Under the pieces are notes generated by a model, which worked only from the letters and a program-made list of their open reading frames with translations, ran no database searches and had not been told where the DNA came from. From a virus: 64,000 bases of DNA. Below are positions 1 to 64,000 of this stretch, in pieces. The DNA lies in IMG/VR virus record IMGVR_UViG_3300023180_000018, one strand, 5' to 3'. Position 1 is the stretch's first letter; every line of letters starts with the position of its first letter. The translations under genes and the position numbers were made by a program.

Positions 1-1961
1 ACAGATGTTCCTCCACCAGAACCTGGTTTAGATTCTAATATTAGATCAGCAGTAGACGTAGAAGTTCTTATTGCTTTAACATTATCAAAAGATTTTCCAG
101 CATTCATTTTAATATCAAATAGATATATTCTAAATACTGCACCAGGATTTCCAAGATCTCCTCCACGTTCCCACACTACAGACCTAACTCTAGCCTTACC
201 TATAGTGGATCCAATATTTGGTATTGTACCTGCTCTTACAGATAATGCATTTTGGACAGAACTTTTAAGATCTACTTGATCTCCTTCTGTAAAAGAAAGA
301 TGTCCTGCATATTCATTTACTCTTACATAATTTCCATAGTTAAAATCTATTGCCGTATTTGAATACGTAACAATATCTTTAGATTTAGAAATTTCTAAAG
401 TAGTATTTCTATCTGTCTTAATTCTATATCCTGAAACGTATGCTTGACCAGGATCAATAACATAATTAAATACGTTTTCAGAATCGGCCATAGAAGTTGG
501 AGATTTTGTTGTAATGTTAAAAACATCTAAGAAATAATTACCAGATTCTTCAAATGTTCTTTCCGCCATTATATCACCAACAGCAGCTAATTCAGAACGA
601 TCTCTTGTTTGTGTAACTTTACCTTCTGAAAATTTCCAAACAGGATAATATTCAGAATCTTCCTCAGCTTCACTATCGGTTTTAATAGTTAAAACTGGCG
701 TTAATGATAATCTATGTGCACCCGGCGCGTTTTCATTTAAATATCCAGCTGCATTGTCATATAAGCTATTATCTACAGAACTATTTGCAACATATTCTAT
801 TGTAGTAAATCCAGCAGAAACGTTACTTGGTGTATTGGCATATTTTTCTACAATGTGCCATTGTGGTTGTACGTTTAAAAAATATCCTTTTTGGTATATA
901 ATACCCTCTGTAATTTCCATAGCATAACCGACACCGACTGGATCAGTAAATTCATTAGTAGCTACAGTAACTTTTGTCAAAAACGCATTGGGAGTTAGAT
1001 CTAAAGCATTGACTTGATCTGTTGATGCTTGTGTTGTTGAAATTGTTACATATGGATCAATATAATATCCAATACCAGCAGCTTGCATATTAATATTATT
1101 GATAACGCCTACAGAAGATGTATTAACAGATGCTACTGCGCCTCCGCCAACAAAATCCATAAGTACAGCTTCGTTACTAGTAGTTCCACCGGTAATATTA
1201 AAGGTTCTAGAAAAAGACCAACTAGAATTATTTGCTAAAATTAATTGACTGGTAAGTGGTTTTAATCTTAACACCACAGCTTCTGTATTAGAAGAAGTAT
1301 CAATTGCAGTAATTTCTGCTTGAGCGCCAGTGGTTGATTGGGTAATAGTTTCTCCTACTTGGAATGTACCATTAGAAAATTCTAATCCACCTGAGGTATT
1401 TTGTACTTCAATAGCTGATAGAATAACGACACTATCCGTATTAAGAAATCCTTGGGAACCATTAGCAACATCAATAGAATATAGTCTTAAATCTTCATTA
1501 TATATCGTTAATAAGTTACCATTTGAAAACTCAGGAGTAGTGCCATCAAGACCACTATTAAGATAATTTAAATATAAAGTATTGAGATTTGGATTTTGTG
1601 ATTCAAATCCAGACTCAGACTTAATTACTCTAGCCACAAGATTAGTAGATGGTTGTACAGCTAATAAACCTAAATACCGATCAACGTCAACAGCGCCACC
1701 AGTATATGTTGTATCTTTAATTTTAATATAAGGAACAGCATAGTGAAAAGTTGCATCGCATCCTTCTAATAAAGCTCCTCTATTAATAACATGATCACCA
1801 AACTTAGTAATTTGTTCTTGCAGAACACTTTGTAATTGGTTAAGTTCTCTTACTTGTACAGCAGCGCCTGGTCTAAATAAAATTTTATAATAATCTTTTG
1901 CATGCGCTGTTTCTGCGTCGTCAAAGTATGGGGATGCTTGTAAATCTGTTTGAATTGACAT
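1..1961 (-). CDS. Large virion/baseplate structural protein (VrlC/DUF4815-like), runs off the window's left edge
   Basis: Absent from the ORF track. Read manually from ATG at 1961: MSIQTDLQASPYFDD...YYKILFRPGAAVQVRELNQLQSVLQEQITKFGDH, an N-terminus typical of the large structural protein following gp8 in marine T4-like phages. Confidence 0.7.
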   Translation of the reverse strand, partial: MSIQTDLQASPYFDDAETAHAKDYYKILFRPGAAVQVRELNQLQSVLQEQITKFGDHVINRGALLEGCDATFHYAVPYIKIKDTTYTGGAVDVDRYLGLLAVQPSTNLVARVIKSESGFESQNPNLNTLYLNYLNSGLDGTTPEFSNGNLLTIYNEDLRLYSIDVANGSQGFLNTDSVVILSAIEVQNTSGGLEFSNGTFQVGETITQSTTGAQAEITAIDTSSNTEAVVLRLKPLTSQLILANNSSWSFSRTFNITGGTTSNEAVLMDFVGGGAVASVNTSSVGVINNINMQAAGIGYYIDPYVTISTTQASTDQVNALDLTPNAFLTKVTVATNEFTDPVGVGYAMEITEGIIYQKGYFLNVQPQWHIVEKYANTPSNVSAGFTTIEYVANSSVDNSLYDNAAGYLNENAPGAHRLSLTPVLTIKTDSEAEEDSEYYPVWKFSEGKVTQTRDRSELAAVGDIMAERTFEESGNYFLDVFNITTKSPTSMADSENVFNYVIDPGQAYVSGYRIKTDRNTTLEISKSKDIVTYSNTAIDFNYGNYVRVNEYAGHLSFTEGDQVDLKSSVQNALSVRAGTIPNIGSTIGKARVRSVVWERGGDLGNPGAVFRIYLFDIKMNAGKSFDNVKAIRTSTSTADLILESKPGSGGGTS

Positions 1962-1966
1962 TTATT

Positions 1967-4096
1967 TTAGAACTCCAAAATTACTCTTATTTCTTCAGAT
2001 TGATTTGAATCTCTAGAAACCGGTACATCGTTTTGTAAAAAGACTATAGCTCCACTAGTAGGATCTAAATCTCCATTGTATTTAGTAAAAGGCGCTGATA
2101 AAATCGCAGAAGATTCATCTCCAATAATATTTACGCCGGTACTAATATTTCCAGATACTCTTGTCAGTGTTAAATGCGTAGAATTTGCTGAATGTACATA
2201 CGCTGTAGCAGATGAATTTTCAACAGAAGATCCTTGATAAACTATTTCATTTGCTAAAAATGTTCCACTAGAAACTGCGCCTACACAGCGAGTCATCTGA
2301 TTAAAAGTAGAAAAATTATATTGACTATTTGCCGTAGCATATCTTTCATTAATATCAATGCCAGATGGTTTTGCTACTGCTCCAGAAGATAGACCAATCA
2401 TATATTCGCCTATTTCTAATTTTCCTTTTACTGCATCTAAATAAAAACTATTGCTTCCAATTTTTTGTCTAATTTTTGAAATGCAAATCCTATTCGCAAT
2501 ATAAACGTCTGTTGTAGAAGAAGTCCACGGAGGTGCATCAAATAATGTTATAGTATCCTCAGCTGAAGCACTATTAACTTCTGATATATGATGGTAATTT
2601 CCTATCGTATCATTCAAATAGATATAATCTCCAGTTTTAATATATTCATCGTACGCAGTTCCTGCTAGATTCGCAGTAATAGTAACGTTTCCACCAATAG
2701 TAGTAACTTGTGAATAAAGTCTAATCTTTTTAAACTGAACTACAGTTTCATTTAAAGAAAATTCTCCATCAGAACCATCACTATCATCTGAAGCTTTAAC
2801 GAAATGTACTTCAACATTAGCAAATACAGGATCTCGAATAATACCAAATTGTCCAAACGTATTTGTTGCTTCTACTGTACCATCTTCATCTTTATTAAAT
2901 AGGGTATATATACCTAAAGCTTTTCCTCCAAGTTCAATCGCGCTATTTGCACCATGCCCTCCCGGTGGAGGAATGATAGGTCTTATTGTTGATGCTGTTG
3001 GAACTACAATATCACCAGCAGATCCTGCAGGTCCACCATTAGCAGCGGCAGGTCCACCCGTTAATACTTCAGCTGTTGCATAATTATAATTTTCTCCAAC
3101 ATCCAATATTTCTACTTTGTATATACTATTTGACGCTGCATTATTAATTAAGGCTCTTGCTATAGCATTGCTAGATTGAGTGCCATCTGAAACAATTTTA
3201 ATCTCAGGACTTAATTCATATCTAGTAGAAGAATCTGGAGTAATTGTAAAAGTGTTTGCAACCTGTACAATCACACCAACACCTTCTAGAAGAAAAGAAT
3301 CTGTTATCCTTGACCACTGTCCCGCCCCAGTTCCACTTAATAAATGTATAATAGTATTACCATAAAATCCATCTGCTGTGCCTGAACCATCTGGTAATTT
3401 ATAAAGAAAAGTATTACTTTGAACTTTAACATCACTTAAAGTAAATTGTCCAGATACAAAATTATTATAATTCTTTCCACCATTTTCTACTAATATTACA
3501 TCTAATGATCCATCAACTGCATTAGCTTCAACTACAGTATTAGCAACAACGGGAATAAAATTTTGAGTTGCAAAATTAGAAAATGTTAAAGAGTCTATGC
3601 TATACATATACTTCCATTGATATCCATCGGAAGTTTCATAATAATCGTCGCCTGTAGTATATAAAGCAGCATCATATACTACATCACCAAAAGTTGGTTG
3701 AATTGTAGATGCTGCGTTATTTGCATTATATAAGCATTTATAAACGTGCTTATAAGAACTTTCATCAACAACAACGTAGAAAGGTTTATCATAAAGATCT
3801 GGATCATCGTCATCAAACGAAACATATGTATTACCAGCTTGCCAATCGTAGCGAGGAATCATAACTCGCATATCACTTTGATTTAATCTTTTCCCAAATA
3901 TCATATTTCTATACGTGTCAATATTTAAATCTTGTCCACTTCTTGAGGGAGCAACAACATCATCTTCAGTAACACCACTGGCCACATGATCACCAATAAA
4001 AGAGTAATACGTAGTATTGGCTGGCTCTGAAATAGATTCAACCATTTGCGTAATAAGATGCGTTTTAAATTCTCTTGGTACTATTCTTTTTGACAT
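1967..4096 (-). CDS. gp8: Baseplate wedge subunit gp8
   Basis: gp8-type motifs (PRYDWQAG, VYKCLYN, DGYQWKYMYSI, C-terminal EEIRVILEF); synteny after gp6/gp7. Confidence 0.85.
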   Translation of the reverse strand: MSKRIVPREFKTHLITQMVESISEPANTTYYSFIGDHVASGVTEDDVVAPSRSGQDLNIDTYRNMIFGKRLNQSDMRVMIPRYDWQAGNTYVSFDDDDPDLYDKPFYVVVDESSYKHVYKCLYNANNAASTIQPTFGDVVYDAALYTTGDDYYETSDGYQWKYMYSIDSLTFSNFATQNFIPVVANTVVEANAVDGSLDVILVENGGKNYNNFVSGQFTLSDVKVQSNTFLYKLPDGSGTADGFYGNTIIHLLSGTGAGQWSRITDSFLLEGVGVIVQVANTFTITPDSSTRYELSPEIKIVSDGTQSSNAIARALINNAASNSIYKVEILDVGENYNYATAEVLTGGPAAANGGPAGSAGDIVVPTASTIRPIIPPPGGHGANSAIELGGKALGIYTLFNKDEDGTVEATNTFGQFGIIRDPVFANVEVHFVKASDDSDGSDGEFSLNETVVQFKKIRLYSQVTTIGGNVTITANLAGTAYDEYIKTGDYIYLNDTIGNYHHISEVNSASAEDTITLFDAPPWTSSTTDVYIANRICISKIRQKIGSNSFYLDAVKGKLEIGEYMIGLSSGAVAKPSGIDINERYATANSQYNFSTFNQMTRCVGAVSSGTFLANEIVYQGSSVENSSATAYVHSANSTHLTLTRVSGNISTGVNIIGDESSAILSAPFTKYNGDLDPTSGAIVFLQNDVPVSRDSNQSEEIRVILEF

Positions 4097-4121
4097 AATT
4101 CAATGTATCTCTATAATTGAT

Positions 4122-4129
4122 TATTTATA
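4122..4129 (-). promoter_or_regulatory. T4-type late promoter TATAAATA
   Basis: Exact TATAAATA on the - strand 25 nt upstream of the gp8 start. Confidence 0.75.
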
Positions 4130-6952
4130 CTAAGCGTTAGAAATAACATGCGGATAAGTTACGAAATCGTCAGCGTCAATGAATGTGTATTGTTGCTCAA
4201 GAATCTGATTACGAACTGTCGGTGAGAAGAATACATCTTCGTCCTCGAATATAACATCTTGCGATGCACTAATAATAATAGTTGGAGAATAGAAAATATT
4301 CTCATTCAACAACGCAACAGTAGATTTCAATTCAAAATCAATAGATTCAGATGAAGATAGAATATCTAATTTTACGTCAGTGGTAGCTAAATAACCGCCA
4401 AACGGTTTGGTTCCAGCAACATGTAATACTTTAATTAAAGTATCTTTATAAGCATCGAAAGGCAACGCCGTTAATACTTTATAAGAATATTCTTGATAAA
4501 AATCGTTATCTTGAAGATATTTATCTGAAGATAAAAATGATCTTCTATTAGTATGATATCCTATTCCAACACCTTGTTTGCCTAGATATCCAGTAACTGA
4601 AATAGTTTTACTGGAATCATCTGATGATACTAATGTCAAATCTTCTTCTTCAAAATATCCAAATCCAGAATCTACTACTTCAACTGCGGTAGCAAATCCA
4701 TCACCAGTAAAAGCTTCAGATTTTACTATAGCGTTTAAACCAGTTCTTTGTTCTCTTCTTTCAACATAAGTACCATTATAATATTCTGGCGGGCCTTCTA
4801 TAATAGTTGCAGAAAAATTAGTATCTTCTGAAGTTACAATTTCACCCGGAATAAAATTGTTGTCTAAATCTAATCTAGTAATTTTTAACGTTAAATTTTC
4901 TCTATCATGCACTCGCAACCTTCCACGAGTACCAGAAGTCTGTCCAATCAATGCTTCACCAATATTAAAATTAAGACCTTGTGTAGATCCGGGTGGCAAT
5001 TCGTATTCTGCAAAAAAATCGTATTTTTCTATATGGTACATTCTTGGTTCATATATAATAAAAAATGGATCTGCTGCATAACCTCGACCAGGATTTCTAC
5101 TTACTATTCCTTCTATGGAACCAATAGTAATATCTTCCCAAGGGCCAAGAGTTTGCACTAAAGTATCGTTAAATCCTCTATCAAAGTTATTATTAACTTG
5201 GTATAAGTTAGAACCAATAATAGTACTTTCTGGGATTGCACTGATTAACGTATCATTAAAAGATTCTGGTATAATAACTTCTTCATTATACCCTACGATT
5301 TCAAAATTAGCTTCGGTTTCAAAGCCGGATATTGTTGTAATATTAAATGATGTTTCTACTGGATTACCTAATGCGTCTTGAACATAACAAGAACCATTAT
5401 AAAAGGTATTAACAATATTAATTATTCCTAGATTAGTGTTTGAAAAATTACCAGCACCAATAGCGGGAAAACTTACACCATCTCGTTCTCTTTCTAAAGG
5501 ATAATCTGTTCTAATACAACCAACACCATAAACTATATCAGCATAACTTTCACCGAGTTCAATATTTGAATATGCTTTTGAAACAGTACAATTAGCAAAT
5601 AATTTTCTGTAATTCCCACCAGCATCGGTATTAATTGTATAGTATTGTTCTAAAATATCTCCAGCATTTAATACACCCCCAGAAGAATCATATGTAATTG
5701 TTGCTGTATTAGAATATCCTATTACATTAGCAGACGCAGATACGCTAGTAGAACTTACTACATTAGAAACAAACGTATTACCAGTTAAATATATTTCATC
5801 TCCCAAATTACCAGCAGAATATGTATTAGAACTATAATTTACTACAATAGTTCCTTCAGTATCTCCAGCTTCATATGTAGAGCTTACAATAGTTCCAGTA
5901 AAAGTTATATTATTACCAACGTCATATGAAGTTACAGTTTCACCTATACTAAACTCTTCTGGATCTGCTACAGTAGCATCATAATCAACTGATAATAAAT
6001 CTTGCTTTACATTTTCAAATTGCATTACCGGGGTTCTTCTATATAAGAAGTCATTTCCGTCTGGATAAAAAGATCCAGTTACGCCTTCAATAGTATAATC
6101 TCTAGTAATTAAAACACGATCCGAACCTATAATTTCAGCGTTAGCTGTGTATCCCCACCCACCATCTAATAGTTCAAAATCGATTACACCAACATAACTA
6201 GTAACGTCAGTAATTCTTCCAATACCTTTTTTCCCAGCACCATCTTCAACATAAGTAGTTTCTCCTAATTCAAATCCAGAATCACTACGATTAATACTAA
6301 ACTTACTTAATGATCCTACAATTTTAGTAGTAACATTTGTGTCTTTAAATAATGTTGAAACTTGCTCGCCGGTTTTAAAATTTGTTTCTGTAACATTAGC
6401 TAAATATAAAACGCTAATAAATCTAGTATCTTTTTTTACTTTAACTAATCTTTCTACATAAGCTTCAGCACCAGTCTTATTACCTCTAATAATTTCACCA
6501 ACCATTTGAATATTTGTTGGTGATTCAACAACTTCTAAATATTGTACATCTACCCATTCATTATCTGATAATCTAAATAAATCATCTGAGGGGTAATATA
6601 CTTGTGCTTCTAATCCGTGTATTAATTTAAAAAACAAATCTATTGCACGCGGTGTACCTTTAGATCTATAAAAATCTAATGAATTTTTTATGAATAACTG
6701 TTTATTAGACGCAGTAGTAAACTGGATGTTAGAAAGATATTTTTGTTTAAAGAAAACTATAAAATCTTCAATAACTTTATCAATATCACGATAATCGGGT
6801 AATCTTCTAGCGTGATAATATATCTGATTTTCAGATTCTAACCACTCATAATATGCTTTTACAAATGAAATAAACATTTGTCCTTCTTCCCGATAAAATT
6901 CTGGGAATAGTCTTTCTGTAAAAGGACTTATGTATTTTTCTAGTTCTTTCAT
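4130..6952 (-). CDS. Baseplate wedge protein (gp7-like wedge initiator)
   Basis: N-terminal FPEFYREE..FVKAYYEWLE, FYRSKGT; C-terminal LQDNDFYQEYSY..LHVAGTKPFG; lies between gp6 and gp8. Confidence 0.7.
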   Translation of the reverse strand: MKELEKYISPFTERLFPEFYREEGQMFISFVKAYYEWLESENQIYYHARRLPDYRDIDKVIEDFIVFFKQKYLSNIQFTTASNKQLFIKNSLDFYRSKGTPRAIDLFFKLIHGLEAQVYYPSDDLFRLSDNEWVDVQYLEVVESPTNIQMVGEIIRGNKTGAEAYVERLVKVKKDTRFISVLYLANVTETNFKTGEQVSTLFKDTNVTTKIVGSLSKFSINRSDSGFELGETTYVEDGAGKKGIGRITDVTSYVGVIDFELLDGGWGYTANAEIIGSDRVLITRDYTIEGVTGSFYPDGNDFLYRRTPVMQFENVKQDLLSVDYDATVADPEEFSIGETVTSYDVGNNITFTGTIVSSTYEAGDTEGTIVVNYSSNTYSAGNLGDEIYLTGNTFVSNVVSSTSVSASANVIGYSNTATITYDSSGGVLNAGDILEQYYTINTDAGGNYRKLFANCTVSKAYSNIELGESYADIVYGVGCIRTDYPLERERDGVSFPAIGAGNFSNTNLGIINIVNTFYNGSCYVQDALGNPVETSFNITTISGFETEANFEIVGYNEEVIIPESFNDTLISAIPESTIIGSNLYQVNNNFDRGFNDTLVQTLGPWEDITIGSIEGIVSRNPGRGYAADPFFIIYEPRMYHIEKYDFFAEYELPPGSTQGLNFNIGEALIGQTSGTRGRLRVHDRENLTLKITRLDLDNNFIPGEIVTSEDTNFSATIIEGPPEYYNGTYVERREQRTGLNAIVKSEAFTGDGFATAVEVVDSGFGYFEEEDLTLVSSDDSSKTISVTGYLGKQGVGIGYHTNRRSFLSSDKYLQDNDFYQEYSYKVLTALPFDAYKDTLIKVLHVAGTKPFGGYLATTDVKLDILSSSESIDFELKSTVALLNENIFYSPTIIISASQDVIFEDEDVFFSPTVRNQILEQQYTFIDADDFVTYPHVISNA

Positions 6953-8745
6953 TATAAACGAACCTGAGTAACACTTACTTTAATATCTTGATCTCTAATA
7001 GCAAGAATAGTTCTACGTTGTGATGTAATATCTTTTTCTTCAGTTCTTGCGTATATGTCTAAATTGTTTCCAATGATTTGATCTGGTTTAAAAGCACTTA
7101 ATTGTAAAAATCCTCTAGTATAATCTACTGTTCCAATTTCTGAAAATAATCTGTGCGTATTTCCCTCGGTTGACATAATTCTCAACACACCTTCACCATC
7201 ATCTTCAATAAAACACTCATTACCTCCAATAAAAAATGGTGTTGAAGAAATAATACTTTGTTCGTTTTCAGGATGATCTCCCGGCAATTGGCCAATATCA
7301 TCTTTTAAAGCTATACTAAAATCTATATCATAATTAGCACTAGAAATTGTATTTGGATTTATACTTTTAATAGCTAACAAGTCTGTATCATTACTAACAA
7401 TAGAAAGATCTGAATCATCTATATCAGCAATTAATCGAGAATAACGTAATGTTTTATTAAAGCCGTCAATATTTTGTGTGTTATGATTCTGAATTGTAGA
7501 AATTACAAGCGCTTTAATATCTTCAGTCGATAAGCTAGTCTCATTAATATTATATTTAACTTTAGTGTTAACTAAAACGTATGTATAATCCGGCGTTATA
7601 AACACTGGATCAATTGCTAATGGACTACGCTGTTTAATAAATTGACGATAAACATTTCTTCTGGAAGGCGGAAGTTCGTCAGTAGTTTTTAAATCTACTG
7701 CTACAATAACCTTACCATATTGCGGAGGAGTTTCTTCTTCTCCTCCATACGCTGACACTGCATTAATTTCAGAAAAATTAGCTTTTAAAATTGTTTCATA
7801 ATCACTAGCGGTAACAACTCTTTCTTGCGTATTAAATGCTCTTGGCGCATTAAATTTAATTGAAGAAATACTTTCTGATATAGATCCACCAGCAGCTTTA
7901 GAAACTGTTGTAATAGAAGTGATAGTTGCCGTTCCAACTTTACCATCTGCTGAAAATTTACCAATTCCGTTTGGTAATTCACCGTTACAACGACGATATT
8001 GAAGAATTACAATTGATCTATCTTTAGGTCTTCTGCCAATAACACCATCGCCGAATAGAACTTCATATGTTTCATTTTCTGCTGCTTGAATAAAGAACGA
8101 TTGCGAAGTTGCATTTAATCCAAATAAATTATCAGCTTTCTTATAAGTTAATGTTTCAGCTCCATTATCTTCTAATACCGTTACTAAGAGACTATTAATA
8201 TCTACTGTTTTATTATTAATAATAAATCTTTGATTATCATTAGAATAATTCATTACATATTGATCTGATACATAATCACCTTCATATAATGTTACATTAT
8301 TAGAATAGAACTTTCCATCATTTCCACTAATGGCTTGAATATTTTCTGATACAGTAAATGTAAAATTTTTATTATCTACTGTACCAGTAAAAGATGTTCC
8401 TCTTGGGATTAATAATATAGCTTCGTCTGAACTATCTACCATAACAATATTAACTTTTGCTTGCGCAGATCTAAAAGAACGAGGAATATAATTTAATTCT
8501 TTAGCATGTGATACTACAGAATCCCGCATTAAAGCAGTATCTAAAAACATTTCATTTCCAATCATATTTAAATAAAATGAATTTAGATGGGTATTATGCG
8601 CAAGAATATCTAATAAAACGTTAATATTAGAAGCATCAAAATCATAATCTTTAAATAGATCTTGCGCTTTCATATACGTTTTAAAGTTATCTTTAATAGT
8701 ATCAAAATCTAATGATGTTAAATTAATGCTAGTATTTGCTGCCAT
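6952..8745 (-). CDS. gp6: Baseplate wedge subunit gp6
   Basis: LDFDTIK..FKDYDF..SNINVLLDILA, SVVSHAKELNYIP, RVVTASDY, PPQYGKV. Confidence 0.92.
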   Translation of the reverse strand: MAANTSINLTSLDFDTIKDNFKTYMKAQDLFKDYDFDASNINVLLDILAHNTHLNSFYLNMIGNEMFLDTALMRDSVVSHAKELNYIPRSFRSAQAKVNIVMVDSSDEAILLIPRGTSFTGTVDNKNFTFTVSENIQAISGNDGKFYSNNVTLYEGDYVSDQYVMNYSNDNQRFIINNKTVDINSLLVTVLEDNGAETLTYKKADNLFGLNATSQSFFIQAAENETYEVLFGDGVIGRRPKDRSIVILQYRRCNGELPNGIGKFSADGKVGTATITSITTVSKAAGGSISESISSIKFNAPRAFNTQERVVTASDYETILKANFSEINAVSAYGGEEETPPQYGKVIVAVDLKTTDELPPSRRNVYRQFIKQRSPLAIDPVFITPDYTYVLVNTKVKYNINETSLSTEDIKALVISTIQNHNTQNIDGFNKTLRYSRLIADIDDSDLSIVSNDTDLLAIKSINPNTISSANYDIDFSIALKDDIGQLPGDHPENEQSIISSTPFFIGGNECFIEDDGEGVLRIMSTEGNTHRLFSEIGTVDYTRGFLQLSAFKPDQIIGNNLDIYARTEEKDITSQRRTILAIRDQDIKVSVTQVRL

Positions 8746-9180
8746 TTATCTGACTCTGTATAGTGTAAGGTCTAATCTTTCTGTATCAGAAGATGTTATA
8801 ATAGCAAAGAGAATACTTACTTCAACTGAATGGGTATCTTCATCAGAAGTAACTTTAATATCTATAATATTAACCCTTGGCTCATATTGCTCTATAGTAT
8901 TTTCAATATGTTGTTTAATTTCTAAATTTGTTTGTTTGCTTTGAGGCTCAAATAAAAATCTAGATAGATTACTTCCAAATCGAGGATTTCTTAATCTTTC
9001 ATATTTATTTGTTAATAATAAATTTCTAATAGCTAGCTTAACAGCTTCAACATTAGTCTTTCTAGAAATTTGTCCAGTATTAGGATGAGGCCTAAAAGAA
9101 TGTAAGAAGTCACTGTATAGATCTAGACTTCCTCCACTCTGCTTATATAAATCTCTATGCTGTTCTATTTTAGCGCCCAT
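8746..9180 (-). CDS. gp25: Baseplate wedge subunit gp25
   Basis: AVKLAIRNLLLTNKYER..PRFGSNL..LFE..YEPRV; directly upstream of gp6. Confidence 0.9.
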   Translation of the reverse strand: MGAKIEQHRDLYKQSGGSLDLYSDFLHSFRPHPNTGQISRKTNVEAVKLAIRNLLLTNKYERLRNPRFGSNLSRFLFEPQSKQTNLEIKQHIENTIEQYEPRVNIIDIKVTSDEDTHSVEVSILFAIITSSDTERLDLTLYRVR

Positions 9181-9205
9181 AAAAAGAGCCTCTTATATAT
9201 TAATT

Positions 9206-9213
9206 TATTTATA
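9206..9213 (-). promoter_or_regulatory. T4-type late promoter TATAAATA
   Basis: Exact match upstream of gp25. Confidence 0.75.
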
Positions 9214-9218
9214 ACGTA

Positions 9219-10397
9219 TTACTTAGGTGCACCAGTATCAGATTTAGGACCACTTCCTGCTGTTGGTGAACCATCATGTACATGAGTATGTAACTCAATA
9301 CCATTAGAAGTAATACTACCACCAGCATCACCAATATTAATAGTGCTTCCAGTAACGTTAATAGTAGGAGCATCCATTGCAATTGAAGCGTCGCTTGTTA
9401 TTGACATTGCTCCTACTGAATGTACGCTAGTTGTTCCATCAACATTAACAGAAGAATTGCCCTTAATCATTACAGTACTATTCTCTCCAACTGTTACTGT
9501 GCTATTACTACCGATTTCAACATTACTATTATTGCCAATTGCAACATCACTATTGTTTACTATAACAACTGAACTTGAATTTCCTACGAAAACTGTACTA
9601 TCAATATCAATTTCAACAATACCATTACCCTTTACGAGTAAATGATTATCCTTCATTGTAATAGTCCAGTTATTATCTGTAATCTTATCTACACGTCTAC
9701 CTTTAGCATCTCCTACATTTCCAATTTCAATATAAGAACCAGATGGATGATACGCGTGAATTCTTTCCGACGTGGGTGTATCATCAATTTCTATTGCATT
9801 GCCGCCTTTACTAGTATACGTTAAATTATATGGATACTTTGCAGCATATGCGCTCTTTGGTTCTTTTATTAATTCAGCATCACCTTCTATTTCTTCTTTT
9901 GGTAATGTGTTTGTTCCTCTAGCATTTGAAGCTACATCATTTAAAAACTCATCTCCATCGCTACCTACGTCAATTTGTAACATTTTTCCAGTTGATTCAT
10001 CAGTAGGTGGTTCTGGAAATCTTGACATTTTATGATAGGTACCGAATATAACTGGTACATTTGATTCTTGACCATCCATATAAAAACCGAAACAATATGT
10101 ACCAACAGCAATACCGGTTGGAGATAAACCAACAGCATCAATCCAATCTGGTACTTGATATTCTTCTAACTCAACTATCTTTTTGTGATTTAAACTAGAA
10201 GATTGAATAGCTGAAATAGGATACGCCCATAGTAAATCCTCATCTAATATACCATAACTTTTTTTATTCTTACCTAATTCACCGGTTTGCTCATGAATAA
10301 CGCGGATTTTTACACGGCCTAGCATTTCCTCGTCGTTAATATCAACAACGCGAGCAATAAACCATTTAAATACATCTCCTAACTTATAATAGCTCAC
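9219..10397 (-). CDS. gp5: Baseplate central spike gp5 (OB fold + beta-helix, no lysozyme domain, HxH tip)
   Basis: WFIARVVDIND..LGRVKIRV, YPYN..EIDDTP..ERIH..HPSG, 8-residue VxxNSxxx repeats, terminal LHTHVH. Confidence 0.85.
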   Translation of the reverse strand: MSYYKLGDVFKWFIARVVDINDEEMLGRVKIRVIHEQTGELGKNKKSYGILDEDLLWAYPISAIQSSSLNHKKIVELEEYQVPDWIDAVGLSPTGIAVGTYCFGFYMDGQESNVPVIFGTYHKMSRFPEPPTDESTGKMLQIDVGSDGDEFLNDVASNARGTNTLPKEEIEGDAELIKEPKSAYAAKYPYNLTYTSKGGNAIEIDDTPTSERIHAYHPSGSYIEIGNVGDAKGRRVDKITDNNWTITMKDNHLLVKGNGIVEIDIDSTVFVGNSSSVVIVNNSDVAIGNNSNVEIGSNSTVTVGENSTVMIKGNSSVNVDGTTSVHSVGAMSITSDASIAMDAPTINVTGSTINIGDAGGSITSNGIELHTHVHDGSPTAGSGPKSDTGAPK

Positions 10398-11662
10398 TAT
10401 TCTAATCCCTTATTTAAACCAATCTTTCTACAATCTAAAATCATTTCATGGCTCATCTGTCCATCTTCACCATTTCTGATCATATGCTTTATATCTTTCA
10501 CAATAAATCTTCCATTAATTAATTCAGCGTCTTCACCACCTGAGGTAACACCAGCAAATTGTGGAATATTAATACCAACACTATCACCTATCATAATCTC
10601 AGTATCACCATATACTCTTATCTTTACGCCGGTTGATAACATTTTAGATCTAAAAGCCCGCTTGAAAGGAATAGTTTTAATATGATCTGAAGCAGGTCTT
10701 AATTCATCGAATACAATCATACTTGAGATTGCTGGATATTCATGAACACTTTCGTTAAAGTTTTGACTATTTTGATCTCCTATAGAATCCGAATGCGCAT
10801 TAAAAGAGAATCCATCGTGTATATTAGTATAATCATGTGTTTCAAAATAATCGCCGTGATAGATATTGAAAGCTCTTACTTGATTACGTATTCCACCGGA
10901 TAATACACGATCAACTGATGATAACCCATCTAGTCTTTGAAAATCTAGTATATTAAAAGCATTAACTACTTTTTCAAAATCACCACCTTGATTTGATGTA
11001 TCATAAAAATAATAGAAATCATCTGCATAATCTTCTCTTTCTTTAATTAAATTTTCAATCGTAGTAAAATTGTATTGTTCATTATCTTCATAGAATATAA
11101 AAAATGAAGATGCAAATTCTGCAGATACTGCTCTTTCCGTAAGTAAATCTATTACTTGGAAAGGACGTACTCTATTCACAGCGTGATCAAAAAATCCTTT
11201 TGTCTTTTCTACGTATACGGGTTTCTCTGATCTCAGATCTACTTGAATACACTGTAACACAGCATCGCTAAACTCCATCTCTTTATATCGCTTAGAAAAA
11301 ACAATACTACTATTATAAAGAAAATCAAGAGTGACGCATTTTAATTTATAAGATTGTGCATTACCCATTGGATTTGGAGCAATACCTTCTACGCGTTCTA
11401 CAAAGAACTTATACGCACATTCTTTTCTACCTTCAGACTGTATAGCAAACTCAACAACCTCTTCACCACCCACCGGAAAATAGTCAAGTAAATCAATTCC
11501 ATCGTTTACGTAGATATCACATTGCATACAATGTTCATCTAGGGATTCATAAATATCAATTCCTGTTACTAGATTATAGATGTTAATAGGATCTATATCT
11601 GGAAATTTATATAACCAGATTGTTTGTTCTAGTATATCAACACTTCCAACGTCTGTACTCAT
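10397..11662 (-). CDS. Baseplate hub protein (gp27/late-control-D-like)
   Basis: Between gp53 and gp5; IDIYESL..CDIYVND, FIFYED, VYGD..IGD, GRFIVKDIKH motifs. Confidence 0.6.
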   Translation of the reverse strand: MSTDVGSVDILEQTIWLYKFPDIDPINIYNLVTGIDIYESLDEHCMQCDIYVNDGIDLLDYFPVGGEEVVEFAIQSEGRKECAYKFFVERVEGIAPNPMGNAQSYKLKCVTLDFLYNSSIVFSKRYKEMEFSDAVLQCIQVDLRSEKPVYVEKTKGFFDHAVNRVRPFQVIDLLTERAVSAEFASSFFIFYEDNEQYNFTTIENLIKEREDYADDFYYFYDTSNQGGDFEKVVNAFNILDFQRLDGLSSVDRVLSGGIRNQVRAFNIYHGDYFETHDYTNIHDGFSFNAHSDSIGDQNSQNFNESVHEYPAISSMIVFDELRPASDHIKTIPFKRAFRSKMLSTGVKIRVYGDTEIMIGDSVGINIPQFAGVTSGGEDAELINGRFIVKDIKHMIRNGEDGQMSHEMILDCRKIGLNKGLE

Positions 11663-12528
11663 TATGCTTTATTCATCATATCATTAAGTTGTTTATTTAA
11701 ACTTGATGCATTATCTGCGTCGATGAGAAATAACTCTCGTTTCTTTTCATTTAAATCATTTTCGAAATCGTAAGCATTGACCGCAGAAAAATATACTTCC
11801 TCATTTTCATTAATGACTTGGTGTGTAGATACACTATCTGCATCGACTGTATATGTATCGGATGCTCCTCTTTTTGTTACAGTATAATCACTACCGGCGG
11901 TCCAATCACCATAGACATGTTGTATTGTTATCGCACTTGTGTTAGCCCAGGTTACAGTTCCATAAACGGAACTATTACTGTCTTTTATAAGGATATCGCC
12001 GGCGCTTGCGGCGGCGTCCACGGTCGCGACATTAAAACTAACATACTTATTTGTCGGTACTACGATATCTTCTTTTTGTCTAACATATCCGGAAATACCA
12101 AAAGCGTTATATATAGGACCCCAATATTTTTTACGGTCTCCAATTAAATTATTATATTGTTCGGAAGACAAGATCGTATCGTCACTTTCCCAATTATTTT
12201 TCCATTGTACAATTGCTTGTAAAGCATAATCAAAGGATCCATATTTTTTAATAATAAATTCTTGGAAATCTTGCTCGTTCAGCACTACCCCATAATACGG
12301 ATCACTAATATCATTTGCTAGATAGATTAACCAATCAAAATTCACATCGTCGTAATAATTAAATGCGAGGTGTTCTATTCGTTCGCTACTATCCATCGTA
12401 TAGGTATAGAATCGATTATAATATTCTTTGACCGTCGACGAAATATCTACTCGCTTCATTATATTAAGAGCAGGTGTACCATCATAATCGATTACAGGAA
12501 ATCTTTCGAAGAATCTTTTAATTGCCAT
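11662..12528 (-). CDS. gp53: Baseplate wedge subunit gp53
   Basis: FFERFPVIDY, ERIEHLAFNYYDD..WLIYLANDISDPY, YDFENDLNEKKR. Confidence 0.85.
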   Translation of the reverse strand: MAIKRFFERFPVIDYDGTPALNIMKRVDISSTVKEYYNRFYTYTMDSSERIEHLAFNYYDDVNFDWLIYLANDISDPYYGVVLNEQDFQEFIIKKYGSFDYALQAIVQWKNNWESDDTILSSEQYNNLIGDRKKYWGPIYNAFGISGYVRQKEDIVVPTNKYVSFNVATVDAAASAGDILIKDSNSSVYGTVTWANTSAITIQHVYGDWTAGSDYTVTKRGASDTYTVDADSVSTHQVINENEEVYFSAVNAYDFENDLNEKKRELFLIDADNASSLNKQLNDMMNKA

Positions 12529-12531
12529 ATA

Positions 12532-13887
12532 TTAACCTTGTTCGTCTTCAGAAGTATATTGTTCTATTTCTTGGAATGTCATCGATAATGTAATTGAAAC
12601 GGGTCTTCCATCAATAAAGAAAGCACTCGATCCTTCTGCTGTATAATTAATAGAAATGTTTGTTATAGCAGATCTTTTAAAGTTACCGTAATCATATATT
12701 TCACTACCCTCCCTTATTACATTAGGCTGTACAATATTCGGAAATTTCAAAAATGCTTTACCTGCGCCATTTAATTCAGGAAGAGCGTGTAACTTTATTT
12801 CTTTTAGTATCTGCTGTAATACATCACTTTCATCAAAACTACGTGGAATTAATCTCCATACCCAATTAAATTCTCGTAGGTTCAAACCCTTAAAGAATAA
12901 TGTGGGATGAGGATTAGGTACCATCCCTGCAACACTGGACACTACCCCACCTATTGCTGCATCTTCTGTCATAAATTTTTGTAATGCTAAATACCTTGCT
13001 GCATCTCTTGCTCCACTCGCACCTTCTCCAGCAGTTAACTGACCTGCCTGATTCATAATTTGTCGACCACTATCCATTAATCTTCCTTCAGACATTGATC
13101 TTGTAGCATCCGCATTAATAGAATCCAATACAGCACCTAACGCTGCTTGATCCTGTTGAGAGTGTATAATGTTATGAGCTACTGTCATGTTTTCCGGTAG
13201 AGGCAGATATACCACTATCTGTTCCCCTACACTACCCCCCTTATAAGCGTTCTCTCTCGTATATTCTAAGAACCTTAATTGCAAATAAGCCTGAGTATTC
13301 GTTTCTAAATCCATCGGGAACATTAATCCTCCGAATGGCAGATCTAGTTTACCTGTTATTTTATTTGCTGCCTTTCTTACTTTACTATTCACCGTAGACT
13401 TTAACTTAGCAGGTATACGATTTCCTAGTGACGAAAAATCTTTGGTGTGTTTAGCAACTGCGCGCGTAATATTTTTTGCTGCTTTGTTATGTGCGATTCC
13501 CTTCATGGCTACAGAGGTAATTTTAGAGGCGATCTTTGTGGGTACCCCAGCCCCCTCCAGCTTCGCACCGAGAGCACTACCCACCACTATAGCTGCCTTG
13601 TTCCCGCCTCCTAGTGAAGAGAGTTTCCCTGCGATATCTCCTGTAATTCCGCCTGCTTTTCCTAATGATCCAGCGAGGCCAGAGACACTGCTGATCTGCG
13701 CCTTTTCTAATAAAGAAGATTTTTGTTTAAGCTGACCTGTGAGTGATCCTACATCCTTTAATGCGTTATTAGAAATCTTTCTCTTCGTCTTAGAGAGAAG
13801 AGCCGAAGCAGGACTTGTCACGGCCTGTGTGACTGTATTAACTGTCTTTGATTTAACGCTATCTACTAGGTTATTATGGAATGACAT
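12532..13887 (-). CDS. gp48: Baseplate tail-tube cap gp48 with long N-terminal extension
   Basis: C-terminal half: VYLPLP, NPHPTLFFKGLNLREFNWVWRLIPRS, ISINYT, ITLSMTFQEIE. Confidence 0.75.
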   Translation of the reverse strand: MSFHNNLVDSVKSKTVNTVTQAVTSPASALLSKTKRKISNNALKDVGSLTGQLKQKSSLLEKAQISSVSGLAGSLGKAGGITGDIAGKLSSLGGGNKAAIVVGSALGAKLEGAGVPTKIASKITSVAMKGIAHNKAAKNITRAVAKHTKDFSSLGNRIPAKLKSTVNSKVRKAANKITGKLDLPFGGLMFPMDLETNTQAYLQLRFLEYTRENAYKGGSVGEQIVVYLPLPENMTVAHNIIHSQQDQAALGAVLDSINADATRSMSEGRLMDSGRQIMNQAGQLTAGEGASGARDAARYLALQKFMTEDAAIGGVVSSVAGMVPNPHPTLFFKGLNLREFNWVWRLIPRSFDESDVLQQILKEIKLHALPELNGAGKAFLKFPNIVQPNVIREGSEIYDYGNFKRSAITNISINYTAEGSSAFFIDGRPVSITLSMTFQEIEQYTSEDEQG

Positions 13888-13918
13888 AAATATCTTATCT
13901 CTTAGTGTTTAATTAATC

Positions 13919-14359
13919 ATGGCGTATAAAGGCAAATTCAAACCACGTAATCCATCCAAATATAAAGGCGATCCTACAAACATCATCTATAGGAGCCGAT
14001 GGGAATTAGTATTTATGGACTACTGTGATTCCCATAAGGATATAATAAAGTGGGCCTCTGAGGAATTCTTTATTCCATATAGGTCTCTCATAGATGGCCG
14101 TCTCCACAGATACTTTCCAGACTTCTATATAGAAAAGCTCGATAAGGATGGCCATAAAGAAATCGTAGTCATAGAAATAAAACCGCGATCTCAGACAATT
14201 GAACCTAAACCCTCTAAACAAATCACCAAAAGATATTTATATGAAGTCAGAGAATATGGACGAAATATATCTAAATGGAAAGCCGCAGAAAAATTTTGTT
14301 TAGAAAGAGGCTGGAGATTTATGATAATGACCGAGAAAGAGCTAGGGATTAAATTTTAA
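13919..14359 (+). CDS. gp4: Head completion nuclease gp4 (TnsA-like)
   Basis: MAYKGKFKPRNPSKYKGDPTNIIYRSRWE..WASEE..HRYFPDF..EIKP..KWKAA. Confidence 0.92.
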   Translation: MAYKGKFKPRNPSKYKGDPTNIIYRSRWELVFMDYCDSHKDIIKWASEEFFIPYRSLIDGRLHRYFPDFYIEKLDKDGHKEIVVIEIKPRSQTIEPKPSKQITKRYLYEVREYGRNISKWKAAEKFCLERGWRFMIMTEKELGIKF

Positions 14360-14370
14360 TTCTCGCGAAA

Positions 14371-14468
14371 GGAAACAAAGGGCAACCGGCTTTAAATACG
14401 GTTTTTTTTGATTAATAAATAGTAGAGAAAACACAGACGAACCCCTTTTAAATACGGTTTTTTTATTA
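14371..14468. repeat. Two imperfect ~40-bp direct repeats (56-bp period) with identical core TTTAAATACGGTTTTTTT
   Basis: Cores at 14391-14408 and 14447-14464; upstream halves GGAAACAAAGGGCAACC / GAAAACACAGACGAACC also align. Confidence 0.8.
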
Positions 14469-14532
14469 TGTTGCTCTCGATAGGTATTTTATATTTGTTT
14501 TTTTTACTTTTTTTACTTTTTAAGGATGATAT

Positions 14533-14688
14533 ATGATGAAATTATTGGATAAATTTGCGAATCAAATCAAAAATGATATTCAAGCAAAGAAGATTTATGA
14601 AGCTCGATGGGTTTGGTATCATACAATTCTTGCCTTCGAATTATTAATTATTATCTTTGTACTCATTGGAATTTTGATAAAAATATGA
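14533..14688 (+). CDS. Small membrane protein (51 aa)
   Basis: Manual translation MMKLLDKF..IYEARWVWYHTILAFELLIIIFVLIGILIKI; AAGGA RBS; ATGA overlap with next gene. Confidence 0.6.
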   Translation: MMKLLDKFANQIKNDIQAKKIYEARWVWYHTILAFELLIIIFVLIGILIKI

Positions 14689-15254
14689 GTTTTAAGCCTT
14701 TTGTAATACGTAATGTATTAAACGAAGAAATGATTGAATATTATGATTCTTCTTTTATAGATCTTTTCTCTTGTGTTGAAAATCCGATTTTGAATCATAT
14801 GTTTAGAGGAAATATTTCTTATGTTTCTTGTCCGCGATATAGAAGAAAAGATGATATTGAAAAAGTTCGTCTTCGAATAGAAAAGAAATTAAAAAAAAGT
14901 TTATATTATACGTATGTTTTTCATGCGGAGTATTATTATGAATCGTTTATGGGTCCGCATAGAGATAATCCAGCGTGTGAAGTTTCGATTACGATGCATA
15001 TTCATGGTGATCAATCTTGGCCAATTAAGATGATTTATGATGAAAAGGTTTTATCGTTTAAAATAAATCCTGGTGATGGGATTGTTTATCCTGGTCCTGA
15101 TGTATTGCATTGGCGAGAGCCTTATCTTGGTGAACATTATAATCAATTAATGTTTCATTATTCTTCGTTTCCAATGAATGTATCAAATGAAGAAAGAATT
15201 AATATAATAGAATATGAGCAAAAAATAGATAAATATTACAGCAAATACGTTTAA
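14685..15254 (+). CDS. 2OG-Fe(II) oxygenase
   Basis: PHRD..CEVSITM..PGDGIVYPG..HWRE motif; likely start ATG 14685 rather than 14607. Confidence 0.75.
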   Translation: MSFKPFVIRNVLNEEMIEYYDSSFIDLFSCVENPILNHMFRGNISYVSCPRYRRKDDIEKVRLRIEKKLKKSLYYTYVFHAEYYYESFMGPHRDNPACEVSITMHIHGDQSWPIKMIYDEKVLSFKINPGDGIVYPGPDVLHWREPYLGEHYNQLMFHYSSFPMNVSNEERINIIEYEQKIDKYYSKYV

Positions 15255-15259
15255 GAAAC

Positions 15260-15847
15260 ATGGCAACATACATCTTTGATAAAATAGCGCGAGAGCAGCA
15301 AACTGCTGGTGTTTCCGGCGTGGAAGCTCGTGATTGGCTGAGAGATAGAGCATCAGAAATCAACTCAGTGAATATACGAAAAGAAATGACGAATCGTGCA
15401 TTAACTCAATCTAATATCACAAATCAAGATATTGGACGAATGTTTATGTACTTTTATACAGCGAAAACAAAAGATAAGTTGCCTTATTGGGACAGATTTC
15501 CTTGCATCTTTGTTGTTGATGTAACAGCAGACGGATTCACGGGAATTAACTTACATTATTTAAGTCCTCTTTACAGAGCTCGTTTAATGGATAGCTTATA
15601 TACGATTCAACGTAATGATGGACTAAGAAAAAGTAAAAAGCTGCGAATGAATTATCAATTATTAAGTAGTGCAGCAAAATTTCGTTGGTTTAAGCCAACG
15701 TTTAAAAAATATTTAAGAAGTCAAGTAAGAAGTCGATATTTGTGGGTTCCTGCAGAATCGTGGGATGTAGCGTTAATGTTGCCGACTCAAAGATTTGTAC
15801 GTACAACTAAGAATAGAGTTTGGAGAGACAGTCGCAATGCCTTTTAA
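15260..15847 (+). CDS. gp2: DNA end protector protein gp2
   Basis: GRMFMYFY..KTKDKLPYWDRFP..GINLHYL..FKKYL..W..ALMLPTQRF. Confidence 0.9.
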   Translation: MATYIFDKIAREQQTAGVSGVEARDWLRDRASEINSVNIRKEMTNRALTQSNITNQDIGRMFMYFYTAKTKDKLPYWDRFPCIFVVDVTADGFTGINLHYLSPLYRARLMDSLYTIQRNDGLRKSKKLRMNYQLLSSAAKFRWFKPTFKKYLRSQVRSRYLWVPAESWDVALMLPTQRFVRTTKNRVWRDSRNAF

Positions 15848-16370
15848 CATAAGCGAATTTAAAAGCAATCTAGGAAAGAATGGATTATTACGCGCTTCTC
15901 ATTATGAAGTAGAATTGTTTTTTCCTGCAATACTCGGCAATGATCGTGAATTGGTGTTAAAAACCGAGAGTGTAAACATTCCAGGATTTGCATCGTTTAG
16001 TGCTGATAATTATCGCCCATATGGTGCAGGCAAAACTATTTCTATTCCGTATGGATATAATCCAACATCAATTCAGTGTGCACATATGATTGATTCAAAC
16101 GGTGATACATTACAAAAGTTTTATGATTGGTCTGACTTAATTGTAGGAAGATCTGGTAATCAAGCACAATATCTTGTTGCTTACTATGAAGATTATATTG
16201 GTACAATGAATATTAAAATATTTAATGGTGCAGGTGATCTTTCAAAGACTATTGTTGTAAAAGAAGTATATCCAATCTCATACGATCAAGTAGGCATGGG
16301 ATGGAATGAAACAGATAGATTTTTAAGTTTGAACGTTGACTATAATTATTCGACGTATGAATATACTTAA
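15837..16370 (+). CDS. gp54: Tail tube initiator gp54 / gp19-like tube-fold protein
   Basis: MPFNISEFK..ESVNIPG..YYEDY..EVYPIS; GGAGAG RBS supports ATG 15837; synteny gp2-gp54-gp26. Confidence 0.65.
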   Translation: MPFNISEFKSNLGKNGLLRASHYEVELFFPAILGNDRELVLKTESVNIPGFASFSADNYRPYGAGKTISIPYGYNPTSIQCAHMIDSNGDTLQKFYDWSDLIVGRSGNQAQYLVAYYEDYIGTMNIKIFNGAGDLSKTIVVKEVYPISYDQVGMGWNETDRFLSLNVDYNYSTYEYT

Positions 16371-16380
16371 TGAGGAGTAA

Positions 16381-17094
16381 ATGATGGCTTTACCGCAAGT
16401 AGCGTCAATAACGTTTAATTGCATTCAACCTTCTACAAGAAAAGAAATTACTTTTCGTCCTTTCCTTGTAAAAGAAGAAAAAGTGTTATTAATGGCGAAA
16501 GAAAGTGGAGAAAGAGTTGATATTTTTAATGCTATTAAAAGTATTATCAATGCGTGTGTATTAACACCCGGATTTAATGTAGACGAAATTCCTATTTTTG
16601 ATATGGAATACATCTTCATTAAATTAAGATCTGCAAGTGTATCAAACACGGTAGAGTTTCAGGTTGAAGATAGTACAGACGGTATAACGTATAATTTAAC
16701 GTTAGATCTTGATGATGTTGAAGTACAATTTCCAGATGACGTTGAAAGGAAAGTAATGATTAATGATGATCTGGGAATGATGCTTAAATATCCAACACCA
16801 AGAATTTCAGATAAAATTCGTGGTTTGACAAAGATGGCTGATATTACATATGCGACTATTAATCATTGTGTAGATTATGTGTTTGATGCTGAGGAAGTAT
16901 ATCCTTGGGCAGAGGCATCAGAAAAAGAAAGAGAAGATTGGTTAGATTCATTGCCGATCGATGCATATAATAAGATCAATGAATTTTTTGAGCGTGTACC
17001 TAAGATCGAACATATTGTGACTTATGAAAATAGTGAAGGAACTGAAAAAAGAGTCTATTTTAGGAATTTAGACGATTTTTTTACGCTGGGCTGA
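16381..17094 (+). CDS. gp26: Baseplate hub assembly protein gp26
   Basis: MALP..FRPFLVKEEKVLLMAKES..FDMEYIFIKLRSASV..LKYP..LDDFF. Confidence 0.88.
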   Translation: MMALPQVASITFNCIQPSTRKEITFRPFLVKEEKVLLMAKESGERVDIFNAIKSIINACVLTPGFNVDEIPIFDMEYIFIKLRSASVSNTVEFQVEDSTDGITYNLTLDLDDVEVQFPDDVERKVMINDDLGMMLKYPTPRISDKIRGLTKMADITYATINHCVDYVFDAEEVYPWAEASEKEREDWLDSLPIDAYNKINEFFERVPKIEHIVTYENSEGTEKRVYFRNLDDFFTLG

Positions 17095-17261
17095 GTTACA
17101 CTGATCTCTATCTACATTATAAGCTAAACTTTGACGTAACTCAGTATCACAGGTTCACATTGATAGACATTGAGAATATGATTCCTTTTGAACGGGATTT
17201 GTATATTGAGATGTTAGCTGATAAAGTAAAAAGAGAAAACGAGCAAAGAAAGAATGGGTAA
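17076..17261 (+). CDS. gp51: gp51-like hub assembly chaperone segment, probably reached by -1 frameshift from gp26
   Basis: -1 frame reads FFYAGLSYTDLYLHYKLNFDVTQYHRFTLIDIENMIPFERDLYIEMLADKVKRENEQRKNG*, resembling marine T4-like gp51; TAG at 17061 closes the frame upstream and no ATG/GTG/TTG precedes the conserved part. Confidence 0.7.
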   Translation, partial: FFYAGLSYTDLYLHYKLNFDVTQYHRFTLIDIENMIPFERDLYIEMLADKVKRENEQRKNG

Positions 17262-19578
17262 AGCAAAAGCAGCAAGGGCAGCATTTAAAAGTCTTAGGAA
17301 AGGTAAAAAACTTCGTAAGAAAAAAGGTGCTGCCGCAAAAAATATTAAAGGTGGTGCTGCTGCGGGTGCGTTAGGAGGACTCGGCGCTGCTATTAATGAG
17401 ATGATGAGTGGTGATGAAGCAAAAGAAATGCAAACGCTCCCAGCAACTGTTACTCAAGCTGCAGCCAACACTGAAAAAGCAAAAAAACGCGAGCGAACCG
17501 AATTTAATGCTGCCGATGTACTGGAAGGCACGCTCATTCCTCGTCAAGACATCATACCTGAACTTGGACCAGAAGAAGGACAATATTCACAACACTTAAA
17601 TCTCATCATTGAAAGAGTAGCTCGATTAGAAGAAGAAGTATACAGGCAAAGCTTATTATTAAATAAAGTAGCATCAATTATTGATGAACAAACTGAGTTC
17701 CAAAAATCTGAATCAATTAAAGAAGAAAGACGATATGACGAGGAGCAAGTAGAAGAACAATCTACTGTCAGTAAAATCATTGATGCTGGTGTTGGAATGG
17801 CAAAAGCTTATGGTGCTGCAGCGGGAGTAAAGTATGGTGCAATAGCAGGCATGGCTGCGTTGTGGGCAGGCAGTGAAGTAGCGGCCGATGAACTAGAAGA
17901 TAATACTACTCCAATGGATGATGTATTTGATACATTAGAGTTTGTTGAAGAAACAGCACTTAAAGCAACAATGGGTGTTGCTGCATTAAGAGGAACACCT
18001 GTTGGACCTAAAGTAGCTGAAGCTGCGAAAGGGATGGCAGAAAAAACAAAAGCTAAGGCAGTAAAAGCTTCATCTCCATTAGTTAAAGGCGTTAAGAATG
18101 TCGCCGGTGTTGCTAAAGACTTGAAAACAGATTTAATGAAAGGACCGGGTGCTAAACCTCCTAGCACACAGCTTACTGTAGTTAAACCAAAAACACCCAT
18201 GATTGGAACAACTCCAAACGCTGCAAAAGCTATCCCACCGCAAATTAATAATGCTGCAAAATATCAAAAATATCTTGCAAACATGAAATCAGCGCAGGGT
18301 TTGATTACTAAAATTTCTAAGAAAGCCGGTGAATGGACTACCGCAACACAGAATTTTATTAAAAGCTTACCATCACGATTTGCTCAATTTATAAAGTTTT
18401 TAGGTAAGAACATCGTTAAGTGGGCTTTAATAATTGAAGCTATTATGTTTATGATTCGTTCTACAGAATTATTATTACTCGGAAGCATTACTGAAGAAGA
18501 ATGGCATAAAGGTAATAAAGAACAGATCAATAAAATTATATCTTTATTTGGTGCACCGTGGGTCATTGCTAAAATTGGATTCTTAGTTGGTAGCGTAATA
18601 CCAGTGTTAGGAAATGCGGCAGGCGGTGTTGCTGGTCTTATTATTGGTGTTATTTGGGGAGATAAAATCTATACCGCAATTGGAATGGATAAACTAGTCA
18701 GTGCATTATACGACTTTATTGTATTGGGTAAAACCGATGGTCTTAAATCTTGTTGGAATGGATTAGTAAGCTGGGTGACTAAAGAACTTCCGGCAATGAT
18801 GGCAGAAGCTGCAAAAGATGTAGCTTTAGCTGCAACTGGCGTTGATATCGCCATGACCGAAGAAGAGTTAGCAGAAAATTATGGTGAAGGAACATCAACG
18901 GCAGATATTTTACTCAAGGCCGGTGAAGGTATTGGCACAGATGAAGATGCTATTCTTGGTGCATTGAATAGAGTTAAAACAAAACAAGATTGGATACAAT
19001 TGCAACAAGATTTTAAAGCGATAAATGAGGATCAAACATTAGATGAATATTTACAAGATGAGCTTAGTGTTAATGAATATGAAAAAGCAATGGATATGGT
19101 TGACACAAATCTTGGGCTTCCTCCAAAAATCCGCGTCAATACTAAAGGTGGTGTTGTTAGATTAACCAAAGAACAAATAATCGATGGGATACAGACCAAA
19201 ACGATTAATCGTTTTGCAGGTGAAAGAGCTCTTGTAAAATTAGAAGAAAAGATTGCAGAGTCTCCAGTCAATGAAGAAACACCTATGTCGCAAAACGTTA
19301 TCATTGGTGCTGATGGATCTGAATGGAAAGTTGGAGATCCTCAAAGACCGGCACCAACGATTGGTATGGAAATTCCTGATGGTCAAGTACGTAGTACTAA
19401 TAACATTACGTACACACCGGCAGAAGATAGAGGAGGGGATCTTATTGTAGTTAAGCAACCTGCTCGTAGTGTTGTAACTAATCAAGGAATCCCAATAGGA
19501 CAAAAGGTCCCGCTTGAGACGAGACCTTCTGCTGTAGCAAGAGATAGTTTTATCTCTTCTAATCCACACTATTCTTAG
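17254..19578 (+). CDS. Tape-measure/gp29-like protein with hydrophobic segments and an annexin-like repeat
   Basis: Follows gp26/gp51; Ala/Gly/Lys-rich helical sequence, coiled coil, hydrophobic GSVIPVLGNAAGGVAGLIIG segment. Confidence 0.55.
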   Translation: MGKAKAARAAFKSLRKGKKLRKKKGAAAKNIKGGAAAGALGGLGAAINEMMSGDEAKEMQTLPATVTQAAANTEKAKKRERTEFNAADVLEGTLIPRQDIIPELGPEEGQYSQHLNLIIERVARLEEEVYRQSLLLNKVASIIDEQTEFQKSESIKEERRYDEEQVEEQSTVSKIIDAGVGMAKAYGAAAGVKYGAIAGMAALWAGSEVAADELEDNTTPMDDVFDTLEFVEETALKATMGVAALRGTPVGPKVAEAAKGMAEKTKAKAVKASSPLVKGVKNVAGVAKDLKTDLMKGPGAKPPSTQLTVVKPKTPMIGTTPNAAKAIPPQINNAAKYQKYLANMKSAQGLITKISKKAGEWTTATQNFIKSLPSRFAQFIKFLGKNIVKWALIIEAIMFMIRSTELLLLGSITEEEWHKGNKEQINKIISLFGAPWVIAKIGFLVGSVIPVLGNAAGGVAGLIIGVIWGDKIYTAIGMDKLVSALYDFIVLGKTDGLKSCWNGLVSWVTKELPAMMAEAAKDVALAATGVDIAMTEEELAENYGEGTSTADILLKAGEGIGTDEDAILGALNRVKTKQDWIQLQQDFKAINEDQTLDEYLQDELSVNEYEKAMDMVDTNLGLPPKIRVNTKGGVVRLTKEQIIDGIQTKTINRFAGERALVKLEEKIAESPVNEETPMSQNVIIGADGSEWKVGDPQRPAPTIGMEIPDGQVRSTNNITYTPAEDRGGDLIVVKQPARSVVTNQGIPIGQKVPLETRPSAVARDSFISSNPHYS

Positions 19579-19907
19579 ATGATACCTAATTTATAACGAG
19601 TATTATAAGTTCTTGACGTATCATCGTGAATGTATATGTCAAGCTCACGTGCATTAGTAAACTTATTGCGAACATCACCAAAAAATGTCCTTTTCCCATC
19701 AATGGGCTTTCGACCTTTAATGCTGATACGCTTATACATCGCTTTAGTGTTTCTTATATAAGCACATTGTAAATCTAAAGAAACATTTTGATTATGAACT
19801 GCAATCGTTTTCTTAATTGCTGATAAGATATCACCCATATCTACTGCAGACATAGGATCAAGTGTACAAACGTAAAAGCTTGACTTACGATTTTGTTTGA
19901 TTTCCAT
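19575..19907 (-). CDS. Hypothetical protein
   Basis: ORF; likely start ATG 19907 coupled to the upstream stop. Confidence 0.6.
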   Translation of the reverse strand: MEIKQNRKSSFYVCTLDPMSAVDMGDILSAIKKTIAVHNQNVSLDLQCAYIRNTKAMYKRISIKGRKPIDGKRTFFGDVRNKFTNARELDIYIHDDTSRTYNTRYKLGII

Positions 19908-20068
19908 TATACTTTTTCTCCAAAACGATCTTCTGTCCAACCTTTAAATATATCCAAAGCTTCTTGCTTTGTCATACCAAATTGTTCTCTCAAAACTGCT
20001 GGTGCACCGAACATATTGATTGCACCAGATGCTCTCAGCTCATCTAAAAATTCATAATAGAATGTCAT
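19907..20068 (-). CDS. Small hypothetical early protein (53 aa)
   Basis: Manual translation MTFYYEFLDELRASGAINMFGAPAVLREQFGMTKQEALDIFKGW..; AAGGA RBS; behind early promoter. Confidence 0.7.
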   Translation of the reverse strand: MTFYYEFLDELRASGAINMFGAPAVLREQFGMTKQEALDIFKGWTEDRFGEKV

Positions 20069-20101
20069 ACTTTTTTATTCCTTTTTTCAATTTATGAGTA
20101 T

Positions 20102-20151
20102 ATTCTACCACATATGTTGAAAAAGTAAACCAGCACATAAGTTATTGTTTT
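20102..20151 (-). promoter_or_regulatory. Early promoter GTTTAC-N17-TAGAAT with upstream IHF-like box
   Basis: -10 at 20102-20107, -35 at 20125-20130, AAACAATAACTTA upstream; repeated elsewhere in the window. Confidence 0.75.
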
Positions 20152-20159
20152 TATATTAG

Positions 20160-20186
20160 AAAAAATGAGGGGCCCGAAGGCCCCTC
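20160..20186 (-). terminator. Rho-independent terminator with C(UUCG)G tetraloop after gp32
   Basis: GAGGGGCC-TTCG-GGCCCCTC followed by a T-run on the - strand. Confidence 0.9.
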
Positions 20187-20207
20187 TAGTCGTCCAGCTT
20201 CCCAAGT

Positions 20208-21110
20208 CTATTCATTAATGAGTTTCTTGAAGAAATCAAGTGACTCATCGTCATCATCTAGAGATTCAGCTGCAGTCGAAGGGGCAGGCTTAGATTCAGC
20301 AGTGGGTGGAGTCCATGCTGGTTCATCTTCTACCTCTGTTTCTTGTGCCATCGCACTATTAGGGGAGAAGTTAACGCCTAGTACTCGCTGAAGCTTTTCC
20401 TGAAGGAAATCATAGGTCTTGAATTTATCTTCAGAAACAAGTTCCTCGAGAGCATGTTGTGATTGCCAAATCTTTTCCAAGACTTCGTCATCAGCGTGGA
20501 GGACTTCAGGCGAGTCAAATGTAGACTTATCATAATTACGATAGCCTTCCACATTACGAATTCGAAGACGGAAGTTAGCACCTTCCCATAGGTCAAAAGG
20601 ATTCACTGCATCTTCATCTTCAAACTGAGGGTGCATTAAATCATTGAGCTTATCAAAGATTTTTTTGCCGTATTCGTATAGGAATACTTTACCTTCATTT
20701 GCGGGATTACCAGGATCACTGATAACAAAAATGTTTGAGATGTAATGCAAGCGTCGCTTTTGCTTACGCGCTTGATCTTTGTCAGCATCAACACCAGAAT
20801 TCCAAAGTGAGGTATTAAACTCAGATACAGGATCTTGCTGACCAAGAGATGTCAAAGATTTCTCGATGTACCAACCACCTGGTCCTTGGAATCCATGATC
20901 CCAGTAACGAACGAATGGAACAGTTTCATTTTGTGGTGCAGGCAAGAATCGAATGACTGCTGAGCCATTACCAGCTTTATCAACTGTAGGTTTCCAAAAA
21001 CGTTCATCAACACCTCCACCTTGCTGTGGATTGCTGACTTTTTCAGCGGCTTGTGCGAGCTTTTCGAATTGCTCGGCGCGGGACTTTTTCATTTGTGCGA
21101 ATGTATTCAT
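20208..21110 (-). CDS. gp32: Single-stranded DNA-binding protein gp32
   Basis: DERFWKP..GNGSAVIRFLP..HGFQGPGGWYIE..YGKKIFDK..NYDKS; acidic tail. Confidence 0.96.
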   Translation of the reverse strand: MNTFAQMKKSRAEQFEKLAQAAEKVSNPQQGGGVDERFWKPTVDKAGNGSAVIRFLPAPQNETVPFVRYWDHGFQGPGGWYIEKSLTSLGQQDPVSEFNTSLWNSGVDADKDQARKQKRRLHYISNIFVISDPGNPANEGKVFLYEYGKKIFDKLNDLMHPQFEDEDAVNPFDLWEGANFRLRIRNVEGYRNYDKSTFDSPEVLHADDEVLEKIWQSQHALEELVSEDKFKTYDFLQEKLQRVLGVNFSPNSAMAQETEVEDEPAWTPPTAESKPAPSTAAESLDDDDESLDFFKKLINE

Positions 21111-21180
21111 ACGTATTTTCCTTGTATTTGCAATGTATTAACAGTTTATCCACATTATTCATTATATAAGAGTATTTATT

Positions 21181-21765
21181 CTACACCGATTCTCTAAAAA
21201 TGTCAACCAGTAAAGCATTCATTTTTTTCTTATCGAACTGTAGGAATGGAGCATACTTTAATAGCTTCATCTTCTTACGTGGCCACACGACTGTGTCACT
21301 AATATTGTTTGACCAGTAATCAAATACATTAAGAGTACGATCCAACACAACGAGAGTCTCCGCTGATACTGAGCCACGATTATAGTCGTTCAGTATTTTT
21401 GGATAGTTCCCGTTAGTTACCACTAGGGCGTCATTTAAAGATTCATAATTACTCAATTCGCTTTTTACCATATAGGATAGCGACTCATGTTTTCTTTTTG
21501 CATTTTTATAACGCGTTTCGTGGATTTCATCAAAGATATTACCAACCCATACGTTGTCATCTTCAATAAAATTAGATGCTAAGAACAACTCAAGATCAGG
21601 CTTTTTGCTGAGCCTATAGTAATAGTACTTATCATTCTTAGTTTCAAAAGAAATCTTATTAACCTTAACGCTCCCATTATATTTAAAATAATCATAGGAA
21701 TCGCTTGTAAAATGTAACTTGAGCGCTTGAAATTTCTTATAAGCGTCAAATGGTTCCATAATCAT
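21181..21765 (-). CDS. gp59: Helicase loader gp59
   Basis: LKLHFTSDSYDYFKYNG..ETLVVLD..KYAPF; upstream of gp32. Confidence 0.88.
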   Translation of the reverse strand: MIMEPFDAYKKFQALKLHFTSDSYDYFKYNGSVKVNKISFETKNDKYYYYRLSKKPDLELFLASNFIEDDNVWVGNIFDEIHETRYKNAKRKHESLSYMVKSELSNYESLNDALVVTNGNYPKILNDYNRGSVSAETLVVLDRTLNVFDYWSNNISDTVVWPRKKMKLLKYAPFLQFDKKKMNALLVDIFRESV

Positions 21766-22022
21766 ATAGGTAGTCTTGAGATTTTTTCTAGAAAGTTAAG
21801 ACTTTCCGCTTCTTCTTGAAGCTTTGCTAATAATGCAGGATCATTCTTAATTAATTTAGCAATAGATTCGATCTCAACGTCATAAATTTCACAATAATAT
21901 ATGATTGCGTCGAGATATCCAATGTTGTCTACTTTCCTTAATCTTTCTAGTTCAGATAAAAAGTGACCTGTTCTAGTTGATTTGATTGTGTCATCAATTA
22001 CTTTTTGCATATTTAACATCAA
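21762..22022 (-). CDS. gp33: Late transcription co-activator gp33
   Basis: YLDAIIYYCE..EIESIAKLI..KLQEEAESLNFL..RLPI. Confidence 0.85.
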   Translation of the reverse strand: MMLNMQKVIDDTIKSTRTGHFLSELERLRKVDNIGYLDAIIYYCEIYDVEIESIAKLIKNDPALLAKLQEEAESLNFLEKISRLPI

Positions 22023-22046
22023 TAAGATTCCAATTATATTTATGTC

Positions 22047-22074
22047 AAAAAATAGGGGGGCCCGAAGGCCCCCC
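22047..22074 (-). terminator. Rho-independent terminator with C(UUCG)G tetraloop
   Basis: GGGGGGCC-TTCG-GGCCCCCC then TATTTTTT on the - strand. Confidence 0.9.
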
Positions 22075-22078
22075 GGTG

Positions 22079-23086
22079 TTAGGCTGCTTCAGCATACTCA
22101 AGGGCGAGACCCATCGCTTCAATATTGCGATTCTTATTCCCACCAAACCAGAGTGACTGCATGCGAGTATCAGGATTATGACCCATCGTGTGATTAGTCA
22201 TATAAGTGACAGCGTTGTAAGCTGACCACCATGTTCCTTTGCCGAACTCAGCACCAGCCTGAGTTTCGACTACTTCCATTGCATTGATAGCATTTCTTGA
22301 TGCAAGTTTACTATCACCACTCTTGAAGCTAGCCATAAGCTCTTTGAATGACACCTCACCTTTAGCGTTAGATGTTTTTGGAAATACTTTGGTGAAGTAT
22401 TCAAAGAGACTTTCCTGAGTGTACCTTTTCTTAGAAAGGAACTCAGCCACCTCACGGTAATTACCTAGCATTTGAGAAGCTTCAGCCAAGGTTGCTTTGA
22501 CTTTATCTACGTCAAAAGACTTACGATGACTTAGGCTAATGCCTAGGGCTGCTTTCCCTTGCAGCGCCATTGAGATGGTATTGTTGCATACGACTCGAAT
22601 TGGTGTAGTGCGTATGTCAACACCGCGTCCAAACTGGTGAGGATTAGACAAAAGGAGATAGTTGGTCACTTCATCCTTACCGTTGAACAGGGAAAAAGAC
22701 TCGCCGATTCGTGCGAGTCCCCAGATGATACGACCATCTTTTAGAGACCCTGCCGTCTCCATCGTCATATCACCATTCTTGACGTACTCAGAGAAGAACT
22801 CGAAAGCTTCTTCATTTTGGACAGGAATCCAATCTTCTGAGACAATGTCAAGGTAAGCGTTATCATTTGTACGAATCAACGCTTTCTTCTTTGGAGCAGG
22901 AACCATTTGACCATTGAGTTGGAAAAATACATCTTCCTTTTCAACAGTCCAATCTAAGTTTGCCGCTTGCATCATTTCTTTTGGCGACATATTAGAATCA
23001 ACTTTAACACCAAGGCCATGCCAAGGTAGTTCACCAGTATACGCCATTGATGCTTTTCCATTTACAATTTCAAGTTCGTGTGACAT
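22079..23086 (-). CDS. DUF932 / phage-plasmid-like protein
   Basis: PWHGLG..ANLDWTV..QNEEAFEFF..ETAGSL..TPIRVVCNNT..GTWWSAYNAVT. Confidence 0.8.
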   Translation of the reverse strand: MSHELEIVNGKASMAYTGELPWHGLGVKVDSNMSPKEMMQAANLDWTVEKEDVFFQLNGQMVPAPKKKALIRTNDNAYLDIVSEDWIPVQNEEAFEFFSEYVKNGDMTMETAGSLKDGRIIWGLARIGESFSLFNGKDEVTNYLLLSNPHQFGRGVDIRTTPIRVVCNNTISMALQGKAALGISLSHRKSFDVDKVKATLAEASQMLGNYREVAEFLSKKRYTQESLFEYFTKVFPKTSNAKGEVSFKELMASFKSGDSKLASRNAINAMEVVETQAGAEFGKGTWWSAYNAVTYMTNHTMGHNPDTRMQSLWFGGNKNRNIEAMGLALEYAEAA

Positions 23087-23199
23087 TACACTATTTCCTT
23101 TTTATGTTTACGATAACCACGTTTTGCAAGTTTTTTTCTATCCGCCATCACAACAGCTTTATTGTAACGACGTGCATATTTTGCTACCAAATTTTTCAT
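23086..23199 (-). CDS. Small basic hypothetical protein (37 aa)
   Basis: Manual translation MKNLVAKYARRYNKAVVMADRKKLAKRGYRKHKKEIV; TAATG coupling on both sides. Confidence 0.6.
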   Translation of the reverse strand: MKNLVAKYARRYNKAVVMADRKKLAKRGYRKHKKEIV

Positions 23200-23459
23200 T
23201 AATGCACCGCCTTTTTACTAAGAAGACCATCGACATACCAGTTGAAAAACGTGGTAGGTCCCCAAATCTCAGAGGCACCCGAGTCGTAATACTGAGCACA
23301 AATCACTTCGGCAATCTTATCGGCCGTATCATCATGACCGTCCTGAGTCAAAAACCAATTTTTAGGCAACGTGCGGTCAGCAACCTTAGCAAGGTCTGAC
23401 GGATCTAAGTCCAACAGAGGCTCAATAAAACAGTCGTAAAAATCTAATCCATCCATCAT
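23199..23459 (-). CDS. Hypothetical early protein
   Basis: ORF with AAGGT RBS directly behind early promoter. Confidence 0.65.
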   Translation of the reverse strand: MMDGLDFYDCFIEPLLDLDPSDLAKVADRTLPKNWFLTQDGHDDTADKIAEVICAQYYDSGASEIWGPTTFFNWYVDGLLSKKAVH

Positions 23460-23489
23460 TTTTATTACCTTTTTCCAATTTACTAGTAT

Positions 23490-23539
23490 ATTCTACTGTA
23501 TTTTTGCGAAAAAGTAAACCAGTACATAAGTTATTGTTT
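23490..23539 (-). promoter_or_regulatory. Early promoter (TTTACT-N17-TAGAAT) with IHF-like box
   Basis: Near-copy of the 20102 and 25010 elements. Confidence 0.75.
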
Positions 23540-23542
23540 TTG

Positions 23543-23704
23543 CTACCAATTATGTATTACATTTGCCATTATGAAAAAGCACGTAAGAAAATTAACGCCC
23601 ACAATAATAGTACGAAGGAGTGCAACGTAATTATCATAAGGTTCCGTTTTATCATCCGAAAATCCACCTAGTGCATATTTCCAAATTGTCCAGAATTTTT
23701 TCAT
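23543..23704 (-). CDS. Small membrane protein (53 aa)
   Basis: Manual translation MKKFWTIWKYALGGFSDDKTEPYDNYVALLRTIIVGVNFLTCFFIMANVIHNW. Confidence 0.65.
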   Translation of the reverse strand: MKKFWTIWKYALGGFSDDKTEPYDNYVALLRTIIVGVNFLTCFFIMANVIHNW

Positions 23705-24063
23705 TTTAATTTTGAAAGATACTTCGTAAAAGTTTCACTATTTTGCCAGTCTTCAGTAAACTCACGACGCCTTTTAGTGTCCACCATGTAATACAGAGAA
23801 TGTAGTATTTTAGCTTCTTCCATTGACACACGTATCGTTTTGTCATCGTCTGTTTGAACGCTATTGAGTTCTACAGGATTTCCTTCGGAATCAATGATTT
23901 TCGCTAATTGCAAAACCATTAAAGGATTTTTAAATCCTAGTCCATAGAATTCATCGGCATCTTCGAGAATTTTTTGTTTTGTTCGTTGTTTCAATTCTTC
24001 TTTCCTTTTAAGAAACATCCATTTTGTTTGATGAGAAGATTTATGAATTCTAGTTATTCTCAT
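23701..24063 (-). CDS. Hypothetical protein
   Basis: ORF in coupled early operon. Confidence 0.6.
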   Translation of the reverse strand: MRITRIHKSSHQTKWMFLKRKEELKQRTKQKILEDADEFYGLGFKNPLMVLQLAKIIDSEGNPVELNSVQTDDDKTIRVSMEEAKILHSLYYMVDTKRRREFTEDWQNSETFTKYLSKLK

Positions 24064-24268
24064 CGTCTATCACTGTTAAAGTTACGGTTCCAGTGTCATC
24101 ATCAACAACAGATTGTAAGAAATTTACAAATCTTTCTAGTTCTTCAGTCGACATTTCTTTAAAAATGTCTGCAACATCTACACCTTCTTCATATGCTTTT
24201 GCAGCTGCTGCTAGTTTGTCTAGCTTTTTTTGTTTATAGTCCATAAGACTAACTACATTGCTCACCAT
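24050..24268 (-). CDS. Hypothetical protein
   Basis: ORF; AGGAG RBS supports the start MVSNVVSL. Confidence 0.55.
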   Translation of the reverse strand: MVSNVVSLMDYKQKKLDKLAAAAKAYEEGVDVADIFKEMSTEELERFVNFLQSVVDDDTGTVTLTVIDDENN

Positions 24269-24513
24269 GTTACGGGTTCTCCTATTACTTGAGTATTGCA
24301 AACACCATTAACCCAAACATACGCAGCAATAATCCCATCATCCATAGGATCACCCATTTCTACTGTAGAAGGAACCCTAAGTGTTTTAGCGTAATCACAC
24401 GCGATGTCACGAATATGTTCGTAATAGTCACGTTCACTTTCAGCTACAATATCATTGAGTGAATCTGCCCAGAAATCTTCTTGAGATGTATGCAACATGT
24501 GCACTCTATACAT
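24262..24513 (-). CDS. Hypothetical protein
   Basis: ORF with AGGAG RBS. Confidence 0.6.
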   Translation of the reverse strand: MYRVHMLHTSQEDFWADSLNDIVAESERDYYEHIRDIACDYAKTLRVPSTVEMGDPMDDGIIAAYVWVNGVCNTQVIGEPVTW

Positions 24514-24814
24514 TATCTTCTCCTAATGCTTCTAATACGTTTGAGACTGCAATTTGATTGCGGCCGCCAATATGCCAGCAATATTCACTTGCCAACATAG
24601 CTTTCCAACCACCATCGTAATCTTTCCAATTATAAATGGTAGCCACTGTACCATCATTAAATTGAATATCCCACTCAAAGTCGACTTTATCATCTCCTGA
24701 ACCTAAAAAAGTAGGTTCACCAAATGTAGCTACGATAGCATCATAAGAAGTTTCAACATAACCACGAAGACTAGTCATACCAACGTTAACAAACTCACCA
24801 ACTTGGAATTTCAT
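24506..24814 (-). CDS. Hypothetical phage protein
   Basis: ORF with AGGAG RBS; TSLRGY..FGEP..DKVDFEW..ATIYNWK..WHIGG. Confidence 0.7.
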   Translation of the reverse strand: MKFQVGEFVNVGMTSLRGYVETSYDAIVATFGEPTFLGSGDDKVDFEWDIQFNDGTVATIYNWKDYDGGWKAMLASEYCWHIGGRNQIAVSNVLEALGEDNV

Positions 24815-24815
24815 C

Positions 24816-24980
24816 TTAAACTCCTGTAAAAAGTAGGCCGTAGGCCAGCATTAAACCAAGCAATCCACCCATTGCTGAACAAGCTAGAATACTGACTACA
24901 AATTCTACAATGTCATTTTTAGGTTCTTCCAACTTGATATATGAAGATCCAACTTCATGGTTTAACTTAACTCTATTCAT
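24816..24980 (-). CDS. Small membrane protein
   Basis: Real start most likely ATG 24980 (the 5' part of the track ORF is promoter); C-terminal hydrophobic helix. Confidence 0.55.
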   Translation of the reverse strand: MNRVKLNHEVGSSYIKLEEPKNDIVEFVVSILACSAMGGLLGLMLAYGLLFTGV

Positions 24981-25009
24981 ATCTATACCTTTATTTAATT
25001 TATAGTACC

Positions 25010-25058
25010 ATTCTACCATTTTTTGCGAAAAAGTAAACCAGCACATAAGTTATTGTAT
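25010..25058 (-). promoter_or_regulatory. Early promoter GTTTAC-N17-TAGAAT with IHF-like box
   Basis: -10 at 25010-25015, -35 at 25033-25038, CAATAACTTA at 25046-25055. Confidence 0.75.
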
Positions 25059-25250
25059 TGATTTAATTTTTATGAACTTTCTACGGTTGCCAGACCATTG
25101 AGAGGAAGGCTTTGATAGCCATTTCTCAGTGGTTGTACCTTCAGGAATATAGCCTACAAGTCTTTTTTTCTCATCAAAAATGTAAGTATGCAATGGAACA
25201 CGATAATCGGTAGTCCATTTATCAGTCACTTCTTGATAATAATTTAGCAT
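25050..25250 (-). CDS. Hypothetical protein
   Basis: ORF in coupled operon. Confidence 0.6.
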   Translation of the reverse strand: MLNYYQEVTDKWTTDYRVPLHTYIFDEKKRLVGYIPEGTTTEKWLSKPSSQWSGNRRKFIKIKSIQ

Positions 25251-25441
25251 TAATGTGGCTCCATTTTATGGATTGTAGTTGATGATATGGTGATGTTCAT
25301 ATTTTTCCAAAAAGAACATCCATACGTAATAGTGTCATGCATTTCTTTTGCTTCGTCTAGCGTATCGTAATAGCCAGCGGCATAACGATACCCGCGTGAA
25401 TCAATGATTGACACAATCCAAGGAAGATTCATTGATATCAA
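25250..25441 (-). CDS. Hypothetical protein
   Basis: ORF in coupled operon; AGGAGG RBS. Confidence 0.55.
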   Translation of the reverse strand: MISMNLPWIVSIIDSRGYRYAAGYYDTLDEAKEMHDTITYGCSFWKNMNITISSTTIHKMEPH

Positions 25442-25605
25442 TTTGTATAAGCCTCCTTAAAAGACACAGAAACACAGTTAGACTCTTCTAAAACGTACAT
25501 TACCTGTCCTTTGGCAGTATATAGTTTAGTCCATTTTTCTTCACAGGGCTTGATTGCAGTACAACCAGTCATTAACAACAAAGCAGCAATTACTAAAAGT
25601 TTCAT
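25438..25605 (-). CDS. Small lipoprotein
   Basis: MKLLVIAALLLMTG-C lipobox; GGAG RBS. Confidence 0.6.
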   Translation of the reverse strand: MKLLVIAALLLMTGCTAIKPCEEKWTKLYTAKGQVMYVLEESNCVSVSFKEAYTN

Positions 25606-25616
25606 TTTTTCTCCAA

Positions 25617-25868
25617 TTAAGATAAGTCGGCCCAATTGCCAGTTACAGGATCAATTTTACGAGGTTCACGTATTTGAAAACCATCAGGTGAAAGATCATT
25701 AAAAAGGTCTTTAGCTTCTTGTTCGAGACCTTGAGCTTTTAAATTTTGATATGCGGCATCAATAGCTTTACGCTGTTGAAGACCGCGATTATACCACTTA
25801 GAATCGTCAGAATAGTTAAAATACCAATCATGACTATTGAGCATATTAGTGAATTCTTGCAAAGTCAT
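25617..25868 (-). CDS. Hypothetical phage protein
   Basis: HDWYFNYSDD motif; AGGAG RBS. Confidence 0.65.
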   Translation of the reverse strand: MTLQEFTNMLNSHDWYFNYSDDSKWYNRGLQQRKAIDAAYQNLKAQGLEQEAKDLFNDLSPDGFQIREPRKIDPVTGNWADLS

Positions 25869-26140
25869 TACACTAACTCCTGGTTTTTCCAGAGAACATG
25901 TTCAACTTCATTCCAAATCTGACGAAATTCATAAGAACTTTCAAAACCAGCTTCTTCAGCTGACTCATCACAACCACACAACGCTTCAATGAACGTTGAG
26001 GAAGCCATGTAATGCTTTTTCAGACCACCTCTTTCACGAATTACACCGATAAGATAGTGAGCTGAATTGCTCAAAGCTACACATGTATCACCTTGATACA
26101 ATCTGATAGCACCTTTAGCAATATTTAAATAATCAATCAT
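25868..26140 (-). CDS. Hypothetical early protein
   Basis: First gene behind the 26175 promoter. Confidence 0.6.
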   Translation of the reverse strand: MIDYLNIAKGAIRLYQGDTCVALSNSAHYLIGVIRERGGLKKHYMASSTFIEALCGCDESAEEAGFESSYEFRQIWNEVEHVLWKNQELV

Positions 26141-26174
26141 TTATTTAATTTCCTTTTATCAATTTATGGTAGCT

Positions 26175-26256
26175 ATTCTACCACGGTCACACGCAAATGT
26201 ACACTTCTAAGTTATTGATTTTAAAGGGCTTTTTTTATGATTGTAAGTTATTGTTT
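26175..26256 (-). promoter_or_regulatory. Early promoter (TGTACA-N17-TAGAAT) with two IHF-like boxes
   Basis: AATCAATAACTTA at 26208-26220 (exact WATCAANNNNTTR) and AAACAATAACTTA at 26244-26256. Confidence 0.7.
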
Positions 26257-26312
26257 TTAATAGGTTTTTTTGCGAAAAAAAATGACTTTTTTTAGATTAT
26301 TTTTGAATATGG

Positions 26313-26921
26313 TTAGACGATTAGGTTATAAGCGAGGGTTATGCGGGGATTTTCGTCTTTATGTGGTTCTACGCCATGGAACATCCAACTTGGCCAGAAA
26401 TAAGCGGTAGATTCTTGTGGAACAATACTACGATGTTCAACGTTAAGAGGATTTGGATAAAATTCATACGTATTGTCAATTAGAAAATGTTCCATGTTAT
26501 GCGTCATCCACATATACCTAGCATCCATTCTTTCAAATCTAATTCTACCTTCTTGATCTGTTTCTATAAGTTCATTTGTTTTTATATAAAAGCAACCAGA
26601 TAAAAAACAAGTGCCATGGCTATGCGCAAGATTATAATCATATTGATCGTTGATATTCAACCAACAGTTTGCTAATTGAAGTGGTTTTTGAAGTTGATAC
26701 TCTTTTGCAACTTTATTTCCAAGATCTTCAATTTGGAAAATCAATTCATCATATTCGGGACTAATTCTAGGATTATAACCACTCTGCCAACCACCTCTAT
26801 TGGAAGCTATTCTTCCATCATTTTCTTCTGCATACTTTAATGCTTGTTTGGCTAACAAGTCTACATCAGCGTCGATGGATTCATAATGTACTACTTCAGA
26901 AAATAGAGTTTCAACTTTCAC
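26313..26921 (-). CDS. Putative 2OG-Fe(II) oxygenase (TIGR02466-like)
   Basis: SNRGGWQS..WLNIN..HSH..LSGCFY..WPSWMFHGV..RITLAYN. Confidence 0.8.
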   Translation of the reverse strand: MKVETLFSEVVHYESIDADVDLLAKQALKYAEENDGRIASNRGGWQSGYNPRISPEYDELIFQIEDLGNKVAKEYQLQKPLQLANCWLNINDQYDYNLAHSHGTCFLSGCFYIKTNELIETDQEGRIRFERMDARYMWMTHNMEHFLIDNTYEFYPNPLNVEHRSIVPQESTAYFWPSWMFHGVEPHKDENPRITLAYNLIV

Positions 26922-27594
26922 TTAATAATCCTTGGTGATAATATTCAAAATATTTGCGAGTTTTATTTATGTAATTGTTGATATCTTCTACGAAGATTTC
27001 TGGGGTTGGTTCTTCGGCAATCGTCATAAGAATAACTATTTGTTCTACATCAAAATTATAATGTTCTTTAGCCATAATTGAATACGCTGAACACTGTAAA
27101 AAATAACTAAGGATGTCTTCTTTACTTTTACGCCTCTTTGACGTTTTGAAATCAAGTAAAGTATTCTTACCATTGTACCGACATATTAAGTCAGCGGTGC
27201 CTGCTGTCTTGAGTTCGTCAGAATACATACGTAATTCTATGCCATAAATTTCATCGACGTTATTATCAAGATATGGTTTAATCGTATTAAATTTACTAAG
27301 AGCAATAGGATTTTCTTTACTTATATCTTCGCCGAGAACATATTTTTCTGCGACGTTATGAACAGCAGTGCCCGCCCTTGCAGCTTGCTGGCCAATTTTA
27401 TTAGCCTTATCGAAGCCTACACGTCGGCGCCATTCATTAAGTTTTTTTCGACCAATAAGACTTAAAGCTGTAGTAACGGAAGGATATTTTTCTCCTCCTT
27501 CCGTTACGTACAATCTTCTCCCATCTTCATTTATTTGTTTTAGTTTCTTTGGCTCAAATAATTTAAGCGCAAAGCCCGAGTTGTTCTCGTGCAA
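26911..27594 (-). CDS. PD-(D/E)xK exonuclease (T4-like, next to phoH)
   Basis: YPSVTT..GTAVH..AGTADLI..DFKTS..YFLQCSAY. Confidence 0.85.
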   Translation of the reverse strand: MHENNSGFALKLFEPKKLKQINEDGRRLYVTEGGEKYPSVTTALSLIGRKKLNEWRRRVGFDKANKIGQQAARAGTAVHNVAEKYVLGEDISKENPIALSKFNTIKPYLDNNVDEIYGIELRMYSDELKTAGTADLICRYNGKNTLLDFKTSKRRKSKEDILSYFLQCSAYSIMAKEHYNFDVEQIVILMTIAEEPTPEIFVEDINNYINKTRKYFEYYHQGLLSES

Positions 27595-28306
27595 TGATAT
27601 ACTCCTTCACTAATGCTGAACGAACAATGTCGTTTTTATCAAATTCTATATGAGTAAAATCATTGAGACTATCTAAAATATTCATAAAATTTAATAATCC
27701 ATCACGTTCTTGTTTTTTAACTAAATCGCTTTGTCTAAAATCACCACAAAATATTACTCTACAATTGTCACCTAATCTAGTAATAACAGAGTCTAATTCG
27801 TGGAAATTCATATTGTTAACTTCATCTATTATAACAATAGAGTCGTTAAGTGTCAATCCTCGTACAAATGATGTGCACATAAAATTAACAATTCCTTTAT
27901 ATTTAAGGATATCGTATGCGTCTCCTCTTCTAAACAATTCGTTGCAGATTGATTTATAGGGCTGTTCATAAACTTTAATTTTATCTTCTTCTTTACCAGG
28001 AAGAAATCCAATATCCCTAGTGGGTACTACACTTCTGATAAGTGTTACGTTCGTATGGGTTGAGTGTATGTCGTTAAAGATTTCACTTAATGCTAAGTAC
28101 ATTGAAATGAATGTTTTGCCAGTGCCTGCCATGCCGTGGAGTAATAAGTGCGAACCGGAATCATACGCGTCAAATGTAGCTTGCTGGCTGTAGGTTTTAG
28201 GATATACCGGTTTAATATTCATACCTTTCTGTTGTATGCTATTACCTCGCTCAATCATCAAATCATTATTTCTAATTGCTCGGCGTTTTTTCTTTGAAAG
28301 TGACAT
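27563..28306 (-). CDS. phoH: PhoH-like ATPase
   Basis: GMAGTGKT, IGFLPG, SFVRGLT, IIDE, GDFRQSD, DIVRS. Confidence 0.93.
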   Translation of the reverse strand: MSLSKKKRRAIRNNDLMIERGNSIQQKGMNIKPVYPKTYSQQATFDAYDSGSHLLLHGMAGTGKTFISMYLALSEIFNDIHSTHTNVTLIRSVVPTRDIGFLPGKEEDKIKVYEQPYKSICNELFRRGDAYDILKYKGIVNFMCTSFVRGLTLNDSIVIIDEVNNMNFHELDSVITRLGDNCRVIFCGDFRQSDLVKKQERDGLLNFMNILDSLNDFTHIEFDKNDIVRSALVKEYIIAREQLGLCA

Positions 28307-28330
28307 AAGCTTCCTTTGTGGTTGTTGAAT

Positions 28331-28558
28331 TTAAAAAGTGTTTATATCAGACCCCCTATTAGCTGCTTTGATTCGTTGTAATACTTCACGAAAACCGCCG
28401 TCAGGTTTAGCACTAATGCCAGCTACTGTCGGTGGTAATTCTGAAAAGTGACGTGTTAAATGCGGGTGCTCGACTTTAAATCTATCATATTCAGAGATAG
28501 ATAGGAAGTGTTCTTCCGTTTCACCGGTGGTTTCATTTTTAAATGTATATGTCGGCAT
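28331..28558 (-). CDS. FmdB-like small protein (T4-like conserved)
   Basis: MPTYTFKN..TGE..; late promoter immediately upstream. Confidence 0.65.
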   Translation of the reverse strand: MPTYTFKNETTGETEEHFLSISEYDRFKVEHPHLTRHFSELPPTVAGISAKPDGGFREVLQRIKAANRGSDINTF

Positions 28559-28562
28559 AAAA

Positions 28563-28739
28563 TTATTTATAATATTCAGATTCTAAAAAACCATTAATAT
28601 CATTAGATTTTAATTTATTTTTAAAATTTTTATCGTTAAATTCTTTAAAGCTTTTTCGCTTTTTCTTCTTTTTAAATACTCCATCTGTGTATCTATCTTC
28701 TTCATTCATAAAAGAACGCTTTTTATTTGACTTACTCAT
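28563..28739 (-). CDS. Small Lys-rich hypothetical protein (58 aa)
   Basis: Manual translation MSKSNKKRSF..FLESEYYK; ATGA overlap with the upstream gene. Confidence 0.5.
   Translation of the reverse strand: MSKSNKKRSFMNEEDRYTDGVFKKKKKRKSFKEFNDKNFKNKLKSNDINGFLESEYYK
28564..28571 (-). promoter_or_regulatory. T4-type late promoter TATAAATA
   Basis: Exact match 5 nt before ATG 28558. Confidence 0.6.
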
Positions 28740-29152
28740 AGTAAACCAGGCAGTGCCTCCTCAACTAGTTTTTTAGTAATAGATTTATAGGGCATTTTTT
28801 TGTCTTTAACTGACAATAAAAGCTTTGCTTCATCTGCGTGAATTCCTTCAAGAAGCTGAATAAATAAAACTTCTCTACGTACAGGCTTGAGGCCAGGATT
28901 TGTTTGACCTTCAATAAACAAATACATTTTACGCAATTCTTGATATAAACCACTTTCATCTAAATCTTTATTTGGTTTATAGGGAGGATCTCCTTCCGGT
29001 AAAAGGAACCGAATTGAATCATCCCAAACGTACTTAAAAAATTCTTTCATCACAGGATTTCCGCGATGATAACGTAAATGTTCAATTTTTTCTTTTTTAG
29101 TTTTTTTAGCTTGTACTTCAGCTAAAACAGCGCTTACTAGTGGTGGTTTCAT
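28736..29152 (-). CDS. Conserved T4-like hypothetical protein downstream of rnh
   Basis: LPEGDPPYKP..RREVLFIQLLEGIH..EAKLL..KDK. Confidence 0.75.
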   Translation of the reverse strand: MKPPLVSAVLAEVQAKKTKKEKIEHLRYHRGNPVMKEFFKYVWDDSIRFLLPEGDPPYKPNKDLDESGLYQELRKMYLFIEGQTNPGLKPVRREVLFIQLLEGIHADEAKLLLSVKDKKMPYKSITKKLVEEALPGLL

Positions 29153-29153
29153 A

Positions 29154-30020
29154 TTAAAACTCGTTTAAATTTTCGGTTAAGTTTTTTAGCTTATGCTTAA
29201 TGAAATAATTAAAAAGTTGGCTTCTATCTTTAGATGCTTGATTTTCTAATTGTACATATACAGAATCACTAATTTCTTCAGGTACTTCCTTAAGATCAAT
29301 GAGTGATTTATTTCGATAAAAATTTCTAAGTTCTTCACCTTCAAATACGTCTGAAGGATCTTTGATTAATAAATCACTAATCCAATTTTTCATTTTTTTA
29401 TTAGACACAGGTTTTTGTCTAGAACCACTAACAAATACATCATCAGCACTTAAAAAATTAGGAACACCATCTCCTACATCACCCTTAATTATATGTTCAA
29501 AAAGGAATGAATAAGGATCAGAATTAGATAACCAACGTTTTCTGACAGGATCATATTGTTTAACATTAGAATAACATTGTAATTGAACAAAATCTTTATC
29601 TCCTGAAAGAATCAAAATAGGTTCTCCGCCGAGGTCTTTGCCAAATTTTTTGCATAATGCAGCAATGATATCGTCAGCTTCCGCAGTGTCGACTTGAATT
29701 GTTGGATAAGGAAAAAATTCTTTAAGTTCATCTCTGACTTTGTTTAGACTTTCAAAAATTGAATTCCAATCTAATTTGGATTCTTGTCTATTTTTTCGGC
29801 GGGAAGCTTTATAATAAGGAAAAATTTGCCGGCGCCAATTATTCTTGTCATCGCACGCAATAATTAAATCGCCAAATTCGTTTTTAAATTTTACACGATT
29901 CATACGAATTGAGTTAAGAATCATATGCCTCAGTAAATTTTCATTTACTTCTATTGAATGGCCTCCTAATTGTGCCATCAAATTAGCAATCATTACTTGG
30001 TTTAAATCTAATATAATCAT
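29154..30020 (-). CDS. rnh: RNase H (5'-3' exonuclease)
   Basis: WRRQIFPYYKASR, EADDIIA, SGDKDFVQL, GDVGDGVPN. Confidence 0.93.
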   Translation of the reverse strand: MIILDLNQVMIANLMAQLGGHSIEVNENLLRHMILNSIRMNRVKFKNEFGDLIIACDDKNNWRRQIFPYYKASRRKNRQESKLDWNSIFESLNKVRDELKEFFPYPTIQVDTAEADDIIAALCKKFGKDLGGEPILILSGDKDFVQLQCYSNVKQYDPVRKRWLSNSDPYSFLFEHIIKGDVGDGVPNFLSADDVFVSGSRQKPVSNKKMKNWISDLLIKDPSDVFEGEELRNFYRNKSLIDLKEVPEEISDSVYVQLENQASKDRSQLFNYFIKHKLKNLTENLNEF

Positions 30021-30045
30021 AATTTTTTATCTTTACAAAAGATAC

Positions 30046-30074
30046 ATTCTACACTATAAACATCAAAATGTCAA
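30046..30074 (-). promoter_or_regulatory. sigma70-type promoter TTGACA...TAGAAT upstream of rnh
   Basis: TTGACATTTTGATGTTTATAGTGTAGAAT on the - strand. Confidence 0.7.
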
Positions 30075-30440
30075 CTAATCTTCTAAATAATTGAAATCAA
30101 AAGATAATTGAGGATTTTCTTCATTTTTCTCTACATATGGTTCATATACTTCCACAGCTAGCTTTTGGATTGGATGTTTCATATCATTACACTTAAATAA
30201 AACTGATCTTATATTTTCGTATAAAAATGAAATATCATACAACATTTTTTTGTTATTAAAAACGTATCCATATTCTGTCATATGATGAATCAGCATTCCT
30301 GCTAGCTCTTCAGAAATTTCTTCTAGATAACGATGGCTCTGTCTATTGGGTAACTCTTTTGGAAGAGTTGCATCTGTTGGAATTCTAAATTCACGCTTCT
30401 TCATTTTCTTAAGATCTGGAAACTGAATTACGTTATCCAT
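30075..30440 (-). CDS. Hypothetical protein
   Basis: ORF; N-terminal NVIQFP, C-terminal QLSFDF. Confidence 0.65.
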   Translation of the reverse strand: MDNVIQFPDLKKMKKREFRIPTDATLPKELPNRQSHRYLEEISEELAGMLIHHMTEYGYVFNNKKMLYDISFLYENIRSVLFKCNDMKHPIQKLAVEVYEPYVEKNEENPQLSFDFNYLED

Positions 30441-30441
30441 G

Positions 30442-31452
30442 CTAGGTTCCTGTGTTAATTGTAAACATTGCCTTTTTAATTGAACGATCTTTAATATTTA
30501 GGCTTAATGACTTCAAAAATGCAGTCCACTCTACAGATCGCTGTTTCCAACTATAAAATACATTTGCGTATGTTTGCATTGGTTGCAATCTAGATTGAAC
30601 GCTATCGTTAGTATAATTATCTATAACACTTTTAAGAATTTGATAGAATAAATTTGCGTGTTCATTAGCATCTTCTTGTAATTGATACATATGTGTCCAA
30701 TTTGCTGATGTTTCTGGTAATGCAGCATAATTTGAATGAACACATGCTAATCCAGCACTCATTGCTTCCATTAAACACATACAAGATGTTTCAGCCCATA
30801 CTGATGGATAAGCAAAGATATGAGATTTTTGTAATTGTTCTCTAACTACTGATTGAGGTTGCGTACCGTGATATATCATCTGGGGATGCGCTTCAATTTT
30901 ATCAAATAATTCTTTGTATTGTTCATCTCTTTTTTCCCATCCATATAATTTGAATGAAGAAAAAACATGTAGTTTTAGATTCTTATGTTCTTCTGCTAAT
31001 TTTTCAAAAACTGGTACTAAGACATTTAATCCACGATGCGGGGTAGGCGTATAAATTATATTTAATTCTTCTTTTGGATCTGGTTTTTCTATTGGTGCAA
31101 TAGGATCAATAGCGTTTTGAATAACTTGACACTTTGACCAAGGCAATCCATAATGTTGCATATAGGCTTGCATTTGCCAATTTGAAACAAAAATAAATCT
31201 ATGAAATTTATTATGATTTTCTTTTTTCTTTAAAAAATCAGATTCAGGATCTCCCGGCAAATCATGGGCCCAAAATAATCTAACCTTTGTTTCATCCAAA
31301 TCATCTCTCATTCTAGATACAACAATTTGGACATCTTCTAGTATTTTTTTATCAACATTATTTACTAACGCTTGCGATAATAATTCAGTACCACCCATTG
31401 AATTTTCATTTGTTTCATTACGAATGAATTCACCATTATAAATTTGGGACAT
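30442..31452 (-). CDS. Glycosyltransferase (GT-B, family 4-like)
   Basis: GGTE, FVSNWQ, PHRGL, YPSVWAETSCMCLMEAMSAG (EX7E). Confidence 0.85.
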   Translation of the reverse strand: MSQIYNGEFIRNETNENSMGGTELLSQALVNNVDKKILEDVQIVVSRMRDDLDETKVRLFWAHDLPGDPESDFLKKKENHNKFHRFIFVSNWQMQAYMQHYGLPWSKCQVIQNAIDPIAPIEKPDPKEELNIIYTPTPHRGLNVLVPVFEKLAEEHKNLKLHVFSSFKLYGWEKRDEQYKELFDKIEAHPQMIYHGTQPQSVVREQLQKSHIFAYPSVWAETSCMCLMEAMSAGLACVHSNYAALPETSANWTHMYQLQEDANEHANLFYQILKSVIDNYTNDSVQSRLQPMQTYANVFYSWKQRSVEWTAFLKSLSLNIKDRSIKKAMFTINTGT

Positions 31453-31682
31453 TATAACATTTCCTTAGCTTTAATTAAATTTTCTGTTCTTACAGAAGCA
31501 ACTTCACCCTGTAGTCCAGCTTTACTTATATGGCCAGCTGGAAAAGGGATAAGAACTTTAGAATGCTTATTCCCTTTTGATAACATATATACTCGCCGTT
31601 TTCCTTTCTTTAAATACCACACATCTTTATCGACAAATGCAGAATTTACTTTTTGGATATCTTCATTATAATCTGTTTTCAT
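31452..31682 (-). CDS. Hypothetical protein
   Basis: ORF in operon. Confidence 0.5.
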   Translation of the reverse strand: MKTDYNEDIQKVNSAFVDKDVWYLKKGKRRVYMLSKGNKHSKVLIPFPAGHISKAGLQGEVASVRTENLIKAKEML

Positions 31683-31893
31683 TAAAATATTCCTTCAATT
31701 TATCAAACCCACCTATTTCTTTGCCATCAATTAGAATGTGTGGGGCCATCCTAACATGCGGAAATTTTTTAATAAATCCTTCTCTATCTTTATCAATAGA
31801 TTTTTCATTAAATACCATACCCTTCATTCTCATTAATCTTTTCGCGGCTTCACAGTGTATACAATGGTTTTTGGTGTAAATTGTTGCGTGCAT
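31666..31893 (-). CDS. nrdC: Glutaredoxin
   Basis: CIHC active site, APHILIDG..IGG. Confidence 0.88.
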   Translation of the reverse strand: MHATIYTKNHCIHCEAAKRLMRMKGMVFNEKSIDKDREGFIKKFPHVRMAPHILIDGKEIGGFDKLKEYFNENRL

Positions 31894-32322
31894 TTATATC
31901 TCCTTTAAATTTTTTCCGTTAATTTTTCCACCAATAAATTCATTGTAATAACCCTCATCTAATAATACGTTTCTTTTTATTTGTTCTTCCATTTCGTAAT
32001 AAGCACACTGTGTTTTAGTATAGCATAATTTTAATATAGTTCTATTGATTTTGTCAACCCCAATGTTATCAATTTCTTCTTTTAATTTTTTATTAGAACC
32101 GTAATAATTTTTCCAATCAGATTCTACTTTTACTTTTTTTCGCTTACCATTTTTTTGACGTGTAACCGTAGTCCAAAAAAATTTTTTACCAACATATAAT
32201 TTATTATTGCTGGTATTTTCTAATAGATATACCATTCCATAATATTCTCCAATGTCTTCACTGTTGAATATGTTTCCTGAGATCTTCCAGGGATTTTGGT
32301 ACATAGGGTTCTGGGTGTTCAT
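31894..32322 (-). CDS. GIY-YIG-like nuclease domain protein
   Basis: GMVYLLEN..KLYVGKK..YYGS..E..YYN. Confidence 0.65.
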   Translation of the reverse strand: MNTQNPMYQNPWKISGNIFNSEDIGEYYGMVYLLENTSNNKLYVGKKFFWTTVTRQKNGKRKKVKVESDWKNYYGSNKKLKEEIDNIGVDKINRTILKLCYTKTQCAYYEMEEQIKRNVLLDEGYYNEFIGGKINGKNLKEI

Positions 32323-32758
32323 ATAATATTTCTACTTCTATCCCAGCTTCTTTAAACATTTCATTTGATAAATTAAAGCTTTCATTCCATTTTGGATCAG
32401 TCATTGATAATGCTGGTATTTTTACATTCTTAATCCCTACCTGTATAATACCTTTAGCGCATTCACTACAAACAGGTAAGCCCCAAACAAATAATGTTGC
32501 ACCTTTCGGTGACACACCATTTAAACACGCATTATAAATTGAATTCATTTCAGCGTGTACGACGTATTTATATTTTTCTTCTCTGTCATCATAGCGATTA
32601 TTATCTTCTATGCCGGCTGGGAATCCATTATAACCAGTCGCAACAATTTTTCGAGATTCATCTACAATAACTGCGCCAACTTTACGGGATGGATCTTTTG
32701 ACCATTCCGATATATGTTTAGCTAAATTCATAAATCTAAATTTCCAATGTGCTTCCAT
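32258..32758 (-). CDS. cd: dCMP deaminase
   Basis: WSKDPS..VGAVIV..TGYNG..HAEMN..PVCSECAKGIIQ. Confidence 0.92.
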   Translation of the reverse strand: MEAHWKFRFMNLAKHISEWSKDPSRKVGAVIVDESRKIVATGYNGFPAGIEDNNRYDDREEKYKYVVHAEMNSIYNACLNGVSPKGATLFVWGLPVCSECAKGIIQVGIKNVKIPALSMTDPKWNESFNLSNEMFKEAGIEVEILYEHPEPYVPKSLEDLRKHIQQ

Positions 32759-32901
32759 TAATCTTCTTCTTCATCATACAAATAATCTTCAACTTCACAG
32801 CTACAAATTGGACAAAAAAGTTGTCCGTTTTCTTCATCATATTCATGTACAAAAATATCTGTTACATATCCACACGATAAACAATTAATTTGTGTTTTCA
32901 T
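32758..32901 (-). CDS. Small zinc-ribbon protein (47 aa)
   Basis: Manual translation with CLSC..CPIC. Confidence 0.6.
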   Translation of the reverse strand: MKTQINCLSCGYVTDIFVHEYDEENGQLFCPICSCEVEDYLYDEEED

Positions 32902-33707
32902 ACTCTATCCTCTGGTTCTGAATATATTCCTGCTCTATATATTTTTTTAGCTACCTCAGGATCACCAGTTTTGTATGAATTTGAAATTTCACTGACCTCA
33001 ATATTTCCTCGAGAATAACCAAATTGCATAGGAACTTTGAATTCATTATCATATACTTTTCTAGAAATTACACCGATCATTGGATCTCCACCACCTGGGC
33101 TTCTTTTCCATTCATCTAATTTAAATTTTTTCGGCAATTCATCTAGACCAGTTTGTTGCATAGTCAAAGGTATAATTTTCATTTGTGTACATAAATCATC
33201 TGAAATACAAAAAAATTCTACAACGTATTCATTTTCAGCAGCAAGACACGCAAACAACTGTGGTTGGTAATTATAAAATCCATGATCTGACCATTTATAA
33301 TATGGAAGCACGTGTATCATATATCCGCCAACTTTAGTTAAATCATGCATATTTTTAAAAACGGCGTATTGATTAAATACGTGCTCACTTGTTCCATTAT
33401 TTGTAACTAAATCAAATTGTTCGGTCCAATTATAATGAGTTTTTAAATCTTTATTTAAATCTAAAGCTATAGCATCTAATTTTGTATTTACATCAATTGC
33501 TACATATTTTTTATAACCTAACGCTTCATAAAATTGTTTGGTAGATTCATACTTATCTTTCAAATAAGGACGTTTTCCAGCCTTTAGGATTTGAAGTATT
33601 CTTCTATTATTTTGAGTTTGATTTCCAAAATCACAAACGGTTTTATTTTCATTGTGTATAAGTTCATCTGCACGATCAACCACATACGTCATCATATCAT
33701 TAAACAT
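32898..33707 (-). CDS. Class I SAM-dependent methyltransferase-like protein
   Basis: VCDFGNQ, IDVN, DLN, FDLVTNNGTSEHVFN, KVGGYMIH. Confidence 0.7.
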   Translation of the reverse strand: MFNDMMTYVVDRADELIHNENKTVCDFGNQTQNNRRILQILKAGKRPYLKDKYESTKQFYEALGYKKYVAIDVNTKLDAIALDLNKDLKTHYNWTEQFDLVTNNGTSEHVFNQYAVFKNMHDLTKVGGYMIHVLPYYKWSDHGFYNYQPQLFACLAAENEYVVEFFCISDDLCTQMKIIPLTMQQTGLDELPKKFKLDEWKRSPGGGDPMIGVISRKVYDNEFKVPMQFGYSRGNIEVSEISNSYKTGDPEVAKKIYRAGIYSEPEDRV

Positions 33708-34801
33708 TACAATTCAAATCCTTTAAAACTATCAGTATCAATATCCTTTTTTATTCCACCAATAATATATGATGTAATTTCTGTTTCTTGCGGTGCTACT
33801 TGAACATCAGATCCACTAATCCATTTTTGTGTCCAAGGCAATGGATCATTTCCACCCTTATACGGAGATTTAATTCCAGCCGCTAACATTCTTTTATGCG
33901 CGATCCATTCTACGTATTCGCATAAAATATCTTCATTAAGGCCAATCATTGTTCCATCTTTAAAAAGATATTTGGCCCAAGTTTTTTCTTGATCTACTAC
34001 GTTTTTAAATATGTTAATAATTTCTTCTTCACATGTTTCTTTTAATTCTGCAAAATATGGATCATCTTTTGGTAAAATTTTAAGTAAATGTTGTGTAGAT
34101 GCTAAATGTACATTTTCATCTCTTGCGATTAATTTAATAATTTTAGCGTTACCTTCCATTTTCTTAAGTTCAGCGAATGCCCATGAACATGCAAACGAAA
34201 CATAAAATCTAATTCCTTCAAGAGCGTTAACTGCGTTTAATGCTAACCATAAAGATTTTTTATGTTTATTTTCGTTATACTTTAACAGTTTTTTATTCAT
34301 AATTTCTTCATTATTTTGACTTATTAAAATGTCGTAATATTTCGAAATATCATCAGCGCAATCAACAATTTGTTTAATATCTAATAATTCATCAAACACT
34401 TTAGAAGGATCTGGATATACATTTCTAATAATGTGTGTATAACTTCTTGAATGTATTGTTTCACTAAAAGACCATGTTAAAATCCAATTTTCTAATTCTG
34501 GCAAAGAACAAACAGGTAAAAACGCTTCAGCCGGAGCTCGGCCTTGTACTGAATCTAATACAATTTGACGTTTTAAATTTGATGTAAAAATGTGTTGTTC
34601 ATGCTCTGTAAGATTTTTAAAATCTTTACTATCTCTACTAATATCTACTTCTTCTGGTCTCCAAAAAAATCCTAATTGTTTTTCAGTTAATTTTTCAAAG
34701 ATTTGATATTTCTGTTTATCGTATCTTGCAACATTTACCGATTGTCCAAAAAACGCAGGTTGATTTACAGCATCTATTTTTCTAGTGTTAAAGACTGACA
34801 T
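33707..34801 (-). CDS. nrdB: Ribonucleotide reductase class Ia beta subunit
   Basis: FFWRPEE, DSVQGR, ETIHSRSY, EGIRFYVSF, RDENVH, APQETE; start ATG 34801. Confidence 0.96.
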   Translation of the reverse strand: MSVFNTRKIDAVNQPAFFGQSVNVARYDKQKYQIFEKLTEKQLGFFWRPEEVDISRDSKDFKNLTEHEQHIFTSNLKRQIVLDSVQGRAPAEAFLPVCSLPELENWILTWSFSETIHSRSYTHIIRNVYPDPSKVFDELLDIKQIVDCADDISKYYDILISQNNEEIMNKKLLKYNENKHKKSLWLALNAVNALEGIRFYVSFACSWAFAELKKMEGNAKIIKLIARDENVHLASTQHLLKILPKDDPYFAELKETCEEEIINIFKNVVDQEKTWAKYLFKDGTMIGLNEDILCEYVEWIAHKRMLAAGIKSPYKGGNDPLPWTQKWISGSDVQVAPQETEITSYIIGGIKKDIDTDSFKGFEL

Positions 34802-34802
34802 T

Positions 34803-35588
34803 TTATTCCTTATTAAAATTCCATCTGTTAATCCATGCCGCGTAATTAGTATCATAACTTAAACAAAACATATATCTGTTATGAATTCCAGTTTTTCTTT
34901 GAGTAACAGCATGAAATGCTACTGGACTATTTGGAAATATAATCATATTTCCTGGTTCGTATTTTATTGTTTTACATTTTACTACTGTATTGATATCATC
35001 AACTATGTTTCCTCTTTTACACGGGAGACCATAATATAATTCTAGATCTCCTCCTAAATCATCATCTTTTTGTTTTAAATATAATAACGTAACAAAAACT
35101 TTAGTAGGTAAATCATGATGAGGTAAACATGCGTTAACCCTTTCTTTACTTCGTAAATTAGTAGCATTAGGATTTGCTAATACTTCTTGATTATATTTTG
35201 AAAATGTAGAAATAGAATTTAAGTATATCTCTTTCTTTTCTTGTTCAGAAAAACTAGTAGAATGCGTATATAATTTTCTAGGAGTATTCTTATTTTTAAG
35301 TGTAATAGGTTCAACGGATAAACCTTTTAACATTGGAAAAGAAAATTCTTCCGTTAAAGAATCAAAATACTTTTGATAAAAATTTTCTTTTCCGTTTGCA
35401 AGATAATCTATTCTCCAATCACCTTTATAGTTATCTCTCCACAATGGAAGAGTATTATAGTTATCTGCAGCGTGTTCTACTTCTTCTTCAGTTAAAGCCT
35501 TTTCAAAAAATATATGGGGAAAAGGATCATTGAAAAAATGTTTAGACCTATCATATTGCTTAAATATTTTCCAAATTAATTCATCCAT
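34803..35588 (-). CDS. 2OG-Fe(II) oxygenase inserted between nrdA and nrdB
   Basis: DPFPH, PHHD..VTLLYL..GGDLEL..FHAV..R. Confidence 0.8.
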   Translation of the reverse strand: MDELIWKIFKQYDRSKHFFNDPFPHIFFEKALTEEEVEHAADNYNTLPLWRDNYKGDWRIDYLANGKENFYQKYFDSLTEEFSFPMLKGLSVEPITLKNKNTPRKLYTHSTSFSEQEKKEIYLNSISTFSKYNQEVLANPNATNLRSKERVNACLPHHDLPTKVFVTLLYLKQKDDDLGGDLELYYGLPCKRGNIVDDINTVVKCKTIKYEPGNMIIFPNSPVAFHAVTQRKTGIHNRYMFCLSYDTNYAAWINRWNFNKE

Positions 35589-37876
35589 TAGATCTTACAG
35601 CTTTCACAATCTTCGTCTGATTCTAAAATAGATTGTTCTAGTTCTGGCAAATCTTTTACTTCCATTTCTCCAGCACCATCAAACGTATTGTTATAATATA
35701 ATTGCTTACCGCCATACTTATAAAACATTAAAACGTGTTGAATCATATCTGATAAAGGAATTTTTTCATCTTCATAATGTAATGGATTATATGAAGTATT
35801 AACTGAAATTCCTTGATCTATGAATTTTTGTAGTACAGCACAAATTTTCAAATAACCTTCCGGTGATTTTTGATCCCACAATAAATCGTATTTGTTTTTG
35901 AGTCTTTGAATACTTGGTACAACCTGCTTTAAAATACCATCTTTTGACTGTTTAACTGATACTAAAGCCCGCGGAGGTTCGATTCCATTAGTGCTATTAC
36001 TTATCTGCGCCGATGTTTCAGCAGGCATGAGTGCCATTAACGTACTATTACGTGGACCAATATCAAAAGCTCTTTTACGAAGTGTATCCCAATCCATATT
36101 GTATTTTGGCTGTACTAATTCATCCACATCTTTTTTATAAGTGTCAATAGGTAAAATGCCATTTCCGTATTTACTTTCACACGGCAATTCACATGGACCA
36201 ATTTCTTCTGCTAAGTCTATAGATGCTTTAATCAAATAGTATGACCATGCTTCAGCATATTCATGTAATAATTCTAAATCTGGATTTTGATATGTAGTAT
36301 CGTTTTTTGCTAACCAAAACGCAAGATTAATAATACCGATTCCAAGAGGCCTTCTATTTTTTGTAGATAATTCGGCAGCAAGAATTGGATAACTCTGGAA
36401 AGACAATAATGCATCTAATGCACGAACAGCTAAAGTACATGGTTTTTCAAAATCTTCTGGTTTTTTAATTTTACCCCAATTAATTGCAGCCAATGTACAC
36501 AAACTAATTTCACCTTCATCATCGTATAAATGCTTTAACGGTTTTGTAGGTAAATCAATTTCACAACACAAATTACTTTGTCTAATTGGTGCTAATTCTT
36601 TCATAAAAGCACCGTGATCATTTGCATGGTCTACATTCATTAAATATACACGGCCAGTATCTTTACGTTCTTGAATGAATGATGAAAATAAATCAATTGC
36701 AGGAATTGACTTTTTACGAATAGAATATGCACGTTCATATTTTTCATACAATTCTCTAAATTTATCTACATCAACATAAAAAGCATCATATAAATCTGGT
36801 ACATCATTCGGTGAGAATAGAGTAATGTTACCACCTGATAATAAACGTTCATACATTACTTTATTAAATTGAACGCCATAATCTAAATGTCTTACTCTGT
36901 TTTCTTCTGTGCCTTTGTTGTTTTTAAGGACGAGGATGTCTTCGACTTCGTAGTGCCATATAGGATAATATAAAGTCGCTGCGCCACCTCTGACACCGCC
37001 CTGTGAGCACGATTTAACAGCGCTTTGAAAATATTTGAAAAATGGAGTAACGCCAGTATGAGAAGTATCTCCATTACGAATCGAAGAACCGATAGCGCGA
37101 ATGCTACCCGCTCCAATACCAATTCCAGCTTTTTGCGAAACATATTTTACTATAGCCCCCGCGGTTGCATTGATTGAATCGAGTGAATCATCAGTTTCAA
37201 TTAAAACGCATGATGAAAATTGTCTTTGAGGAGTTCTAACTCCTGCCATAATTGGTGTTGGCAAACTGATGTCAAATAAACTAATAGCATTATATAAGTC
37301 AACAACCCAATTTAATCGCGTTTCTTTAGGATAGCTATGGAATAATGTCATTGCAATACACATGATAGCCATTTGAGGCGTTTCATATATTTTACCATTA
37401 GTTCTATTTTTTACTAAATATTTTCCACGAAATTGTTCCATTGCAGCGTACGTAAAAAGGAAATCTCTGCTATGGTCAATTTTTGTATCTAAAAAATCTA
37501 TTTCATCTTTGGAATATTCATCCATAAGAATATCATCATAGATTTTTTCACTTACATTTTGTATAATATGTGCAGCTAATGTTGGAGGTTCAAATTGTCC
37601 AAAAACTTCTTTTCTTAGACCATAGTTAATTAGACGGCCGGCAACATATTGATAATTAGGAGCATCTTCTGAAATAAGGTCAGCGGCTGCTTTAATTAAT
37701 GTTTCTTGTACATCTATGGTTTTAATGTTATTATAAAATTGCAAATGGGTTTTAATTTCTAAATCTGATGCTGATACTCCTGCTAAATCATCACACGCAA
37801 AACCAGCAACTTTATGAAATTTATTAAGGTCAAGTGGTTCCTTAGAACCATCACGTTTTGTTACCATTATGTCCAT
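35588..37876 (-). CDS. nrdA: Ribonucleotide reductase class Ia alpha subunit with ATP cone
   Basis: VTKRDG, FSSCVLI, SQGGVRGG, QSNLCCEI, CTLAAIN, C-terminal CESCKI. Confidence 0.97.
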   Translation of the reverse strand: MDIMVTKRDGSKEPLDLNKFHKVAGFACDDLAGVSASDLEIKTHLQFYNNIKTIDVQETLIKAAADLISEDAPNYQYVAGRLINYGLRKEVFGQFEPPTLAAHIIQNVSEKIYDDILMDEYSKDEIDFLDTKIDHSRDFLFTYAAMEQFRGKYLVKNRTNGKIYETPQMAIMCIAMTLFHSYPKETRLNWVVDLYNAISLFDISLPTPIMAGVRTPQRQFSSCVLIETDDSLDSINATAGAIVKYVSQKAGIGIGAGSIRAIGSSIRNGDTSHTGVTPFFKYFQSAVKSCSQGGVRGGAATLYYPIWHYEVEDILVLKNNKGTEENRVRHLDYGVQFNKVMYERLLSGGNITLFSPNDVPDLYDAFYVDVDKFRELYEKYERAYSIRKKSIPAIDLFSSFIQERKDTGRVYLMNVDHANDHGAFMKELAPIRQSNLCCEIDLPTKPLKHLYDDEGEISLCTLAAINWGKIKKPEDFEKPCTLAVRALDALLSFQSYPILAAELSTKNRRPLGIGIINLAFWLAKNDTTYQNPDLELLHEYAEAWSYYLIKASIDLAEEIGPCELPCESKYGNGILPIDTYKKDVDELVQPKYNMDWDTLRKRAFDIGPRNSTLMALMPAETSAQISNSTNGIEPPRALVSVKQSKDGILKQVVPSIQRLKNKYDLLWDQKSPEGYLKICAVLQKFIDQGISVNTSYNPLHYEDEKIPLSDMIQHVLMFYKYGGKQLYYNNTFDGAGEMEVKDLPELEQSILESDEDCESCKI

Positions 37877-37878
37877 AA

Positions 37879-38094
37879 TTAATCTTCAAACCATTCCAAA
37901 ATTTCATTCGCGGAATCTAATAATTCTTTTGCGTCTGCGTACGCGGTGATTTGTTCATGTACAGCTTCAACTAAATCGGGATGTTCACCAATACCTACTG
38001 AGTTATGCATATAAGTATGTACATTTGCAATTGCTTTATCCATGTCTGCTTTATATTTCGAAATGTTAGCTTTAATTAAATCTGTACGTGCCAT
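37879..38094 (-). CDS. Conserved hypothetical protein
   Basis: VGIGEHPD motif; coupled ORF. Confidence 0.65.
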   Translation of the reverse strand: MARTDLIKANISKYKADMDKAIANVHTYMHNSVGIGEHPDLVEAVHEQITAYADAKELLDSANEILEWFED

Positions 38095-38294
38095 TATTCT
38101 TCCTCTATTTTTACTGTGTAATCAAATACCATATTATACTTAGTACGTAAAAAATCCATGATACTATCTATTCCCGCGTTAGAACCATCTGCAAATCCAT
38201 CTGAATACGCGTCTGCTTTTCCTACAAAAGATCCTAGTTTATAACTTATGAAAATAACTCCAATGACTAAAAGGGTGTGAGTAACATCATCCAT
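38094..38294 (-). CDS. Small membrane protein
   Basis: N-terminal hydrophobic helix. Confidence 0.55.
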   Translation of the reverse strand: MDDVTHTLLVIGVIFISYKLGSFVGKADAYSDGFADGSNAGIDSIMDFLRTKYNMVFDYTVKIEEE

Positions 38295-38478
38295 TCCATA
38301 CTCCTAATACGTAGTTTTCTGCAGCGTCTTCTACATAATAAACGGACTTATCATTATAAGTTCTTGTTTTAACTTCATCACCTTCCCAGCACTCTAAGAC
38401 GTATTCTTTTGATTCATTCTGTTTCACTAACGCATGTCTTTTTTGATCATGTGACCAATATTCAGAGATCGTATTCAT
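38287..38478 (-). CDS. Conserved hypothetical protein
   Basis: YVEDAAENYV motif; ATGA overlap with primase stop. Confidence 0.6.
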   Translation of the reverse strand: MNTISEYWSHDQKRHALVKQNESKEYVLECWEGDEVKTRTYNDKSVYYVEDAAENYVLGVWNG

Positions 38479-39482
38479 ATTTTTTTCCATGATGTGTATT
38501 TAATATTTGCTTGTAGATTATTACTTATATTATTTCTAAGAAGTTCATTAACATTAATATCTTCCAATACCATATCATTGATATCTTTTTCTTTTATTAT
38601 ATCAGGAAAGATCACTACTTGACACCCTTTATCCATAACTTTTCGAATTTTTTTACATGTTTCAATGCTTCTTGGTTCATTATCATAAACAAATATAGAC
38701 TGTTCATTAACGTAATTCCAATCAATAGATCCACCAGCCATTGCTATTGAATTATCAATAAACATAGAATCGATTGGACCTTCTAAAATAAAATGTGGTT
38801 TAGAACGATCACATGTATCTAGTCCAAATATTTTAGGCTTTTCATCATTTAACATAATAGTAATATATCTTATTTCATCATCAGAAAAAGCTCTACCTTG
38901 GAAACCAAATAGATTTTTATTTTCATCTAAGAATGGTATAATAAGTCGCGGTGTATCATTTTCTATACTTTTAAATTTACCGGGTATAATATCATTTACC
39001 CATTTTTTAAATTTTGGCGCATAGAAAAGTTTCGCTTGATAAGGCGTGGGAATTTTACGTGCGTTAACGTAGTTTTTTACGGGGTGATCCCAACGTAATT
39101 GAGATACTTTTTTGAGTTGTTTAAGTGGAGTTGCTTTAATGAAAACGGGAGTCTTCATTTTATTTGCGAATACTTCTACGTCTGAAAGTACTCTTTGTTT
39201 TTTTCCAAATCCGTTCTGTAATTTTTCTTTTAAATATTCTTTATGAATAACCGGATCTAGAGTTTCTAAAAACTTATCAACTCCAAGAGTAATATTACAA
39301 TTGTGGCAGTGATACAAATATCCACCATCGTCTTTTGGAAAGAGATATCCTCGAGCTTTGAATTTATTTTTTTGAGAATCTACACAGATCGGACACCTGC
39401 AATTAAATAATCTATTATTAACTCGTTTGAATCTTTCTAAACGAGAACTAATTAAACCAATGTATTTTTCTTCAAGCCACAT
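38475..39482 (-). CDS. gp61: DNA primase gp61
   Basis: Zn finger CPIC..YHCHNC, RLIIPF..GFQGR, EGPIDSMF, DNEPR, KDINDM. Confidence 0.95.
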   Translation of the reverse strand: MWLEEKYIGLISSRLERFKRVNNRLFNCRCPICVDSQKNKFKARGYLFPKDDGGYLYHCHNCNITLGVDKFLETLDPVIHKEYLKEKLQNGFGKKQRVLSDVEVFANKMKTPVFIKATPLKQLKKVSQLRWDHPVKNYVNARKIPTPYQAKLFYAPKFKKWVNDIIPGKFKSIENDTPRLIIPFLDENKNLFGFQGRAFSDDEIRYITIMLNDEKPKIFGLDTCDRSKPHFILEGPIDSMFIDNSIAMAGGSIDWNYVNEQSIFVYDNEPRSIETCKKIRKVMDKGCQVVIFPDIIKEKDINDMVLEDINVNELLRNNISNNLQANIKYTSWKKI

Positions 39483-39517
39483 AATATATTAGATACTACT
39501 TTCAATGAACTCAGTTC

Positions 39518-39546
39518 TATTATACGCAAGTAAGCGAAAATGTCAA
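39518..39546 (-). promoter_or_regulatory. sigma70-type promoter upstream of primase
   Basis: TTGACA-TTTTCGCTTACTTGCG-TATAAT on the - strand. Confidence 0.7.
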
Positions 39547-39830
39547 CCCATTTGTTGTAGAAAATGTGAAAGAATTAAAGTTACTCCCGTAGCAATAAGA
39601 AACCACATAACTTTATTAACAACTTTCATTTGTTCTTCAACACGATACATAGAATCTTTTACATCATCTATATTACGTGATAAACGATTCACTCTTTCGT
39701 GTGTTTCTACTCTTCGTTGTTCTAAATCCGCGATTTTTTCTTCTACACGGGCTAAAGTAACAATTGCGTCAGAAAGTTTATCTAGCTTAGATTCAATACG
39801 ATCTAAACGTGTAGAATTTGTATCAACCAT
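39543..39830 (-). CDS. Coiled-coil protein with C-terminal TM helix (holin/XhlA-like candidate)
   Basis: Heptad repeats plus one C-terminal TM; directly after the spanins. Confidence 0.5.
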   Translation of the reverse strand: MVDTNSTRLDRIESKLDKLSDAIVTLARVEEKIADLEQRRVETHERVNRLSRNIDDVKDSMYRVEEQMKVVNKVMWFLIATGVTLILSHFLQQMG

Positions 39831-39838
39831 GTGAGATC

Positions 39839-40276
39839 CTAATTGTTCGGATTATTTTCTAACCACTCTTCAGCAGTGGTTCCTTCAGATTCTGTTGTTG
39901 CTTCACGATAATAGAGAATCAGTTCTTTCTGTTGTCTCACATAACGTCGAACTTCTTGAAAGTTCTCTGCCATTTTTTCATACCCATCAGGAGTCAACGC
40001 AAATACTACAAAGTTACCATCGAGAATTTTTTCGATCTCTTTTTTCTTCTCTTCATAATTTTCTTCTGTAATTACAAAAAAATTAACATTGAGAAGATCA
40101 ATCTCAGCCGGCAACGGCGGTTGATAAATTCTCAGCGGCACTTTTTCCGTCACTGTTACGATCTGTGGTTCCGGTTGGATTATCTCCGGTTTCGGTCCCC
40201 ACTCCAGTCTGGGCATTAGGTTGCACCCCGTCAATAGGAGGGGTATCGTCAGCATCCATAAGTTCTTTTGTATCAT
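39839..40276 (-). CDS. o-spanin (Rz1-like outer-membrane lipoprotein)
   Basis: Lipobox LLTG-C, Pro-rich segment, C-terminal helix; overlaps the 3' end of the i-spanin in another frame. Confidence 0.8.
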   Translation of the reverse strand: MIQKNLWMLTIPLLLTGCNLMPRLEWGPKPEIIQPEPQIVTVTEKVPLRIYQPPLPAEIDLLNVNFFVITEENYEEKKKEIEKILDGNFVVFALTPDGYEKMAENFQEVRRYVRQQKELILYYREATTESEGTTAEEWLENNPNN

Positions 40277-40652
40277 CTTCTAGCATCCTAAAAACTTGTT
40301 CTGTTTTTGCATTCATTCGTTTTTCAATCATACCAGGTTTAGCTCTTGCTAATCTTGTCAAATTGTGATCTTTAAAGATCTTCATCGCGTTGTCTTTTTC
40401 TCGCTGTAACTCATTATTCCTTGCGGTGAGTGCAGACATTGCCGCCTCTGATTTCTTTGCGTTTGCTTCCGCAGCAGCAAGTGACTCTTGAGCAGTTTTC
40501 ACTGCCATTTCCATCTGCACCTGATTTTCTTTCAGAGTGCGGTTGTTTGCCTCTAGTTGTGCTTTTGCTGCCTCTAAGTTAGAGACGGTAACCGAATGAT
40601 AAGCATATCCACCACCCAATAAAAGAAGACACAATAATATAACATATGGCAT
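40104..40652 (-). CDS. i-spanin (Rz-like)
   Basis: N-terminal TM followed by a long coiled coil. Confidence 0.8.
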   Translation of the reverse strand: MPYVILLCLLLLGGGYAYHSVTVSNLEAAKAQLEANNRTLKENQVQMEMAVKTAQESLAAAEANAKKSEAAMSALTARNNELQREKDNAMKIFKDHNLTRLARAKPGMIEKRMNAKTEQVFRMLEDDTKELMDADDTPPIDGVQPNAQTGVGTETGDNPTGTTDRNSDGKSAAENLSTAVAG

Positions 40653-41116
40653 TATACTTTAACCTTTTTTCTTCTCATAATTTTTGGTTTCTTTTTAACT
40701 GGTGGATCTTCTCCTGGAATTATTCCCGAAATAGCTCCTCCACCTACATTATTTACGGGAACTTCTTCTATTAATGTTTTAGCTTCCACCATATAATGCT
40801 CAATACATTCTTCTAAATATTCTAAATCATCTGGATCTAAATTCTTTTCTTTGAGTAATAATAATGCAGCGGCAAAAGATGCAATTCGTGTTTTACCGCC
40901 TGGTATTTTTCCTAATAATTTTTTTAGATTTGCTAGTAACTTATCGTAGTAACCCCAAGTTTTTTCTTGCGCTGGAGTACGACTTGCTTTATTTAAAATT
41001 ACCTTACCATCTTTATCAATAACACCTGCTTTATATGCATCCCACTTCTCAAAAGGTGTTACAAGTCTTCGTAAAAACTCGTAAATTAAATAAATGTCTA
41101 AAACACCTTTTGCCAT
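40652..41116 (-). CDS. Conserved T4-like hypothetical (virion-associated candidate)
   Basis: FLRRLVTPFEKWDAYKAGVIDKDG..IASFAAALLLLKE..LIEE/VPVNNVGGG. Confidence 0.7.
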   Translation of the reverse strand: MAKGVLDIYLIYEFLRRLVTPFEKWDAYKAGVIDKDGKVILNKASRTPAQEKTWGYYDKLLANLKKLLGKIPGGKTRIASFAAALLLLKEKNLDPDDLEYLEECIEHYMVEAKTLIEEVPVNNVGGGAISGIIPGEDPPVKKKPKIMRRKKVKV

Positions 41117-41508
41117 TATAGTTCTCTTAAAATTTTAACAACATTTAGATCTATTGGTATAGAACTAGTCACTATTATTCTATCTTCGTATTCAATATCG
41201 TATAAAGCTGCAGGCATATAATTTAAAAATAATAAAAACGATTTCAATATATACCAATGTTTTTCTTCCACCTTATAGAATAACATTCTAGTATTAGCTT
41301 TATGTTCAAATACATTATACAAAGTAATTAAATGATTTAATATCAATCTTTCTTTTAATTCTTTTTTATCATGATATCTTGAAAACAATCTTTTTATATA
41401 TTTAAATCTTTGTAAATCCTCGTCAAATTCTTGCATATCATAGCACTGCAAATTTATATAATTCGCAGATGCATATAATAAAAAATTGTTCTCATTCAAT
41501 ACTCTCAT
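41116..41508 (-). CDS. Conserved T4-like hypothetical protein
   Basis: FDEDLQRFKYIKRL..LKERLILNHLI..NVF. Confidence 0.75.
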   Translation of the reverse strand: MRVLNENNFLLYASANYINLQCYDMQEFDEDLQRFKYIKRLFSRYHDKKELKERLILNHLITLYNVFEHKANTRMLFYKVEEKHWYILKSFLLFLNYMPAALYDIEYEDRIIVTSSIPIDLNVVKILREL

Positions 41509-41519
41509 AGCAATACCAA

Positions 41520-41539
41520 GGGGCTATTTAAATAGCCCC
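41520..41539. terminator. Perfect 20-bp palindrome GGGGCTATTTAAATAGCCCC (terminator or processing hairpin)
   Basis: Intergenic inverted repeat; U-tail weak. Confidence 0.45.
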
Positions 41540-41551
41540 CTTTAAACTCAA

Positions 41552-42220
41552 TTAAGCTGTAACAGTAAGTGTTGCGTTATCAGATACAACTGTTTGTGTT
41601 GTACCTGAACCAGAAACTGTTACACGAACAATTGTTTGGTCAGCAATCGTATTAGCATCTGCTGTTAATGTATTTGTACCTTGACCCGAGAATCCTGATA
41701 CACCATCTGCAGTAGCAAATGTTCCAGTATCTCCTGGCGTAGTAGTATATTCCCAAGCATATGAAAGAGTATTTTCAAATCCAGTAGGAGCTGTAGCAGC
41801 AACTAAAGCAAAGTTAATTTGCTCATTACCACTTGCAGAACCGGACGCATCAATAAATTGACCAGTAATACTGATGAAATAATCAGGTACAACTGCATCA
41901 TCAGCACCATCACCTTGCATTGCATTGTGTGAAAATGCAACTAATGTTTCATAATGAACTCGTCCTGCACGACCACCAGTACCTTCTGTACGTAAAGCCC
42001 AACCCGGTGAAGCTGGTCTTGATGAGCCACTAGCGCGTAACGCTTTAATTTCGTTTCTATCAACGCCATATTGTCCAACTGTTACGCCTGCTTGATATGC
42101 ATCAGCAGTAGTATTGCCATAAAGAGCATTACGCTCTGAAGCAGATACTGGCTTACTAACTTGCATAGTAGCAAACACTGCTGAATTAGACGCAGCGTCA
42201 GAATTTCCCCATTGAGCCAT
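41552..42220 (-). CDS. Virion structural protein with C-terminal Ig-like domain
   Basis: MAQWG..GWALRT..GRAGRVHYETLVA; C-terminal LSYAWE..TLT..VVSDNATLTV. Confidence 0.6.
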   Translation of the reverse strand: MAQWGNSDAASNSAVFATMQVSKPVSASERNALYGNTTADAYQAGVTVGQYGVDRNEIKALRASGSSRPASPGWALRTEGTGGRAGRVHYETLVAFSHNAMQGDGADDAVVPDYFISITGQFIDASGSASGNEQINFALVAATAPTGFENTLSYAWEYTTTPGDTGTFATADGVSGFSGQGTNTLTADANTIADQTIVRVTVSGSGTTQTVVSDNATLTVTA

Positions 42221-42221
42221 T

Positions 42222-42545
42222 TTAGTTTTCCTCTTCTATGATTAACATATCTAAAAGATATTTAGATTTTTTACTTATTAATTTTATTTGACCTTTATGG
42301 ACTAAATACGTTTCGTTCGGATTTAATCTAGAAAAGTCAACGTTATATTCTTTATTTATTAATTCTTCCGACCCAGTTCTAATTTCTTTTACAACTTCAT
42401 TGACAATTTCAATAACGGGTCTAGGCCTATCAGGTCTAGCCCATTCACCAACATCAGTTCTTTCAATATGACTTGCAGCTCGAGCATCTTTCCAGCCTCT
42501 TACTGCAGCTCTTCTTTCATCATTTGTATTTCTAATAATAGGCAT
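42222..42545 (-). CDS. Hypothetical protein
   Basis: ORF coupled to neighbours. Confidence 0.55.
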   Translation of the reverse strand: MPIIRNTNDERRAAVRGWKDARAASHIERTDVGEWARPDRPRPVIEIVNEVVKEIRTGSEELINKEYNVDFSRLNPNETYLVHKGQIKLISKKSKYLLDMLIIEEEN

Positions 42546-44680
42546 TATTTTTTCTTCTTAGAAGGTTCACTTCCGCATGAAGCTTCGTCTTGCATTTCTT
42601 TTTTAGCAATTGATTTACGACGCTTATGTAAAAATCGATCTGATTCATCTTCATCACCATCATTGTCAACATCTTTATCTTTACGATTTTTAAATTTTTT
42701 CAATGCTTGTGATTTATCTACTAGGTCAGTATCTTCATATTTTGCTTTTTTCTTAGAAGACATATACTTTTCTACTACTGAAGTATAATCTTTTTCTTGA
42801 GCTTGAACATTATTTTCTTTTAGCATAGAAATAAACATTTCTATTGATTCTTCTTCAAAATAAGAATCTAAAATACTACGTAAAACTTCTTCTGGTACAC
42901 AATTTGGCACTTCTTTTCCTCCTTTCTTTTTTGTACCTACCATTTCATAACCTTTCCAGCATGGATCTTTTCCTTTCATTTTTTTATTTCCTTCTTCAAC
43001 GCCAGTAGGTTTAACGCCAGGCTTCTTTTTATTTCCTAATCTTTGTTTTTCTCTTTCGGCCTGAGCCTTTTCAGTCTCGGTACGATTATCACGATATGTC
43101 TGTTCTTTTTGATAATGATGTTGTTTGTTTTTATTTCTATAATCAGCTACAGCATTACGAGCACCTTTATCATTTGTTCTCATGCTAGGATGTCCAAAAT
43201 ACGCGCGGTGATATGCATCTGCTTCTCCTTTTGCGTGTTCTTTCTTCTTATATGCCTGAGATCCAAGATATGTTGTTTTACCATTTTTATCTTTTAAATG
43301 CGCGCGGTGGCCTCCAAATTGAGATTTTTCACTACTCGACGTATAACCTTGACCGTGAGCGTGTTTAATCCTTTGCAAACCACCCTCTTCTTTAAGTCCT
43401 GATTTCTTCCATGTATCAGCTGCTTGTTTTACTGCTGCTATTCCACCTTTTGCTAATCTAATTCTTAATAATCTTTTACCTGCAGGAGGAAGTCTATCAT
43501 GTAATTTCAAAGCATCAGCAGCATCTTTTTCTGATACTCTTCCAGTTTTACCCATATGAAATTCTACATCCATATTACCTTTAACATCTACTGCTTTACG
43601 TAATTGCATAATAATATTTTTATCTGCTTTATCGTATGAACCACGTGCATTTTTAGAAGGCGTAGGCTTTGCGGGAGATTTTTTCTTATCAACTACCATA
43701 CCCAATTCTTGCTTAAGTGCGTCTAATCTTTTTTGCGCTTGAGGATTAGATTTTGCTCGCTTTTCTAAATTTTTTAATTTAATTTTTTGAGCAGGAGTAA
43801 TATCTTCTTTTTGTACATAAAGCTTTTTCGCCGCGGCTCGCATTGCTTCACGTTGAGATTTATATTTGCCCAGGCTTTGTCCGTCGACACTTACGCTATA
43901 ATGTCCAGTGTCGGGGTAATGCTTTACTGCAACTTTTTTACCACGCATATTATATGTATTACTATTATCTCTAAGTTCATCTAACGCTTCTTCTTCTTTC
44001 GCAAGACGATTTCTCACATTACCAAATGATTTATTTTGTGAAGCAGACTTTTGTCGTTTTTGAAGTCTTTTATCTTTTGCTGAAGCAACTGATAAAGAAC
44101 TTGGACTATAATCCTTCATTTTATTTCCAAAAGCTACTTTTACGAAGTCTTTACCTACTGTCATAACTCGACCTTTTTTGCCATCTTTAGTCATTACTGT
44201 AGATCCTTCAGGAAATCTTCCTGAATTTTGTGCGATATTTTTTCTTAAAGACTCTTCCATTTCATCTCCAGCTAAATTTTCTTTTCCTGAGATTCTATTA
44301 CGTAATGCTGCTCTTATTTTAGCATCATTAGTTCTATCAACACCTTTTAATAAAGATGCTTTCTTAATTAATTTACGCATTTTAATTTTAACATCTGATG
44401 CAGTGTCTGCATCCATATAAAAACGTGGAAATCCATCGATGTCTACGCTAAATTTTGCTTCAAAAATTTTCATAGTTTGTTCTGGGCCTAAATGCTTAGC
44501 GAAAGACATTGCAACATCATCATTTTTCTTAAGAACTTTAATTTCAGCTTTCCCTGGCATTTGACCTTTTTGTAATTTATCAACAACTCTACGTACTTTA
44601 ACATCAGTACGTGCTAAAGATTCTAATTCTTTAGCAATCTTTTTTAATTTATTTTTATCTAATGCTTCTTCTATTTTCAT
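42545..44680 (-). CDS. Large Lys-rich modular protein, probable capsid-internal polyprotein
   Basis: Basic modules separated by acidic xxE/EE junctions; EF-hand-like DVDNDGDED; PCWKGY..VPNCVP module. Confidence 0.6.
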   Translation of the reverse strand: MKIEEALDKNKLKKIAKELESLARTDVKVRRVVDKLQKGQMPGKAEIKVLKKNDDVAMSFAKHLGPEQTMKIFEAKFSVDIDGFPRFYMDADTASDVKIKMRKLIKKASLLKGVDRTNDAKIRAALRNRISGKENLAGDEMEESLRKNIAQNSGRFPEGSTVMTKDGKKGRVMTVGKDFVKVAFGNKMKDYSPSSLSVASAKDKRLQKRQKSASQNKSFGNVRNRLAKEEEALDELRDNSNTYNMRGKKVAVKHYPDTGHYSVSVDGQSLGKYKSQREAMRAAAKKLYVQKEDITPAQKIKLKNLEKRAKSNPQAQKRLDALKQELGMVVDKKKSPAKPTPSKNARGSYDKADKNIIMQLRKAVDVKGNMDVEFHMGKTGRVSEKDAADALKLHDRLPPAGKRLLRIRLAKGGIAAVKQAADTWKKSGLKEEGGLQRIKHAHGQGYTSSSEKSQFGGHRAHLKDKNGKTTYLGSQAYKKKEHAKGEADAYHRAYFGHPSMRTNDKGARNAVADYRNKNKQHHYQKEQTYRDNRTETEKAQAEREKQRLGNKKKPGVKPTGVEEGNKKMKGKDPCWKGYEMVGTKKKGGKEVPNCVPEEVLRSILDSYFEEESIEMFISMLKENNVQAQEKDYTSVVEKYMSSKKKAKYEDTDLVDKSQALKKFKNRKDKDVDNDGDEDESDRFLHKRRKSIAKKEMQDEASCGSEPSKKKK

Positions 44681-45219
44681 TTTAATGGTCTTTTAGTTTT
44701 TTTAAGGAGGATACTAAATCCTTCTTTGTGTTGTTGAAATTTCATCCTCATAAACTTTACCGGATAATTTTCTAATTTTCTTAACCACCACCAATATGGT
44801 CTAACCGTAACATGAGCATTTTTTCCATTCTCTAATATAAGTTTTGCTGGAACACAACTAATACCTAAAAGTAAATACCCGTTGAGTTTAACTTTACTCA
44901 TTAATTGTGTTAAAAACAAATTTAAATACTCAAGTTCAATATGTTCTAAAACATCAAAACACATTACAAAATTTTGTGGTTCTGGTTCAACATTAAATCT
45001 TTCTACATGTGGATCGTATCCAATCCAAGGAATATCTAATCTTCTCTCTAACGCTCCTTTACCACAACCATAATCTAAAACTGTATCACGATAGTGAAGA
45101 TCATTAAGAGTTACGTAAAGATCTCGTATATAAGATTTAGGACCATTTCCCCATCCCGGTTTATTTTTATGTGTATTTTTTAATACTTCTCCGTATTCAT
45201 CACTCCATGTCTGTTGCAT
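44677..45219 (-). CDS. SAM-dependent methyltransferase
   Basis: VLDYGCGKG, YDP, CFDVLEHI, NAHVTV..WW. Confidence 0.85.
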   Translation of the reverse strand: MQQTWSDEYGEVLKNTHKNKPGWGNGPKSYIRDLYVTLNDLHYRDTVLDYGCGKGALERRLDIPWIGYDPHVERFNVEPEPQNFVMCFDVLEHIELEYLNLFLTQLMSKVKLNGYLLLGISCVPAKLILENGKNAHVTVRPYWWWLRKLENYPVKFMRMKFQQHKEGFSILLKKTKRPLK

Positions 45220-45454
45220 TTTCTTCTTCCTCAGAAGAAGTTTCTACTTCGGCGTCACTGATAACATCTTGTACTTCTGCAGAAACTTCTTGGCCTAAAT
45301 CTTCTGATTCTACTGGCGCGGGAATTTCTGCTGATGGAATTTCAATTCCATATTTTTGCATTAAGCCTGCCGAATACAAATCATTTTGCTTCGATAAAAC
45401 ATCGTTAATTGCACTTACTAATCCTTTAGGATAATCTTTCAATGGATCACTCAT
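45200..45454 (-). CDS. Acidic hypothetical protein
   Basis: ORF in late operon. Confidence 0.55.
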   Translation of the reverse strand: MSDPLKDYPKGLVSAINDVLSKQNDLYSAGLMQKYGIEIPSAEIPAPVESEDLGQEVSAEVQDVISDAEVETSSEEEENATDME

Positions 45455-45456
45455 AA

Positions 45457-45894
45457 TTATTTCACCTGTGTTGTTTTGTTTTTAGTTTGAGCGTCTTGTA
45501 ATCGTGCTGAATCCAACATACGATCGTGTCGACGCTTATCATTTTTTAGTTCACGAGAAATTCGAACTTTAGCTCTTTTTTCTGCTTCCCCTTCATTCAT
45601 TACTGCCTCACCATAAAAAGCAGACTTCACTGCTCTATGAACCAACATCTTAGCTTTCTTTTCATCGGCACTATGAGACTTCATTACCATTTGAATAGCC
45701 TGATCCATATTCTGAGCAGAACCAATTACTCTAAGAATTTTTTCATTTTGGGCAGATCTTTTCTTACCTTCATTTATTTTAGATTTTTTCTTTTTATCAG
45801 GATGTCCTTTTCCACCATCTGCTTTCGCAGCATGGACAGCTTTTCTTTGGGCATCTGATACATAACCTTCTACAAATTCGTTAAAAGTTTTCAT
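45457..45894 (-). CDS. Probable internal head protein
   Basis: N-terminus MKTFNEFVE resembles the T4 internal-protein capsid-targeting sequence; basic. Confidence 0.6.
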   Translation of the reverse strand: MKTFNEFVEGYVSDAQRKAVHAAKADGGKGHPDKKKKSKINEGKKRSAQNEKILRVIGSAQNMDQAIQMVMKSHSADEKKAKMLVHRAVKSAFYGEAVMNEGEAEKRAKVRISRELKNDKRRHDRMLDSARLQDAQTKNKTTQVK

Positions 45895-47444
45895 TAGTTA
45901 CAATTCCATCTCTTTAGTGACATAGCCTTACGTGTCGGCCTACCCTTTTCATCTTTCATAGGTCCTTCCATACCACTCATACGGGCACAAAAAGACTTAC
46001 GCCTTTTAGCCGCTTTACTACCAGCTTTTAATTTACTTGGCTTGGTAGTTACAGCGGTTTGCAATTTACTACCAGGATTTTTTCTACGATAAGCATCTAC
46101 GCCTTTCTTCGTTAAACCAGCACCGTCTTCAGTAGGTCTCTTGTGACCCTTTGAATCATCTCCTCTTTTATTTGGCTTATCATCTTCACTAATAGCTAAT
46201 TCATAATTCAGATTATTGAAAGCGTATTGTTCTTCGTCTAAATGCGTATTCGTAGGATCCCATTCTTTTTTATAATTAATATAGATGTCTCTGATATCTT
46301 CATATGCAATGTTATACTTATCAGCTTTTTTACGAAGATTTTTTTCTACATTTTGACTAATAGTTTTAATGTGTAATTCATTTACCATCGACATTAAAGC
46401 ATCATAATCTAAACTTTCTTTTTTAGGACCATCAGTTACTCTAGAAACTTTTCCTTTACCACCTTTAGCTTTACGTAATCTTTCTACTTCTGCTTTACGA
46501 ACTTTTGGTAATAATCTTTTTGCTAGTCTTCCAATCAATGCTTTTTTCTTTTCAACCTTTTTGTCTACTTCTATCCTTGCACTGATTGGTAAGTTTTTAT
46601 AATTAGCACCACGAGAGCCTGCTAGTTTAGCTCTTAAAATATCTCGTGCTTTTCTTCTTGATCTAGTTTGTAGTTTTTCGGGGCGGGCCATGCGAGTTTT
46701 CGCAATACGTCGACCGCGCTTAATTTTGCCGGCAATACGACGCATAATAATTTTTTTCTTCATTCTTTGCTGCAATGTTAAAGTTTCATCTAAAGATAAT
46801 TCTTCAGAAATACCCATTGCTGATCTAATCTTATTATACATTTCTTTTGATTCTTGATTTGACATTTTCCTAGGTAATCCTTTCTTATACTCAGAGAATT
46901 GACCAGAGACAGCTAATTGTCTAAGCTTAGACGCTGACATACCTGATACATCATCTGCATCAGGATCTCGTTCTCCAGCTGAAACAACCTTAATAGACTT
47001 AAATTTAAAATCTTTATTATTATATTTATTTACAATTCTGGTAAACTCTGTAACTCTATCGCTTCCAACAACAATAGTAACATTATCAAAAGTGTTTTGT
47101 ATTTCTTTTAAAACGTCAAATATTGTTTTAGAATTAGAACGCTTTACAATATCACCAAAAGCTTTTTGTGTATATTTAAGCTTATCGTTATATGATAAAG
47201 GATTCTTTTTCTTATCTTGAGAATGGGATAGATATAAATGAGGTTGCGCTTTCTTTGAACGCGCTATTGATGTTATCTTATCAACTAATTTTTGATGTCC
47301 AATTGTAGGAGGATTCATTCTTCCAAACGAAAGGACTACGGCAGACCCGATTTCTTCGGATATCAACGAAGTGTCGGTTTTGACATCTGTGATGGTACGC
47401 CCTTGACCATCAGTTTGAGGAGTAATTATCTTTTTTTCTTTCAT
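45894..47444 (-). CDS. HIGH-superfamily nucleotidyltransferase (cytidylyltransferase-like) with basic C-terminal modules
   Basis: FGRMNPPTIGH, KKNPL, VVGSDRV, SAGERDPD, MSASKLR. Confidence 0.85.
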   Translation of the reverse strand: MKEKKIITPQTDGQGRTITDVKTDTSLISEEIGSAVVLSFGRMNPPTIGHQKLVDKITSIARSKKAQPHLYLSHSQDKKKNPLSYNDKLKYTQKAFGDIVKRSNSKTIFDVLKEIQNTFDNVTIVVGSDRVTEFTRIVNKYNNKDFKFKSIKVVSAGERDPDADDVSGMSASKLRQLAVSGQFSEYKKGLPRKMSNQESKEMYNKIRSAMGISEELSLDETLTLQQRMKKKIIMRRIAGKIKRGRRIAKTRMARPEKLQTRSRRKARDILRAKLAGSRGANYKNLPISARIEVDKKVEKKKALIGRLAKRLLPKVRKAEVERLRKAKGGKGKVSRVTDGPKKESLDYDALMSMVNELHIKTISQNVEKNLRKKADKYNIAYEDIRDIYINYKKEWDPTNTHLDEEQYAFNNLNYELAISEDDKPNKRGDDSKGHKRPTEDGAGLTKKGVDAYRRKNPGSKLQTAVTTKPSKLKAGSKAAKRRKSFCARMSGMEGPMKDEKGRPTRKAMSLKRWNCN

Positions 47445-47445
47445 A

Positions 47446-47509
47446 GTTTCCGGAGATTGCCTTAGCCTTATCCAAACAAATACAGGTCTGCCATAGCCTA
47501 AACTGTATT
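47446..47509 (-). promoter_or_regulatory. Tandem RNA hairpins with shared AGGCUAWGGCA core in the 5' leader of the nucleotidyltransferase gene
   Basis: Cores at 47489-47499 and 47458-47468, each closed by a different complementary stem. Confidence 0.55.
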
Positions 47510-47519
47510 AAAGTATTTA

Positions 47520-48299
47520 TCAAATTTTGTATTTTAAGAATTCATCATAATCGGTTATTAAGTTATAACCAATAAGTTCTTTTATAAAATGTGGATTTAA
47601 AATAGAATTTATTTTTTCTATAACATGCCAATCTAATTTAATTTTAAAGTTAGCATAATAATCTCTTCTTTCTTGAGTAAAATCATTTGATTGACTTACT
47701 TTACCAGGTATGCTAATTTCGTCCATTGGTCTTTCGTAACGTACACCCCAATGCGGCAATGCTTTTGACAAAAAACTATGCGCGCCATATTTCGTATTAG
47801 TAATTATATCTTCGTATTTAAATGTTTGTATGTTTTTACGTTGCGAAAATTCCCACCACCATATAGTGTGTTCTTGCCATAATCTAATAGCTTCCGCTAT
47901 GTTAATATCATTTCTCGAAAATAAATTCCATTCATCTTGGTTTTGTCTATTTTTCCTAGTGACTCTAGGATATGTTTTTTTGATATCGACTTGCTTATCA
48001 GTTATACTATAAGCCCAAGCATAAGGATGCTTAACTAGATGTAATACTTTTAATTCACCACTATCTATTTTATCTACTAACTTTTGGAAACTAAAATCTA
48101 CGTTACTGGGATTGGGTCCAGGTATTCCATTTGGACTATCTAATGCCCAAGCGTGTTTCCAAAATCCACCATTTCTATATGTATTTCTACAATTGCCATT
48201 ATAACCGCCAGTTAAGTTTTGCTTAATTAATGCTTCAACAAAATTAGTACCACTTCGTTGAATGCCTGCAACGACAAACGCAACTTCTTCTTTTGCCAT
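47520..48299 (-). CDS. Sulfotransferase-family protein
   Basis: PAPS-loop-like GIQRSGTNF, VKHPYAW, FKYEDI; start MAKEEV at 48299 preferred. Confidence 0.7.
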   Translation of the reverse strand: MAKEEVAFVVAGIQRSGTNFVEALIKQNLTGGYNGNCRNTYRNGGFWKHAWALDSPNGIPGPNPSNVDFSFQKLVDKIDSGELKVLHLVKHPYAWAYSITDKQVDIKKTYPRVTRKNRQNQDEWNLFSRNDINIAEAIRLWQEHTIWWWEFSQRKNIQTFKYEDIITNTKYGAHSFLSKALPHWGVRYERPMDEISIPGKVSQSNDFTQERRDYYANFKIKLDWHVIEKINSILNPHFIKELIGYNLITDYDEFLKYKI

Positions 48300-48310
48300 T
48301 CTATTCCCTA

Positions 48311-49540
48311 CTACTTTTCCCAACCCTTAATCACCTCAGGTGAAAAGTTAGCGTAGGAAAATTCCATTCTATCTACTATCTTCACCGCATCATTTGTAAG
48401 ATGATCTATAGCAACAAATCCTTCTTGATTAGTAACTTTAAATCCTTTGCGCGTTTTAAGAAAAGTACCAATGTTACTAGCATGATTCATTTTATCTACG
48501 ATCAATTGTTTAGCGTCTACCAATAGATTCATCAATTCAAAGATTAATTGTATTTGAGACGCATTATATTTAGTAAATACCGATAATGCTTGTTTTTGTT
48601 TTTCTGCAATCTTATCTTTAGCAGCTTGTGTTTTTCTCTTAGACATTTCTTTTTTATAATAATCTATAATATAATTACTTAAAAGACGAGCATGAGTTTT
48701 AGGATTAATTTTTTTCTGTTGCCTAACAAACGTATTATTAAATGTTTTTGTACGCATATGTAATTCTTCATTTGTACTAAACTCATTTAATAATGCAGCA
48801 GGAATTTTATTAAATATGCGGCCGGCCTGAGATAAAATTGAAGTTACTTGATTTGTTTCAGCTACCGTGAATGTAGCATTGCCAGAAAGATCTTGATAAG
48901 TGGCATCCATCTGCCAAATTTTAGGAGATTGTTTAAACTTACTTGTAATGTTTTTTGCAAATGCAGCAGACATTGTTTCAAAAGATTTGCCAGTATATGT
49001 AGTATGCCAAACAATTCCTATATCAGCAGCTAATAATTGACGTGCTGCAGGCGTTCCCGCGGGAACCGCATACATGATAGTATTAGGTTGGAACGTAATA
49101 TAATTTACGCCATCAATTTTAGTTTTACTAAGATCACCTTTGGTAAACATCAAGTCGCCTTGATAAACTCCAGACTTAACGCCTAAAGTAGAAAAGCTAT
49201 TGAACGCTTGTATTAGTTTTGCCTGAAGATCTCCAGAAGTATCTGCTTTAACGTCTTCAACACTTTTATAAACTTTAGGATTCTTATTGAATACGCCTTT
49301 TTTAGCAACAAAGAATTTTCCGTCCGAAGGATCCACACCGACGAATACAGCGGGTGCACCATCCCACTTGACAGTGCGTGATATTTGAGTCCTAGAATGA
49401 CCGGCCAACATATCTCGTAAATCACGTAAAAAATTAATCGCTTTTCTAGTTCCATTAACTCCTTCATTGAAGATTAGATCTTCAACATGTTCCATGTGAG
49501 TATTTTTAGCTTCGATAAGATATGAATTAAATTTTAACAT
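48311..49540 (-). CDS. Conserved T4-like protein with ATP-dependent ligase-type nucleotidyltransferase motifs
   Basis: TVKWDG (I), QGDLMF (III), QEGFV (IV), VKIVDR (V); N-terminus MLKFNSYLIE. Confidence 0.6.
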   Translation of the reverse strand: MLKFNSYLIEAKNTHMEHVEDLIFNEGVNGTRKAINFLRDLRDMLAGHSRTQISRTVKWDGAPAVFVGVDPSDGKFFVAKKGVFNKNPKVYKSVEDVKADTSGDLQAKLIQAFNSFSTLGVKSGVYQGDLMFTKGDLSKTKIDGVNYITFQPNTIMYAVPAGTPAARQLLAADIGIVWHTTYTGKSFETMSAAFAKNITSKFKQSPKIWQMDATYQDLSGNATFTVAETNQVTSILSQAGRIFNKIPAALLNEFSTNEELHMRTKTFNNTFVRQQKKINPKTHARLLSNYIIDYYKKEMSKRKTQAAKDKIAEKQKQALSVFTKYNASQIQLIFELMNLLVDAKQLIVDKMNHASNIGTFLKTRKGFKVTNQEGFVAIDHLTNDAVKIVDRMEFSYANFSPEVIKGWEK

Positions 49541-49546
49541 GTTACT

Positions 49547-49576
49547 ATTCTACACTATTTTTATGAAAAAGTACAC
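49547..49576 (-). promoter_or_regulatory. sigma70/early-type promoter TGTACT-N17-TAGAAT
   Basis: -10 at 49547-49552, 6 nt before ATG 49540. Confidence 0.6.
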
Positions 49577-49617
49577 CATTTTTTTAGACTGTTTTATTAT
49601 ATACTTATTCTTTTTTG

Positions 49618-50574
49618 TTATATACTTTGTGTCGTTCCGACAATTTTTCCAGCTGGAAATACACCAATCCTTGCATTTCCTACAAACAATCCAGCGACAC
49701 GTGCCCCTCGGTCACTCGTATATCTAGCAAAATAAATACATTCATATCCACCGCTTTTAGGTATATCCCCGTTCTTTCCTTTATGATTAGATTTTATTTC
49801 GTAAACTTTACCACTCTTTTTTAGAGTCATACTTCCCTGGTGGAATTCATCGACATTTTCAATTCCGCGGGCTGCACCATAATTAACACCATAAATTGAT
49901 TTAGTAATAATAGAATTATCTTTTACTAATCTCGCAACCGAACTTTTTGGGGGTAAACCATTAGGAAATTTTTTAGCGCAATCCTTCATAAATTTCTTAA
50001 CTTCAGTACTACTATTAAATGTAGAGTCTGATAATCCACCATATTGTTGAAAATCACTTGGCTTTCTTCCAGCTTTGTGTGATAACCAACCAGTTTGATT
50101 ACCATCGACATCAACAATACTAAAATCAGATTTTGGTGCTCGTCTACCAGTTTGAGGCGTACTTATAATTCCTGCGCAATTTATAATTCTTCCACCACAT
50201 CTTAATCTTATACTAGATGTTTTTTCAATTTCAAATACGGCGTTTAATTTACCTTTAAATTCAGTTAAATAAAAATCTTCTGCCGCTGTGCCTGAACCAG
50301 CGCCTTTGCCACCAAATTCTGGTGTTTTAAAAAATTCTTTTGGATATTCAACAACAACTGGTCCTCCACCAACTACTTTACCTTTAAACGAACCGCTGTA
50401 ACCAGGAATATCCATTGCAGCATATAAACCATCAAATTGTTTTTTATCAAAGATAACGCTACCTTTAGCTGTAAAAAACTCAGTACCGTCTTTAATTTTT
50501 GCTACAAAAATTTTTAATCTTTCGCCGCCACGTTTACGCAAATCATTGTGTTGTAAAACTTTATATTCGGCCAT
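49618..50574 (-). CDS. Putative PD-(D/E)xK-fold nuclease
   Basis: E..PKSDF..WLSHK..FQQYGG resembles the D..(S)xK variant of the restriction-like fold. Confidence 0.5.
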   Translation of the reverse strand: MAEYKVLQHNDLRKRGGERLKIFVAKIKDGTEFFTAKGSVIFDKKQFDGLYAAMDIPGYSGSFKGKVVGGGPVVVEYPKEFFKTPEFGGKGAGSGTAAEDFYLTEFKGKLNAVFEIEKTSSIRLRCGGRIINCAGIISTPQTGRRAPKSDFSIVDVDGNQTGWLSHKAGRKPSDFQQYGGLSDSTFNSSTEVKKFMKDCAKKFPNGLPPKSSVARLVKDNSIITKSIYGVNYGAARGIENVDEFHQGSMTLKKSGKVYEIKSNHKGKNGDIPKSGGYECIYFARYTSDRGARVAGLFVGNARIGVFPAGKIVGTTQSI

Positions 50575-50593
50575 GCGAATACCTTAAATATTT

Positions 50594-51307
50594 TTATATA
50601 TTTATAAAAATATCATTTAATACAGGCAAGGGATCGACCAGCGGCCGCTTTGGAGGTGTTTTAATATTAAAGTTTAAAGTATATCTATTTTCATTTTTAT
50701 TATTTGAAATATACTTATGATAACCATTTGCATCATTATTTAAAAATATAAATGCACGATTTTTTTTCCATTCTATTTCTTCTATCTCGTTACCATCTTT
50801 ATCACACAATATAGTTCCTTGATTTTCGTCATTCAAATAAACCACAACAGATAATATTTTAACATAAAGATCTATATGAGGAGGATATTTGTATCCATAA
50901 CCAGCAGACGCTAAAGACATATACATACGTGTAGTTGGAACATTATACTGTTTAGGTAATAGCTGAAAAAGAAAATCATATATAGTTTTTTGATATTCAT
51001 CAAATAATCTGTACAAATATAATTGTGCGTTTGCTTGTTCTTTATTTGCTTTTAAAAATTTTGACAACTTTGATTTATTAATCTCTGTACATTTATTAAG
51101 ACCATTACGTTGATCATGCTGTTTGAAAGCCTGGCCCAATCTTGTTCTTTCATCTTTTGAATTTAAAGACGACATAAAATCTGCGTCTATACTCATTATT
51201 CTTTGAACTTGATGTGGGGCCTGGAAAAACTTTAATGTTTTACAAAAATTTAAAGCTTCATTTAACTCTTTTTGTGATAGAAAATCATCGACAATAATGT
51301 ATTGCAT
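50594..51307 (-). CDS. 2OG-Fe(II) oxygenase
   Basis: IVDDFL, PHID..SVVVYLN..GT..WKKNRAFIF..H..RYTLNFN. Confidence 0.8.
   Translation of the reverse strand: MQYIIVDDFLSQKELNEALNFCKTLKFFQAPHQVQRIMSIDADFMSSLNSKDERTRLGQAFKQHDQRNGLNKCTEINKSKLSKFLKANKEQANAQLYLYRLFDEYQKTIYDFLFQLLPKQYNVPTTRMYMSLASAGYGYKYPPHIDLYVKILSVVVYLNDENQGTILCDKDGNEIEEIEWKKNRAFIFLNNDANGYHKYISNNKNENRYTLNFNIKTPPKRPLVDPLPVLNDIFINI
50599..50606 (-). promoter_or_regulatory. T4-type late promoter TATAAATA
   Basis: Exact match 24 nt upstream of ATG 50574. Confidence 0.7.
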
Positions 51308-51310
51308 AAT

Positions 51311-51868
51311 TTATACGTACACAAACCATTCTGGTACTTCACGCTTTGACCATACCATATTGAAGCGATGCTGCTTAGTTTGATAAAACATACGATAAGA
51401 TTTGACAGGATCGTTAGGGAACATACATTCCGGATTAGATTTCATTGCCAATGGAAAAGGCGTTTGACCAAGAGTTCTAGGTATATTACGAGGAGGAGTT
51501 TTGAGAGGTTCACGCAATAGCTGATCAGTTAGATGTAATTTGCCATAACGATGAGTGTATTCGTCGCAGAGAGCAACGAAGTGTTTGTAATGCCAATTGT
51601 AATTAGCTAAGGTTTCACGAGTCCATACTGTACACGGATGATTGAAATGAACGGCTTTGTAAAATAGTTCTTCGCTATCATCTTCTAATTCATAGTATTT
51701 TACCATAGTCTTACCAGACTTAGATGGTTTCCTAGTTTCAAAGCCATCAAGCATACGATGAGCAGTGCAAAGCATTTGAGCAGATTCGACAATCATTTTA
51801 GGTACATGTTTGTCGCACTGTTGTTCAGCAGCACACACGGGACAATAATCAAGGATAAATAAATTCAT
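51311..51868 (-). CDS. Pyrimidine-dimer DNA glycosylase-like protein (DenV-related)
   Basis: MNLFILD..CDKHVPKMIVESAQMLCTAH..HFNHPCTVW..LCDEYTHRYGK. Confidence 0.7.
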   Translation of the reverse strand: MNLFILDYCPVCAAEQQCDKHVPKMIVESAQMLCTAHRMLDGFETRKPSKSGKTMVKYYELEDDSEELFYKAVHFNHPCTVWTRETLANYNWHYKHFVALCDEYTHRYGKLHLTDQLLREPLKTPPRNIPRTLGQTPFPLAMKSNPECMFPNDPVKSYRMFYQTKQHRFNMVWSKREVPEWFVYV

Positions 51869-52032
51869 TATCTATTTCTATAAGCTAACTTACTGTTATA
51901 TAAACTATAAACGCGTTTATTAGTTACTAACTGGTATCCAGAAAAATCTAATATTTCTTCTAATTTATTTTTTTCTAAGAATTCTTTAAAGTCAGTTAAA
52001 CTATTCCACTTTTTTTCTAAGTAATCATCCAT
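51868..52032 (-). CDS. Hypothetical protein (54 aa)
   Basis: Manual translation MDDYLEKKWNSL..; TAATG coupling. Confidence 0.5.
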   Translation of the reverse strand: MDDYLEKKWNSLTDFKEFLEKNKLEEILDFSGYQLVTNKRVYSLYNSKLAYRNR

Positions 52033-52220
52033 AATATTAATACTACCATAAGTATAAGAAAAAGTAAACCACTAAATCCATAAAAAATAGCTTTTATAAT
52101 AAAGCCGCCAAAATTAGCTAGAGCCATAAAACATAAACCAATTGCAAAAGAAATAATTGCTAGTTTAAATATGAAAGTAGCTGCTAACCAAGCAAAAATA
52201 ATATAATCTATTTCTTCCAT
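52017..52220 (-). CDS. Small hydrophobic membrane protein
   Basis: Almost entirely hydrophobic ORF. Confidence 0.5.
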   Translation of the reverse strand: MEEIDYIIFAWLAATFIFKLAIISFAIGLCFMALANFGGFIIKAIFYGFSGLLFLILMVVLILWMIT

Positions 52221-52369
52221 GATTGTTGATATCTATATTCACGTCTTAACCACCATTTGTATTTTTTGAAATACTCAGCAGCATCATAACATGGAGGTTT
52301 GCCTTCCCAAGATTCTGTTTCTAATTTATGTTCTTCCCACATTTGTAATAACCAGGTTCTAAAATCCAT
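52208..52369 (-). CDS. Hypothetical protein (53 aa)
   Basis: Manual translation MDFRTWLLQMWEEH..YFKKYKWWLRREY; GGAG RBS. Confidence 0.6.
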   Translation of the reverse strand: MDFRTWLLQMWEEHKLETESWEGKPPCYDAAEYFKKYKWWLRREYRYQQSWKK

Positions 52370-52896
52370 TATTGTACTCCCATTATTTGTACGTCAATAA
52401 TTTCACCAGGTTGATACATAATTGGTCTAGTAACAGTATAACGACTGCCGTCGTTTAATCTTACACGAATTTTATATCCTTCGACCACTGTGGTAGTAAC
52501 AACTGTAGTTCTACCACTTGGCCTAAGCTCACAATTTTTAGTAGCGTTCTCAACTTTATCATTGATATCATTACCAATTTTATTTCCAAGAATAGCACCA
52601 ACAGCCATAGCGCCATATCTTCCTCGGCCATCACCTATTTTATCGCCAATCGCAATACCAATAGCTGAACCAAGAGCGCCAGTAGAACTACCAAATACTC
52701 TTCTAGAACTATCTTCTATCCAGCCACGTGCTACGTAATTGGTTTCACAAACTTCAATAACATCATCCAAAGGAACGCGTTCGTAATAGTTACGTTCAAT
52801 AGGTTGTGATCTTATCACCTCAGCTTGAATTGCTGCTGCTTGATTACACACAAATATAGCAAAAACGCTAACTAAAAATACAATAATTCTTTTCAT
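52369..52896 (-). CDS. Secreted glycine-zipper 2TM protein (YcfJ-like)
   Basis: Signal peptide; GALGSAIGIAIG..G.GRGR..AMAVGAILGNKIG. Confidence 0.75.
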   Translation of the reverse strand: MKRIIVFLVSVFAIFVCNQAAAIQAEVIRSQPIERNYYERVPLDDVIEVCETNYVARGWIEDSSRRVFGSSTGALGSAIGIAIGDKIGDGRGRYGAMAVGAILGNKIGNDINDKVENATKNCELRPSGRTTVVTTTVVEGYKIRVRLNDGSRYTVTRPIMYQPGEIIDVQIMGVQ

Positions 52897-52919
52897 ATCT
52901 TTTCCTCATTTATATGGCT

Positions 52920-52968
52920 ATTCTATACAAATTGGCCGAAAAAATATATAGCGTATAAGCTATTGATT
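52920..52968 (-). promoter_or_regulatory. Early-type promoter with IHF-like box AATCAATAGCTTA
   Basis: TAGAAT at 52920-52925; exact WATCAANNNNTTR at 52956-52968; weak -35. Confidence 0.55.
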
Positions 52969-52977
52969 TAATTACGC

Positions 52978-53541
52978 TTATTCAACAGCATTATAATCTC
53001 TAAGATACTTAAACACTTCAGCAGCAGATGTTACACTAAATGGATCGTTTTCTGCATTATCTTGCTTGCCTGGCTCAATAAACATTTTTTGAACTACTCC
53101 ATTATTAATGACTGCTGCATATCTCCAAGATCTTTTTCCAAACCCTAGATTATCTTTTGCAACTAGCATTCCCATACCTTCAGTAAATAATCCAGATCCA
53201 TCAGGAATCATTTTAACGCGTTCACAACCTTTACTTTTTGCCCAAGCATTCATTACAAATGAATCATTTACAGATACGCAATAAATGTCATCAACGCCTT
53301 CATTACGAAAATTTTGAGCATGAAGTTCATATTCTGGTAATTGGTAAGTATCACACGTAGGAGTAAATGCACCTGGCAAACTAAAAATTACTACAAGTTT
53401 ATTTGAAAAAATATCAGAAGTAGTAACGTCTTCCCATACATAGGGATTTTCTTGTCCAGGAATTTCATTCCCTTCTTCGTCTAATTCTGGCCTTCTTACT
53501 CTTGTTTTAAATGTCACGTTTGGTACAGCTTGTCCTTCCAT
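52978..53541 (-). CDS. Peroxiredoxin (Prx5/redoxin family)
   Basis: LPGAFTPTC, SVNDSFVMNAW, DGSG.FT, GFGKRSWRYA. Confidence 0.92.
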   Translation of the reverse strand: MEGQAVPNVTFKTRVRRPELDEEGNEIPGQENPYVWEDVTTSDIFSNKLVVIFSLPGAFTPTCDTYQLPEYELHAQNFRNEGVDDIYCVSVNDSFVMNAWAKSKGCERVKMIPDGSGLFTEGMGMLVAKDNLGFGKRSWRYAAVINNGVVQKMFIEPGKQDNAENDPFSVTSAAEVFKYLRDYNAVE

Positions 53542-53554
53542 TTTAGATTTCTCC

Positions 53555-53746
53555 TTATTGAATTATATCTAAATATTTTTCTAATTGATTGATTTCCAAC
53601 ATTTCTTTTATATCACTTGCAGACATATATCTTAAGCAACAATATAAAAGATGTTCTCCATCTATATATCCAGCTTCTATATGCTTATAAAGTAAATCTC
53701 TTACATCAATCTGTTTACCATCGTTGAGTTGTATGTATTGTGTCAT
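53555..53746 (-). CDS. Hypothetical protein
   Basis: ORF coupled to the helicase stop. Confidence 0.55.
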   Translation of the reverse strand: MTQYIQLNDGKQIDVRDLLYKHIEAGYIDGEHLLYCCLRYMSASDIKEMLEINQLEKYLDIIQ

Positions 53747-55137
53747 TTCCAAAGCTCAAATACATTTTTATCTATTTTTTCTCGTTTTAATCCTTCGCCA
53801 AATGAAGTGTTATCCATTACTGGTTTATCATCAACAATACCTTGCTGAGCATTTTGTTCTACATCATATAGTTTCATCTTTGATCTATCAACACCAATAA
53901 CAAATCTTCTATTAGATGAAGGATCGTTATAACGATTTTTTAATTGTTTAATCATCAGCTGATTTAAAGATTCTAACTCTTCATTTGATATTGCTGCTAT
54001 CATAAAATCTGCAGTTGCAGGTAAACCAAATGATTCAGACGTATCTTCAAGTCCAACATCAGAGTTTGTAAAACCAGTTCTATTTGTTTGAGTAGCACTG
54101 AATATAGGTAAGTTGTATTCTACAGCCAGGCCACGCAATTCTTCAGCAATAGATTTTATATAAGAATATGTGTTTACATTAGATCCCATTTTTAATCTTG
54201 ATGAAATACAAAGATTAAGATAGTCAATGTAAATAACATCTGGCGTAAACTTTTTCTTCATTTTTAATTCATTTAATAAATGTCGAAAATGACCAGATCC
54301 TACTGAAGCTGTAGGATATTCTTTGACAATTAATTTACCATTTGTTTTCTTTTGTACTATATTTAATTTTTTTGAATAAGAATCTTTTGGTAATGTTTCC
54401 AAATCATTTAATGCAACATTCATTAAGTTAGCATCAATACGTTCTGCAATTCTTTCTTCAGCCATTTCTAACGTAATGTATAAAACATTTTTGCCCTGCA
54501 TTAAATTAGATGCAGCAAAATGACACATCATTAATGTTTTACCTACGCCAGTACCCGCCAAAATCATATTAAGAGTTTTTCTAGGTACACCTCCACGTGT
54601 AATCTCATTCATATATTCAAGATCAAACGGTAATCTTTCTACAACCTTGTGATAAAAGTCATATCTTTCTTCAAAGTCTTCTAAGAAATCATGGCCAATA
54701 TGATTATCAAAAGAAACTGCTAATGCATCTTGTAATATTTGTGGGATAGCACCTTTATCATTATTAGATTTATTATCAATAATTTGTATGCTTTCCATTA
54801 TAGCATTATATACTGCTTTATCCTGACAGTATTTTTCAGTTTGATATATCAACCATTCATAATCAACATCATTTTTTGTAGTAATAATTTCTAGTGTTTT
54901 TAAACAATTTTCATATGTATCTTGATTAATATTAGCTTCATCTAATTCTATTTTTATAGCACTAGATGATGGTGCCATATTATACTTATCAAAATATTGT
55001 CTAATTGTGTTGAAGATTGTACGCTGATCAAAGTTTATAAAATATTCTTCTTTAATATATGGTATTGATGCTCGAATATAATTTTCATCATTGATTAAAC
55101 TCGATAAGATTAAATTTTCAATGTCTATATTCGTCAT
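53743..55137 (-). CDS. gp41: Replicative DNA helicase gp41
   Basis: AGTGVGKT, ITLEMAEE, IDYLN, SATQTNR, TSESFGLPATAD, KQLKNRY. Confidence 0.96.
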   Translation of the reverse strand: MTNIDIENLILSSLINDENYIRASIPYIKEEYFINFDQRTIFNTIRQYFDKYNMAPSSSAIKIELDEANINQDTYENCLKTLEIITTKNDVDYEWLIYQTEKYCQDKAVYNAIMESIQIIDNKSNNDKGAIPQILQDALAVSFDNHIGHDFLEDFEERYDFYHKVVERLPFDLEYMNEITRGGVPRKTLNMILAGTGVGKTLMMCHFAASNLMQGKNVLYITLEMAEERIAERIDANLMNVALNDLETLPKDSYSKKLNIVQKKTNGKLIVKEYPTASVGSGHFRHLLNELKMKKKFTPDVIYIDYLNLCISSRLKMGSNVNTYSYIKSIAEELRGLAVEYNLPIFSATQTNRTGFTNSDVGLEDTSESFGLPATADFMIAAISNEELESLNQLMIKQLKNRYNDPSSNRRFVIGVDRSKMKLYDVEQNAQQGIVDDKPVMDNTSFGEGLKREKIDKNVFELWK

Positions 55138-56195
55138 TCATTGCCCTCAATAAAATCATTAATTTCTCTATCACGAATAATCGTGCTATGTGCTACTTGA
55201 TATTTTGTTTTTACAAATTCTGGAAATTCTTTGGAAGAAAGAATGGGTTTCCAAAATTCAGAAGTATCAGTATCTTTGATTCTAAATTTCTTTTCTTCTA
55301 CTTCCCCGCTTGATATATCCACTCTAGAATACCAACCATTACTAGGCTTTACTACGAAACCGCCATCCATAGCAATATCCAAGAGACCAGACCACTTAGA
55401 AATACCACCGTCAAAAGAAACACTGACAGGTATTTTTGACTTTTCTTTAACATGGCGTGATTTCTCTACGTTAATAATAAAATTATAACCAGTAACTTCG
55501 GTACCAGTTTTTTCTTGCTGACGACCAATGATGTAAATATTATCAGCGGAGTAGTAGGAGCCCGTTCCTCCGCCAACAATATCTTTAGGGAACAAACCAA
55601 TTTCTTTGTACGTGTGGTTTACCACTACCATAGGAATATCTTTTAATGTAAGATGTGGTGTAACCATGCGGAACAATGATTTGATTTGCTTTGCTCTCGA
55701 CATATCAGCAACTGACTTTTCATTCAAAGCATCTTCAACTTCTTTCTTTGAAGCAAGGTTACCAATAGAATCGATCACAATAATGACTCGCTCACCACGA
55801 TCAAGTTGATCGAGTTGTTTCATAATATCAAATTTCAATTGCTCAACGTCAGTAATAGGCGTATGCAATACTCGATCTTTATCAATTTCAAACGAGTCAA
55901 AATATGATTGCGGAGTACCAAACTCAGAATCATAAAAAAGTAAAGCTGCATCTTCATACTTGTCAAGGTATGACTTAGCCATCAATAAACTAAATGCAGT
56001 TTTAAAATGTTTAGAAGGACCAGCCCACATTGTAAGGCCAGGCGTTAAACCACCATCTAGTTTACCACTCAATGCAATGTTGATAACCGGAATAGATGTT
56101 GGGATCATATCTTTTTCTGTAAAAAACTTAGAGTCAACTAATAAAGCAGAATCTTTAATAGTTGAATTTTTCTTAAGTTTATCTAATACACTCAT
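55134..56195 (-). CDS. uvsX: RecA-like recombinase UvsX
   Basis: GPSKHFKT, YDSEFG, DSIGNLASKKE, DMSRAK, GGTG; GGAG RBS supports MSVLDKL. Confidence 0.95.
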   Translation of the reverse strand: MSVLDKLKKNSTIKDSALLVDSKFFTEKDMIPTSIPVINIALSGKLDGGLTPGLTMWAGPSKHFKTAFSLLMAKSYLDKYEDAALLFYDSEFGTPQSYFDSFEIDKDRVLHTPITDVEQLKFDIMKQLDQLDRGERVIIVIDSIGNLASKKEVEDALNEKSVADMSRAKQIKSLFRMVTPHLTLKDIPMVVVNHTYKEIGLFPKDIVGGGTGSYYSADNIYIIGRQQEKTGTEVTGYNFIINVEKSRHVKEKSKIPVSVSFDGGISKWSGLLDIAMDGGFVVKPSNGWYSRVDISSGEVEEKKFRIKDTDTSEFWKPILSSKEFPEFVKTKYQVAHSTIIRDREINDFIEGNE

Positions 56196-56222
56196 GTAGT
56201 TCTCCAATATATAGTTTGTATA

Positions 56223-56924
56223 TTATACTGCATTATGATTTGTTTGTAAACCAGCTAACCAAGATTCTATTTCCATTTCTTTAGGATTTTTAATTCTTGG
56301 TGCTCTTGGTATATCGTCTACGCTCGTTAACCCATTTGTAGATTTTCTATTCCACGCTACAGCTTGAGGAGGATCACACAAATATAATGGCATTGTGGGT
56401 TTCATCATTAATCTTTTATCTACACCAAGAGTTACTCCATGTTCTTCTATTTCGTCAATAAGAAACTGCGCTGTAGCAGGCGTAATAGAATATGCGTGAC
56501 AACCTTTTCCTCTTTTTATCTCTGTTAATTTTTGTGCTGGACCAATTGGTTTATAATGTTCTATTTCCATTACATGATTTCCAAATGATACAACACTCAT
56601 GTCCGGAATGTCTAGTGTTTTTACGTCACCAAGAATAATAGCATCGTGTTCTAATATAATACATGGCTTTCCTAATTCTATAATTCTTTTCCAACATTTA
56701 ATCATACTAGAATGGACGCAACAATTTCCATCTGTATTTTTATAATGTCTATGCATTTTTATACCAACAGAATTAAATGCATTTTTACAATCTAAAAACT
56801 CTACAGCATCAATAAATTCATATTTTAATCCATGTTCTTTGCACGAATCAGCACATCCTTGTGCGTATTCCATTGATAATGGAACTTGTAATCTTCTAAT
56901 TATTAGTCCTCGGTCCACTTTCAT
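56223..56924 (-). CDS. Glycosyltransferase family 25-like
   Basis: FIDAV..CCVHSS..W..IILEHDA..HAYSITP..A..L. Confidence 0.7.
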   Translation of the reverse strand: MKVDRGLIIRRLQVPLSMEYAQGCADSCKEHGLKYEFIDAVEFLDCKNAFNSVGIKMHRHYKNTDGNCCVHSSMIKCWKRIIELGKPCIILEHDAIILGDVKTLDIPDMSVVSFGNHVMEIEHYKPIGPAQKLTEIKRGKGCHAYSITPATAQFLIDEIEEHGVTLGVDKRLMMKPTMPLYLCDPPQAVAWNRKSTNGLTSVDDIPRAPRIKNPKEMEIESWLAGLQTNHNAV

Positions 56925-57612
56925 ATACTATATCCATACATGGTTTATGGTTTGTAAATTCACTACACATTTTTTGATGCGTAACTAAAAAATCATTGAA
57001 ATCCTGCATTAAATTTTTATGTATAAGAATACCTGTCCATTGTCCATTCGTCATAGTTTTATCATGTATCATAAAATAATCTTCATGCGGAATAAATGTT
57101 CCAACATCAGGATCCATTTCATAAGAATGATTAGTGTGGCCAGGTCTTGCAGGATTATTATTTTGGCAATCATGATATACTATAATATCAAATTTATGGT
57201 GTAACACATCAAGCGCGCTTCTTCTTGTTGATGCGTATTGATCTACAAATAAAAAATTATAACCATCTGTATTTAAATTTGAATAATAGTTTTCAACTTC
57301 TTTTATTTTTTCTTTTGTCAACTCCCATCTTTTAGTATGAACACGAATACCATCGCCTAGAGTGTGCAGTATGAATTTATTATTTTCATCTTCACCAAAT
57401 TCTTTTCTAACTTTATCATACCAAGATGCGTCATTTTCTATTGACAAAACTTTATTAGCGTAATTGCGAAAAACTTTAGTACTAAAGTTTCCACACCCTA
57501 ATTCAATAACACCTGTAATATTATACGTACTGCATAGTGCAGCATTAACTGGTATATGAGATCCCCAGGATTCTGCTTGTTTTATTTTTGATAGCTCTGT
57601 TAGTATACTCAT
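56896..57612 (-). CDS. Methyltransferase-fold protein
   Basis: SHIP, VIELGCGNFST, SIEND..W, FVD, HD. Confidence 0.6.
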   Translation of the reverse strand: MSILTELSKIKQAESWGSHIPVNAALCSTYNITGVIELGCGNFSTKVFRNYANKVLSIENDASWYDKVRKEFGEDENNKFILHTLGDGIRVHTKRWELTKEKIKEVENYYSNLNTDGYNFLFVDQYASTRRSALDVLHHKFDIIVYHDCQNNNPARPGHTNHSYEMDPDVGTFIPHEDYFMIHDKTMTNGQWTGILIHKNLMQDFNDFLVTHQKMCSEFTNHKPCMDIVYESGPRTNN

Positions 57613-58478
57613 TTTGTTTGTCCGTCCAATCCTAAGTTATGTCCGTCGGTGGAACTATCCATCTTCATAATCTTATTATCATCTATTTGGTGTTTTCCAT
57701 CTATAATAACAGGTTTTTTAGAATGAACTAATCCAGCATTTCCTGCTAGTAACAAACAGATGGCCAGAGGATCAAAAACAGAAACCAATAAAATAATGAT
57801 CCATCGAACTGCCACATCAAAATAATCTTTTGCTTGATCTCCATATATTAACTCTGCAATATATTTTAATGGTCCTATTTCTGCTTCTAATTCTATTGAT
57901 TGTTTCTTTAAAGGTATAAGCTCAATTTGGTACTCATCAATTCTTTCTTGTGCATTTCTTAATGATTGTTCTATTTCAGCACGTTCTTCTTTTTGTGATT
58001 GACGAACTGCAAGCGCACCTTCAGGTCCTCGTATTCTATCGTACTCGACAAGAGTTTGTACTGTCTGGTCAAGACTTGTAAGTACGGTTTCTGCAGATCT
58101 AATATTTCTTTGTTCAGATTCAATTCTTCGTTCAAGTAACTGAATTTGTATATCATTATTTCCACCTTGGTTTATCGTTTGATCTAAATGTGCTTTAGAT
58201 AGATAACCAAAAATACCCATAGATGTTATTATAACTAAAACAATAACAGCTAGAATCATATATATTCGCATTAATAATGGTGCGATTATCCAATTTCTAT
58301 ATATCCAAGAAGCTGCTATAATTTTAGATGCCTCTAAAGAACCTGCCATTATAATGACAGACCACCATGCACCTGAAAAAATTGTAGCAATACCTATAAC
58401 AGAAAAATAACCAGCAACTGCAGATAACAAAATACCCATACCCAAAGCCATTAAGCTTATTGGTAGTGAAGGTTGCAT
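57609..58478 (-). CDS. Multi-TM membrane protein with coiled coil
   Basis: 3 N-terminal TMs, ITSMGIFGYLSKAH, EIGPLKYIAE, VFDPLA. Confidence 0.7.
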   Translation of the reverse strand: MQPSLPISLMALGMGILLSAVAGYFSVIGIATIFSGAWWSVIIMAGSLEASKIIAASWIYRNWIIAPLLMRIYMILAVIVLVIITSMGIFGYLSKAHLDQTINQGGNNDIQIQLLERRIESEQRNIRSAETVLTSLDQTVQTLVEYDRIRGPEGALAVRQSQKEERAEIEQSLRNAQERIDEYQIELIPLKKQSIELEAEIGPLKYIAELIYGDQAKDYFDVAVRWIIILLVSVFDPLAICLLLAGNAGLVHSKKPVIIDGKHQIDDNKIMKMDSSTDGHNLGLDGQTK

Positions 58479-58487
58479 TATACCTCC

Positions 58488-58784
58488 TTAGTTTTCTAAA
58501 ATAGAAAGTAATTTTAACTTAAAAGCATTAATCTTATCTGTACGGTTAGGCCAATAAATGTATTCTTTTTCTTCATTTGCAGCTAAATTATTTAATAGCG
58601 GTATAGTATGTTCATACAATAAATTTGATGTATGTTCCCAATGTTCAGCGCGCGCTTTCCAAAATTCTGCTTCATCAGTTGTTTGTTGAATTTCTTGCTT
58701 AACTTGTTGTACAGTTTGTAATTCTTCTTCGTTGACAATACTAAAACCAAAATCAAATGGTTCTAAATTAATAGGTTCAGTCAT
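58488..58784 (-). CDS. Conserved hypothetical protein
   Basis: FDFGFSIV..PLLNNL..KEYIYWPNR; start ATG 58784. Confidence 0.7.
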   Translation of the reverse strand: MTEPINLEPFDFGFSIVNEEELQTVQQVKQEIQQTTDEAEFWKARAEHWEHTSNLLYEHTIPLLNNLAANEEKEYIYWPNRTDKINAFKLKLLSILEN

Positions 58785-61320
58785 TGAAAAAATCCTCAAG
58801 AGTTGCTTTCTTTTCGTGATTCCAACCAATAGTATTTAAAATAACATTAACTGGATCTAAATATCCTTTAACGAATTGCATTTCATAATCTATATATTCT
58901 TCAAGCTTAAATTCTGTAGGTAAAGTATCTGGACAGGAAATAACCATATCGTGTAAAGGATTTGGTTTTTTTAAATAAGAAAATTTAATCTTTTCTCCAT
59001 CGTTAATTGATTCATATTTCTTGGTGAGATTATATTTATCTAAATAATGATTATATATCAATGCACCTTTCACTTGAATTGGTGTACCCTTTTTGTATAT
59101 ATTCTTTTTATCAGCATACGTATCCGGATATCTTTGGCCATCACTAGTTTCTTTCCACGTTAAAAAATTAACACTACGCGGAAAAGCTATTTGTTCAAAT
59201 TTTAATGTATTAAATTCTTTTCTGATATCTGCAATATATTTTTGAACTACAGTTTCAGACTCATTCATTATAAGTTCTAATGTTTTTTTAATATAATCAC
59301 GACATACACCAGGAGTCGAAGATCTAATAGCTTCAATCCCCATCATTTTTAATTTAGGTTCATTATATCTAACACCTTCAGAATCATGCACATTCATGAT
59401 GTAACGTTTTTTAGCAGTCCATATAGCTTTATCAGCAATGTTTTCTCGTTTCATAAACATTTTTTGGCTGACTGCATTCATATAATCTGCAAGTTCTTCA
59501 TAGCATTTATCAATATACGATTCAATTTTTGTCTTAGCAACCCTATCAAGAAATTCTACAATTTCATTTGTTTGACCATTAGGTAAAACTTGATTTACTA
59601 ATTCATCAAAAACAATATATACAGAATCAGTATCAACTGCTAATACATAATCCTTATCATTTGTTTTTAATAACTTATTAAGATATTCATTTAACTTACG
59701 CTCAATCCATCTAATAGAAAGTTGGCCAGCTTTAGTAATAGCCTCAGCGTTTTCTAAATCAAACCAACGAAAGTATTGATTAGCTAATGCACCATATGCA
59801 GAATTTAGTTGAATCTTTTTAGCAAGTTGTAGATTATGATATCGAGAAATATCAATTTCTAGTTCTTTAGTTGGTGTTTTTTCATATTCCTGTTTAGCTT
59901 CAATCATTTTTTGTTTATATTTTGTACGATCATCATACATTTCTTTCATCAGAGCTGGTAAAAATCCACGAACATCACGTCGATAAAACTGGCCATTTGG
60001 AGTCATTGTATAATCATATTTTTTTAAGACTTCAGTATCAATTTTTTTATCAAGTAAATGATCGACAGATATATTACGAGTAAGATTATATAATTCAGCA
60101 TTAGAACTTGCGCGAGTATCTGGTGAGATATTATATTGCTGAATAAGATGCGGATAAAGAGAATTTAAATCGAAAGACATTACCCACTTATGCATACCAG
60201 TAATAGGTTCTTTAACAAATCCACCTTCAATACTTCTATTCATTTCAGATATTGATCTTGGATTGATAACAACATTTTTATCAAGTAAATAGTTGTGTAT
60301 TATTACATCCCATATCAATACTGAAGCGAGGGCATCTATATAATTAACTTTAGCATCATATGAAATTGCAAAAATTTGTTCAAGAAATCCTAGCTTTTCT
60401 TCAAGCATAAAAATCAAATCAGTATCACGAATATTATATTCAATGAATTTTTGAAAATTTTCTTTATACAACGCAAATAGATTACCATACTCTGAGTAAT
60501 CTATTTTCTTAACGCCAAGTTCAACCTCAGCAATATAGTCTAGTCTATAAGATTCGCGAGGATCTAATTGAAATTTACGATATACAGCTAGATAATCTAA
60601 ACAAGAAACACCTCCGATGTTGTATGTTATTTCTTCTTTAGAATTACGTCTAACAGTATTCTTTGTAATAATTCCCCACGGCGATAATTTATTTACTGCG
60701 TCTTCATCCACAATTCTGCGGATACGATGTACAAGATAAGGAATATCAAAAAACTCAGTGTTCCATCCCGTAACGACATCAGCATCCAATTCATTCCAGA
60801 TTTCAAGGAATTTACATAAGAGTTGATATTCATTTTTGCATTTAATATAGTAAGTATTTTTTTCATCTGTAACAAAATCTCCGCAACCAAGAATTATTTT
60901 TAGATCCCGTCTTCTTAACGAAATGGCAGTTACTTCTTTATCAGCGTGTAATGGCTCAGGAAAACCATCATCAGATGCAACCTCAATATCAATCAATACA
61001 ATATTAATTTTAGAAGTATCAGGATTTAAATTCTTGTATGTATCATATATATAAATATAAGGCCAGCGGGTAAGACCATAAAATTCTTTTCCGCGAACTC
61101 CATCGTATAGTTTGAGTTCTTCGTGGCACTTTGAAATTGAATCATATAATTTAGGTTTTACATTTTGTCCATATATATTATAGTAACCGGTATTTTGTTG
61201 GGATGGTTGATATAAAGTAGGTTCATATTTTACTTTACGTTGAAACCTACCGGTCTCATCAAAACCTCGAACATAAATGTAATCGCCTTTAAATTTGGAG
61301 ACGTTAGTATAAAATTCCAT
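58777..61320 (-). CDS. gp43: Family B DNA polymerase gp43
   Basis: DIE, GWN..FDIPY, SFDLNSLYP, KIQLNSAYG, DTDS, KKRY; C-terminal clamp motif LEDFF. Confidence 0.97.
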   Translation of the reverse strand: MEFYTNVSKFKGDYIYVRGFDETGRFQRKVKYEPTLYQPSQQNTGYYNIYGQNVKPKLYDSISKCHEELKLYDGVRGKEFYGLTRWPYIYIYDTYKNLNPDTSKINIVLIDIEVASDDGFPEPLHADKEVTAISLRRRDLKIILGCGDFVTDEKNTYYIKCKNEYQLLCKFLEIWNELDADVVTGWNTEFFDIPYLVHRIRRIVDEDAVNKLSPWGIITKNTVRRNSKEEITYNIGGVSCLDYLAVYRKFQLDPRESYRLDYIAEVELGVKKIDYSEYGNLFALYKENFQKFIEYNIRDTDLIFMLEEKLGFLEQIFAISYDAKVNYIDALASVLIWDVIIHNYLLDKNVVINPRSISEMNRSIEGGFVKEPITGMHKWVMSFDLNSLYPHLIQQYNISPDTRASSNAELYNLTRNISVDHLLDKKIDTEVLKKYDYTMTPNGQFYRRDVRGFLPALMKEMYDDRTKYKQKMIEAKQEYEKTPTKELEIDISRYHNLQLAKKIQLNSAYGALANQYFRWFDLENAEAITKAGQLSIRWIERKLNEYLNKLLKTNDKDYVLAVDTDSVYIVFDELVNQVLPNGQTNEIVEFLDRVAKTKIESYIDKCYEELADYMNAVSQKMFMKRENIADKAIWTAKKRYIMNVHDSEGVRYNEPKLKMMGIEAIRSSTPGVCRDYIKKTLELIMNESETVVQKYIADIRKEFNTLKFEQIAFPRSVNFLTWKETSDGQRYPDTYADKKNIYKKGTPIQVKGALIYNHYLDKYNLTKKYESINDGEKIKFSYLKKPNPLHDMVISCPDTLPTEFKLEEYIDYEMQFVKGYLDPVNVILNTIGWNHEKKATLEDFFND

Positions 61321-61346
61321 TGATACACCTTTTAAGTATGTAGTAG

Positions 61347-61376
61347 ATTATAAAGCAAATCACACAAAAAGTAAAT
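61347..61376 (-). promoter_or_regulatory. sigma70-type promoter for gp43
   Basis: TTTACT-TTTTGTGTGATTTGCTT-TATAAT on the - strand. Confidence 0.6.
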
Positions 61377-61390
61377 AGGTTGGGATCAAA

Positions 61391-61738
61391 ATGGCAGCAA
61401 AAAAAGATAAAACAGTAGACGATAATTTGGCCGCGGCAGATTTAAATGGTGATGGCCATATTTCTATGGAAGAAGTTGAAGCACATATGAATCTTGAATT
61501 TAAAAGAAAAGAATTAGAAGATCAAGACGCACAACGAGATGCTATTCGTAAAATGGCGTGGTTTTCACTAGGTGGTCTTTTGTTATATCCATTTGGAATT
61601 TTTATGACATCGTTATTTGGATTAGACGGGGCAGCGAGTTTGATTGCAGACATTGCACCCACATACTTTGCATCTATTGCCGTATTAGTCTCTGCATTCT
61701 TTGCAGCTGATGCGGTAGGGAACAAGAAAAAGGATTAA
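61391..61738 (+). CDS. EF-hand plus two-TM membrane protein
   Basis: DLNGDGHISMEE loop; two C-terminal hydrophobic helices. Confidence 0.65.
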   Translation: MAAKKDKTVDDNLAAADLNGDGHISMEEVEAHMNLEFKRKELEDQDAQRDAIRKMAWFSLGGLLLYPFGIFMTSLFGLDGAASLIADIAPTYFASIAVLVSAFFAADAVGNKKKD

Positions 61739-61741
61739 ATC

Positions 61742-62521
61742 GTGGCACAGTGGAATAAAAATAGTCAGAGTTACCTAGCAAACGGTACCACACTGTTTGA
61801 AGCAGTAATGATTGCTGATAAAGATGGTAACATTCTCAACACTGCGGGTTCAGCCTCAAACATTCCCATTGCCACCGGTGGAGTGACTGGTTATTCTCAC
61901 ATCAATAAATTTGGTTATCGTTCAACCCTCGCTACCACTGGGTTCGAAACTATATGGGACGGGGCTGCATCAAACTATACATACCAAACCGTTGGTACTG
62001 CAATAGCAACATCTGACGCAGCTGCGTCGGCCGATGATACTAAAGAAGTCAACATTCAAGGTTTGGATGAAAACTACAATGAAGTCAGTGAAACAATTAC
62101 AATTGGTGGTGGTGCATCAACGGCACAATTCTCACGAGTTTTTCGTGCAAGAATGGTATCAGAAAATAACGACGGTAACGTTACAATAACCACGACGGGT
62201 ACTGTTGCATATATTCAAGAAGATGCGGGTCAAACTCTTATGGCAGTTTACACCATTCCCGCAGGCAAAACTGGTTATCTGATTAAACTCCACGGTACTG
62301 TGGACAAAAATCAAGATGCTATCTTTAGATTAGTCTCTCGTGACTTCGGTACTACCGTGTTCAATGTCAAAGGGCAGTTTGGTGTCTTTGCCAATAGTTT
62401 CGACTACGATTATCCCGTTCCCTTAGTTTTCTCAGAAAAAACTGATATAGAAGTAAGAGCAGATGCCGGTAACTCTATGGGTGGTGGTGCACTCTTCGAT
62501 ATTATCTTAGTTGACAATTAA
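61742..62521 (+). CDS. Probable virion structural protein
   Basis: Thr/Gly-rich beta sequence; INKFG, QGLDENY..SET, GQTLMAVYTIPAGKTGY. Confidence 0.55.
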   Translation: MAQWNKNSQSYLANGTTLFEAVMIADKDGNILNTAGSASNIPIATGGVTGYSHINKFGYRSTLATTGFETIWDGAASNYTYQTVGTAIATSDAAASADDTKEVNIQGLDENYNEVSETITIGGGASTAQFSRVFRARMVSENNDGNVTITTTGTVAYIQEDAGQTLMAVYTIPAGKTGYLIKLHGTVDKNQDAIFRLVSRDFGTTVFNVKGQFGVFANSFDYDYPVPLVFSEKTDIEVRADAGNSMGGGALFDIILVDN

Positions 62522-62544
62522 ATTTAATTTGAGGATTTTATATA

Positions 62545-63084
62545 GTGTTTAATGATTTTTTAGTAATGGATAGAGTTATATCACACGCTTTTCTTGGTAT
62601 TTTTGATCAGTTTGAATTTAAAAACGTTGGTACGCATTTAAATACATCTAGTGTTACATATTCTCTTTTAGACAAAAAAAATAAGATTAAATATACCGGA
62701 GATAAATTACTTAACAGTGAATTAGTAGAAGAATTTTTTTATAGCTACTGTCCTTTATTATGTGAAAAATATTGTGAAATAGAAACCGGTCCATTAAACA
62801 AAGTAACCTCATTTACTTTCTCACTCTCATCTTATAATTCTAATGACGGTATTCCTTACTATAATGTGCCTTCTAATAATTTTTTTAATGCTATAATTTA
62901 TATTTCTACTGATGGTTTAGGAATTGATTTACACGATGGAAAAACAAAAGAATCGTTTAAACACATAGACTGGCGTAAGAATAGAGCATTTTTTTATAAA
63001 AGAACAAATGATTCTATAATTGGACAAAATACTATGAAAAATTCGCGTATATTAACAATGAGCTTACAAAATGATAACTTATGA
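62545..63084 (+). CDS. 2OG-Fe(II) oxygenase-like protein, possibly degenerate
   Basis: IIYI..G..WRKNRAFF resembles 50594 but the HxD and distal H are not evident. Confidence 0.45.
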   Translation: MFNDFLVMDRVISHAFLGIFDQFEFKNVGTHLNTSSVTYSLLDKKNKIKYTGDKLLNSELVEEFFYSYCPLLCEKYCEIETGPLNKVTSFTFSLSSYNSNDGIPYYNVPSNNFFNAIIYISTDGLGIDLHDGKTKESFKHIDWRKNRAFFYKRTNDSIIGQNTMKNSRILTMSLQNDNL

Positions 63085-63817
63085 AAATAACATTATAAAA
63101 TATTCTAATAAAGAATATGGATCTGGCGAATTATATTTTCACGACGCAAAAGCTTATATTCCATGGAGAGCCAGAACTTTATTTACTAAAGAACCTTGGA
63201 CATTAAAATGGTTTATGCAATTAGAAGAAGATGATGTTTTATGGGATATTGGTGCCAATGTAGGTCTATATAGTCTATGGGCCGCTCATAAAACACCATG
63301 TAAAAATATATATTCTTTCGAACCATCTAGTTATAACTATCCAATTTTACATACTAACATTATTAAAAATAATTATCAAGATAGAATTACTGCTTATCCT
63401 ATAGGCTTATCAGATTTTAATATAGCAAGTGAAATTGGATTAGAACATCCTAATCCAGGCGCGGCATCTGCTTCTTTATTATCTAAATTTAAAAATCAAC
63501 ATATACAAAAACAAGGATGTATTGCTCTTAGTGGTGATTTTTTAATTGATCTAGGTATTCCATCACCAACCCATCTAAAAATTGACGTAGATGGAATAGA
63601 ACCATATATTATAAATGGTTTAGAAAACGCTATTGCAGAAACCGTTAAAAGTATTATAGTAGAAATAGATCAAACAAATCCTTTACATATGGCAGCATTT
63701 CAAAAATTAAAAGATATAGGATACGGGTTTGAAATAGAACATTTAAAACAAGTATATAGAAATAGAAAAGATACAAAATTCTGTGCCATGGCAGAATTTA
63801 TTTTAACAAAAGTTTAA
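63071..63817 (+). CDS. FkbM-family methyltransferase
   Basis: KEPWT, WDIGANVGLYS, FEP, LKIDVDGIE. Confidence 0.9.
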   Translation: MITYENNIIKYSNKEYGSGELYFHDAKAYIPWRARTLFTKEPWTLKWFMQLEEDDVLWDIGANVGLYSLWAAHKTPCKNIYSFEPSSYNYPILHTNIIKNNYQDRITAYPIGLSDFNIASEIGLEHPNPGAASASLLSKFKNQHIQKQGCIALSGDFLIDLGIPSPTHLKIDVDGIEPYIINGLENAIAETVKSIIVEIDQTNPLHMAAFQKLKDIGYGFEIEHLKQVYRNRKDTKFCAMAEFILTKV

Positions 63818-63829
63818 AAGGATTTAGTT

Positions 63830-64000
63830 GTGTGCGCAATTAATGGATATGTAAACTACGATAATTTAAAAAATCAAGATGTTAATAACAATAGAAAATT
63901 AAAAAAAATATTACAGATTATGAACCAATCTAATAGATTTAGAGGCCCAGATGGTTCAGATATAATCATCGATAATAATGTTGGTTTAGGACACAATTTA
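63830..64000 (+). CDS. asnB: Asparagine synthase / class II glutamine amidotransferase (5' part)
   Basis: GTG start, MCAING..RGPDG..VGLGHNL; AAGGA RBS; truncated by the window edge. Confidence 0.75.
   Translation, partial: MCAINGYVNYDNLKNQDVNNNRKLKKILQIMNQSNRFRGPDGSDIIIDNNVGLGHNL

Follow-up and report, generated by a model that had tools for sequence, protein, structure and literature searches.

Two look-alike hairpins form a strongly conserved RNA leader in many uncultivated T4-like phages

In bacteriophage T4, translation is repressed by gp32, gp43 and RegA, proteins that attach to leader RNA at the initiation region, the operator of gene 32 being a 5’ pseudoknot with an A/U-rich tract and that of gene 43 a single hairpin with a UAAC/CAAC loop (PMC3014915). 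The twin-hairpin leader described here, like these operators and the RegA sites, is structured leader RNA at an initiation region and is specific to one gene (PMC3014915); a protein that binds and thereby blocks the ribosome-binding site would be a further common trait, although for the twin-hairpin leader this is a proposal. It differs from them in consisting of two bulged hairpins instead of a pseudoknot or a single UAAC-loop hairpin, and in preceding a late mosaic gene with a DUF5824-like domain, whereas the T4 operators belong to early and middle replication genes. With both fold and gene differing, identity with the gene 32 or gene 43 operator was rejected. The leaders of T4 genes 25 and 38, which have a split Shine-Dalgarno (SD) sequence, likewise carry a conserved hairpin within a late-gene initiation region, but that hairpin lies between SD and AUG and shortens the spacing (PMC3014915). 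In the twin-hairpin leader, by contrast, the hairpin itself contains the SD-like AAGG and is preceded by another hairpin of matching design.

The nearest mechanistic picture is offered by the thrS operator of E. coli, in which two hairpin modules are placed by the SD and a dimeric protein competes with the 30S subunit. Both systems place two similar modules next to the SD; however, those of thrS are mimics of the anticodon arm of tRNA, with loops of 7 nt, whereas the twin-hairpin leader has a conserved internal loop and variable caps, and no mimicry target was identified for it. CsrA/RsmA sites consist of two hairpins with GGA in each loop, one hairpin being at the SD; in our family the apical part of the second hairpin (H2) reads AAGGA or AGGGA in some members and AAGGC in window-type members, and the loops of the first (H1) read CGGC. 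Among riboswitches, guanidine-II (mini-ykkC) is built of two tandem hairpins with invariant ACGR tetraloops, and both it and NAD+-I (the nadA motif) resemble our leader in that small or bulged hairpins stand in tandem and the second overlaps the ribosome-binding site. Unlike these two, the twin-hairpin leader shows no link to a single metabolic function and had no credible match in bacteria, and its caps are variable YNNG loops, not ACGR. Guanidine-II was rejected because the caps vary and RF01068 gave no match, and NAD+-I because there was no Rfam match and many downstream genes lack any nucleotidyltransferase domain. To our knowledge, very few phage cis-regulatory RNAs have been characterised, and we know of none for late or virion-cargo genes of T4-like phages. 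A catalogue drawn from the same data source, the intergenic regions of IMG/VR, contains 8,495 anonymous candidate structured RNAs, 879 of them no more than 25 nt 5’ of a gene whose domains are known, with T4-type gp20 and gp32 leaders among these (Fremin, Bhatt and Kyrpides 2023; PMC10690425). Its text does not mention the mosaic gene family discussed below (PMC10690425). The twin-hairpin motif might be among its unnamed entries.

The stretch of DNA that was analysed, hereafter the window, spans 64,000 nt of IMG/VR record IMGVR_UViG_3300023180_000018 and comes from a T4-like myovirus, with baseplate wedge proteins, a gp43-type polymerase, a gp41-type helicase and NrdA; its polymerase is less than 50% identical to that of any deposited phage. 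The leader occupies a 75-nt gap between a sulfotransferase-like ORF (47520-48323) and the ORF of a 516-aa mosaic protein, all on the minus strand (Table 1). The initial annotation had described two tandem hairpins here with a nearly identical 11-nt core, and the sequence reads as it claimed: the exact 11-mer AGGCTAWGGCA occurs at only two sites in the 64 kb, one per hairpin. The minimum free energy structure given by RNAfold contains both hairpins, which a short linker separates. The second outer stem does cover the SD region as proposed, but instead of the GUUU/AAAC pairing claimed for it, RNAfold lengthens it to UUUGGA/UCCGGA, thereby taking in the GGA of the SD-like GGAAA. Motifs of the AGGAAA type lie 6-8 nt 5’ of the ATG in many genes of the window. 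The folding energy of the leader is ordinary (z +0.23 and -0.15), which makes the single sequence unconvincing, so that the case rests on comparison with other sequences.

Table 1. Features of the leader and of the gene downstream of it in the window
Feature	Coordinates	Strand	Basis or remark
Late-promoter-like box GATAAATA	47514..47521	-	Sequence; overlaps the TGA stop of the upstream ORF
Covariance-model match, whole leader	47447..47514	-	
Hairpin 1 (H1), AAUACAG / UUUAG-GC-UAUG-GC-AGAC / CUGUAUU	47479..47509	-	Sequence, RNAfold
H1 parts: P1 AAUACAG/CUGUAUU; 5’ internal loop UUUAG; inner helix GC/GC; tetraloop UAUG; 3’ internal loop AGAC			
Hairpin 2 (H2), GGA / UAAG-GC-UAAG-GC-AAUC / UCC, then GGAAACU and AUG	47449..47476	-	Sequence, RNAfold
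H2 core P2, GGA / UCC	47471-47473 / 47452-47454	-	
H2 parts: 5’ loop UAAG; inner helix GC/GC; tetraloop UAAG; 3’ loop AAUC			
SD-like GGAAA, partly within the extended P2 3’ strand	47447..47451	-	Putative function
AUG of the putatively regulated gene	47442..47444	-	ORF list
Putatively regulated gene, 516-aa mosaic protein	45894..47444	-	Pfam and PHROG matches
Propeptide-like N-terminus of the 516-aa protein		-	
CTP_transf_like nucleotidyltransferase	about 46917-47327	-	
Basic region	about 46476-46784	-	
DUF5824-like domain	46194-46361 (residues 362-417)	-	Iterative HMM; Atlas structure rows
DUF6321	about 45906-46124	-	

Further members were gathered by exact-pattern scans with either hairpin, by a two-part pattern run over metagenome contigs, by two scans with the H2 pattern only and by two rounds of covariance-model searching. 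This yielded at least 87 metagenomic phage loci with 77 distinct sequences, scoring 48-77 bits, while all unrelated pattern matches stayed below 31 bits. It should be noted that the patterns were derived from the motif itself, that the alignments are model-fitted and that the members are phylogenetically related, so that the invariance of the positions that never vary is partly a matter of ascertainment. The window copy scores 68.1 bits (E 9e-13) with the first covariance model, R1, for which it is the sole significant match in the window, and 71.1 bits with the second, R2. A looser one-module descriptor gave 4 matches in the window against 3.8 expected, and only the two already known ones adjoin a start codon. 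The leader thus stands as one copy in the window, and a 160-kb, 89%-complete IMG/VR genome likewise has one strong copy. Homologous genes carry the same leader: IMG/VR homologues of the 516-aa protein at 47-53% identity have it, 3’ of TATAAATA, and across the 77 distinct leaders it recurs as a conserved structure of two related modules.

Incomplete forms were also encountered. One locus (L110) has an H2-only match of 35.6 bits: at 475-531 on its minus strand H2 is perfect, the position of H1 is taken by unrelated sequence, two GC-rich hairpins lie upstream, and a late-promoter box was not detected. One-module leaders precede more distant homologues of the gene (L007, L008 and L039). An H1-like element without H2, CUAG-UU-AGGCUUCGGCAGAC-CUAG, was seen at 2377-2405 on the minus strand of a small unrelated contig (L156; 26.5 bits), just 3’ of a 350-aa capsid-like gene, and also in L158 and L159; it may be due to chance or be a separate use of the module.

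No Rfam family accounts for the motif, which the initial annotation had not recognised as a known family either. Rfam 15 returned nothing relevant at E <= 10 for the window copy or for the L174 leader, the best overlapping matches being Entero_CRE at 19.4 bits (gathering threshold 55) and SpF11 at 22.7 bits (gathering threshold 54). BLAST of two representative leaders against 50,697 GenBank phage records gave no match, and all 48 pattern matches in 185,579 bacterial and archaeal species, each represented by a single genome, were noise, none exceeding 30.8 bits. As judged from sequence, the leader would thus be one that Rfam 15 does not describe, but of a kind already known, namely the structured leaders and translational operators of T4-like phages.

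Both hairpins follow a common plan: a stem, U..AG, a 2-3 bp helix with a YNNG loop, ARNC, and the other strand of the stem. Pair counts were taken from the alignment fitted to the second covariance model (A3, 77 sequences), since a MAFFT alignment (A1) and the first model alignment (A2) had put the 5’ strand of P1 one position out of register where the loop reads UUU. In P1, each of the four core pairs is intact in 100% of the distinct sequences, with two to five pair types: GC56/AU20 for the first, AU54/GC22/GU1 for the second, CG58/AU11/UA5/GC3 for the third and GC56/AU9/CG5/GU5/UA1 for the fourth. In H2, the inner helix has CG53/GC20/UA4 at its first pair and CG72/UG5 at its second, and the outer pair of P2 is GC73/AU3/GU1. 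Overall, 92.8% of the cells that should pair do so, against 81.3% in shuffles, and the covariation score of 0.390 (0.164 in shuffles) was reached by none of 500 shuffles; in a control with the partners slid, the score was at most 0.136. Both sides of the pair have changed at nine pairs. The initial annotation had read covariation from a comparison of the two stems within the single sequence; strictly speaking, that does not count as covariation. Across homologous leaders, the covariation is real. RNAalifold, run independently, returned the same four helices, and six diverse members folded singly took the same shape. The energies of the hairpins are weak and unremarkable (z -1.3 to +0.5), and hence were not used as evidence. 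G.U pairs occur at five of the paired positions, which places the structure on the mRNA (gene) strand.

This bears directly on the reading as double-stranded DNA that had been offered as an alternative. In such an operator, two direct repeats AGGCTNNGGCA, about three helical turns apart, would bind a transcription factor just 3’ of a late promoter. The near-identical 11-mers, 31 nt apart and beside a promoter-like box, are what such an operator might look like. However, the flanks of the repeats covary as pairs, G.U included, which is meaningless for duplex DNA; moreover, in many members the second repeat diverges while the fold is kept (e.g. AAGCCUAAAGGGAAAC), and the spacing of the repeats varies by about 11 nt. 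We consider a DNA operator very improbable, and place it last among the alternatives to a factor-binding RNA.

The unpaired AG and ARNC nucleotides, like the G/C inner helix, show stronger conservation than the stems that enclose them. Sequences ascertained through H2 only show inner helices of H1 that read GG/CC, GU/GC or three base pairs with triloops, and a 3’ internal loop that reads AGAC, AAUC, AAAC or AACC; the set found in the 3’ loop of H2 (AAUC, AAAC and AACC) overlaps with these. The 5’ internal loop measures 4-8 nt in H1 and 1-4 nt in H2, which makes H2 the looser copy of the module. The caps differ among members (UACG, UGCG, UAUG, CAUG, UAAG, UUAG, CACG, CAAG, UAAAG and triloops). 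Readings of the internal loop as a kink-turn or a UAA/GAN motif were set aside by eye, because the strands run 5’-AG and 5’-AR, not 5’-GA. An alternative pairing of AGGCU in H1 with AGCCU in H2 is possible in one clade only, and hence is not conserved.

With respect to the signals around it, the leader is tightly placed. An ATAAATA or CTAAATA box occurs in 75 of the 77 distinct leaders and ends 5-14 nt (mode 10-11) before the P1 core, and TATAAATA is the consensus of T4 late promoters, by which we infer that a late promoter is used here. At the other end, H2 finishes 0-4 nt from the AUG in all but two of the 77, the window, at 7 nt, being one of the two exceptions. A late box just 5’ and an H2 that abuts the AUG imply that the element would be the whole 5’ leader of a late transcript, with H1 at, or a few nucleotides from, its predicted 5’ end. 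In most homologues the sole SD-like element is an AAGG (once GAGG) made up of the loop and the inner 3’ strand of H2, 8-12 nt from the AUG. Furthermore, in about 60% of the sequences P2 gains one or two further pairs, which take it as far as the A of the AUG (UA38/CG5/UG2). In the window as a whole, TATAAATA was observed 7 times against 15.5 expected from shuffles, with 6 of the 7 on the minus (main coding) strand, a scarcity consistent with selection against stray late promoters. A Rho-independent terminator, which is an uninterrupted G+C-rich stem and then a U-run, was rejected as an identity: the stems are of 4-7 bp and broken by large internal loops, and the element lies 3’ of the promoter box. 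A U-run after P1 is present in the window and in L104 and L149, and absent in most members (L001, L002 and L135 among them).

The natural reading of an element that sits over the ribosome-binding site is cis-acting translational control, as had been suggested from the window alone, and most likely the leader does control translation of the downstream gene. So what would it need in order to do so? It might need nothing beyond its own fold, with H1 as a 5’-terminal stabiliser against decay that depends on the 5’ end, and H2 either shaping the ribosome-binding site and presenting the SD in a loop, or acting as a weak thermosensor or as a setter of the translation rate. The predicted location of H1 at the 5’ end, an H2 loop whose AAGG/GAGG is suitably spaced from the AUG and the weakness of the hairpins would all suit such a leader, and T4 genes 25 and 38 do optimise initiation by leader hairpins (PMC3014915). 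However, this function asks for pairing only, and would not explain why the unpaired AG/ARNC and the inner helix are more conserved than the stems, why the module is duplicated, or why it is absent from other late genes of the same genomes. We deem a factor-independent leader unlikely, though it comes first among the alternatives.

The genes that follow the leader narrow down what might act on it. They are mosaics, whose modules include a nucleotidyltransferase, a very basic region, DUF5824, DUF6321, DUF5661, DUF3008 and Phage_gene29. The N-terminus of the 516-aa protein is homologous to that of the L098, L091 and L085 proteins, and its basic region is 50% identical to that of the L137 protein, which has no nucleotidyltransferase. 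Both the L137 and the L104 protein begin at the basic region and lack that domain, as do those of L149, L164 and a large MVKKFKTF-type clade, which have the DUF5824-like domain at their start. As such, the connection drawn earlier with a nucleotide-handling enzyme, and with nucleotide- or NAD-type ligands, does not hold, because the same leader precedes genes without a nucleotidyltransferase; what is common to all is the DUF5824-like domain. This domain, of 65 aa, was found in 40 of 40 complete downstream ORFs with an HMM iterated on the set. Among the neighbouring ORFs of 25 loci it is present in the motif-adjacent gene in 24 and almost confined to that gene.

A tandem riboswitch, in which a ligand bound at the AG/ARNC loops of two mini-aptamers would stabilise H2 over SD and AUG, has to be weighed against this gene content. 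Several traits are of the kind expected: tandem similar modules with invariant internal-loop nucleotides and variable caps, a second module that overlaps the ribosome-binding site, a single copy per genome and, in some of the downstream genes, a HIGH-type nucleotidyltransferase. On the other hand, the regulated genes have no common enzymatic function and many lack the nucleotidyltransferase, there is no obvious metabolite for a late structural or cargo gene to sense, the 5’ internal loops with their 4-8 nt (H1) and 1-4 nt (H2) fit a tight pocket poorly, no Rfam riboswitch matches, and the motif was not found in cellular genomes, where the pattern matches are noise by covariance-model score. 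We hold a riboswitch to be improbable, second in line after the factor-independent leader; a new phage-borne tandem class that times or doses a virion-delivered mosaic enzyme by the metabolic state of the infected cell is, in equal measure, doubtful.

With moderate confidence, we favour a gene-specific translational operator, in which the conserved AG/ARNC internal loops of both hairpins would be the target of a trans-acting factor, whose binding would lock H2. This factor would most likely be a protein, acting as a dimer or in two copies, and possibly the gene’s own product through its universally present DUF5824-like domain. In H2, the SD-like AAGG is apical and the 3’ strand, (C)UCC, abuts the AUG and pairs into it in the roughly 60% of members given above; a bound factor would lock this hairpin over SD and AUG and thereby deny the 30S subunit access to the start site, while without the factor the weak H2 would open and the gene would be translated. 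H1 may additionally protect the 5’ end of the mRNA. A protein is favoured as the binder because the regulated genes share a domain and not a metabolic function, because the loop lengths are flexible, because the motif was not found in cellular genomes, and because in T4 the classic arrangement is for a protein to bind its own leader (PMC3014915).

The candidate domain itself gives little away. Its AlphaFold model is a three-helix bundle (pLDDT 88), and the Atlas groups the segment with DUF5824 clusters. Foldseek of this model against the PDB gave no match at E <= 0.001, the top rows being generic helical domains, and no PDB entry matched the 516-aa protein by sequence either. Being a plain bundle without significant PDB neighbours, the model gives no sign that the domain binds RNA. 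A literature search found no paper on DUF5824, and the paper on polyvalent proteins does not mention these domains. In one locus (L263, 1632-2984, minus strand), a protein has two consecutive DUF5824-like domains (22-88 and 90-157) together with DUF3008. In another (L195, 774-881, minus strand), the intact motif is followed by an ORF of just 35 aa, probably through a frameshift or an assembly error.

Counting against the operator reading are, besides the looser build of H2 and the unremarkable hairpin energies, some of the more distant homologues (L014, L019 and L023) that have the DUF5824-like domain without the leader; these are translationally coupled to an upstream DUF6267 gene and keep the domain. 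In many homologous loci the DUF6267 and nucleotidyltransferase genes overlap (..KGWER*/ATG), while in the window a sulfotransferase-like gene is inserted between the two. The profile phrog_455, of 764 positions, matches the DUF6267 protein (48311-49540, minus strand) with its first half and the nucleotidyltransferase (45894-47444, minus strand) with its second, which implies that fused forms exist. Furthermore, if capsids take up the protein, little of it may be left free for feedback. N-termini resembling T4 capsid-targeting sequences or propeptides (MVKKFKTF..., MKTFNEFVE), followed by ...E|SAV.. junctions, were seen in the downstream ORFs of six loci (L174, L214, L258, L188, L182 and L239) and in the window ORFs at 45457 and 48311, which suggests that the mosaic proteins are processed by the prohead protease.

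The two look-alike hairpins are real, then, and part of a strongly conserved RNA structure in many uncultivated T4-like phages. At about 65 nt, with clear covariation in at least 77 distinct sequences, specific to one gene and confined to an uncultivated lineage, the motif is a tractable candidate for a new RNA-protein or RNA-ligand pair. If the DUF5824-like domain is the binder, this would give an RNA-binding role to a domain of unknown function that is also present in giant viruses. Moreover, the leader offers a first entry point to the function of the widespread DUF5824/DUF6321 mosaic proteins.
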